Below the pieces are notes generated by a model, which was not told where the DNA came from, made no database searches, and saw only the letters and a program-made list of their open reading frames with translations. Shown here in pieces: positions 1-64,000 of a DNA stretch of 64,000 bases. A program made the translations under genes and the position numbers. The DNA comes from Scyliorhinus canicula (lineage: Eukaryota), in assembly GCF_902713615.1 (NCBI RefSeq), contig NC_052152.1, forward strand, positions 47,777,810 to 47,841,809, given 5' to 3'. Within the stretch, counting starts at the first letter, position 1. Each line of letters opens with the position of its first letter.

Positions 1-1704
1 TCACCATTTAGAATATCTTGAGCCTTTTCTGGTATAGGGGGAATTCTAAGAATAGTGGTGAGGTTTTTACTTCACCCCCCAAAAAATTCCTCAGGGACTC
101 TATTGTCAGCACAAACAGGAGTGGGAACATGAGGTACCACTGCCTCATTCCCCCACCTAACTCAAAATATGTGGGATTCACCTCATTCATGCACACACTA
201 GCTTTCCTTATATAACAATTTAACCCATTCCACAAACTTAGGGCCCAATTCCAGACCGTTCCAACACTGCAAACAAGTAACTCCACTCTACACAGTCAAA
301 TGCCTCCTCTACCTCTAGCGCCGCCACCACCACCTTCGGCTCCCTCCCTCTGACTCCGAGAACACTATGTTCAACAAATGCCATACGTTCACAAGACTCC
401 GCTTTACAAACCCCGTCTGACCAGCCACAATCACTGCGGAAGGCACTCTTCCAACCTAAGTGCCAACACCTTGGCAGGAATCTTAGCACCCACAATTAGC
501 AGAGGCATTGGCCGAAACGATCCACACTCCACCGGGTCCTTATTTATCCTTTTTTTAAGCAACAGGGAAATGGATGCCTATCCCATCGTCCCTGTGAGTT
601 TCCCTTTAGCCACTGCATCCTTAAACATTTTCACCAACAGCAGCGCCAGCCTATCCAAAGTAAAGCTCTACCGAGAACCCATCTGACCATGGTGTCTTAC
701 TCGTTTGCATCTTCGCTACTGCTGCTCAAACCGCCTCAATCCCTACTGGCTCCTCCAGCCCTGCCCTCTCCTCCTCTAGGATACTCCAACCCGCCACACC
801 CCAAAATTCCTGAGGCGCTCTGACCTGTACAATATTTTATAAAACTCCTCAATTGCCTTGTTCGCTGGTCCGGTGCCACCACCAGCTCCCCTGCCCCATC
901 CCGGAACCAAACAATCTCTCGCACTGCCCGCCAATAAGCAATTGGCCTTCTCCCCATACTTATATACTACCCTCCTTCGCCCACCTCAACTGTCGTACTG
1001 CCTTCCCTGTAGACCAAAGGACAAACCGCGCCTGCAAATCCTTTCTACTTACCTGAAGGTCCGGAGTGGGATCCTCCGCATATTTCCCATCCACCGCCAA
1101 GATGTTCTCTACCAGCTGCTGCCTCTTCTTTCTTTCCTCCCTGTCCACCTCAACCTTGAACAGAATAATCTCGCCGCTTACCACTGCCTTCAGTGCCTCC
1201 CAAACCGCCGACAGTGAGACTTCCCCATTCCAATTGAACCCCACATGGTCATCAATCACCTTCCCCACCTTTACTCAAACATTTGGATTCACCAGCAGCC
1301 CCACATCCAACATCTGGCCTCTGTGCAGGCCCCTTCTTCAGGACCATGTCCACCAAGAGCGGAGCATGATCTGAAATAACAATCGTTGAGTATTCCGCTT
1401 TTCTCACACCCAACAATGACTTCCCCATAATAAAGTCAATCCTCCCCCCCCCCCCCCCCCCCCACAAACCATCTCCTTCATAAAACGCAGCCAATTTCTT
1501 TGGCCTCTCGAGGGAGTCAGCGAGCATGGCTTAGAACGATCCACCTTCGGATTCAACACTGTATTTAAGTTCCCACCCAGGATTAACTGATGCGTATTCA
1601 AATTCGGTAAGGAAGCCACCATCCTCTTCATAAACCCTACATTATTCCAATTCAGGGCATACACAATGACGAACACTACATACCTCCCCCTCCAAAGTTG
1701 TCCC

Positions 1705-1937
1705 CTGTCTGTATGGAGTCTGCACATTCTCCCAGTGTCTGCGTGGGGTTTTCTCTAGGTGCGTCGGTTTCCTCCGACAAGTCCTGAAAGACGGGCTTGT
1801 TAGGTGAATTGGACATTCTGAATTCTCTCTGTTTACTCGAACAGGCGCCATAGGTGTGGCGACTAGGGGATTTTCGCAGTAACTTCATTGTAGCGTTAAT
1901 GTAAGCCTTCTTGTGACAATAAAGATTATTATTATTA
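1705..1937 (+). mobile_element. 5'-truncated tRNA-derived SINE (V-SINE/HE1-like)
   Basis: GGAGTCTGCACATTCTCCC..GGTTTCCTCC core and AAGCCT.CTTGTGACAATAAAGATTATTATT tail, shared with the 20835 and 47693 copies. Confidence 0.85.
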
Positions 1938-2501
1938 AAGCACGCATTACTATAACCTATCTGCTCCCCTGGTTTGCCGCCACCTTCTCCTTCTGAAATC
2001 ACACTCTCTTGCACACCAGTATCACTAGCCCCCAGGCTCTGCTATCGAAGCCAGAGTGGAACACCCGACTCACCCAGCCCTTCTAAAGCCTCACTTGGTC
2101 CTTCATCCTCAGGTGGGTCTCTTGCAGTAGTACCACGTCGGCTCTCAAGCTCTTCAAATGAGAGAAAACGCTTGTTCACTTCACTGCTTCACCCAACCCC
2201 CGCATGTTCCACCTTACCATTCGGACCGGGGGGGTCTCTCACTCCCCTCCTGTCAGTTATGTTCACCGCTTCCGGCCTCGTCCAGCAAGCGGGACCCAAC
2301 CCTGCCCCTAGTCACCATCAGTGGCGTGCAGAGGTCTGGTGATGCCCGGGGCAAATCTTGATTGTATGCCCCAAAGACTCAAGTGTAAGGCCTAATATAC
2401 TGAGAAATATTATGAGAAAGGAAAACATTTTGAATATATAAACACAGATGAAACATGAAATAAACGCTTTATTCGATTTTAATATAAATCAATCAAATTT
2501 A

Positions 2502-5028
2502 TTAAGTTCTTTTCCCCAAATGATACCTCCTGTCACAAAACACCTGAACTACTTCACTTTTTACATCAGCTGTGAGAAATTCTTTTTCAATGCTTATTAA
2601 AGCCAGGTTGGTCAGTCGCTCCTGTGACATAGAAGACCTCAGATATGTTTTTATTAATTTCAGTTTTGAAAATGACCTTTCACAGCTTGCGACTGAAAAT
2701 GCGATTGTAAGCAGTAATCTGTATGAAACACACAGCGTCGGAAAGACATCCCTCCCATACTGCAGTAAAGACTCCAGAGCATCTTTAGGATCAGGGGGAA
2801 CTCTATTCCCTCCATCTCGAAGGAGCATCACAAAATCAATAATTTGGTCATATAACTGAATTGCAACCACATCATTGTCATAATAATTTGCAAAGTCTGA
2901 ACATTCCTTTTTTAATTTCTCTCTTTCTTGTTCATCTTCAATCACTCCTGAATTCAAGTTCAGAAGAAAAGAAAATCGGTCACTGAGTCTTTGAAGACGG
3001 ACACTGCGGTCTTCAATTTCAGTTTTTAATCTGTTCACAATCTCTACTATTACTCTATTCATTTCTTCTTGTGCCGTCAGTCCACTATCTCTTGCTGACT
3101 CTCCAGGCATTATTCTTCTTCTCCTTGTTCGTGCAATTGGTATTCCCCAATTTTGACAATATTCATTGGCTAAATCTATTGCATTGTGGATAATTTCGTC
3201 ATTCTTCAAATTCAAGATATGAATACGTCCTCTCAGATCACAAGAAGCTTCATGGAACCCCATTTTCGGATCCTGCAAACGTTTTGAGACTTTATCCACT
3301 GATGATAAAACTGAGTACCAAAAATTTAATAAAGCTATAAACGGGAACTGTTGAATAGAGTTCAGTAGCGATCCTGCATCAGATTTAGTTTCCCTTGAAA
3401 ATTCTCCTTCCAGCAGGTGTTGAAGGCTTGCAATAACGTTGTCACACTCTTCGTGGATTACTTGCACAGCATCATGGCTGGAACTCCATCTTGTGTCACA
3501 CTGTCTTTTCACAGTCCGAGTGACAAATGATTTTAACACTTCCCAACGAGAAGTAGATGAAGAAAAAAAAGTAGAGTTTTTCTAGAATGCCAAAAAATGT
3601 AACAACAACAGGTTGCACCTCACTTGCATGGACACAGGACAAATTGAGGCTGTGGTTCTCGCAGTTCACAAACACAGCTTTTGGGTTAACTTCAAGAATT
3701 TTTTGTTGAACACCTCCTCTCACTCCAGCCATAACTGCTGCGTTATCATATGCTTGACCACGACAGTCATTCATGGAAATTTTGTCTTCTTCCAATTTTT
3801 CCTGAATTTTATTTACCAGGCTGACTGCATCTTTCTTGTTGACTTGAAAAAATCCCAGAAATGTCTCCTTTATTTTTACTTTTCTGTTTTCATCAATATG
3901 AACGTAACGCAGAATTTCAGAAACCTGATCTTCATGGGCAATATCTGGAGTTGAATCCAGCATTATGCTAAAATATTTTGCGTCCTTAATTTCGGAAATT
4001 ATATTTTTCTTGACAGTTTCACCAAGAAGATTGATTATTTCGTTTTGAATTCTGTTGGACAAGTAGGTGACACTTTTTGGTTTCTCTTTCCCTCTCTGCA
4101 AGTGTTTTGCTAAGATGTCATCATATTTGGCCAAAAGTCTGATTGTTGCTAGAAAGTTTCCTGTATTTTCACTGACTGTCTCCGCTGGCTCTGATAACCC
4201 AGATATTCCTTCTCCTCGATGTCCACGAAGGGCCAGATTCTGTTTTGCCAGAAAGGATATAACCTCGACAATCCGTTCAGTTATAGCTTTCCATCTTTTC
4301 TTTTCAGCAGACATTTGCTGTTGAAGTTCAGCATCTATCGCAGTTGAATGATGGAGTCGAACTACAAGGTTCAGGTATTCCCTCATGTGAGCTCTATGAG
4401 AAGGGCTTTTCTCATGGTCAGGTATTGTTGGATTTAATTCTCTCCAAGTGGAGAAACCGTCTTCCTTTCCAAAGTTTGACACAGACGACAAATGCTCCTT
4501 TGAAAACAAAAAGCAAACAAAACAGTAGCATGTTTTCCGATATGGAGAGTATAACAACCATTTTCTCTCCACAATTTCTCCGTTTGTGGAAACTTTATCA
4601 AACCACTGTTTGGAAAATGATCTCCCATCCTTCTCAGCAAATGGACCACTTTTATTCTGATATCTTTCAGGGCCATGTTGTAATATTGTCATCTTCAAAT
4701 GATCTGGAATCGGTTTCTTCAAACAGCCAAAATCGCTTCTTTGCAAAAATATGCAAATATCTTCTTTATTTTCTTCACATGGATCATCATCCTGACAACG
4801 AGACTGAGGAGAGAGAGTATTATGTTCTGACCGAGCTGAATCCGTATCAGAAAAATCCTTCTCTGCACCCACATCATCTTTTACTTCTCCAGGTTCTCCT
4901 ACTTCTTCTTTACTTCTTTTTATCCATGCATCTAATGCCCCTCTTTGATGGGACTCTTCTTCGACTCTGGCCCTCTTTTTTTTCCTGTTCTGTGCTCCAC
5001 TCGGTTGCACACGAAATACTCGTAACAT
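2502..5028 (-). pseudogene. hAT transposase (ZMYM1-like: TTF zinc finger, DUF4371, C-terminal dimerization domain), split by one frameshift at the A8 run 3563-3570
   Basis: RKWLLYS..CYCFVCFLF, LALRGH, YFSIMLDSTPD, GQAYDNAAVM, CENHSLNL, DTRWSS, SVASCERSFSKLKLIKTYLRSSMSQERL. Confidence 0.92.
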
Positions 5029-5692
5029 TTCATTTTCTATCTCAAAAACCGTAAGACGCATGAGAAAATGGGAAGAAAATGGTAAACAATCGGTCAGTTG
5101 CAGACGGATAAACCATATTTCATTTCTTTGTTCCTTCGTATCAAATTATTTCACACTGATTCTCCACTGATAATTTTGTGCAATTTATATCATAGACTTG
5201 CAAATTAGTGGTATCTGTATTCGAATATTAGCATGTTAAGGAATAAATGTCTCCTATTCCGAGATTAAATGCCATAGCAGTCCTCTGATCATCCAGACTT
5301 TACTCTTACTACATCCCACGTAAATATTACATTAAATATCGCCAAAAAACCTATAAAAACCGTAGTTGCACCTGTTCTAGAGCTATTCACTGACCTGAGT
5401 AGGTAAAAGAACTAATCTAGATGCACAAAAAGCTGAAGAAAAGACGAGTTATGACTCGAGGAAACGCAGGAACGAACAGCCACGTCTGCTTGTTGCTTTT
5501 GATGGTTGCACCACGTACATCATGCGCATGCGTGTGGGGGGGATGGGGAGAAGGACCATTTTCTCTAGACAGAAAGGGTACACCATGTTAAAGGAATAAA
5601 GGGCTAACAACTGCCTCTGCAGTGTGGTGAGCCTCCAAAAATTGATTTATCACCGCTGAAATTTTAAAATTACTATCTTATTTCCTTCTCTG

Positions 5693-5952
5693 GGGCAGCA
5701 CGGTGGCCTAGTGGTTAGCACAACCGCCTCACGGAACTGAGGTCCCAGGTTCGATCCCGGCTCTGGGTCAATGTCCGTGTGGAGTTTGCACATTCTCCCC
5801 GTGTCTGCGTTGGTTTCGCCCCCACAACCCAAAAAATGTGCAGAGTAGGTGAATTGGCCACGTTAAATTGCCCCTTAATTGAAAAAAATAATTGGGTAAT
5901 CTAAATTTTTTTTTAAAATTTAAAAAAAAAAAAAAAATTTTTTTTTTTTTTT
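5693..5952 (+). mobile_element. tRNA-derived SINE inserted in the hAT element
   Basis: A box TGGCCTAGTGG, B box GGTTCGATCCC, A/T tail; 12-bp TSD TTTCCTTCTCTG at 5681-5692 and 5953-5964. Confidence 0.92.
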
Positions 5953-6408
5953 TTTCCTTCTCTGATTGGATGCCCCCATCCAATGTATGCCCGGGGCCAA
6001 TGCACCGTCGGCCCCCCCCCTCTGCACGCCACTCACCATCAACTAGAAGCCACCCAGCCACTTCCTTTTGAAACCACTTCTCTCTGCATCCTCTCCATCC
6101 CCCCCTCATTTATACTTCCCAGGTTCATCAAAACCTGTCCATAAAGGCTCTGACGGTCGTGGCCCTTCCCCTCACCTCGCTCCTGTTCACTAGCCTATTT
6201 GCGTTTGCTAGCGAGGTGGCCCCTACCAGAGCCTCCTCCCCACATGCCCAATACGGAAAAACCAAAATAAAAAAGGTTCCTACAACCAGTGCTTCCAAAC
6301 CCAGCACAATAGACCCCCAAACAAAGAGAAATAAATCCGAACATATTACCCCAACATCCCAGAAACATCCCTCCCCCAGCTACAACATAAGAAAAAACAA
6401 AGTCTAAA

Positions 6409-7323
6409 CTCAGTTCAGTCCTTCAGCCTTCACGAAATCCTCTCCGCCATCTCAAAGTAACTAGTCCTTGGAATTATGCATAACTCTCAATTTCGCCAGC
6501 TAGACCATTCCAAACCGCATGTTACTCTTGTAGAATACTGCCTTCGGCTTGTTGAGGGCCGCCCGCCGTCTAGCCACCTCTACCGTGAGGATTTAGTATA
6601 TTCGAATACCATTGCCTTCCCATCTCACCTCTCAATTCTATTTAGCTCATCTCAGCACCTTTTCCTTCATCTAGTAGCTATAATAACAGACTACCACAGT
6701 CTTGGTGATTCGTTCGTCTTTGGCTTCGGCCAGAGCGACTGGTGAGCCCGATCCAGCTCAAAGAGGGAGGGGTCCTTCTTCTCCCACAAAAGCTTAGCGA
6801 ACATCACCAAAAAGCACTCCATTGGCTTCCGGCCCTCCAACACCTCAGGCAGTCCCAGAATCCACATATTCTGCTGCCGTGACCTGTTCTCCAAGTCCTC
6901 CACTTTGTCTCTCAGCCCTTGGTTGCTCTCCTCCACAGCTCCTCGCCTATTGAGGTGAGCGAGTTGCCTGAAGGTACAAAGCCTCCTCTGTCCCTTTCAA
7001 CACTTCTCCTGGTACCCACACTGTCGTCGGTGTCTTTCCAACAGCCTCCTTGATCAGGGCCAGCGTATTGTCCACCAACTGTTTGAGCGTTCCCATCATT
7101 TCCTTTCCATGCCGCTCAAAATGCTTGGCAAACTGCCGCTCAAACTCCACCGCCAATACCTCGGCCAGCGTGTCCACCGTAATGGGCGTAGCCCCACCCG
7201 ACGAGCTTGCTCCCGCCATTTTTCCACCAACAGAACTCTGCACTGAACCCGAGCTCTCAGGTGGACTATTGCTCGCTCCTTTTCGTCCCTTATTTTTCGG
7301 TTTTCAAAATCCTTAGTTACCAC
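6409..7323 (-). pseudogene. L1-like ORF1 (RNA-binding/coiled-coil) remnant
   Basis: ORF pieces 6691..6936 and 6947..7243 with the LENRSR.N..I.GLPE motif. Confidence 0.8.
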
Positions 7324-8084
7324 GCTTCTGGAGATCGATCATATGAAATTTTCCACCAAATCTGCGTGAAAAGGGCCAAAAAATGAAAGCTCTAGCAGGA
7401 GGCACCCAACGTGCGACCTCTCACCTACATGTCACCATCAGAAGTCAAAACATTTGCATGTGATCATTTGAACTGTATTTATTGTTTCAGTCCAGGAGCT
7501 GCAGCTACTGTCAGGTATGGTTAATTCACAAACCTTCGACTGCACAACAACTGAACTTATTTTGAAGGAAAAATACCAACGAAACAAAACACAACCGTGC
7601 AATAACTACATTCATTAAACGTCCCAGACTACTTCATGTTTAGCATTTTACTCATTCAATAGTTACGGGCCGTTATAGGTCAGTCAACCCATAAGTAACA
7701 AGGCTCAAGGACAAGGCTCAAGGACAATTATAGTTGTCAACTCAGATTCATAAACACCACAACTCTCCAGCTTGCAAATCCAAAACCCGGAAACACCAGG
7801 GGCGGGATTCTCCACCTGTGTCTATCTCTCTCTGGCTTTCAGAACTGAGACATGGAAGATACAGCACTTGGAGAAGTAAAACAACTTTTATTACAACTTT
7901 ATCATCATTCACGTTTCAAATAAATTTTTATATCTACAGAATTTTCCAATTCACACAATTGTGGTCAGGCATTCTAAGTCATTCTAAAATCGAGAAAATT
8001 CCACAACCCAGAAATAACTTGGTCCCAAGCTCGACAGGACAGAGGACAGGTTATAATAGTGCACCTTAATAACCTTGCATTGGT

Positions 8085-9935
8085 TTTTAAAAAATAAATA
8101 TTTTATTGAGGTATTTTTGGTATAGAAAGAACAAAAGACAAGGGGCACGATTCTCCGCCCCCCACGATGGGTCGGAGAATAGCGGGAGGGCTTTCCCACC
8201 ATTTTTCCCGACCTCCCGCTATTCTTCCCCCCCCCCCTCCCCACAGCACGAATCGCTGCTCGCCGTTTTTTACGGCGAGCAGCGATTCTCCCCTAGCCGA
8301 TGGGCCGATTTCCCAGGCCTTTTTACGGCCGTTTTCACGAACTCCAACACACCTGCTCTCACCGTTCGTGAAAACGGCCACAAAGTGCCGTTCTGGAGAA
8401 CCATGCCACCGATTGGCACGGCCGTGGTGCGGCCGTGCCAAAGGTGGCATGGGCCCGCGATTGGTGGGCACCGATCGCGGGCAGCGGGTCCGAACCCCGC
8501 GCACTCTTTGTTCCTCCGCCGTGCCGCTGGATCAGTCCGTGGGGCGGCTGAGGGGCATAACGGCCCGCGCATGCGCGGGTTTCACGCATATGCGCGATGA
8601 CGTCATCCGCGCATGCGCGGATTGGAGCCGTCCAATCCGCGCATGCGCGGCTGACGTCATCGTTTGCGTCAGCCGCCGTTACCCTTGGCGCGCGGGTTTA
8701 GCGAAGTTCGCTAAGCCTGCGATGCCGAGGTTCACGGGGCCCCGCTGCTAGCCCCGACCGGGGAGAAGCATCGGGTCCCGGGAGGGGGCGCGGAGGCTGC
8801 CGTGAAACACGGCCGGTTTCACGGCAGCCTTCACGACTCTCCGCATTTGCGGAGAATCGCGCCCAAGATACATGAAACCATAAACATAGTACAAAAACCG
8901 TTTACCTTTCGTACAGGCCCCACCCTTATTGACCCCCTACTCCAACCTAAACTACTCCCCCCCCCATCCCCCTCGCAAGGATGTCCACGAACGGTTGCCA
9001 CCTCCGGGTGAACCTTATCAGTGAACCTCTCAAGGCGAACTTAATTTTCTCCATGCAGAGAAAGCTAGCCATGTCCTATAGCCAGGTCTCCGACTTCGGG
9101 GGCTTTGGATCCCTCCATGCCAATAGTATCCGCCTCTGGGCTACCAGGGAAGCAAAGGCCTGAACATCTGACTCTTTCTCCTCCTGGATTCCCAGATCTT
9201 CCGACACCCCGAAAATCGCCACCTCTGGACCCAGCGCCACCCTTGTTCTTAAAACCTTGGACACGACGTCCACAAACCCGTGCCAAAATCCCCGAAGCTT
9301 TGGACATGTCCAAAACATGTGGACATGGTTCGCTGGTCCTCCCACGCAGTTTGTGCACCTGTCCTCCACCCCAAAGAATCTGCTCATCCGGGCCACTGTC
9401 ATGTGAGTTGGTGAACCACCTTGAATTGTACCAGCCTGAGCCTGGCATACGTTGCAGACGTGTTGACTCTACTCAACGCGTCTGCCCATAAACCATCCTC
9501 TATCTCACCTCCCAGCTCCTCCTCCCACTTACGCTTCAGCTCCTCGGTCTGCGTCTCCTCCGAACCCATAAGCTCCTTATGTATGTCCGAGACGCTCCCC
9601 TACCCTACCCACCCTCTGGAAATTACCCTGTCCTGAATCCCCCTCAGCGGCAGGAGCGGGAAGGTTGGCACCTGTTTACGAAGGAAGTCCCGCACCTGCA
9701 AATATCTGAATTTGTTCCCCCTCGCCAGCCCAAACATTTCCTCCAGCACCCTCATACTCTGAAAGCTCCCCTCTATGAACACATCCCCCATCCTCTCAAT
9801 CCCCGCTCTCCGCCATACCCGGCTATGGCCATGTTAGCCGCCCAGTAATAGTTGCTAAAATTTGGCAGCGCCAGCCTGCCCTCTCCCCGACTCCGCTCGA
9901 GCATTACCTTCCTTACCTGCGAGGTCTTGCCCGCA
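8085..9935 (-). mobile_element. L1/Tx1-like LINE 3' fragment (ORF2 C-terminus with CCHC, 3' UTR), split by a MITE
   Basis: CTNCVGGPANHVHMFWTCPKL motif, FRYLQVRDF, AATAAA and A-rich end on the minus strand near 8085-8106. Confidence 0.85.
8143..8864. mobile_element. GC-rich non-autonomous DNA transposon (MITE, PIF/Harbinger-like)
   Basis: TIRs GGGCACGATTCTCCG / CGGAGAATCGCGCCC, 3-bp TSD AAG, palindromic core. Confidence 0.85.
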
Positions 9936-11285
9936 ACTTTGAATTGTTACTGAATGGATTGGAAGAACAGCTTACATTTATAAAGCAGCATTAACATAAA
10001 AAAATGTCCAAAGGTGTCTCACAAAAAGAAAATCTGTCAAAAATAGTCCAACAGGAAGGTATTAACAATTGCGACTGAAAACATAGTTAAAGAGACAAGT
10101 TTTAGGGAGGCTATTAAAGGAGGGCAATCAAAAGGTTGACAAGTTAGGGAAGGAGAGGAAATTCCTAACTTCGGGGCTTAGATGGCAAAAGTAGTGGTAG
10201 GGCAAAGAGAACAGGGGACAGAATTGGAGGAATGCAGAATTATTGTCTGGTTTACGGTTGAAGGTGATGGTGGTTAGGGAGTGGAATTTGCGCTGTGTAT
10301 TAGGACACAGGCAGAAGAGGTCTGGATGACAGGAGCAATCTGGAATTGACAAAAAGCACAGATGTGGGTTTGAGCAGCAGACACATTTGATTATTTAGTT
10401 TGCACCATCATGTACTTTCACTCCTATTGGCGATTTACAATTTAACATTCCTGTAAGGAGCAATTTTATTAGCAAAGGAAAGGTGAGGGGCACCAACCCA
10501 ACAAATTGCACACAGCATTGTACTATTTTCCTGCAAATTATCCTCTTCAGTGTGATAAAAGCCCCCAATCTTCACATTCTCCTCCAATACAAATCTTACC
10601 AAAATTCTAAATTAAAAAAGGAAAATTCCAACATTTTTGGACATGAGAGTGGCAATCTCTGAAGTTACAAATGTGACGCTGTCTGATATCTGGGAATCTC
10701 TGGTTCCCATGTCTAAAAGCTTTGAAGGCAGCGTCACTGTAAGAAAGGAATGTAGCCTGGTACAGCAGTCACAGTTGACATTCCGCATTTTGATTTTTTA
10801 AAAAGATAAATCTTACAAATGCAAACACCAGCAAAAGAGCAATTATCTTTGATTATTGACCTGAAGTTTTGCAATTACACCAAGTTCTTCTGTTTAGTTA
10901 ACTCTCAAGGCCGACATCAGAGACCTCAAACCTACTGTACTAAAGCACTGTCCTAATATATTTCTGGTTACAAGGAGCAAAGGTTTTTGGAAGATATTGT
11001 TGTCTGCAGCAGTCCTCCTCTCTCCACTCCCCCTTAAACAGCTGGCTGCTTAAAGAGAAGGCCCTACCACAATCATTTTAGAGCAACTAGAAATGGGCAA
11101 TTACTGCAATATTGACAGCATCTCCATGTTCTCGTGTTCCCTATTCCCTACTCCAGCCCCAAGTTCCCTGTTCATGCGCCAGTGGAAACATATTTTAAAA
11201 ATCTATGTTTTTATTGAAGATTTTCATTTATGACAGGTAAATCTCATCATATACAGTTGCGTCAATCATAACCGAGGTTATAAGT

Positions 11286-12918
11286 TGATGTGACCATCAA
11301 TTCACTCGAGACACGAGAGGAAGTAAACTGTGGCTTTAATAGACTTACAACTGAGCCTGCCTGCGACTAGAAGAACTGAGGGCAGACTCACAAGACTGCA
11401 GAACTTTATACTTCCGGTAGTGGAAGGGGCCATGGGCGGAGCCAAGGGTGGAGCCCTGTACAAGCTCCTCATCTCCCGTGGGCAGAGCTGCGCAATGGCT
11501 CACAGACAGAGCCCACAAGGACACAATGCTATATAGTGTGAATTAAGCAATATACATTCACCCCCTATAAAAAAATCAAGTCTGGCGGGGGTGAAGGGTC
11601 TAGAGATTGAGCCGGTCCGGTGGTCGGGTCGTCCGCTGAGATCGGCGGAGCACTGGGGTTGCAGCCTCTTCAGATGGCTGTGTGCTGACGGGCGGTGTGG
11701 ATCTGAGGGTTGTTCGTTCAGAGCTTTGTTCCTGACGGGTGCGACGGGTGAAGGGGGGTGCAGGAAACCTGTAGGCGGGGGTGCACAGGGCGTGGGGGGT
11801 GTGGTGTGAGGGGTACCTCGGCGGTGGTGGTGGTGGATCATGCAGGCGCCAGGTCCTGGAGGGAAACGGTTTCCTGATGGCCGTCGGGGTGTTCTATAAA
11901 GGCGTAGTGTGGGTTTGAGTGTAGCAGTAGTACCCTTTCTACTAGTGGGTCCGTTTTATGTGTCCGGATGTGCTTCCGGAGGAGAACTGGGCCCGATGTC
12001 CTCAATCAAGATGGGAGCGAAGCCCCCGTGGTAGTGCCCCTAGGGAAAACAAATAATCGCTCGTGTGGGGTCTGGTTAGTGGCCATGCACAGGAGGGACC
12101 TAATTGCATGGAGCACATCGGGGAGGACCTCCTGCCAGTGGGAGGTCGGGAGATTCCTCGACCGTAGGGTCAGTAGGACGGTCTTCCAGACCGTCGCGTT
12201 CTCCCTCTCCACCTGCCCGTTCCCCCTGGGGTTATAGCTGGTAGTCCTGCTCGAGGCAATGCCCTTGTCGAGCAAGTACTGACGCTCGTCGCTCATGAAG
12301 GATGAACCCCTGTTGCTGTGTATGTAGCTGGGGAAGCCAAACAGGGTGAAGACACTGTGCAGGGCTCTTATGACTGTGTGGGAGGTCATATCGGGGCATG
12401 GGATAGCAAACGGAAACGGGAGAATTCGTCTATGACGTTGTGGAAATGCACATTTCGATTGGTCGAGGGGAGTGGCCCTTTGAAATTGATGCTCAGGCGT
12501 TCAAAGGGCCGGGAAGCCTTTACCAGGAGGGCCTTGTCTGGTCTATAGAAGTGTGGTTTGCTTTCCGCGCAGATTGGGCAATCCCTGGTGATGGCTTTTA
12601 CCCCCTCGGTGGAGAAAGGCAGATTCCGGGCGTTGATGTAGTGGGCGAGCCGGGTGACCCCCGGGTGGCAGAGGTCATTGTTGATAGCCTGTAATCGGTT
12701 GTCTTGCGCGCTGGTGCATGTGCCGCAGGACAGGGCATCTGGGGGCTCGTTGAGTTTCCCCGGCCAATATATGATGTCATAATTATAGGTGGAGAGTTCG
12801 ATCCTCCACCTCAAGATTTTATCATTTTTTATTTTGCCCCGCTGCGAGTTGTCGAACATGAAGGGAACCGATCTCTGGTCGGTGGTGAGGGTAAACCTCC
12901 TACCTGCGAGGTAGTGCC
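11286..12918 (-). mobile_element. Gypsy-type LTR retrotransposon 3' remnant: RNase H end, integrase, PPT and 275-bp LTR (11286-11560)
   Basis: LRWRIELSTYNYDIIY, LCHPG..CPIC, NPRGNGQVER motifs; G-run PPT abutting an LTR reading TG..CA on the minus strand. Confidence 0.85.
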
Positions 12919-12921
12919 TGG

Positions 12922-14290
12922 TGAATGTATATTGCTTAATTCACACTATATAGCATTGTGTCCTTGTGGGCTCTGTCTGTGAGCCGTTGTGCGGCTCTGC
13001 CCACAGAGGGAAATGAGGAGATAGGACAGGGCCCACTTGGTCAAGGCTTCTAGGCCCTTTGAACGCCTTGCGATCGATTTCAAAGGGCCACTCCCCTCCA
13101 CTAACAAGAACATTTATTTCCTCAACATCGTAGGTGAGTTCTCCCGATTCCCTTTTGCCATTCCGTGCCCCGACGTGACCTCCCATACAGTCATTAGGGC
13201 CCTGCATAGTGTCTTCACCCTGTTCGGTTTCCCTAGCTACGTGCACAGCGACCGGGGTTCGTCCTTTATGAGCGATGAGCTGCGCCAGTACCTGCTCGAC
13301 AAGGGCATCGCCTCGAGCAGGACTACCAGCTGCAACCCCAGGGGGAACGGGCAGGTGGAGAGGGAGAATATGACGGTCTGGAAGACCGTCCTACTGACCC
13401 TCCGGTCTAGAAAACTCCAAGTCTCCCAATGGCAAGAAGTCCTCCCAGACGCGCTCCATGCAATTAGATCACTCCTCTGTACAGCGACCAATCAAACCCC
13501 TCACAAGCGGCTCTTCATTTTTTCTAGGGGCACTACAACGGGGGTCTCACTTCCGGCGTGGCTGAGGACACCAGGCCCGGTTCTCCTGAGGAAGCACGTC
13601 AGGGCGCACAAAACCGACCCCCTTGTTGAAAAGGTGCGCCTCCTCCATTCCAACCCCCAGTACGCATTCGTGGAGTTCCCTGACGGTCGCCAGGTCACAG
13701 TATCCCTTCGGGACCTGGCACCCGCTGGATCCAACCCCCCCCCTACCCCCACTGAAGAACCCCTTACCCCATTCCCTATGCTGCCGCCCCCTCGCGCCCC
13801 CGATTCCACAAGCTCGCCCCACCGGTTCCACGCACCAGCACCAGCCCGCCCCCAGTCTCCGGTCGAGCCAGAGGTGTATGAATTTTGGACGAGACCCGCC
13901 ACGGAGTCTGCCATCGTACCCCAGCTCTCAACACCCACCCAGCCACCGCAAGAGGCTGCAACCCCAGTGCTCCGCAGATCGCAACGAACAATTCGTTCAC
14001 CGGACAGACTAACTCTGTGAGCCACCACCCCGCAGGACTTGATTTTTTTCGCACTACCTGGCCACCAGGGGCAGTAGCTCTGGGAGTACTCGAGAGTTTG
14101 TTCTGGGCTCCCCCCTTGGCTCCGCCCAGAACTCCTCCCCCTGGAGCTGCTGTATAAAGATCCGTGCCACAGAGTCAGCCAGCACGTTCACCGAAAGTTC
14201 AACGGCTAACAGGCTGGCTCTGTTGTAAGTATATTAAAACTGCTATTCTACTCCTACAAGCATGTGTCCGTAGAATTGATGGTTCCATCA
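12922..14290 (+). mobile_element. Related Gypsy remnant in opposite orientation: LTR 5' piece (12922-13019), integrase, partial LTR (about 14050-14290)
   Basis: The first about 100 bp are the reverse complement of 11465-11560; ends AATTGATGGTTCCATCA, like the other LTR. Confidence 0.8.
13037..14020 (+). pseudogene. Retrotransposon integrase core (rve) open frame, 5'-truncated
   Basis: PFERLAIDFKGPLP, HSDRGSSF, NGQVERENMT (D,D35E); Pro-rich tail ending LRRSQRTIRSPDRL. Confidence 0.85.
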
Positions 14291-14559
14291 CATGTCTACA
14301 CACATAGATGGTGATAGTTCCAGAAGACAGCTTCCCACCACCTTCTCAAGGGTAATTAGGGATGGATAAAAATGTTGCCCTTTGTAGTGGAACCTCATAC
14401 CTATGAACAAGTGATTTAACAAATCTCCCCCCTTCCAGTTTCCCTCCCTCCCCAAGTCTCCCCATCCCTCCCCACAAAGTCTCCCTCCCCCTCAAGTCCC
14501 TGGAAAGAAGGTGTGCAAGAAAAGTAGGGAAGGAAATATATGAGGAGAGATAGTAGTAC

Positions 14560-15890
14560 TGATTAAAGAGAATGTTGCAGTCCTGGACAGAGAGAAAGGA
14601 TGTCCTCGAGGGGTTGAGGACTGAATCTAGTTGGTTTGGAGTCAAGAAACAGATGATCTATTACACTTTCGGCTGCATTCTGTAGGCCAACAATTTAGTG
14701 AGAACGATGTAGAGGGGGACGTTTGTAATCAGATTACAGTGAGGTGCAAAAACTACAGAGTAGTGAGAATAGGGAAATTTAATTCTCTTAATGTATACTA
14801 GGATAGCAACTGTGTCAAGGGCAGAGAAAGGGAAGAGTTTCCAAAGTGAGATTAGATCAGAATATCTCCCAGCTAACGAGGAAGTATTGCAGGATCTGAT
14901 TCTGGAGAATGAGGTGGGTTCAGTAGAAGTAGGAAACAGTGATCACAGTATCACGATGTTTAGGTTAGCAATGAATATGTGGGGGTGCCCAGGGATCGGT
15001 ATGAGGACCACTGGTTTTCCTGATCTATATTAATGAACAGGGCTCAATTTCAAACTTCAGATTTTGAACCACTGTGAATGGTGGTGAAGGTAGTGATAGA
15101 GGACATAGGCAAGCAAACTGAATGGGCAGAATTAAATTTAATGCAGAGAAGTATGAAGCAATACATTTTGGTAGGAAGAATGATGAAAGATAATATAAAA
15201 TAAAGGACACAATTCTAAAATGGGTGTATGAGCGAGCTATCTGGGGGTAAAAGTGAATGAATCTTTGAAGGTAGCAGGGCAAGTTGTTAAAGTGGTGAAT
15301 ATGCATATGGGATCCTGAACTTTATACACAGAAGCATGGAGTGCAAATGATGGAAGTTATGATAAACCTTTACAAATCACCAGTTTGGCCTCAACTGGAG
15401 TATTGGGTTCAATTCTGGCACTTCACTGTAGGAAGGATGCAAAGGTATTTGAGAGGGCCCAGAAATGATTCATGAGAATAGCTCCAGAGATGAGAGTCTT
15501 CAGTTACATGGATGGACTGGAGAAGTTGAAGCTGTGTTTCTTGGAGTCGAGATTTTACAGAGGGGTTTAGACAGAGTAGAGAGAGGAACTGTCCCCATTG
15601 GTAGAAAAGTCAAGGACCAGAGATCATCAATTAAGGATAAATCACAAAAAGATCCAACGGCAACAGGAGGACAAACTTTGAGGCAGCTAGTGGTTAGACT
15701 CTGGAGTGTAGTAACAGAGTTTGGAGGAGGCAGATTCAACTTGGCTTTCAAAAGGGAATTGGAAAAGTATCCAAGGAGAAAAGAAAGATTTTCAGAGTAC
15801 AGGTAAAGGGCAGGGGAATGGAACTGCTCTTGCAAAGAGCAGGTATCGGCACACAAGATCTGATTAGCCTCCTCCCATGCTGCAGCCATT
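14560..15890 (+). mobile_element. Degenerate CR1 LINE fragments
   Basis: Remnants such as GNSDHSITMF and AAATTTAATGCAGAGAAG..CATTTTGGTAGGAAGAA; CR1-like 3' end. Confidence 0.7.
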
Positions 15891-15914
15891 CTATTCAAAC
15901 AGTATTATACTTAC

Positions 15915-16007
15915 AACTTTTATTTCCTCCTTCACGCAGACAGGAATTCCATCCAGTGGGGAAAGAGGTGCATTGGCTCTATATCGAGCAGTGGAGGCTT
16001 CTGCCAT
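15915..16007 (-). CDS. Amidase-signature (plant-FAAH-like) gene, coding exon 7, with the putative catalytic Lys
   Basis: ag|MAEASTARYRANAPLSPLDGIPVCVKEEIKV|gtaagt; LDGIPV.VK is the amidase Lys motif; phase 0-0. Confidence 0.92.
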
Positions 16008-17472
16008 CTACACATCAGAACAGAATGTCAGAGTGTTGAAAAATAGCAGAATAACAATGCTGACACATAATTTTATCTCACCGTGATTCAAACATTTTCT
16101 GGTGTTACCAGACACTTCATTGATGCGTCAGTACAAAGGCTGCCCCAAAACACCTTATCAGGCACTTTTCCACCTATTTCTCTCTATCATTCCCTTCAAC
16201 AAAAATGTATTCAGAGGCACATAGATAAAACAGCAACATAAAGGACAGAGTGGAAATTAAATGTGATAAGACCCGCTGATGTAGAAGGATGGCACTGCAC
16301 AAAAGTGGATAGATAAGCAGAGAGCCAACAGATTGGAGGGTGGGGGGGGGGTGAACAGTTAGATAGAAATAGCTAACACACAAAGTTGCAAGTTCAGAGA
16401 AATAGAAATAACTTTTCATAAAGCAAGACCAGAATGCTGCTCAGCATTTATCTGCCATATGATTCACAAGCAGGTTCCTCACTTTGACTGCTGGTTTGGC
16501 TGCTAACATTTCCATTTACATCCATTGACTGATGATGTAGCACATTGACATAGGAGAGCAAAATGACCTGCTGTACATTTTGCATTTGCTTTTAGCTAGC
16601 ATCTCAGACAATCAGCCCTTTCATTACTACCATTTAAAAGTACAGCATGTATTGTTCTCACTAATGATAAGTCGAACAGTGTGTAATCTATGGAATTGGC
16701 CACCAGTATTTATTCTTGCAGTGAAGTTTGGAGTACCTACAGCTTGTGAGAAGAGTCTCTATTTTGCCAGGAGTGCTTCCACTGCTGGGCCTAGAATGGA
16801 ACACCAATATTCCACAATGACGTTTGGCTCCTTTACAAGGACCACGTTGGAAGCAGGGTCCATAGTATTAACGCAGTTCCTGGTCATGTGCTGATAAACT
16901 AGAACTGCTGGCAAAAGCTTACTACTCGCGTTCCTTTCATAGTCAGTAAACGGCACAGTTAGCTGGAACTCTTTTTTTTTTGCCCGATCTACTGCTATCA
17001 CAGGATTCCAAAGTAACTGTTAGCGAAGGTCACATTAAATGAACATTGCAAAAGTTCAACTCCTGCCCCTGCCCAGTTACTGCAAACAAGATTGTTCTGC
17101 CAAATATACACATATACTTTGCAGTCCACAAAAATCAAATTCACTTCTGAAGTTCAATTCTTCACTTTACCCACTTCTTCTCAAATCAAAATTGATAATC
17201 TGCGAACAATGCCAATTCCATGACTCAGGAGGGAGTGACAACTCCAGTGATCGCAAAATATTAGGTTTGGTAGCTGCAATTCTCTGGTCTACATTTCCTG
17301 TTTTTGACTATCTTTATTATTATTATTGTTTATATTTACCTAAAGTGTGCAGTTAAAAAATAGAGCAACAGGAATGTGAATGTACAAGGAGTGGAGGAGA
17401 GTTGATTAATTAAATGCAGCTCCTCCAAAGGCTTAAAGCAAAACATAATGCCAAGTATCAGGTTCAATCCTA

Positions 17473-17697
17473 AGGGGCGGCATGTGGCTAGCACTGCTGC
17501 CTCACAGCAGCGAGGACCCACGTTCGATCCTGGCCCTGGGTCACTGTCCATGTGGAGTTCACACATTCTCCCAGTGTCTGCCTGGGTCTCATTCCCACAA
17601 CCCAAAAAGATGTGCAGGGTAGGTGAATTGTCCACGCTAAATTGCCCCTTAAATTGGAAAACAAGAATTGGGTACTCTAAGTTTATATTTTTTTAAA
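17473..17697 (+). mobile_element. tRNA-derived SINE
   Basis: Same family as 5693; TSD ATCAGGTTCAATCCT on both sides. Confidence 0.88.
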
Positions 17698-18289
17698 ATC
17701 AGGTTCAATCCTTAATCTGTACAATATCAGTGGATCTAAAGAGTGCTACAATAATCAGCATCTCTACGTTAGGGGGAGGCAGGTTAAATATAATTTATGC
17801 TCCAGATAACAATCAGATAACAATATAGACAGGTTGCATCAGCGCAACAGTGATGGTCAATTTTATCAACAATCACTGTTTCGGCTCATGAAAAGCAGCA
17901 CATGAAATGAGGGCTTGCAACATTTCCAGCACCTATGAAAACTTCCCCAACAGGAACCAAGTGAGAGGTGAATGGGTGAAACCCACAGAGGTATAAGGAA
18001 AGAAATCTTATACACAGAGAAACAATGGCACAGTGAATGAACAACGAAGAGAAATCCAAATATGCTCAGTGATAGAGAGTATATGAGAAAATCACAGACA
18101 TATAGAGACAGAGATTAACTTTGATCCTTTATTTGTGGTACTGAGCCATCTACAAAAGGACCACTTGAAAACATAAAAACGAAAGCATTTTTGTTCCAGA
18201 TGTTCAGAATTGGCTTCAACAACATTAATCATGTGCATCATGACACAATGATTGTGTGTAATAATGATTGTGTGTAATAATATTATGTT

Positions 18290-18620
18290 TAGAATTTAGA
18301 ACAGTACAGCACAGAACAGGCCCTTCAGCCCTCAATGTTGTGCCGAGCAATGATCACCCTACTTAAACCCACGTAACCCGTATACCCGTAACCCAACAAT
18401 CCCCCCATTAACCTTACACTACGGGCAATTTAGCATGGCCAATCCACCTAACCCGCACATCTTTGGATTGTGGGAGGAAACCGGAGCACCCGGAGGAAAC
18501 CCACGCACACACAGGGAGGACGTGCAGACTCCACACAGACAGTGACCCAGCCGGGAATCGAACCTGGGACCCTGGAGCTGTGAAGCATTGATGCTAACCA
18601 CCATGCTACCGTGAGGCCCC
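18290..18620 (-). mobile_element. tRNA-derived SINE with CR1-like 3' tail
   Basis: Reverse-complement A/B boxes and V-domain; tail GGGCCTGTTCTGTGCTGTACTGTTCT. Confidence 0.85.
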
Positions 18621-18756
18621 AAATGTTGTTTATGTTGTTTGATAAAATTTGGATTACACACTTTAGCCATAAATATCTCCCCATTGATCATTGCTGGTCC
18701 ACAGTCCAAGTAAGGAGGATTAATATTGTCTTTGATAAACCAAAAATATTACCAAC

Positions 18757-18877
18757 CTTGATTATCTCGTCACCCTCATACTGCACAATAGCACGCAATG
18801 GAGTAACTGCTTGATCAGCATCTTCCAGGGCGCTGATTATATTCTTAGCAACCTGGGTTGGAGTAATCTTACCTGAT
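18757..18877 (-). CDS. Amidase gene coding exon 6
   Basis: tttttcag|A-SGKITPTQVAKNIISALEDADQAVTPLRAIVQYEGDEIIK|gttggt; phase 2-0 fits neighbours. Confidence 0.9.
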
Positions 18878-19909
18878 CTGAAAAAGTACAAAATTGTATG
18901 GGTTAGAATAATTTATTTTAATATATTGATAATTGATTGATTAGCCAATATTAAACATTATCAGCAAGCTATTCAATGTCCCACTTCTTTCACTGAAAAA
19001 TCAAAGAAATTTCAAGAAAATCAAAGGCTATTAAGTATTAATTTAATCCTCAATCTTGCTTCTCAGCAGTTTTCACTGGAACTTACTTTCAAACCAACCC
19101 TGAATCAACTCTCATTTCTAAGAATTTATTTCAGAAACCCATTAGTCTGTCAGAGCAAAATAGATGTTTTCTGAATGATTACATTGTTCCCGACTTGTAA
19201 GTCCTCGTCATTATTGTCTTAATAACAAATTTGAAACTTCAAACAAACTTCAGCAATTTATACAGCTTCTGTTGAAGTAATTTGACTACAGTAGTTTGCA
19301 GTCTTAAACCATTTCTGTCATAGATGACAGCTGTTCATAATAAGGACCCTGTTGGAAAAGGAGATGGTCATTGTGGGATGACAGGTGACAGCAATTGTGG
19401 TTAATATTATTAAACAAGATTTATTAGGTTGTAATCATTTGGCACTTCAGCCAATTATATCCTTACTTGTTCTTCGGGATCTATATTTGTAGATAGAAGC
19501 CAAACTGTACTTTTGTTCCTCAGATAATTTTCCAAAACACTGAACACACTGTTCCTATCACTGGAATTGTCAATTTGTTTTCTTCAGTAAGACATTGATG
19601 TTTAAACTCTGGTCTAGTATAGATTAACATCTATAGCTTCCAATGTTGATCATAAATATTACTTTGTGATAAGCAGACGCTTCCAATGGATTCTAATTCT
19701 ACATGTACAGAATATTTGGGTCGGAGGGGCATGAGGTGGTTGAGTGGCACTGGTACAGCATCCTATGATATCACTGATATTTTCAGAGCCACTGAACTGC
19801 TAGATATCTTTTTTGGTGGGATGGGTCGGGGGGAGGGGGGGGGGCGGGAAGAAGAGGCTTTAAGGAAATAATGAAATTATGAAATGACATTTTACACCTA
19901 CATACATAC

Positions 19910-19972
19910 TTGTATCCTTCCAAGAAATCAGAGATGCTTTTGAAGTTAAATCCAGGTCTCTCTTCAGTCACA
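19910..19972 (-). CDS. Amidase gene coding exon 5
   Basis: ttgcag|T-VTEERPGFNFKSISDFLEGY-AA|gtatgt; phase 2-2. Confidence 0.85.
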
Positions 19973-20834
19973 CTGCAAATTATATACAAAAATATCACTC
20001 TTAGCAAATCAAAACCATTTATACCAAAAACATCATAGCCCAAAGGTTAGACTATGCAACCTGTAAATCTATCACTTTTTACATGAAAGACTGAACACTA
20101 TAAATATTCATGAGCAAAGATTTCCCTTCATAGTTTCTTTGCACTGTCATACCACCGGCTATTTTCTTCTAAAAACCTATCTGTGTTCTCTTTGTGAGTG
20201 CTGTGTCCATTAAGGAGTATAGAAGGTCACAAGGTAATTATTGATGACAAAAGCAGTCAACTCATTTAAAGTTTTCCATCCTGTAAAATCTTCCAGTTTC
20301 CCCACTGCAGAATTCAACTGTCTCTTAAATGCTTCCAGGGTACTCACGGAGTGCTCTTTCTGGCAATTTATTCAATAATACCAAACAACATTTATCTTTT
20401 GCTGTTGTCTCTTTACAATTTTAATTTAAGTAACATTCAAGATTTACTTTTCCATTTCATTAACTATGATTTCCATATCTCTATAAAAGATCACCCCAGA
20501 TACACTCATCCAAGCTGAAAGCCAAAGTCTTTAATATTTATCATGACATTTCGTAACCAGCCTCATGGGTCTTCTCAACACTGTCTCCAGCGCTTGAATT
20601 TTACCTTTCTGTTTCAGAGGCCAGAATGCACTGTGATATCAAAATAGCTTCAGAATATGGAGTCACTGGCAACAGCAGTGTTTATTTCTCATTGCTAGGA
20701 AGATGATGGTGGGTCTCACGAGAGTACAGTACGGCGTAAAAAGGATTTCTTCTGATTTATATGCAGCTCGGTTCAACAATTTGTTGGGTCGGCAGGTTGC
20801 TGTGCTGCTCTGGTTGGACATAGTTAGAGACAAA

Positions 20835-21140
20835 GTGCGGCATGGTAGCACACTGGTTACCACTGCTGCTTCACAGCACCAAGGACCCGGGTTCGATTCC
20901 CAGCCTGGATCACTGTCTGTGCAGAGTCTGCACGTTCTCTCCGTGTCTGGGTGGGTTTCCTCCAGGTGCTCTGGTTTCCTCCCACAAGTCCCGAAAGATT
21001 TGCTTGTTAGATGAAGTGGATATTCGGAATACTCCCTCAGTGTACCCGAACAGGCGCCGGAATGTGACCAATAGGGGTTTTTCACAGTAACTTCATTACA
21101 GTGTTAATGTAAGCCTACTTGTGACACTAATAAAGATTAC
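20835..21140 (+). mobile_element. tRNA-derived SINE
   Basis: GGTTCGATTCC B box, V-domain, GTGACACTAATAAAGATT tail. Confidence 0.85.
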
Positions 21141-22130
21141 TGAATTCTCCGTCAGAATCAGGAAACGCGATTGAGCAAAGAATCATTTTTGACGCCAAAA
21201 TCGTGGCAGGCACCGTTTCACACCAAATCGCAATTCTCCGATACCTCGACAGCGACGACAATGCGTTCCAGAACGCACGTACAGTAAACACTGGCATATC
21301 ATTAGGGGGCCTGACCCGGTATTCTCCAGGGGCTGGTTTAGCATGGTGGGTTAAATAGCTGGCTTGCAATGCAGAACATTGCCAGCAGTGCAGGTTCAAT
21401 TCTCATACCGGCCTCCCCGAACAGACTCCGGAATGTGGTAACTAAGGGCTTTTCACAGTAACTTAATTGAAGCCTACATGTGACAATAAGGGATTATTAT
21501 CATTCTCCGCCTCCGCTGGGGCGAATTCCTGACGGCGAAGTTCACTTGAGCTTTTAAAAATCGTGAAACAGATGCCGTAACTGCTGAGGGGAAGAGAGGG
21601 GGTACGGAAAGTGTCCGATATCGCCATAGCTTTCTGATGGTCGTGCTGATGGTCACGAGGCTTCTGCCAGGGCCAGGGGAAGTAGTGGGGCTGACCAGGA
21701 AGTGGGCTGTGGAGTTGGGGGTGGGGGCATGGAGCACCATTGCCGCAGCCTGCAAGGCAGCCATGCAGCTGCGCAGACCGCTGACTGCCCACTGTGAACT
21801 TAGCGCCACGTGTCGTTTGGGTGTCCCCCATGGTACCCCCTCTAGGTGCTCTGACCCCAGCCGACCCATCAGCTGTATGGGCACGCTCCAGCGCAACCAG
21901 TGCCACCTTGTCGGCTGGGATGAGAGCATGTGGGCCTGTAATGTATATATGCAGTTGCAGCTTGTCAGCCACCCAAGTCTCAATCACCGTTTCTCATTGG
22001 AATCGATTGTGTTCCACGAGGCGCCGATGCGAGCCCTTCAATGGTCGCTCAATCGGTCCAGGTGCGGCACCAATTTTGTTGTTGTGGAAGTCCTGCCCTG
22101 GTGTCAACACTTAGGAACAGAGAATCCCGC
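21141..22130. mobile_element. GC-rich MITE-like element with an internal short SINE (about 21328-21502)
   Basis: Ends resemble GAATTCTCCG / GAGAATCCCGC; ATTCTCC on both sides of the SINE. Confidence 0.65.
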
Positions 22131-23276
22131 AAGTCATATTGGCAAGTCATATTGCAGCTGTACAGACCTTAGTTAGGCCACACTTGGAGTATAGTATTCA
22201 ATTCTGGTCGCCACACTACCAGAAGGATGTGAAGGCTTTAGAGAGGGTTCAGAAGAGAAGGCAAGTATGCCGTATGCCTTCTTGACTACCTTCTCCACCT
22301 GTGTTGCCCCTTTCAGTGACCTGTGGACCTGTACACCAAGATCTCTCGGACTGTCAATACTCTTGAGGGTTAGCCTCAGGCATCCACAGAAATTCTGAAT
22401 AACTAACTAAATTAATGGATGATAGTAATCAAATGATTATAGCTTGTTTGGAATTTCATAAAGATGAGTTTTGTATACAAGATGAGAGGGTTAATGTTCA
22501 TGAAGTTAAGAGAAAATTAGCTATCTGTTTGAGAGCTGTTTGATAATGTAGGACAGAAAGAGAAATAAAAAGGCAATCTCTGGGTGAGGCAGGAATGTTT
22601 TGTGCTCCCTGCTGTTTACACTAGACATGTTACAGATGTTGAAAGTTGTAATTACATGACTTGCACAAGGGAAATAATATCTTCAAAGGAAGCTCGACAA
22701 AATAAGCTGTCTCCTCATACTTTAAGGTGCTGAATGCACCCAACCAGAATTTGAATCAAGAACTTTGTACCAACTAGCTGTGTTGCCCAACATTAGTTCC
22801 TGCAATATGCTAGTTTCTGAGTTTTTGAAACAGAGTGATTTATCTTAGCAACAAGTTTTATTTTGTCCATTGTGAGGTCTTAAGCAAAGCAATGAGCACA
22901 AGGATTAAAAGGAGACTTTATCTGATATTCAAAGCCATAATTTTACTAGGTTTATGAACAAGGCATTAAAGGGTTACCTTCTTTGCAAATTATTGTTTAG
23001 TTATGATTAGTACATTCTATCAAAATAACTTGCTATTAAATAATTCCAATTTAAACCAGATTGTCGATTGTACATTACTGATTAGTGAATAATCCTAATA
23101 GGAAACTTTATTTACAATTCATTTATTAGAATCGACTGCCAGAGAATCAAAGCAAGAGATCAACATTAATGATTCCACCACTGGGTTTAGGTTTTTACGT
23201 ATATTCAAGCAACTGGAAGCAAAAGCATCTATTAAAAACATATTTGATCAAAACTTACCCAACCCTTCATACCCAC

Positions 23277-23417
23277 CTCAGCTGCAGGACTTCATTCAGA
23301 ATGCTGTCACTTCTTCCCTCTCTTGGTGGTTCAATGTTGCTCTCAGGGACAACAACAGGAATAAATACTGGGTCTTCTGGAATAACTAGGCGTCGCAGCA
23401 AGGTAATGTTGGTCATC
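23277..23417 (-). CDS. Amidase gene coding exon 4
   Basis: ttctag|G-MTNITLLRRLVIPEDPVFIPVVVPESNIEPPREGRSDSILNEVLQL-AG|gtgggt; IPEDPVF.P resembles plant FAAH IPEEPMF.P. Confidence 0.88.
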
Positions 23418-23452
23418 CTAGAAAAAGGACATGACATTTTTCAATTATTACA

Positions 23453-24757
23453 AAGAACAAAAAGAACAAAGAAAAGTACAGCACAGGAACAGGCCCTTCG
23501 ACCCTCCAAGCCTGTGCTGACCATGCTGCCCGTCTAAACTAAAATTGTCTACAATTCCGGGGTTCGTATCCCTCGATTCCCATCCTATTCATGTATTTGT
23601 CAAGATGCCCCTTAAATGTCACTATCGTCCCTGCTTCCATCACCTCCTCTGGCAGCGAGTTCCAGCATCCACTACTCTCTGCATAAAAAAACATCCCTCG
23701 TACATCTCCTCTCAACCTTGCCCCTCGCACCTTAAACCTATGCCCCCTAGTAATTGACCCCTCTACCCTGGGGAAAAGCCTCTGACTATCCACTCTGTCT
23801 ATGCCCCACATAATTTTGTAGACCTCTATCAGGTCGCCCCTCAACCTCCTTCGTTCCAGTGAGAACAAATCAAGTTTATTCAACCTCTCCTCATAGCTAA
23901 TGCCCTCCATACCAGGTAACATCCTGGTAAATCTCTTCTGCACCCTCTCTAAAGCCTCCACATCCTTCTGATAGTGTGGCAACCAGAATTGAACACTATA
24001 CTCCAAGTGTGGCCTAACTAAGGTTCTATACAGCTGCAACATGACTTGCCAATTTTTATACTCAATGCCCCGGCCAATAAAGGCAAGCATGCCGTATGCC
24101 TTCTTGACTACCTTCTCCACCTGTGTTGCCCCTTTCAGTGACCTGTGGACCTGTACACCTAGATCTCTCTGACTGTCAATACTCTTGAGAGTTCTACCAT
24201 TCACTGTATATTCCCTACCTGCATTAGACCTTCCAAAATGCATTACCTCACATTTGTCCGGATTAAACTCCATCTGCCATCTCTCCGCCCAAGTCTCCAA
24301 ACAATCTAAATCCTGCTGTATCCTCTGACAGTCCTCATCGCTATCCACAATTCCACCAATCTTTGTGTCATCTGCAAACTTACTAATCAGACCAGTTACA
24401 TTTTCCTCCAAATCATTTATATATACTACGAACAACAAAGGTCCCAGCACTGATCCCTGCGGAACACAACTAGTCACAGCCCTCCAATCAGAAAAGCATC
24501 CTTCCATTGCTACTCTCTGCCTTCTATAACCTAGCCAGTTCTGTATCCATCTCGCCAGCTCACCTCTGATCCCGTGTGACTCCACCTTTTGTACCAAACT
24601 GCCATGAGGGATCTTGTCAAAGGCCTTACTGAAGTCCATATAGACAACATCCACTGCCCTACCTGCAACAATCATCTTTGTGACGTCCTCGAAAAACTCT
24701 ATAAAGTTAGTTAGACACGACCTCCCCTTCACAAAAATGTACTGCCTCTTGCTAATA
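23453..24757 (-). mobile_element. Young 5'-truncated CR1 LINE with a 397-aa RT frame (23539-24732)
   Basis: YMDFSKAFD, PQGSVLGP, KFADDTK, DLGVQV; repeated GAACAAA 3' end. Confidence 0.95.
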
Positions 24758-25447
24758 CAAATATTGTTCTTCCTTCTCTATATCCCTCTGCTTCTATCCA
24801 ACAAAGGTCATTCTAAACCAAGATGTTGAGCAGGGGATTGCTTTCAAAGCATTTTGTTTAACACATTATCATTGTCAAGTTTCTTACTAGGATTTAGTGC
24901 TCCTCCTAACAATTCTAAATTGCTTCACACCAAAGTTGGGAGTGTGAGTGCATTATTAAAACATGGGAGGGGATGGGGTCCAATACTGATTCTTAGTGCA
25001 CCCCACTCAAAGCAGCTGAATAGACAGTCTCAACCTTAATGCCAAAATATACCATAAGGTCCTTGCACTTCTTGCACAGCAGGGCTTGAAATGGCAGGGA
25101 CGGAAGTGGGTGTACTAACCAGGCTAGTAGAAATTAGATTACTAAATAGTCTAGACTTTGCAACCAGTGACAAATCAGTGCTGCTCATTGTTGATCTCAC
25201 ACAAAGCTACCTGAAAAGATCTCACAATCGCTGCGACGTGGATTTCACCTTTACTAATATTAATATGACTCTCTTGCCAACTACAAAGATCTGCAGGGGC
25301 AAGTCCAATAATTGGTAGGTGCGATTTGTTTGCTGTGATAGTTAATTCTGGCCCATTATCATAGAGTGAGTCAATGGTCACCAGTCCATATAATTGACAT
25401 GTGATGTCATCCATACTGAAGGATCATGACATGTGCAAATACTGTAC

Positions 25448-25485
25448 CTCATGATCAGTGGAACTAAAATCAGCTGTCCAAAGAT
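25448..25485 (-). CDS. Amidase gene coding exon 3 (38 bp)
   Basis: tttttcag|IFGQLILVPLIM-AG|gtacag; phase 0-2 exactly bridges exons 2 and 4. Confidence 0.8.
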
Positions 25486-26968
25486 CTGAAAAATAACCAG
25501 AATAATGTAGTAAATTAGAGAACTGATAAAGGGAATCATTAATACTGAAGATTTTATTCAGAATTCCAATATAAAACAAGCACTCTTAGATGAGGCACTC
25601 TATGGATTAGGCGCAATGCAGACACTTGCTTTACAATCAACCATGACAACCACTACATGCAGTTGTGGACCCACTATTACTGTAATTGTTCTGCATAAAT
25701 TCAGCTATTTTTGTAAATAAATAGTAGCAAATTGTATCCTAAAGATGCTATTCATTAACATTCCAACAAATCCTCACCTGAAAGTCATTTAATGCTTGGC
25801 AAACGTGGGGGGAGAAATGTTTATTACCTTGCAGTGTTTCCACGGCTATGCTAATACTTTGCATCATTGCCTGATGCAAAACACAGCATGGCGGAGGGAG
25901 AAACTATTACCATAAATCTGCTGACAATAGATACATTTTTATTAAAGTTGCTTTAAATGCCTTAAAATTCTCTTAAGTAGAAGATAAGAAAATCACATTG
26001 CAGATTTTCTAGATTACAACTATATCTGCTGATACTAGTGAGAAAAAAATTGTAACTGGTATATTGTTATTGCAGTCCTCAATAGACTCGCTCCAAAATT
26101 GACTGGAAATAAGAATTTTAATCAGCTTGGGTGATCTGGGGTAGTTGTAACAGGGTATTACAAGCCTATTTATTGACCCATCTTTCTCAAATAGGTTAGT
26201 TAAACCTAAGAGCTTAAGATATATTGAAGAAAGCACAGCCAAAACCAAACCAGTCATTTGAGAAAGCAGATAATCCGCAGAGATATTTGTGCATCTTGAA
26301 TCCTTTTTCATGGTAGAACTCAATTTAATAGCTTTCTCGCTGTCAGAGAAGGAGCAAGTAACAAGGATTTAGGGATATGGACTGGCTTCTTTTCCCTTGA
26401 CCTGGAGTTGGAATGACAAATACAAAAAAGATCACGTTAATTTTTGATTTGTTTTAGGTTTGGAACATTTGCGCGATCCAATTGCCTGTTCAATTTGGGT
26501 ATTGCTCTCGGAGGAAGAACAGTTGTTTAACCCAAATCATAAAAGTAAAGGCAATAAGTAGCATTTAAACATAGTTCTTTGGTCTCTAAATCTGGCTTCA
26601 AATGTACTCCAGAGAGTAGACATGACGGCAATTTCTGTTCGATTGAGATTGTGCATTTAAGTATCCACAATTCAATATTTGTCCTAAACAGAGGACCTAA
26701 TTTAATCTTTATGCACTTTGCAACGATAAAGGATTCAAATAAGGAAATTTATGATGGTTTTAGTAAGGTTCCCTTGCATTTAGTCACACGAGTTTTTTGA
26801 AGGATGTAGGTTGGAAATGTTTTATCACCTAGCCCACACCGTCCCCCCCTCCTCTCAATCCCTCTTCAAAATAGTGAGATACTGAAGTAATTTTATTGCT
26901 TCACATTCCAGCAGGGAGCCTCAGCCACTAAAAGCAGGATATCAGAAATTCAGGCATACACTGCACAT

Positions 26969-27963
26969 TAGAACAAAGAACTAAGAAACGTACAGCACAG
27001 GAACAGCCTCTTCGTCCCTCCAAGCTAGTGCCAACCATGCTGCCAGACTACACTACAATCTTCTACACATCCTGGGTCCGTATCCCTCGATTCCCATCCT
27101 AGTCATGTATTTGTCAAGATGCCCCTTAAATGTCACTATCGTTCCTGCTTCCACCACCTCCTCCAGCAGTGAGTTCCAGGATCCACTACCCTCTGCATAA
27201 AAAAATTGCCTCGTTCATCTCCTCTCAACCTTGCCCTTCGCACCTTAAACCTATGCCCCCTAGTAATTGACCCCTCTACCCTGGGGAAAAGCCTCTGACT
27301 ATCCACTCTGTCTATGCCCCACATAATTTTGTAGACCTCTATCAGGTCGCCCCTTAACCTCCATCGTTTCAGTGAGAACAAACAAAGTTTATTTAACCGC
27401 TCCTCATAGCTAATGCCCTCCATACCAGGCAACATCCTGGTAAATCTCTTCTACACCCTCTCTAAAGCCTCCACATCCTTCTGGTAGTGTGGTGACCAGA
27501 AGTGAACACAATACTCCAAGTGTGGCCTAACTAAGGTTCTATACAGCTGCAACATGACTTGCCAATTCTTATACTCAATGCCCCGGCCAATGAAGGCAAG
27601 CATGCCGTATGCCTTCTTGACTACCTTCTCCACCTGTGTTGCCCCTTTCAGTGACCTGTGGACCTGTACACCTAGATCTCTCTGACTGTCAATACTCTTG
27701 AGGGTTCTACCATTCACTGTACATTCCCTACCTGCATTAGACCTTCCAAAATGCATTACCTCACATTTGTCCGGATTAAACTCCATCTGCCATCTCTCCG
27801 CCCAAGTCTCCAAACGATCTAATTCCTGCTGTATCCTCTGACAGTCCTCATCGCTATCCGCAATTCCACCAATCTTTGTGTCGTCTGCAAACCTACTAAT
27901 CAGACCAGTTACATTTTCCTCCAAATCATTTATATATACTACGAACAGCAAAGGTCCCAGCAT
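26969..27963 (-). mobile_element. Second 5'-truncated copy of the same CR1 subfamily
   Basis: Nearly identical to 23453-24450. Confidence 0.93.
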
Positions 27964-30525
27964 TTAAACAAAGTTCCAATGTGCACTTCCAGTGGAGATG
28001 GCCCCTTGCCAGGAGTATGGTCAGAATGGAAAGACACGCCCAGTTACAATTCATAAAACTCGATTTGTTGAGTAGATGTAGCTTTTTATAGATTTGAGAG
28101 ATACTGTCAATGTTTACAGTTTGCAGTTTGTTGAGATACTGGACGCAATTCCTCAGGGCGGTTAGCCCCAGCCGGGATTCTCATTGGCCTATTGAATCAG
28201 ACATGAGGCCCAAAGCGGGAGTATCGCCCCACCCCCCCACCCCACCCCCCAGACTACTGGTACTAAAGGTAGGGACCAGAGCTAGGGACACCAAGGGGGA
28301 GCAAAGCGACAGGTAACCGCTTTACACTTATCTCCAGAGTGCTGAGGGGGGGCCTTAAGGGGAGGTGGGGGTCGGGGATCATTCCCGGGATGAGAGTCGT
28401 GTGGCAAGTCTTCCCCCTATAGCGTTGGAAACCGTTAAACTCTTTCAACATGTCAATTTCAATGATCTGTCAGATGAAGTAAAAGTTTTCCCTCTGTAGT
28501 CTTCAAACCTTTGTTGTCATTTCCAGCACGTCAAGTTCAAAGATCTGTCAGAGAAGGGTAAAATTCTTTCCTTTACTGCTTTGGAAACCTTGTTATTTTT
28601 CTCACATTCAATTTCATTCCCCTGTAACTTTATTAAGCCATTGGGCTTGCTGAGAAGACTAAAAGCTTTGAACTGTATTCTTTACATTCAATTTCAGAGT
28701 CCATTTTCTTTTAAAAGCCTCTTGATGGATAGGTCCAGGTATTTCAAGGGGGGGGGGGGGTTAGTTTTGGTTTTTATAGCTCTTCATAGTCCATTGACCT
28801 TACGGTTCTTCCTCTTTGGAGCAGGTGTTGTTTCTAACCACAGATTTCCACAAGAGGCCTTTTCATTGTTCCAAAGTCCTCCCTAGAAAACAGGTGCTGT
28901 TGCTAACTGCAGTTTTGTTTTCTGCTAGGGTTTCTTCTGTTCTGAAGTTCACCTTAGAAAGACCAGGTGCTCTGCTGAGTGCTCCCTCGTGGTAGTTGGA
29001 TCACAGCTGGAACACTTTTGAGAAATTCTGGGTACGAGGCCTTACGCTGGTCTTTAAGAGAGTGCAATGTAGATTTACCAGAATCATATCTGAAGCTGTA
29101 GGAGTGCATATACAAACTAGGGTTGTATTCCCCAGAAATGTTGAAGGTTAAGGAGTGATTTGATCGAAGTTCAAGAGATTATGTGGAAACAGGTAGATGG
29201 ACAGAAACTACTTCCACTGGCTCGGGAGTCTAGAACTGGGGGACATTGTTTGAACATTGGCAGGTTGAGGACGAGTGAAATTTGGGAACACTGCCACAGG
29301 AGCTTAGGATTCCTTTCCTTAAACGGAAATCTGAGATTGCTGAGATTTTTGTTATCCATATATAGTTCAAGATATGGGTCAATGACAGGCATATGGAGAT
29401 AGGTCACATTAGCCATGATTTCAACAAATGGCAGCACAAGCTCAAGGAGATACCTCTTCCTATGCTCTGGGGCAATACTGCCCAAACTTGTCATAAACCA
29501 AAGTCAGAATTAGTATAGGATATGGATCACTGACCAGCATATGGAGTTACTAACAGATCAGCCATGACCTCAACAAATGGCAGGACAAGCTCAAGAAGAT
29601 ACCTGTTCCTATGCTCTGGGACAATACTGCCTAAACTAGTCATAAGCCAAAGTCAAATTCTTAAACTCACCAGTCTGACTTAGTAGAAAACCTATATTTA
29701 TAAATGATAGAGGTTAGAAACACAAGCCAGGATAAACTTTAAAGTTCCAAATTCTTAAATGTCCCTCATACCATGCCATCTTTGACCCAATTTTAACTCT
29801 ACAATGAACATACTGAATGTATTTGTTACTCTTTAAAGATAAAGGAAATCTGATACAATGGACAGAAAAAATTACAACTATTTTTATAACACATTCTTTG
29901 CAGCATCATTTGCAGAGAATATATGACCCGTGTTGTTAAATGCTATTGAAAAAGAGAAAGGTTTAAACAAATCTTTCAATGTGATGTATTTATTTAAACA
30001 GCTTTTTAGACATCAAAGTGGCAACTTCCAATTTCTTCTTGTTTTAAGATGCCATCCTCTGGTGCAAATATTTAGGAAGTAAGGTTTGGGAAGTGACCTA
30101 CTCCAAAAACCTCTCCTACAGGCTATAGGAGGTGGGCAAAGGTAGTGCAGAGTGCTTTTCTATATGCTTCCTTAAGGAAATGCATCACAACTGTGGTTGT
30201 TACGAAGCACTCTTTGGATGGAGAATGGGAAGACTGTTATGTGACAAGGTGCATCTGTGCAACGTGCAACTCTTATAGCCTCACCCACCAGTCCCTTATT
30301 TACCTACAGTTGGTTAATGTACGTTTGTCTGTTGCTATATTGAAGACATTATTCTCATTATTGCACTATAAATTCAAGGAAATAAAATTACAAATGAAAG
30401 GATAAACATTAAAATCAATAATTGTTTCAGCAACAAATATTGCTTGTTCCATAATCATCACACTAGCAGAAAAATAAAACTTCTTGCTCCTTCAGGTCAA
30501 TTGCATTAACGACATATTCACTTAC

Positions 30526-30582
30526 CGTGTTTGATAGATGTGTGGCCACTTTCAATGAAAGACCAGATAGACGCATTGCAGG
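30526..30582 (-). CDS. Amidase gene coding exon 2
   Basis: ctctcag|PAMRLSGLSLKVATHLSNT|gtaagt; resembles plant FAAH APHLTGLSFKLF. Confidence 0.85.
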
Positions 30583-30830
30583 CTGAGAGAAAGTACAGAA
30601 CAATGACTCATTAGTAGTTTCGTAAGTTTAATTATTTTTTCCATTTAATTCTTGAGATATGATTAAACAGCCCAGGTAATAATCAATGAGTGACATCTGG
30701 ATTAAAACCAGTATTATTCAGCAAAAATCAAATTCTATTCAATTCCATCTATGAGAAAACAAGTTTCCTGGCTCTCTTTGTATCTGGGTTTTGAGTTAGT
30801 CTGTTCACCGTATTGGATTTTTATTAGAGT

Positions 30831-31803
30831 TGTTGCTCGTTTTACTAGAGTGTGATTAACACGCCTCTGTTTAAAGGCCTTGTGCTTAACACTGCTATGG
30901 CTCTGTATGTGTAATTATGCTCGGAGTCGCCAGGTGCCGTATTGAGACACCGTCACAAGTATATCAAGGTCAGGTTCAAATTAATAAATCCGTACACCGA
31001 TTAGTAAGTCCAAACGATTGGTGTTTATTATAACAAATATAATAAATACACATGCATACGCTAAAGAGACTAACTTACTTCTAATACTAAACAACTAAAT
31101 ACTTATCTAGACAGGAACAGGCAAGGTCAGGGAACAAGGCCTTCGTCCCGTTCTTGGTCTGCAACTTTCTGATTCGTAAAGTTGTCAAGATCTAGCAAGG
31201 TCTGGATCACGTAGCGATCGTTGTATTGGCACTTACAGTTCGATGGCTGAGGCTCAACGGCTGGTGATGAAACTGGAGTCAGGATGCGATGTAACAAGTC
31301 TGGGCCGGAGCAAACAACAGACTTGGGCCGGAGCAAGCAAGCAGACCGAACCATGTGCGGGGTCTACTCTTATTAGGTCCTAGAAGTCCGTGCCCCCTTG
31401 GGGCGGTTCTTTCACCTGCCAGGTATCAATTGGGCCTCTCCCAATCGATATCTTCCAAACTCCCCAATCTGAGGGTCGTTCCTCGATGGGTGGGGCGGTC
31501 CCTACGGCTCTTTGTGTTGGTTGCTGTGGCGCCATTCTGTCTGGGCTTCTACGGAAAAGTATCCATCGATACTTAAATGTTTCTATTGTGCGGGGTCTGG
31601 ATCTGGATCACCTCATTACTATGCAGATCTGTTTCCCATTTGCACCTTTGGCTGAAACTCTGCACCTGGCCAGAAACTGGTTTCTGTACGTGCAGAATGC
31701 AAATTAGTCTTCTGCAAGCTGCTTGTCCTCACTAAGACTGTTTTTCCCTGCAGCCTTAGCAGTTCTCCATTTTGTAGCCCAGTGTCCATCTTAGATGGCT
31801 ACA
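30831..31803 (-). repeat. 3' LTR (973 bp)
   Basis: TG...CA termini; preceded on the minus strand by PPT GAGGATCACAAGGAGGGAA; AATAAA at 31024-31029. Confidence 0.97.
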
Positions 31804-32171
31804 TTCCCTCCTTGTGATCCTCACAAGAAATTGTGAAGGATCACCTATGCACGTTTCTTCGAGTGCCTTTGGGTGCCCTCTTTGGGTTCCCTGACCTTAG
31901 CAAGTTCCTGGGCGTCTACGCTGTCTTTAACTATGGCAAGAAAATTTTTATCTCACAGTTCTACTTGGCGCTATGTCAAAGGGAACATGCATTACCAATA
32001 ACCGGGAACCTCTACCTATCACAACTACTATCCTTATCTCATTTTAAACATTTTATTACAGTCTAAAAACATTATCCATTCACACCACATTACATATCAC
32101 TTTCTGACTCAGCAGTCGAGGTCAGAACAATATAATACATTAGTGTCTTCTTTATTAACATATTGCTTTAT

Positions 32172-32516
32172 TCATTTCCTAGGCCGTTGGGGGGATTGGT
32201 GAAAACCGAAAATAGGGGATTGAACTCCGTAAATGGTTGAGGGGCAGGAACGGAAGGCTCTCCTTTTCCATTTCGTCAACCTGAGGGTCTGTACAATGAT
32301 GCAGAGAATTGCAATCACCAACAGTGATTCAATCACGTACGACATTGAGTACCATGTCATGAATTTTGTGCACCAGGTCTGAACCTCGCTGATCAGAGCT
32401 GAGCACAGGGAAGTTGATGTGAGGGAAACATTAACGGCGGGGGTTGTGGGGGAAACGTGACTTGCTTCCACATATACAAATACAACATTTAATAGTAATA
32501 GGTAGGCTTCCGTCAT
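32172..32516 (-). CDS. Small type I membrane protein (114 aa) in the env position
   Basis: ACCATGA start; signal peptide, NVS sequon, Cys pair, TM helix VIESLLVIAILCIIVQTL, polybasic RLTKWKRRAFR. Confidence 0.7.
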   Translation of the reverse strand: MTEAYLLLLNVVFVYVEASHVSPTTPAVNVSLTSTSLCSALISEVQTWCTKFMTWYSMSYVIESLLVIAILCIIVQTLRLTKWKRRAFRSCPSTIYGVQSPIFGFHQSPQRPRK

Positions 32517-33349
32517 GGTCTTCTCTTCGTTCTCTTTGTCCTCTTCCTTCTGTATGGCCGATCCTTGCCGTGAACCCTCTTTCGTCTTTCGAAAGCTATG
32601 GGATCAAGCACAGTATCTGTCAATACACAGTTTAATATCCGTACTTGTTAGTGTATCTGTCCTCTCATTCCAATTGACCCTTAAATGACTGGCCAAGTCA
32701 CACCCTGTGACTCCCCTCATTTTTTTTTTTCAAAAGCGAATTTAGGAGCAGAAATACACCTAACAACTTTCCTCCTATGAGTTCTCTCGCAGGCTTTCCA
32801 AATTTACCATCCGAATGTTCCTGGATGTAAATAGCATGTGGGATGGCTGCCTAAGGGCTACCTAACAAAAAATGAAAGCAAATTTTGAACCAAAAAGGTC
32901 GAATGGGTTGCGTATGGGCCGCTACGGGTAAGATTTGAATGGAGTCCCCGGGTAGGGCGTGCTGTGCCATACCCGAGCTTGGCTGACCAAAGTGGGTTCT
33001 CAGACAGGGCGGGTCCTCAGTGCCGTTTCTCCACTGCCTGAGTAACCTGGAATGAACGGGCAAGAATGTGTTAACCGTGGGATTGCAGCCTCTATTCACC
33101 GAATAGAGGGGCACCTAAAAAACAAGGGAGGAGGCAAGATGCTCCTTGCAAAAAGTTGAGCTGTGCTCCAGACATTTTAGCCATCTTGTGAGGTGGTCAC
33201 AATCTTTTCAGCTGAAAAGATCTGCAATCAAACCCTTAATATATTAACAAGCAAACAAACACAAACAAACAAACAAACATACGTGCAGGTTCCATCAGAA
33301 AGGATATCGCTTCCCTCAAGCGGTTCCTATTTTACATCATCTGGACACC

Positions 33350-36300
33350 TCACTTTTCCTCTGCCTCTGTGAACAGGGTCACAAAGGGGTTGCCGTATCG
33401 GGAGTCAGACACCGTGTCGCCCTGCTCTCCCGGATCCCACACCCTTGTGTGGATCAGGCATGCAATCTTGGAATTATGCGACCGGGGGTCACTTTCATCA
33501 TTACGGACAAGTCTGTATGAATTGTCCCTGTGCCAAAGTGTGGGGTCTAAACTTGAAGGTGTATTGTCGGGTTCATCGGGGTCGGGTGGTGCGTCAGGGT
33601 ATTTAACGTAGGTGACCTCCATGGGGTCACTGGAGTCGGGGTCGTAGTCGCTACAGTGTGGGCTGTAGGGTTGTGTGCTGTGGCTGTCCTCAAAGTCAGT
33701 GTCAGTATCGCTGTCTCTGCTGTGGCAGCTTGTGGGCGTTTCGGGGCGTGGTCTGTTGTGGTCAGTGGGCGGAATCGTGGGCGAGTCCGATGATGAACTG
33801 GTCTGTGAGGGGGATGGTGGAAACGTGTCTCTAGTGGGCGGGGCGAGATGTTCTGCTGCGTCTAGCAGGATATGGTGTGCGTGGTTAGACTGTGTTCCAT
33901 ATGCCTGTAGTTGGTTAATATAGAACCACGCAGTCTTTCCATTGGGGTATTTTATCCTGTAAACTGAGGGGCTAATTTTGTCCGAAATTGAATACGGGCC
34001 TGAAAATTTTGGTGCCAAAAAACTGCTGGGGTTATACACAGATAGCATTACCTGTTGCCCAACCTGAAATTCTGTGGGGTGTACGTTCTTATTAAAGCAA
34101 GCTGTGCTTTGTTTGCGTCGTTTGCCCAGTTGAACTGCGGCTGCGATCTGTGCAGACCTCACAGTCTCAACTAGGTCTTTAACAGCTTTTTCATGTGTGA
34201 GGGCTGTCACTTCGGGGCTAGTCATGTCCTGTCCTAAAAGGAATTCTGTACCTTTCATAGGGCGTCCGGTCATGAGTGTGTGTGGGGTGAATCCTGTGGA
34301 TGTTGAAACCGTGTTGCGGATAAACATTAGTGCAAATGGGAGTACCGAATCCCATGTAGAATTGTTTTCCTGAACCATTTTTCTAAGGGTCGATTTTAGG
34401 GTCCGATTCATGCGCTCTACAATCCCGCTGGATTGTGGGTGATACGCAATGTTAAAATTTTGTTTAATGCCGAATATGGTCAGGATGTTCTTCATGACAC
34501 GTCCTGTGAAGTGAGATCCCTGGTCTGAATCTATACTTCTGGGTAAACCCCATCTCGTGAAGATGTGGTGGGTCAGGATCTTTGCAGCTGTCTTAGCTGT
34601 ATTTGTTCGTGAGGGGAATGCCTCTACCCATTTGGTAAAGGCATCAATTACAACCAGCACGTATTTATAAGCCATTCCTACAAGGGGGCAATGGTCCTAT
34701 AAAGTCGATCTGGAGGTTTGTCCAGGGGCCATTAACTGGTCGAGTATGCCGAAGCTGTGCCTTTTTGGAATACCTCTCCGGGTTATTCTGGGCGCAAATA
34801 AGGCAATTCTCGATGTAACGGGTAGCATCGGTCCTTAAATTAGGCCACCAATAGAGTTGCCTGAGGTGCCTCGTGGTCGGGTCGATCCCTTGATGTCCAT
34901 GACCGTCATGGAACAAGGCAATCATTTGATTTCTATCCTGTTGCGGGACCACATAAAGCTGGTCCTTGATGATCACACCCTCATGTGTGGTCAAAGCGTG
35001 TACTGTGGCACAAAAGTCCCTTTAAAAATCTCCCTGAGATCTTCATCCTGCTTCTGTGCCTCGGCTAAATCTTTAATGTCCGTCTGTGAGACTTGAACTG
35101 CACTCACAGGGGCGCTAGCTGGTGCGCTAGCTGGGGGTGCCCAACAGTGTCCTCGCCTGGAACCTGCTTTTGCCAGTGCGTCGGCTTTTACATTTTCAGG
35201 GGGGGGATGACCTATGGTGGCTTCTAACTTTGATAATTCCAAAGGTCCTATCCTTCGCTTTGTCTAGGATGTGGCGGAGTAAAGAGGCTGATGGAAGGGG
35301 TTTCCCGTCTGCGGAGACAAAACTTCGTGTCCTCCACAGGGGTAGAAAATCCGTTAAACTGTTGCAAACATATAGACTGTCCGAATATATGTCTGCCGGG
35401 CTGGGGAAAGAATCGGGGTGGTCCACTATGTAAGCTATAGCCACGAGCTCTGCTGCCTGCGCGCCTAAGTGACCTGGCAATTTTAAAGCTATTTCTTCGA
35501 GTGCGCGACCCTGCGCGTCCTCGACATAGATGCCGCATCCAGTGATACGCTCACCATCTAAAACTGTGGATGAACCGTCCACGTATATCTTCAGTGGGCC
35601 ACACGTGTCTGTGTGTTGGGGGCTTTGTCTTGGGTTCCCTATCTTCCTGGGAGGTGTCTTCGCTATGAAGGGTCCTGTGTTGTGTAGGGGTGCTACAATT
35701 TCGCATTCATGGGGCTGCCCTGGATATTGGAGGTTGTCGGCTAAAAATGTGTGTGTCCGGGTCCGTTTTACCGTAATGTCCCGTCCTTGTAAAAGTAATG
35801 TCCACCTAGCTGCCCTAATCTGGCTAACTGAACCGTCCTTCAGTCGACCGCCTAGGAGTAACTGTGTGGGGGTGTGCTCGGTCAAAATGGTGATGGGGTT
35901 GAGTCCGGTAATGTAGGAAAAGTATTGAACTGCCCAGAAAACTGCTAGGAGGTGCCTCTCGCAGGCTGAGAATCCTTGTTCTACTGGGTCTAAAAGTCTT
36001 GAGGCATAAGCCATGGGTCGTAGCTGCTCGTGCCGTTCCTGGAGTAACACGGCCGAGAGGGTTAGATCAGTGCTCGCTACCTCTATTGCATAGGGGGAGA
36101 GTTGGTCTGGGACTTGTAGCGCGGGTGCTGCGCTAAGGGCTTTCTTTAGATCTTCCACAGCCTCTGTATGCTGCGGAAGCCATTCCCATGGGGCTCCTTT
36201 CTTAAGGAGGTCTGAGAGTGGGGCTGCCTTTGTCGCGAATCCATCGATATGGTTCCGACAGTACCCAACCAATCCTAAGAACGACCGGAGGGCTGAAACA

Positions 36301-37575
36301 TTCTGGGGAAGGGGCAATTTGACAATCGAATCAATCCTTTTGAATTTGATCTCGCGTTTGCCGTGCGTGATGACTGTACCCAAATATATCACTTTATTTT
36401 CCAATATCTGGGCCTTTCTGGGGTTAACTTTACATCCAATCGAGGTTAAACGTTCCAGGAGCTCGGCCAGAAGCGTAATGTGCTCTGCCTTGGTGTCTGT
36501 CTGCAGTAATAGGTCGTCCACATACTGTACCAGACATTCGGGGCGGGAAAATTTTACTAAACCATTTGCCAGCTGTCGGTGGAAAATGGAGGGGAAATTG
36601 TGGAATCCTTGTGGGAGGCATGTCCACGTATACTGCTGTGCTTTGAATGTGAAGGCAAATTTGTACTGGCACGCCTTTGCCAATGGGATTGACCAGAAGC
36701 CATTGCTAATGTCCAATACCGTGAAATATTTGGAGTGGAGTCCCTGTTTGAGCATGGTCTCGGGACTTGTTGCTACCGTGGGGGCGACTGCTGGGGTTAT
36801 TTTGTTGAGCTCCCGATAATCGATGGTCAGACGCCATGATCCGTCGGGCTTTCTCACTGGCCAAATAGGAGCATTATTGGTCGAGGCTACTGTCCTAAGT
36901 ACACCTTGCTCCAATAAGCTATCTATTACTTTCCCTATTTCTCCCTCTGCTTCTAGGGGAAATCTGTACTGTTTCTGTGGTCGGGGGTCAGGTCCGGTAA
37001 CTTGAACTTGTCCAGTCATTCTGCCGCAGGCGTGCCGGTGACTGGCAAATGCTGTCCTGTGTTTGTTTAAAACTGCTGTCACTTGTTTGTCCATGCTTAG
37101 TGTAGTCAGGTCGAAAGAATAGTCGCCTACTGCGCTAATCCTATTCGCATACTCTCCTACTGTGAGAGTAGCGGGTGCTCTGTCTGACCTTGCCATTCGC
37201 CAGACACACTGGTTTACTGGGTCGAACGACAGGCTATGGGCATTCATAAAGTCTATTCCCAATATGTGTTCTGCTGTACGGGGAAGATTTACTAAAACGA
37301 CGGGGTGTTTGGTAGAGATGTTCCTTAGCTGGATTGCTACGGGGGGCTGTAATGTGTCCCTGCTGTGAGTGACCTGTAAAACCGCTAAGTGTGATGGTGG
37401 AGGTGGTCGGCCACGTGTCTGCCTGTGCCGTGGTGGTGGAATTAATTGTGGTGTGGGACCCTCCTGTGTCCCAAAGTAACTCTATGGGCTTCCCTCTAAC
37501 CTTTGCTGTGACTACCGGTCTTCCGGATTGATCCCAAAGAGTGTCACAGACCCAAGTGGGGGAGCCCGAACACCG
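33350..37575 (-). pseudogene. pro-pol: protease, RT, tether, RNase H, integrase; about 4 frameshifts
   Basis: LLWDTGG; LDISNGFW, LPQGF, QYVDD; IEVAST..YASR tether; YVDGSS..AQAAEL..YSDS..KADALAK; HDGHGH..CLIC; DSDQGSHF..VERMNRTLK. Confidence 0.93.
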
Positions 37576-49388: not shown

Positions 49389-50160
49389 TGGGCGCAGTTT
49401 AATAGCCTCGTCGCGCCAGACCTGGTGACGTGCCAAGGCCATTGAATCTCGCAAGACGTCTCTTGCAAGATTCATGACACTCAACATATCTCCTGAGCTT
49501 CAATGAAATGGCTAATTTAAATATGTCTGCACCGTATTGTCCAAGGGCCTGGAAACTAAGGGCCCTACCTGGGAGACCTCACCAGGGCGCTGTTTAGTAC
49601 TGGCCCACACAAACAAGAACCAGGTGTAACAGCACCTTGGGGGGGGGGGTCTCTTAGGCTGTTGGAGATCCCTGGGTAGTCGGGTTCTGGGCAGGTTGGT
49701 ACCCTGGAACTCACATTGGCGCCTGGGCACCTTGGCACTGTCAGCCTGGCATATTGGCACTGCCACCCGGGCACCCTGGTAATGCTACCTTGGCATTGCC
49801 AAGGTGCCAGGCTGGCAATGCCCAAGTGCCTGGGTGCCAGATTGCCTGGGCCAGGGGTTGGGCCCAGAGTTGCCTTTCCCTTAAGAGGTGGGGTGAGGGG
49901 GGTCGAGGACCCTGTAAGAGATGAGTTGAGTGCAGTAGGGTATCCAGAGGCCACGGTAGAGTGGTTGAGGAGGGGGGGTCAAACGATCAGGGCTCGCCAG
50001 TACAGGAAATGATATGAGTGCAACCTCGATGGCACATTTTCGCCAAGGTCAAAAAAACCGGCAATATGCCGTTAAAAAGCCGTGTCTTTGTGGGACACCG
50101 AGAAACACCCCTCTAAATGCGTCCGAAACGGGACTCTGTTTTTGTCCGTTAAATCGCATA
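49389..50160. mobile_element. MITE-like element with TGGCA/TGCCA internal repeats
   Basis: Imperfect TIR GCGCAGTTTAA / TTAAATCGC; repetitive core. Confidence 0.6.
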
Positions 50161-50170
50161 TAAATACTAC

Positions 50171-50892
50171 GGGCGGGATTCCCTGATCCCCCGCCGGGTT
50201 GGAGAATCCTTGGGGGGGGGGTGGTATGAATCCCGCCCCGCCACTCCGACGCCAGCTGCCGTATTCTCCGGTGCTGGTTTTCGGGCGGGGATTACGCCAC
50301 GTCGGTCGGGGGCCGTTGGCAGCAGCCCCCCCGACAATTATCCGGGCCTCGGTGGGCCGAGCGGCCGTCAGTTTCTGGCCAGTCCCGCTGGCGTGGATTG
50401 GACATGGTCCCACCTGGCGGTACCTGGCAGGAATGTTGGCTGGTGCAGTCCTCGGGGGGGGGGGGGGGGGGGGGGGGGCGGGGGTTCCGAGCCCGGTGGG
50501 GTGAGGGGAGGGGGGGTGCCATGGTGGCCTGGCCCGCGATCGGGGCCCACCGATCTGCAGGCAGGCCTGTGCCGTGGGGGGCACTTCTTCCTTCAGCACC
50601 GGCCCCTGGAGGCTCCGCCATGGCAGGCGCAGAGAAGATACCCCCCTGCGCATGCGCCAGAATACGCCAGCCGGTGTGCGCATGCGCTGAACCACGCTGG
50701 CGGTTCTGTGCATGCGCTAACTCACGCAGTCCCTTCGGCGCCGGCTGGCGTGGCGACAACCCATCCGGCGCCGGACTAGCCTCCGGACTTACGGAGAATT
50801 ACGCTACTTCCGGTCGGCCCGACACCGGAGTGATTTGCGCCGTTTTTTCCGCCAGCATAGGGCCACCTTGCTGATTCGGGAGAATCCCGCCC
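50171..50892. mobile_element. GC-rich Harbinger-like MITE
   Basis: TIR GGGCGGGATTC / GAATCCCGCCC; three (G/T)GCATGCGC motifs at about 50648-50717. Confidence 0.82.
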
Positions 50893-51893
50893 AACAAATG
50901 AGAAACAAATACACAGCAGGCAAGTATTACTTCTTGAGAAAAGAAAGTTTCATGTTTTGAACAGAAGCCTTTTTGAGAAGAAATGTTCCAAAGAAGGATT
51001 CTGTCTTTAAACATTAACTTATATTTTCTCTCCAATGGTATCAGAGTGAGACCAGTTGCATAGCAGTTGTGAGTTTCTTGCTTATGAACTATTAATACAC
51101 TCTGGACAACTCAGTGAGTCTGAGGTGCAGCTGCTGCCAGAATCAGCTGATACAGGAGGAAAAGTGAGGTTCCTGTTGCAAAGGAGCTAAAGATTTTGAA
51201 TATAGATTTCTGAAAATGGGAAATACTTTTAAAGGGTTTCATTTTTACAATTCTCTGCTGCAGTAGTTGCTTCTCATGTTTCTGCTAAGGTCACGCTCCA
51301 GGCAAATTTTCCACCCAGCCTTTTATTAGCACTTAGGGCTACTCAGAATAGCAATGGTATTCCCAATAGGCAGATTCTATTGAACCATTACCATGGAAGA
51401 GTAGCAGCACCAGAAGTTGGAACAAAGGAGACTCAGGCAACATTTACTGAACCATAGAATCCCAACAGTACAGAAGGAGGCCATTCAGCCCATCGAGTCT
51501 ACACCAACCACCCGAAAGAACACCCCATGTGGGTTTTGCTTAATGGGAGCATCGTGGACGAATTTCACTTGCAAGAAAATAGAGTAACCTAAGGTACAGC
51601 TAGAAGTTGGGGAGTGTGTGCCAATTCTCATGAAGTAAGAGATGTGTAGGTAGAAGCTTGTTAAAGTGCAGGAAGGGGTATCAGGGTCATAAATATATGC
51701 AATTGCTGGGTTCAAGATGCCAAATTAGACTCTCCATTATCGGAGAGAATTGTGGAAGTGTTGCTTTAAGAGAGTGAACTCTGTGCTGGATCTCAGGGTG
51801 GGCAAGGAAGAAAAGAAAAATGGGTCCGCTAAGGCAGAAATTGTAGTAATGGTTTCAAAGGGAGAAATCACTTTGCTTCTAGTATGTCCTTTA

Positions 51894-52096
51894 TTTTTTT
51901 TATATAAATTTAGAGCACCAAATTCTTTTTTCCAGTTAAGGGGCAATTTAGCGTGGCCAATTCACCTCCCTGCTCATCTTTTTGGGTTGTGGGGGTGAGA
52001 CCCACGCAGACACAGGGAGAATGTGCAAATTCCACATGGCCAGTGACCCAGAGCCGGGATGGGACCCTGGTCCTCGGCGCCATGAGGCAGCAGTGT
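51894..52096 (-). mobile_element. tRNA-derived SINE
   Basis: TSD TAGTATGTCCTTTA on both sides. Confidence 0.88.
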
Positions 52097-53429
52097 AGTA
52101 TGTCCTTTATACCTTAATATTTTCTTCAATATTTTCTTGTCTAATGCCTACCCATGGTGAAAGTATGGTGCATATGTCATCTATGACCTAATCTTATGCT
52201 CCTTCTAAATTATAATTTATAAGAGGAATAATTGGCAGCTGATTGATGGAGACGTGACATTGGTGTGGCCATGGGTGCACACTGAAAATGATTGCAACGG
52301 CTCATGTTAATTGGAGAATTAAAAATTAAATGATTTACAGAGTTCACAGATAGATAAGTGCATTTCAATGGAGATTCCAAAATGAATATCATTCATGTCA
52401 GAATCTAAAGAAACCAGGTCAAAGAATACACAAATGAACAGTGTACAAAAAAATTCAAGCGCTACAAGATGTTTTGATTCTTATGAACAGCTATTTATCA
52501 AGAAATATGTATTTAATAGATAGATATATAATTATCAATTTTACACATTTGATGTTTGAAATACAATTTGCACTTAACATAATGTTAACAATTTTTTGTT
52601 ACAAAATCATTACATGTTCTTGTTACAGTTCCTTGAAGTCCAACTTTCAAATATAAGTGCAAGGAAACAGTTTCATCATCGCAGCTGCCAATCTCGGTTA
52701 CAGCTACACATGGCTCTAAGTTCTCAATCTTACTTGCTTTTTCTCTAGCTAACTAGACAATGTAAGAACCACAATTTCACTATCTGATCACATATTTTAA
52801 ATGTGTGTCATCCTATCAAATAGGATAAATGTAATTCTGTTATCTGGTTGCTTAGTTTATCTTCCAATTCAGCTCATCTAATTGTGGTATCCATTGTAAT
52901 TTATTCTGCTGTACAGTACAGGTCATTAAATGTCAATCTTAAGAAACATAAATAAAAAGAACAGGCATTGCATGTAATATAAACTCTAGTTGAAAGTGAT
53001 GGACTAATTTCAATTTGATAGTATTTGTTATTGCTGCCTCATCAATCTTACAAATGCCACACAGTTCCATTAACATTGTCTCATTGATGTCAAACCCTTC
53101 CATTAGTAAATCATCATTAATGTTAAAATGCTTTATTGTGGTTGTCTCACCGATCTCACGTTATACCATTACAGTTGTCAAACTGCTTCAACATCAGACT
53201 CACATTGAAGGAATACCACTGCTAGCCTTGTAATGTTCTGCCGCTCGATCACACTGTCATTAGCTATTATTGGGTTTCACCTTCCCTTTTGTCAATGTTA
53301 GGTTGTTTTATTCTCGCCGAATCATTTTTGTATCACCACTGTCTCATCAATATAATACATTAGACTGCTACTAAGCAATCATTTGTTATTATTACATCCA
53401 AAAAATATTTCTGTTTTTCTTCTTAGGCA

Positions 53430-54245
53430 GTGTTGAGGATGACTTTCTTCCACTCTGGTTTTATGGATCATGTAGTGCTTGAAAGTTTGGGTAGATGGGT
53501 TGTTTGGAGGTTTGGGCGCTCCCTCCTATACCTTGACTTTGTCTATGTTCCCACTGACATCTCTCAATGTGTTCAGTGCCTCCCCAATGAGCATTTCCCA
53601 TTAGTTTGGCCATATGCCAAGACCTCCCATGAATCAGCTAGAACGTTTGACCTCTTCAGAGATGCTTTGAGAGTCTCCCTCAAGGGTTTATGCAGTCTTT
53701 CTGGGTGTCCCCTGCTGCAACCAAGTTCCAAGTAGAGCAGTTGCTTCAGGAACCTATTGTTAGACACAAACGACGTGTCCCACCCTGCAGAACTGGTTTA
53801 GCATGATTAGTGCCACAATGCTGGGCATGTTGGCTGTAACCTTCCTGCTGGACCACCCTTCTTGCCAATGGATTTAGAGGATTTAGTAAACACTGCTGGT
53901 AGTGCTTCTCCAGTGCTTTGAGGTGCCTTCTGTAGGTTGGCCAAGTCTCTGAACCAACCAACCACAGTTTATGGCCATTCTCGACCTCACAAAAGCCTTT
54001 GACTCTCAATCACAAAGACTTATGGAATATCCATTCTCACCATCCTCCACCAACTCCACAATGACATGCAAGCTACAATCCTCACCAATGGAACCCTCAC
54101 AAACCCTATCTCACTCAAAACTGCAGTCAAACAAGGCTGTGTCATTGCACCAACTTGCTTCATTTTCTTTGCTGAAATACTGTACCTCACCTCCAGCAAA
54201 TTACCTCCAGGCATGAAGTTAATCTTCAGAACAGATGGGAAACTT
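53430..54245. mobile_element. RTE-clade LINE remnant with inverted 5' part
   Basis: Minus strand: GSETWPTYRRHLK, KQLLYLEL. Plus strand: LDLTKAFDS, VKQGCVIAPT. Confidence 0.75.
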
Positions 54246-55939
54246 CATATATTTCTACTGCACACATCTCACCATGATATTTTATTTATAGCTCTCTTTA
54301 TATTTCATTCTTTTTTCATTTTCTCTCCACCTTTCTGGATGTCACTGACTGCTGATTATAGGTTTATAATGTGAGTTCTATTTTGCTATCGTGGGTATTA
54401 ATTTACAGTACTACCATTATCTTACAACTTCTATAACTTTCTATTATTAATGCTCCAATGTATGACATAATATCCTATTTTCGCTATTACCCATTCATAC
54501 TACCTATTGTCCATATAATCATAACATCAAATGCCTAACACCGTATCACATTACTGTCTTTGCGTCAGCAAGTTAAAGGCAGCATTAGCCTTAATACTGG
54601 AAGTGAAAGATAATTTGATACAAGCAGCAGTATAGTGCTTGTTTTTACCAAACTTCAGCATCGCAGTTAGATGTCTTTCAATTCTTAAAAACAGGAAATG
54701 GCTGTCAACTCCAGAGAGTTAGTTTTTTTTTTAATATCAGAGTCATCTATCAGTGTGTTCCCCGTCCTTTCTCTCTCCAGAAACACCATTGTCTCTTGAA
54801 CCACTTTATGCTGTCTATTTCAGTGGCTTTCCTTGGCAACTTACTCCACAACACTATTACCCTGAGGATGAAAAAGTTCATACTTCTCATTCTTATCTTC
54901 CGATTTATTTAACTTGTGCCTTCTCCTTTGCCATTTCGATTCATAATGTTGAAGACTTCAATTTGATTTTATTAAAGTTTCCCTTCTGCGCAAAGAAAGC
55001 AAGTTCAATCTCTCTGGCTTCTCCTCATAACTTAAATTCCTGACACCCAGTGTCAACTTGGTTGCTTTCTACTTTTCCAACAATAAAATCCATTCTGTAG
55101 TGTTAAACTACAATGTAATTAAACATGTGTAACATGATGCAATAATCACAGAGATGCAATACGATAGCATGTTACCACTAGTGACATTGTTTACTTCCAG
55201 AACCATATTCCTACTTAATTTAATAGACCTCGCGTCTGACAAAATTTAAAACTGCAACAGACTTTCCATATGATTGGTGTAATTGTCATGTTAATGCAAA
55301 ATAAATAATCTGTGTTTGCAGCAGTGATGTTGCATAGGGATAACCCATTGTTGTAACAGTGCGAATTTCCTTGAAAGATTCTGAAAGGTTCTTTGTGCTG
55401 TCATCAACTTCTCCAACATTGTTTTTGATAGTTCGTGACTCCTTCTCTAATTCCTTGGGTTTGTTGAAATATATTGACCCAGAATATAATTTTGAAAACA
55501 TACAGATGTTTGTGCAATCACAACTTTAATGACCTTTCAAGTACACAAGATTCTTTAGCTTTTGTTATATGGCAACTGTTGAAAGAATGCAGTTGTTAAA
55601 TTGTGCATCCATAGGCCATTCTGTTTCACCTTGTTGTTTTCTTTCTGATTTTATTTCCTGTACCTTATTCTGTAGCATTTCTAGGCTTGCATTCATTTAA
55701 AAAAAAATAATGTGTATCTCATTTTATAGAAAATCCAGGGATTGGCCGGCCATGATAAAACTATTCTCCTAATGTACCTCAGTTTTGGCAATGCTTCAAT
55801 GTCCTGAATTGTCATTTGGGTAGTTTTCTAGGTGTAATATTGAGTTCTAATTTTTGATACAGACAGCAACAGCATAACTTACATTTTGCACCAACAGCAA
55901 TTCACAAAAGTGCTGGGACTATTTGAAAATATTGCACTG

Positions 55940-57350
55940 TTAAGAATTTATAGCATTATCTACAATGGTGCCATCAACAAGGTTTCTTGAATTTATTGAA
56001 GTGTTGGAGGACATTTCTTCTGTTTTTCTGGCATATTCTTTGCTACCATCCAATGACTCAAGAGTTCCTGATCCATTGTTTCCCATTATCTTGCACCGCG
56101 TGTCATTTCCTGTATCGCAATTCTGAAGAGGGATCAAAACATTGTGCTTCATCAAAAAATCATCGCTATATTTGGCTTCCACTGAATTTCGCCTCCTCAT
56201 GCTCCTGCTAACAGTTGCATATCTTCCAGTTTCCTCAAAACTTAGGGATAAGGTGACAGTTCCGCTGCCAAAACTGACCTTCTGCTTACTGCACCTTGGT
56301 ATCTCCATGGTGATTGGTTCATCATGGGCGTTTCTGCTACAGATTGAAGATGATGGAGAAGAGACAGTTGAACCACCAATACTATTGGACCTCTTACGGG
56401 ATAAGGTACTGCGTCGCAAAGTTGCCCTGGCTGCTACTTTAAAAGCATGGGCAGCTGTACTACATCTCACTTCTTCAATGGTATTTCTTGATGGTTTAAA
56501 CAAAATTATATAGCATTTGTTAAAATAAATGCATCCAAGCAACCCAAAACTTGATGCAAGTATGGCAATGACTTCAACAGCTGAAACAAATTTCCCGTAA
56601 GTGCTCACATAAGCAGGGATGAATGAGATCCAGACTATGAAAAATATCAGCATGCTGAAAGTAATAAATTTGGCCTCGTTGAAATTCTCTGGGAGTTTGC
56701 GAGACTTAAAGGCAAAAAAGAAGCAAATGGCAGCAAGGAGGCATGTGTAACCGATGAGAAACCCAAGCGCCATCAGAGAACCTTCATCACACGTAATAAA
56801 ATTATTTCATCTTCTAGTTCATGGTTTCTGTAGCTTGAAGGGGGTGCTGTATAAAGCCAGATGACACAAGTAACTATTTGCACAAGAATACAGAGGAAAA
56901 CCAGTAAGAATTGCAAATTGAGGCCCACCCACTTTCGATGAAGGCTGGTTGGGATCTTTGCCTCGAAGACTAATAGTACGCGATTCGTTTTCACCAGAAT
57001 GCAAGAAATGCACAGCACAAAGCTGATTCCAAACGCAGGCTGACGCAATCTACAAGTCCAATCTCTTGGTTCTCCAATAAAAATCAATGAGCTGGAAAAG
57101 CAGCAGATTAAGGAGAAGAGGAGGAGATAGGACAGTTCTCTGTTAGTGGCTTTCACAATAGGAGTATTTCTGAACTTAATGAATACGCCCAAAACAAAGG
57201 AAGTCATCAGTATTCCTAGAATGGCAAATATTGTCAGAGCAATTCCAAAAGGTTCAGTCCATGATAGGTATTCAATCTCCTTGGCAATGCATGATGTATG
57301 ATTCTCATTTGACCAAAAATCATTGGGACACTTTGTGCATGCACTTGCAT
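55940..57350 (-). CDS. CASR: Calcium-sensing receptor last exon (end of Cys-rich domain, 7TM, C-tail), with an apparent 1-bp deletion at 56798-56801
   Basis: [80 protein letters not shown]. Confidence 0.95.
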
Positions 57351-57675
57351 CTAAAGGAGAAAACACAGTAAACAATGAATCAAGTATAGTCAATTATTTC
57401 TTTGGTGCAAATAGGCCTTCAAAGCATTAGCTCTTTACTCAATGAAAGTGAGTAATCATTCTATACTGCCTTATTTCCGTTCAAAGACATTATTGCCACT
57501 TTATTATTAGTTTTCTTACTTCCTAGTTGGGCTTTAAGAATGATGAATATTATATTATTACATTTTCAACATCTAATGTAGTTTGTTCACTAACAACCTT
57601 TTGCATCTCAGTAGTATCAGTCACCTTCTCCCCACTACTTATATTCTAACCTATATGAGGCTGTGCTCAGCTATC

Positions 57676-58777
57676 GGCCAGGATTCTCCATTTGAGAGAC
57701 TCAGTGCTGATGACGGGACTGAATCGCGAAGTTCTACGCTGATGAAAGCGGTGCCGGTCCCGGAGTGATTCAGGACACTTTAATGGGCTAGTACCGATGT
57801 CACATTGATCTAGTGCAATTCCACACCACATCGGCGTCTGATTCACTGGGGTCAGACTCAACACAGGAGAGCCTGCCAGGCTGCAGCCGCATATAAGCAC
57901 CCCACTCCCCATACACATTCCAGTCAAGGTGATGCCACCCGAAGAGTGACCCTGGGATTCGCAGATACGGATCTGGAGACATTGCTGAATGGTGTGGTCG
58001 TGGGACTCTGACCCCCCACCCGTCCCTGCCAGCAAGGGTACCTGTGGCTGGCACCGTCCTGCACTCTGCCATGGTATCTACTCTGGGTGTCCCGCCAGTA
58101 GGGCTGCGTCTCGCTGTGGGGGGGGTGGGGGGGGGGGGGGGGAGCAGAGTCTGTGGGCTCCTCGGGGGACTGCCCTCGGGGAGGCATCCATACAGCCGGT
58201 GGCGCTCTGCCTAACTACGGGCCATGGTGGGAGGTCAGTGGAGTGCGCTGCAATATGGCTGCTTGCAGGCCACAGCAATGAAATGTTGGTCCGTGCCTGA
58301 ACATGCTGGCCCTGGCGGTCACCCCGATTCCACTGTACATCCCCCGGCTGCCACTCAGTGCTCTCCCCAGCCCTGGCAGTCACCCCTCCCCCTAGCTAGC
58401 AGCCGGACTGGCAGCCCACGGTTGCGGCTTGGGAACATGTCCTACCTCCTCTCTCTTGCCCTCAGCAGTCTTGGCACCTAGTTCCCAATTTTAAATACCA
58501 AAAGTGAACCTCGCCTTTGGTGATTCCTCCTGGTGGAGGCGGAACATCGCTGGAGGCCCGGAGAATGCAGGGGCGGTCCCAATAATGATATGCCGACGGC
58601 GTTTACTGTTCAATTTGCATGCCCAGGCCGGTGTTTAACGGAGAACACATTCACACCGCTGTCGAGACACCGGAACATGGCATTCTTTGCGGCACCCGGC
58701 GCCGATCTTGATATTCAGCTGACGCGATTCCCCGCCCAATCGCAATTCTGGTGTCGCTGGAAGGAGAGTTCCACCGA
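57676..58777. mobile_element. GC-rich MITE-like element in the last CASR intron
   Basis: GGCCAGGATTCTCC start, GGAGAGTTCCACC end, GC-rich interior with poly-G. Confidence 0.6.
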
Positions 58778-59098
58778 TCATGCCTGACCTCAACAATCTC
58801 CAATAGGTCTGCTGGTGGGTCACTCAGCCATCTACAGCCCCGCATTAATATGACATTTGTTGGGCCTTAGGCATTAATGGGCCAGTCAAGCTGTTGCTTC
58901 CCGATTTATACCTACAGGCTGCCCAATCTCCTTCAAATGTACCAGGTTATCTTTGCATTGATGTAAGGCAGGTCAATTGTAATATTTTCATTTTAGTTTC
59001 TATATTTCTGGAGGCAGAACTCTCAGAGATTTGGACTTGCATGTTCTATATCAACCTCTATTACAAGCATATCCAAGAAAACAGGCAGTATAGCTTAC

Positions 59099-59222
59099 CA
59101 CTTTCATCACTAAATTCTCCTTCTGCACATGCTACACACTCAAAGCAGCAGGTGCGTTCCCCTTCAATTATCCCCTTCCTGGTGCCTGGCACACAATCAC
59201 GACTGCAGTTAGAAAAAGGGAC
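59099..59222 (-). CDS. CASR: CASR exon 6 equivalent (124 bp)
   Basis: ccag|[42 protein letters not shown]|gtaagc. Confidence 0.96.
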
Positions 59223-59431
59223 CTGGAAAGGTAAATACAATTTTTCAAAGTTAAAACTTTGATTGAATTGTTTCATTAAAATCTTTAGAGTTGAATTTGC
59301 GGTTAGTGAGTGGGAGATCTTCCACATAAATTCATTCTCAATGTTTCTATTCCTCCTTGTTACATTACTTAATATTTCATTTCACTCAAGAAATTCTTCA
59401 ATTGAAAAGATTTCTGAAATATAGCTTTATA

Positions 59432-59737
59432 GCTGCACGGTGGCACCGTGGGTAGCACTGCTGTCTCACAGTGTGAGGGACCTGGATTTGATTCCGACCT
59501 TGGGTGACTGTGTAGAGTTTGCACATTCTCCCCATGTCTGCATGGGTTTCCTCGCACAATCCAAAGATGCGCAGGTTAGGTGGATTGGCCATGCTAAGTT
59601 TTCTCTTGGTGTCCAAAAGGTTATGTGGGGTTACGGGTTGCCAGGGAGTGGGCCTAGGCAGAGTGCACTTTCAGAGGGTAGGTGCAGACTCAATGGGCTG
59701 AATGGCCTCCTTCTGCACTGCAGGAATGCTATGATTC
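59432..59737 (+). mobile_element. tRNA-derived SINE with CR1-like tail
   Basis: V-domain; GAATGGCCTCCTTCTGCACTG tail. Confidence 0.85.
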
Positions 59738-60024
59738 TGTTCCTTTGCTGTCATCTCAGCCCCATTTACATTGCAAATAGATTTGGTAGCTATTTGTATG
59801 TGACATTCGCCCATATACAGCAATTCAAAGCAACTGAGTGTTCAGGAATTTTGTGCATATGTACAAAGTTAGTACAAAATTCTTGGAATTTTTCCATTTA
59901 AACCTGCATATTCCCTATTGTTTTAACCAAGGTCTTCACAGCCTAAACAGAACATTGCTGCCATGAATACTCAGATGTCAGTTAGCTGCAGACATGCCCA
60001 GCATCATATTTGTCATAATTGTGT

Positions 60025-61500
60025 TCACCAGGCCTCTTGGGTTGTAAGTACCCAGGCAAAACCGTTTCTTAATTTTACAAAGTTGTCTTCAAGTGTTCTA
60101 CTGCTATTAAAGGTGGTTCTGTAAATTAATTGTGGTACTGGCAATTGAGACTGACAAATTAGAGACACTGGAGGGGCCAAGAGAGGTAGTGGTGAAGTAG
60201 AACTGGGTGTGGTCAGCGTACGTGTGCAAACTGTTGTGTTATTGGATGATGTTAATGAAAGGCAGCATGTAGATAAGAAATAAGAGGCGGTCATGGATAG
60301 ATTCTTGTGGGACATTAGACATAACCTTGCCGGAGTGGGGAGAGAATTCATTGCAGATGATCTCCAGGTTACAATTGGATAGACAAGAATGGAACCAAGT
60401 GAGAGCATTCTCACCCAGCGGGATGACAGTGGAGAACCATTAGAGGAGGATGGTGTGATTAACTGAGTCAAAGGCTGCAGGCAGATCAAGAAGGATGTGG
60501 AGGGAACGGTACCTTTGTCAAATCACTTAGAATTTCATTTGCGACTTTGCGAAGAGCAGTTTTTGGTACTGTGGTTGGGGTAGAAATCTGATTGGAGTTC
60601 AGGGAAAGATGGGCATGGATTTCGGTGGCAGAAACACTTTCAAGGACATTGAGAGGAAAGGGATTTGGAATGGGATAGTAGTTTGCAAAGGGGTTTTGAT
60701 AACAGCAAATTTAAAGGAGTGAAGAGCGAGAACTATCAGCTAACATGGGAACCAGAAAGGAGGTTGAGTGGTCAGAGGTTTTATGGGAATAGGGACCAAA
60801 GAGCAGAAGGTGCATTCATGGACAAGATGAATGAAAATGAAAATGAAAATCGCTTATTGTCACGAGTAGGCTTCAATGAAGTTACTGTGAAAAGCCCCTA
60901 GTCGCCACATTCCGGCGCCTGTCTGGGGAGGCTGGTACGGGAATCGAACCGTGCTGCTGGCCTGCTTGGTCTGCTTTAAAAGCCAGCGATTTAGCTCAGT
61001 AAGTTGAGAGACAAAGACTAGAGAAAGATACTAGGTCAGGACTGGGGGAGCATTAAAGGAAACATTAAAGGGCGAGCATTAAATGGTTAGAGGAAGAGAA
61101 GGAAGTGGCTGAGGCAGATGATTCAATTATCTCAATCTTGGTGGCAAAGAAGTCAATAAATTCCTCATTTTTTGTTGGAGAAGAGGGTGAGGAGATAAGG
61201 GAAAGAGTTTTAACAAGGTAATCTGCAGTGGGGAAATCAGGATGGGGGTATCTTTGGATTCCAGAATGATTCTGGAATAATGAACAGCTCCAGCAGATGA
61301 GACAGTATCCAACGGTGCCTTCAACCAGATCCGAAAGTAAATGGCTAAACTAGTTGTCTACCATGTCCGTTCAGTTCTGTGCTCCAACTGGACTCAAGGA
61401 ACATAGATGAGGGCTGTACTGAGGGAACGAACCAGCTGAGAGATGATAATGGGTTCAATGGAAAATAGAGTTTTAAAGGTTGAGATGAAGGTCTAAATGA
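60025..61500 (-). mobile_element. Degenerate L2 LINE, with a short SINE inserted at about 60828-61000
   Basis: L2-like RT remnants; SINE with a (GAAAAT)n tail. Confidence 0.6.
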
Positions 61501-61619
61501 TCAGAGTAGAGGCTGCAAAAATGTTGTGGTGAATGGAGGGTCAAAGACTAGACATTTGGGATTTTGAGCATGCATAAGTGAATTGTGAGAGACAAAATAC
61601 AAATTTTGTCTGACAATCA

Positions 61620-61806
61620 GGGGCTGGTTTAGCACACTGGGCTAAATAGCTGGCTTTTAAAGCAGACCAAGGCAGGCCAGCAGCACGGTTCAATTCCCGT
61701 ACCAGCCTCCCCGAACAGGCGCCGGAATGTGGCGACTAGGGGCTTTTCACAGTAACTTCATTGAAGCCTACCTGTGACAATAAACAATTTTAATTTTTTC
61801 ATTTTT
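61620..61806 (+). mobile_element. Short tRNA-derived SINE
   Basis: GGGGCTGGTTTAGCAC head; same family as 21328 and 60828. Confidence 0.82.
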
Positions 61807-62236
61807 CAAATGACAGCATACGATGAAAAAAGTTCCAGGTCATTGTGCATCAGAATACTATCCCAGTCTATGCCATATCTCTATGTAGTGGAAGCAACTT
61901 GAAATTAAATTCCAATATGGTTTGGGAAAATAGCAATTGTGGTAAATATTGAACAATTGTCATTAGCAGAAAGATAAAGGATTATGTTTTGACAAGTGTT
62001 AATATGTACAGTCATCTATTGAAATATATTCAGGTATATTTCCCTCTGAATAAAATCAAAAAGAAATAGTTTTACTAATCTGTCATAAACCAATGAGAGG
62101 TTTTTACAAAACTTATTTTTCCTAACCTTGCCTCCAGGAGAGGTATCACCACTATGAATGAAAATTAGTGAAATTTTTAATCTGGCAAATAGTATGTAGG
62201 ATAAAATAAAATGTATGATTAAAATTAATCACATAC

Positions 62237-62467
62237 CACTTTTGAGAAGCCACTCCACAAGATTTTCTTTTCATTTATGTTGAGTCTGTCACTTGGTTTA
62301 GCATCTGCATTGTAGTTGCCAACTTCGTGAAATACTACAGATTCATCCTCAGGGGACAATTGCCAGTTGATAATGGTATAATTTCCTTTGAGGTCACCTT
62401 GCTCATCAAAATCGACCTGCTCGCCCATGCTGTTTGTAAACTTCAAATGCAACAGGTGATTGAGAAC
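62237..62467 (-). CDS. CASR: CASR exon 5 equivalent (231 bp)
   Basis: ctag|[38 protein letters not shown]...ILWSGFSKV|gtatgt. Confidence 0.96.
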
Positions 62468-62596
62468 CTAGGTAGCAATGTGAAAATCATTGTAGCAAAC
62501 CTCGCACGTTTAATACATTTAAGCGCACTAGTTTATATCCCATGGTGTTGCTCGATAGAAATGTGTTTAAAAAGCCTGTGTATTTTATTACTATGG

Positions 62597-62990
62597 CAAT
62601 AGTGTCATTGTGGTAATAACACTGGACTAGTAATCCAGAGGTCCAGGCTAAAGTTCTGAGGACAGGGGTTCAATGCTCACCACGACAGCTAGTGGAGTTT
62701 AAATTCAATTCATAACCTGGAGGCGAAAAGCTGGTCTCATTGGTGGTGATTGCCGTATTACCATTTGGCCATTGATGATGGTCATAAAAATCCATCTGGT
62801 CCACTCATCCTTTAGGGGAGGAAATCTGAAGTCCTTACCTGGTCTGGCCTACATGTGACACCAGACCCACAGCAATATGGCATGCCAATGGTTTGAAGTG
62901 GTGTGGCAAGCCACTCAGTTCAAGGGCAATTAGGAATGGGCAACAAATGCTGGTCTTGCCAGTGATGTCCACATTCCATGAAAGAATAAA
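62597..62990 (+). mobile_element. DeuSINE (SacSINE1-like)
   Basis: tRNA head, CCTTACCTGGTCTGGCCTACATGTGAC core, L2-type tail. Confidence 0.7.
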
Positions 62991-64000
62991 TGTTAAACAA
63001 TGTTCAAAACAAAATAAAGACAAAACAGGTGAATAATAAGAATAACTACCATTTGCCTCTCGCCTCATGGTACTGTATCCACTAATCCCTTCTCAAATTA
63101 TTTATATACCTCTGTCTTTGACTTCCTGAATATCTCCATTCTTGCTTCATTATCTGTCTCTATATATATTGCTCTGAGCTACTAACATTAGAGACTTCGA
63201 TCATCTTGAACAGACTACTGTCAGGCTGAGTTAACATTCTGAATATATTTAATAAATCAAAGAAAATTTTAAAAGACATAATTGTGAAATTGCGACCCAT
63301 GTTTCAATGTTAAAAAATGCCACACAATATTTAAATACAGGAACATATTTACCAATTTGACAAATAGATTGTAGTGCGTGAAAAACAATAGACTGCTCAA
63401 GAAATGTAGCAAAATTACACTTCCCAATTTGAGCGAGAAATAAAACTAACAACTTCTCACAGAGGCTGGTGTCACTGAATAAGAGGCATAACAAAACTTG
63501 CTAAATCAAACCAAGGAAAAATATAACAAAAGAGGAAAGATTGATGAAAAATACAAATGGGTGTTTGGGTTATGAAATGTAACTAGTCTGATGTCACAGC
63601 TGACTTGCTTTAGCCATGTGACTCTGTTTTGCTGATCTTTCTGCTCGTGGTGGTGGGAATTGAGATGGAGGGTTGGGTGGGGGGGAGAAACATGAGCGAC
63701 TTGCTCAATTTTGAGTTGTTGTTCCTGAAAGTTAATGAGAGCGTTTTCTCCAGCTGATGAAAGGAAATTTGATAATTTAGTGGTTAGTTGAACAAATGAT
63801 TGTTACTTCAACCAGTCACAAAAGTGCTATTGAGTGTGGCTCCCTGGGCATTGTATACACATTTAGTTATGATATACTGCCCGAACAGTCCAGGCATCAC
63901 TCAAGCACGTTCCTATCTTTCATCATCTAAATCTATCATCATAACCCTCTATTCCCTTCTCCTTCAAATGCTTGCCTAGCTTTGACTCCATAGAATCCTT

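Follow-up and report, generated by a model that had tools for sequence, protein, structure and literature searches.

Loss of env is usually viewed as turning an endogenous retrovirus (ERV) into a purely intracellular retrotransposon whose env slot decays. An LTR element in a 64-kb window of the Scyliorhinus canicula genome (the window being the whole stretch of 64,000 nucleotides analysed) raises the question of what else can happen to this slot. A preliminary description of the locus had noted that no env-sized ORF lies between the pol stop and the polypurine tract, and had proposed that an intact small ORF found there encodes a membrane protein similar to the FAST fusogens of reoviruses. Is this ORF a gene, what kind of element carries it, and what might its product do? 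The absence of env from the window element was confirmed: no env-sized ORF was detected in the 1,550-base gap, either sense or antisense. The features of the element are collected in Table 1.

Table 1. Features of the LTR element and of its small ORF, in window positions.
Feature	Position	Strand	Remarks
LTR element, whole	40594 to 30831	-	5' LTR start to 3' LTR end
5' LTR (TG...CA)	39623..40594	-	blastn self-match and sequence
TATA-like box in 5' LTR	near 40166-40161	-	sequence
Candidate major splice donor GTAAGT, R region	40023..40028	-	in 61 of 63 copies listed, exon side variable
Primer-binding site (TGG start)	39600..39617	-	
gag	37576..39311	-	one zinc knuckle, no Gly2 myristoylation signal
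pol	33350..37575	-	protease, RT (YVDD), tether, second RNase H, integrase
Conserved non-coding block	32785..33088	-	73-78% identity to most divergent subfamily
Candidate branch point and two acceptors (AG 32618-17, 32597-96), then purine-rich leader	32596..32653	-	
Small ORF, 114 aa, predicted type I membrane glycoprotein	32172..32516	-	
Predicted signal peptide, aa 1-18	32463..32516	-	11-residue hydrophobic core, small residues at -3/-1
Ser/Thr/Pro-rich ectodomain with N-glycan sequon, aa 19-46	32379..32462	-	variable, weakly constrained
Juxtamembrane helix and TM, aa 47-78	32283..32378	-	conserved
Cytoplasmic basic patch (aa 79-89) and tail	32175..32282	-	topology predicted
Polypurine tract	31804..31813	-	ends at 31804
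3' LTR	30831..31803	-	blastn self-match

The window element possesses the retroviral order PR-RT-tether-RNase H-IN, paired LTRs, a primer-binding site, a polypurine tract and a short target-site duplication (four bases, ACTC, flanking the element on both sides). Judged by the identity of its LTRs (98.9% over 973 columns of a blastn self-match), it is young. Its gag is split by a frameshift and its pol, which matches the Pfam families RVT_1, RT_RNaseH, RNase_H and rve, is interrupted at several places before the stop codon at 33352-33350 (-). Among 80 copies fetched from the genome (see below), gag was open over about 581 aa in 24. The gag frame closes with a UGA (37578-37576, -), the next codon being CGG, and the protease continues in the same frame. 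This arrangement suggests readthrough of the stop codon instead of a frameshift, in agreement with the open pol frames, 1,408-1,411 codons long, of other copies. The integrase tail (33353-33895, -) comprises about 180 Ser/Asp/Pro-rich residues, and the primer-binding site occurred in several discrete variant forms among copies.

The best database relatives of pol were frog and coelacanth proteins (46-50% identical), and the closest named virus by RT was snakehead retrovirus (56% over about 179 aa). Two RT trees were built, one with all 94 rows and another, used with an AU test, with 28 of the 94; Loki labels came from the supplement of PMC7947760. The window sequence fell within Retroviridae and apart from Metaviridae, in a clade of 17 rows that also holds the snakehead, epsilon- and gamma-like ones (100/99 support), where it belonged to an unresolved basal group with the frog, coelacanth and snakehead retrovirus rows. 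By these sequence criteria we class the element as a retrovirus proper, not a Gypsy-type retrotransposon. The absence of env leaves this membership intact; ERVs commonly lose env. Assignment to clade Huo, as outlined in PMC6001957, is graded as likely because the tree rows included no foamy or ERV-L reference.

A lokiretrovirus had been suggested by the dual RNase H and by the NYNRIN-like labels, and placement in one clade with the five Loki rows was rejected (AU p = 0.012). As far as lokiretroviruses are covered in the accessible text of PMC7947760, they share with the element a tether plus RNase H and relatives labelled NYNRIN-like in databases, but the catshark RT lies outside the Loki clade, the element has no paramyxovirus-F-like env, and the hosts listed in that text include no cartilaginous one. 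Snakehead retrovirus and its endogenous relatives (Huo, PMC6001957; CmiERV lineage I of elephant shark, PMC4422223) are similar in their dual RNase H and non-myristoylated Gag, and also resemble the window element in that candidate splice sites are numerous 3' of pol. The catshark family lacks env, however, whereas an env frame of 1,134 codons is present in snakehead retrovirus and CmiERV-I is described as being defined by the presence of env (PMC4422223). Another ERV, reported from a catshark genome, ERV-Spuma.0-Sca, is apparently a different element, with a 2,259-base gag, a 2,946-base pol, a 1,326-base third CDS and a different LTR start in the partly legible sequence of PMC10699275. The present family may already be named in Repbase or Dfam.

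We estimated the abundance of the family by searching the S. canicula genome. First-look candidates numbered 5,254 with the small ORF as query and 6,533 with the integrase, totals that serve as rough guides and not as copy counts, as only 150 candidates were scored in each search. Eighty copies were fetched out of the 150 integrase matches; because they were picked by integrase, this sample was not chosen for the small ORF. The ORF was present in 75 of the 80 copies, the other five being truncated before reaching it, and was open in 56 of the 80 by a strict pattern. LTR pairs could be compared for 54 of the 80 copies and differed by 0 to 3.9%, with two pairs identical. The preliminary description had allowed for the ORF being a deletion remnant of a full env retained in other copies. 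No env was found in the 74 copies with both landmarks (0/74), whose longest stop-free frame was 227 codons and in which the pol stop and the 3' LTR were 1,466-2,443 bases apart. A further 20 loci were picked by snakehead RT; seven were truncated or interrupted, and the 13 divergent copies that reach the region all carry a short ORF (13/13, 40-87% identity) and no env (0/13). Searches for env-bearing relatives were likewise negative: a snakehead TM (env) query gave no match in the genome, in a search run without a positive control, the snakehead Env matched only itself in a database search, and a metagenome scan with RT returned nothing. Thus, the ERV is high-copy and env-less among the copies examined.

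The same short design was retained in subfamilies down to 41% identity. In a second subfamily the small protein is 75% identical to that of the window, and at least 150 copies encode 100% identical small proteins; when 30 of its copies were compared, they showed 94-98% DNA identity to the first one, and their sequences point to a recent burst. The most divergent subfamily also comprises at least 150 copies. Six copies of it have large internal pol deletions and keep the small ORF together with most or all of the non-coding block; they are possibly non-autonomous derivatives. In a DNA run labelled as a second organism, contigs covered all 30 bins of window positions 31810-40594, small ORF included.

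Selection on the ORF was assessed in 74 copies over codons 1-108, with CpG changes excluded. The rationale was that copies drift neutrally after insertion, whereas variants common to several copies arose in replicating lineages; variants found in at least three copies were treated as shared and counted once per site, with full independence lacking. Singletons numbered 76 nonsynonymous, 29 synonymous and five stop (omega 0.92). Shared variants numbered 22, 35 and zero, respectively (omega 0.24; Fisher p = 4.4e-5 vs singletons). For comparison, shared variants gave an omega of 0.08 in gag and in RT and of 0.38 in the integrase tail (p = 0.0003), 1.9 and 1.7 in the two other sense frames over the ORF, and about 1 to 2 in its flanks; one antisense frame carried a weaker shadow (0.79). 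In a sliding scan from pol to the LTR, the synonymous excess among shared variants appeared only over the small ORF and in its frame. Within the ORF, aa 38-59 had no shared replacement vs six synonymous changes and aa 90-108 had one vs eight. The only indel common to at least three copies within codons 1-107 was a single one of three bases, and none broke the frame; by contrast, 25 shared indels lay in the upstream flank (380 bases) and 26 in the downstream flank (357 bases), most of them frame-breaking.

In pairwise comparisons of the window with 23 intact natural copies, dN/dS ranged from 0.08 to 0.45 overall, from 0.16 to 0.98 over residues 1-45 and from 0.04 to 0.25 over residues 46-110. 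Since these copies were chosen for protein similarity, with three candidates excluded, the set is biased to intact frames. The ORF was also retained across subfamilies with synonymous distances above 1 and in a second catshark species. It is more than a chance ORF, because purifying selection is confined to its frame, and is a real gene under purifying selection. The check on conservation and dN/dS among copies that the preliminary description had called for therefore came out in favour of the gene, and that description was supported in so far as this shark retroelement lacks env and has, in its place, a working gene for a small membrane protein. Two extensions of the coding sequence were considered: an N-terminal one through 28 open upstream codons is not needed, since these contain shared frame-breaking indels (p = 0.2), and a second coding exon in 33113-32860 was rejected, because N/S there was neutral and indels broke the frame.

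The product is predicted to have one TM, a mature ectodomain of about 40 residues and type I topology. A good Kozak context had been noted; ACCATGA is indeed present in the window, but ACC precedes the ATG in only 55 of the 74 copies. The signal peptide proposed earlier was supported, in that the N-terminus is hydrophobic (mean of the core 1.6-3.1 in eight members) and looks cleavable. The N-terminal hydrophobic stretch and the small -3/-1 residues, judged by eye, persist in all subfamilies despite sequence change, which fits a cleaved signal peptide. The ectodomain (43-61% S/T/P) carries one or two sequons. Of the Ser/Thr-rich ectodomain with an NVS sequon and a Cys pair described before, the sequon at aa 29-31 proved nearly constant (N29 and S31 in 24 of 25 aligned members) and the pair did not: Cys38 was found in seven of the 25, so that Cys49, present in all 25, is normally unpaired. 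Similarly, one further hydrophobic helix was present as described, but its Cys72 was found in only 21 of 25 members and is replaced in several close copies.

Thirteen residues were invariant in the 25 members (W48, C49, F52, W55, Y56, Y60, E63, L66, A69, K82, W83, Y96 and P101), and Q76 (24/25), F103 and F105 (23/25 each) nearly so. The best hydrophobic 19-mer was aa 57-75 (mean hydropathy 2.39), and most invariant residues between 48 and 66 lay within about 140 degrees of the helical wheel. Both AlphaFold2 models predicted one long helix from about aa 37 to 90 (mean pLDDT 64) and coil beyond residue 90. The hydrophobic moment was modest before the TM (0.36-0.45) and reached 0.51-0.83 in the endodomain, where the peak coincides with the basic patch, where four to six Lys/Arg occurred within 12 positions after the TM in 8/8 members. 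The polybasic stretch and the short Pro-containing tail were as described earlier; the last four residues of the window copy are unlike those of other copies.

We searched for homologues of the small protein with several approaches. Only four gene models, from two Scyliorhinus species, were found among 1.84 billion representatives. A protein search with the ORF alone gave no match among 10 candidates of 62-200 aa, Pfam, PDB sequences and IMG/VR yielded nothing significant, viral folds gave no match at E <= 0.001, and all Atlas matches lay below the 0.9 mark. The sub-threshold leads were adenovirus E3A (E 0.03-0.045 in five of 19 members) and M2 (0.80-0.86 in Atlas), and such sub-cut-off family matches fit a generic TM composition. 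With respect to an origin from env, profile comparison with the snakehead Env gave a probability of 0.5%, and no SU domain, furin site, fusion peptide or heptad repeats were found in the small protein sequence. The gene has Env-like features in its position after pol, its candidate splice acceptor, predicted signal peptide, TM anchor and tail; it may be an env that has lost nearly all of its ectodomain, or a captured gene. No prior report of a small TM gene in an env-less vertebrate retrovirus was found in the literature searched (mostly open-access). By these searches the small proteins represent a new family of retroviral proteins, with no homologue detected outside the catshark models and previously unremarked in that literature. 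One HEPACAM2-like gene model ends in the juxtamembrane helix, TM and basic patch of the ORF, and three other host gene models splice into its exon, so the gene models raise the possibility of exonisation, with host proteins gaining a viral membrane anchor.

Expression of the gene would probably require splicing. The candidate acceptors just upstream noted earlier were well conserved: each of the two YAG sites, 32619-17 and 32598-96, was present in 73 of 74 copies, and most branch-point bases matched in at least 90% of the 74 copies, one in 80-89%. In the other subfamilies the first acceptor was retained in 30/30, 7/11 and 22/24 aligned copies and the second in 1/30, 10/11 and 21/24. In two NCBI gene models, the match to the respective locus starts with the codon that straddles the second acceptor. 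A leader donor at 39439 was not conserved. No canonical spliced joint to the acceptors was found in contigs of three presumed RNA runs, a result made uninformative by the collapse of multi-copy contigs, and a search for the pattern of spliced retrocopies gave six matches vs 21 for the control, i.e., chance level. For one copy resembling a spliced form, a nested LTR insertion was the simpler explanation. A donor-like site just past the pol stop and several acceptor-like sites (33281 to 32860, -) suggest, from sequence, multiply spliced RNAs in the style of complex retroviruses. Upstream of the ORF, the conserved non-coding block had neutral N/S and frame-breaking indels, and was conserved across subfamilies more strongly than the pol tail. 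Its alignment fold contains hairpins and scored -36.9 vs -13.5 +/- 3.4 for shuffles (0/40 shuffles as low), with compensatory change in only two of 38 pairs. The block is a candidate RNA cis-element for export or packaging.

Three kinds of known systems resemble the catshark ERV in part. Env-less superspreaders such as IAP are reported to combine env loss with very high copy number and recent bursts, reached via plain intracellular retrotransposition (PMC10536682); unlike theirs, the env slot of the catshark ERV is neither empty nor decaying and holds a small gene under purifying selection. The sORF2 of Drosophila MDG1-group elements, as presented in the main text of 10.1101/2025.03.14.642691, is also a short, selected single-TM protein with a basic patch behind the TM in an env-less LTR element. 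This protein of Metaviridae is about 70 aa long, often carries a myristoyl group and is encoded upstream of gag on RNA that is not spliced, whereas the catshark ORF, of 114 aa, lies downstream of pol behind candidate acceptors in a member of Retroviridae and has a predicted signal peptide and sequons. The same text places sORF2 with capsids at follicle-cell protrusions into the oocyte, which gives a precedent for the transfer reading below, but reports no cell fusion in heterologous assays. The reovirus FAST proteins p10, p14 and p15, as covered in PMC7830690, share a size of 100-200 aa, a short ectodomain, one TM, a basic motif and a disordered tail, but their TM is a reverse signal anchor and their ectodomain fusion peptide is myristoylated or a cystine loop, neither of which was seen in the catshark protein. 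No sequence or fold similarity to FAST proteins was found. The likeness to FAST drawn in the preliminary description was thus not supported in detail: the Cys pair is not conserved, no myristoylation motif (MGxxxS/T) occurred in any of the eight members tested, the N-terminus resembles a signal peptide, and the Ser/Thr/Pro-rich ectodomain with its sequons evolves fast. The protein may act like sORF2 or FAST; it is a member of neither family.

Selection demonstrates function, not which function. As it acted on replicating lineages, it implies that the element itself gains from the protein in reaching new germline sites. Given its position in the env slot and the constraint seen on either side of the membrane, substitution for Env is the simplest role for this membrane protein. 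The reading we favour, though tentatively, is that it is a minimal Env stand-in helping capsids pass between touching cells and ultimately into the germ cell. The mRNA would be spliced from the donor in the R region to one of the two acceptors (32617 or 32596), and the product would enter the ER by its signal peptide, become N-glycosylated in an N-out/C-in topology and be delivered to the surface with the aid of the basic patch. The one-sided invariant face (W48, C49, F52, W55, Y56, Y60, E63, L66) might mediate self-association or partner binding, possibly with an inter-chain disulfide at the unpaired C49. The conserved tail could bind Gag or a host trafficking or actin adaptor, a step proposed because Gag has no myristoylation signal and may need a membrane-protein partner. 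Local membrane contact or fusion would then let capsids through. Long follicle-cell processes in sharks might serve as a transfer route, a point on which our literature search found no paper. Constraint centres on the Trp/Tyr-rich juxtamembrane helix, TM, basic patch and tail, by analogy the parts that matter functionally in FAST proteins according to PMC7830690. Against transfer stands the ectodomain, which is variable, mucin-like in sequence and unlike a FAST fusion peptide, as well as the modest pre-TM hydrophobic moment and the lack of fusogen or env homology in our searches; also, since env-less ERVs reach high copy number intracellularly, copy number requires no transfer protein (PMC10536682).

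Other explanations were weighed against the same data. Somewhat unlikely, but not far behind the favoured reading, is that the protein is an accessory factor of the producing cell, comparable to Vpu, adenovirus E3 or influenza M2, in an element that spreads by intracellular retrotransposition; acting through its TM face and tail, it would eliminate or redirect a host protein of restriction or immunity, or it would form a small channel. A glycosylated stalk, an invariant TM Glu and an unpaired Cys suit TM-to-TM binding or a channel. The nearest exogenous relative, snakehead retrovirus, is described as complex, with several small accessory ORFs (PMC12193657), but the small protein resembled none of the snakehead-retrovirus frames (best E 0.36). 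The E3A and M2 leads are weak, lying below the cut-off and explicable by generic TM composition, and a benefit common to thousands of copies per cell would be easily lost, yet the gene was kept in 75 of 80 copies. An assembly anchor is an unlikely option: here the protein would draw the non-myristoylated Gag to ER or endosomal membranes and particles would mature there and re-enter the same nucleus, with no intercellular step. Foamy-virus capsids need the help of Env to be targeted to membranes, and the ER is where IAP and ERV-L particles form; the missing Gly2 of Gag and a cytoplasmic tail among the most constrained parts agree with such a role. However, the outside helix (aa 47-60) is constrained as strongly as the tail and 24 of 25 members retain the sequon; a purely inner anchor has no obvious need of either.

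Descent from a fish reovirus or nackednavirus, which would make the protein a true FAST or sORF2 member, is very improbable. Its size, single TM and basic patch match, and sORF2-like proteins are reported from fish nackednaviruses (10.1101/2025.03.14.642691); the predicted cleavable signal peptide in place of a reverse signal anchor, the missing myristoylation motif, the inconstant Cys pair and the restriction of database matches to four catshark models, with none in IMG/VR, speak against it. Least credible, and largely refuted, is a functionless env remnant or chance ORF that is conserved via an overlapping RNA element. Part of the core does fold slightly better than shuffles (z = -2.0), but synonymous sites of the core vary freely (dS up to 1.7) and replacements are rare, singletons are neutral and shared variants are not, and the neighbouring RNA block behaves quite differently.

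If capsids do move between cells by means of the small protein, the envelope-free route of insect Metaviridae would extend to vertebrate Retroviridae, and a minimal design of fusogen or transfer protein would be added. The bolder proposition, that a Retroviridae lineage swapped Env for a membrane protein of roughly 96 residues carrying capsids from somatic into germ cells, seems to us somewhat unlikely. If true, this would give Retroviridae a first route of cell-to-cell transmission that needs no envelope, differing in design from insect sORF2 and reovirus FAST while convergent with both; this soma-to-germline route would then have driven thousands of catshark germline insertions, some very recent. 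In either case, a small gene for a membrane protein occupies the env slot of a catshark ERV, and selection has maintained it during a long radiation of subfamilies and in two species. The transfer reading is testable, given that catsharks can be bred in the laboratory and that the invariant residues of this short gene are sharply mapped.

The window also contains features outside the ERV. A class C GPCR (Pfam 7tm_3), which we take to be calcium-sensing-receptor-like, is represented by exon pieces at 55940-57207 (-), with the ERV lying about 15 kb past their 3' end. Other mobile-element ORFs, presumably resembling hAT transposase, Gypsy integrase pieces and CR1-type RT, were located at 2502-5061 (-), 12006-14020, 23539-24675 and 27451-27963.
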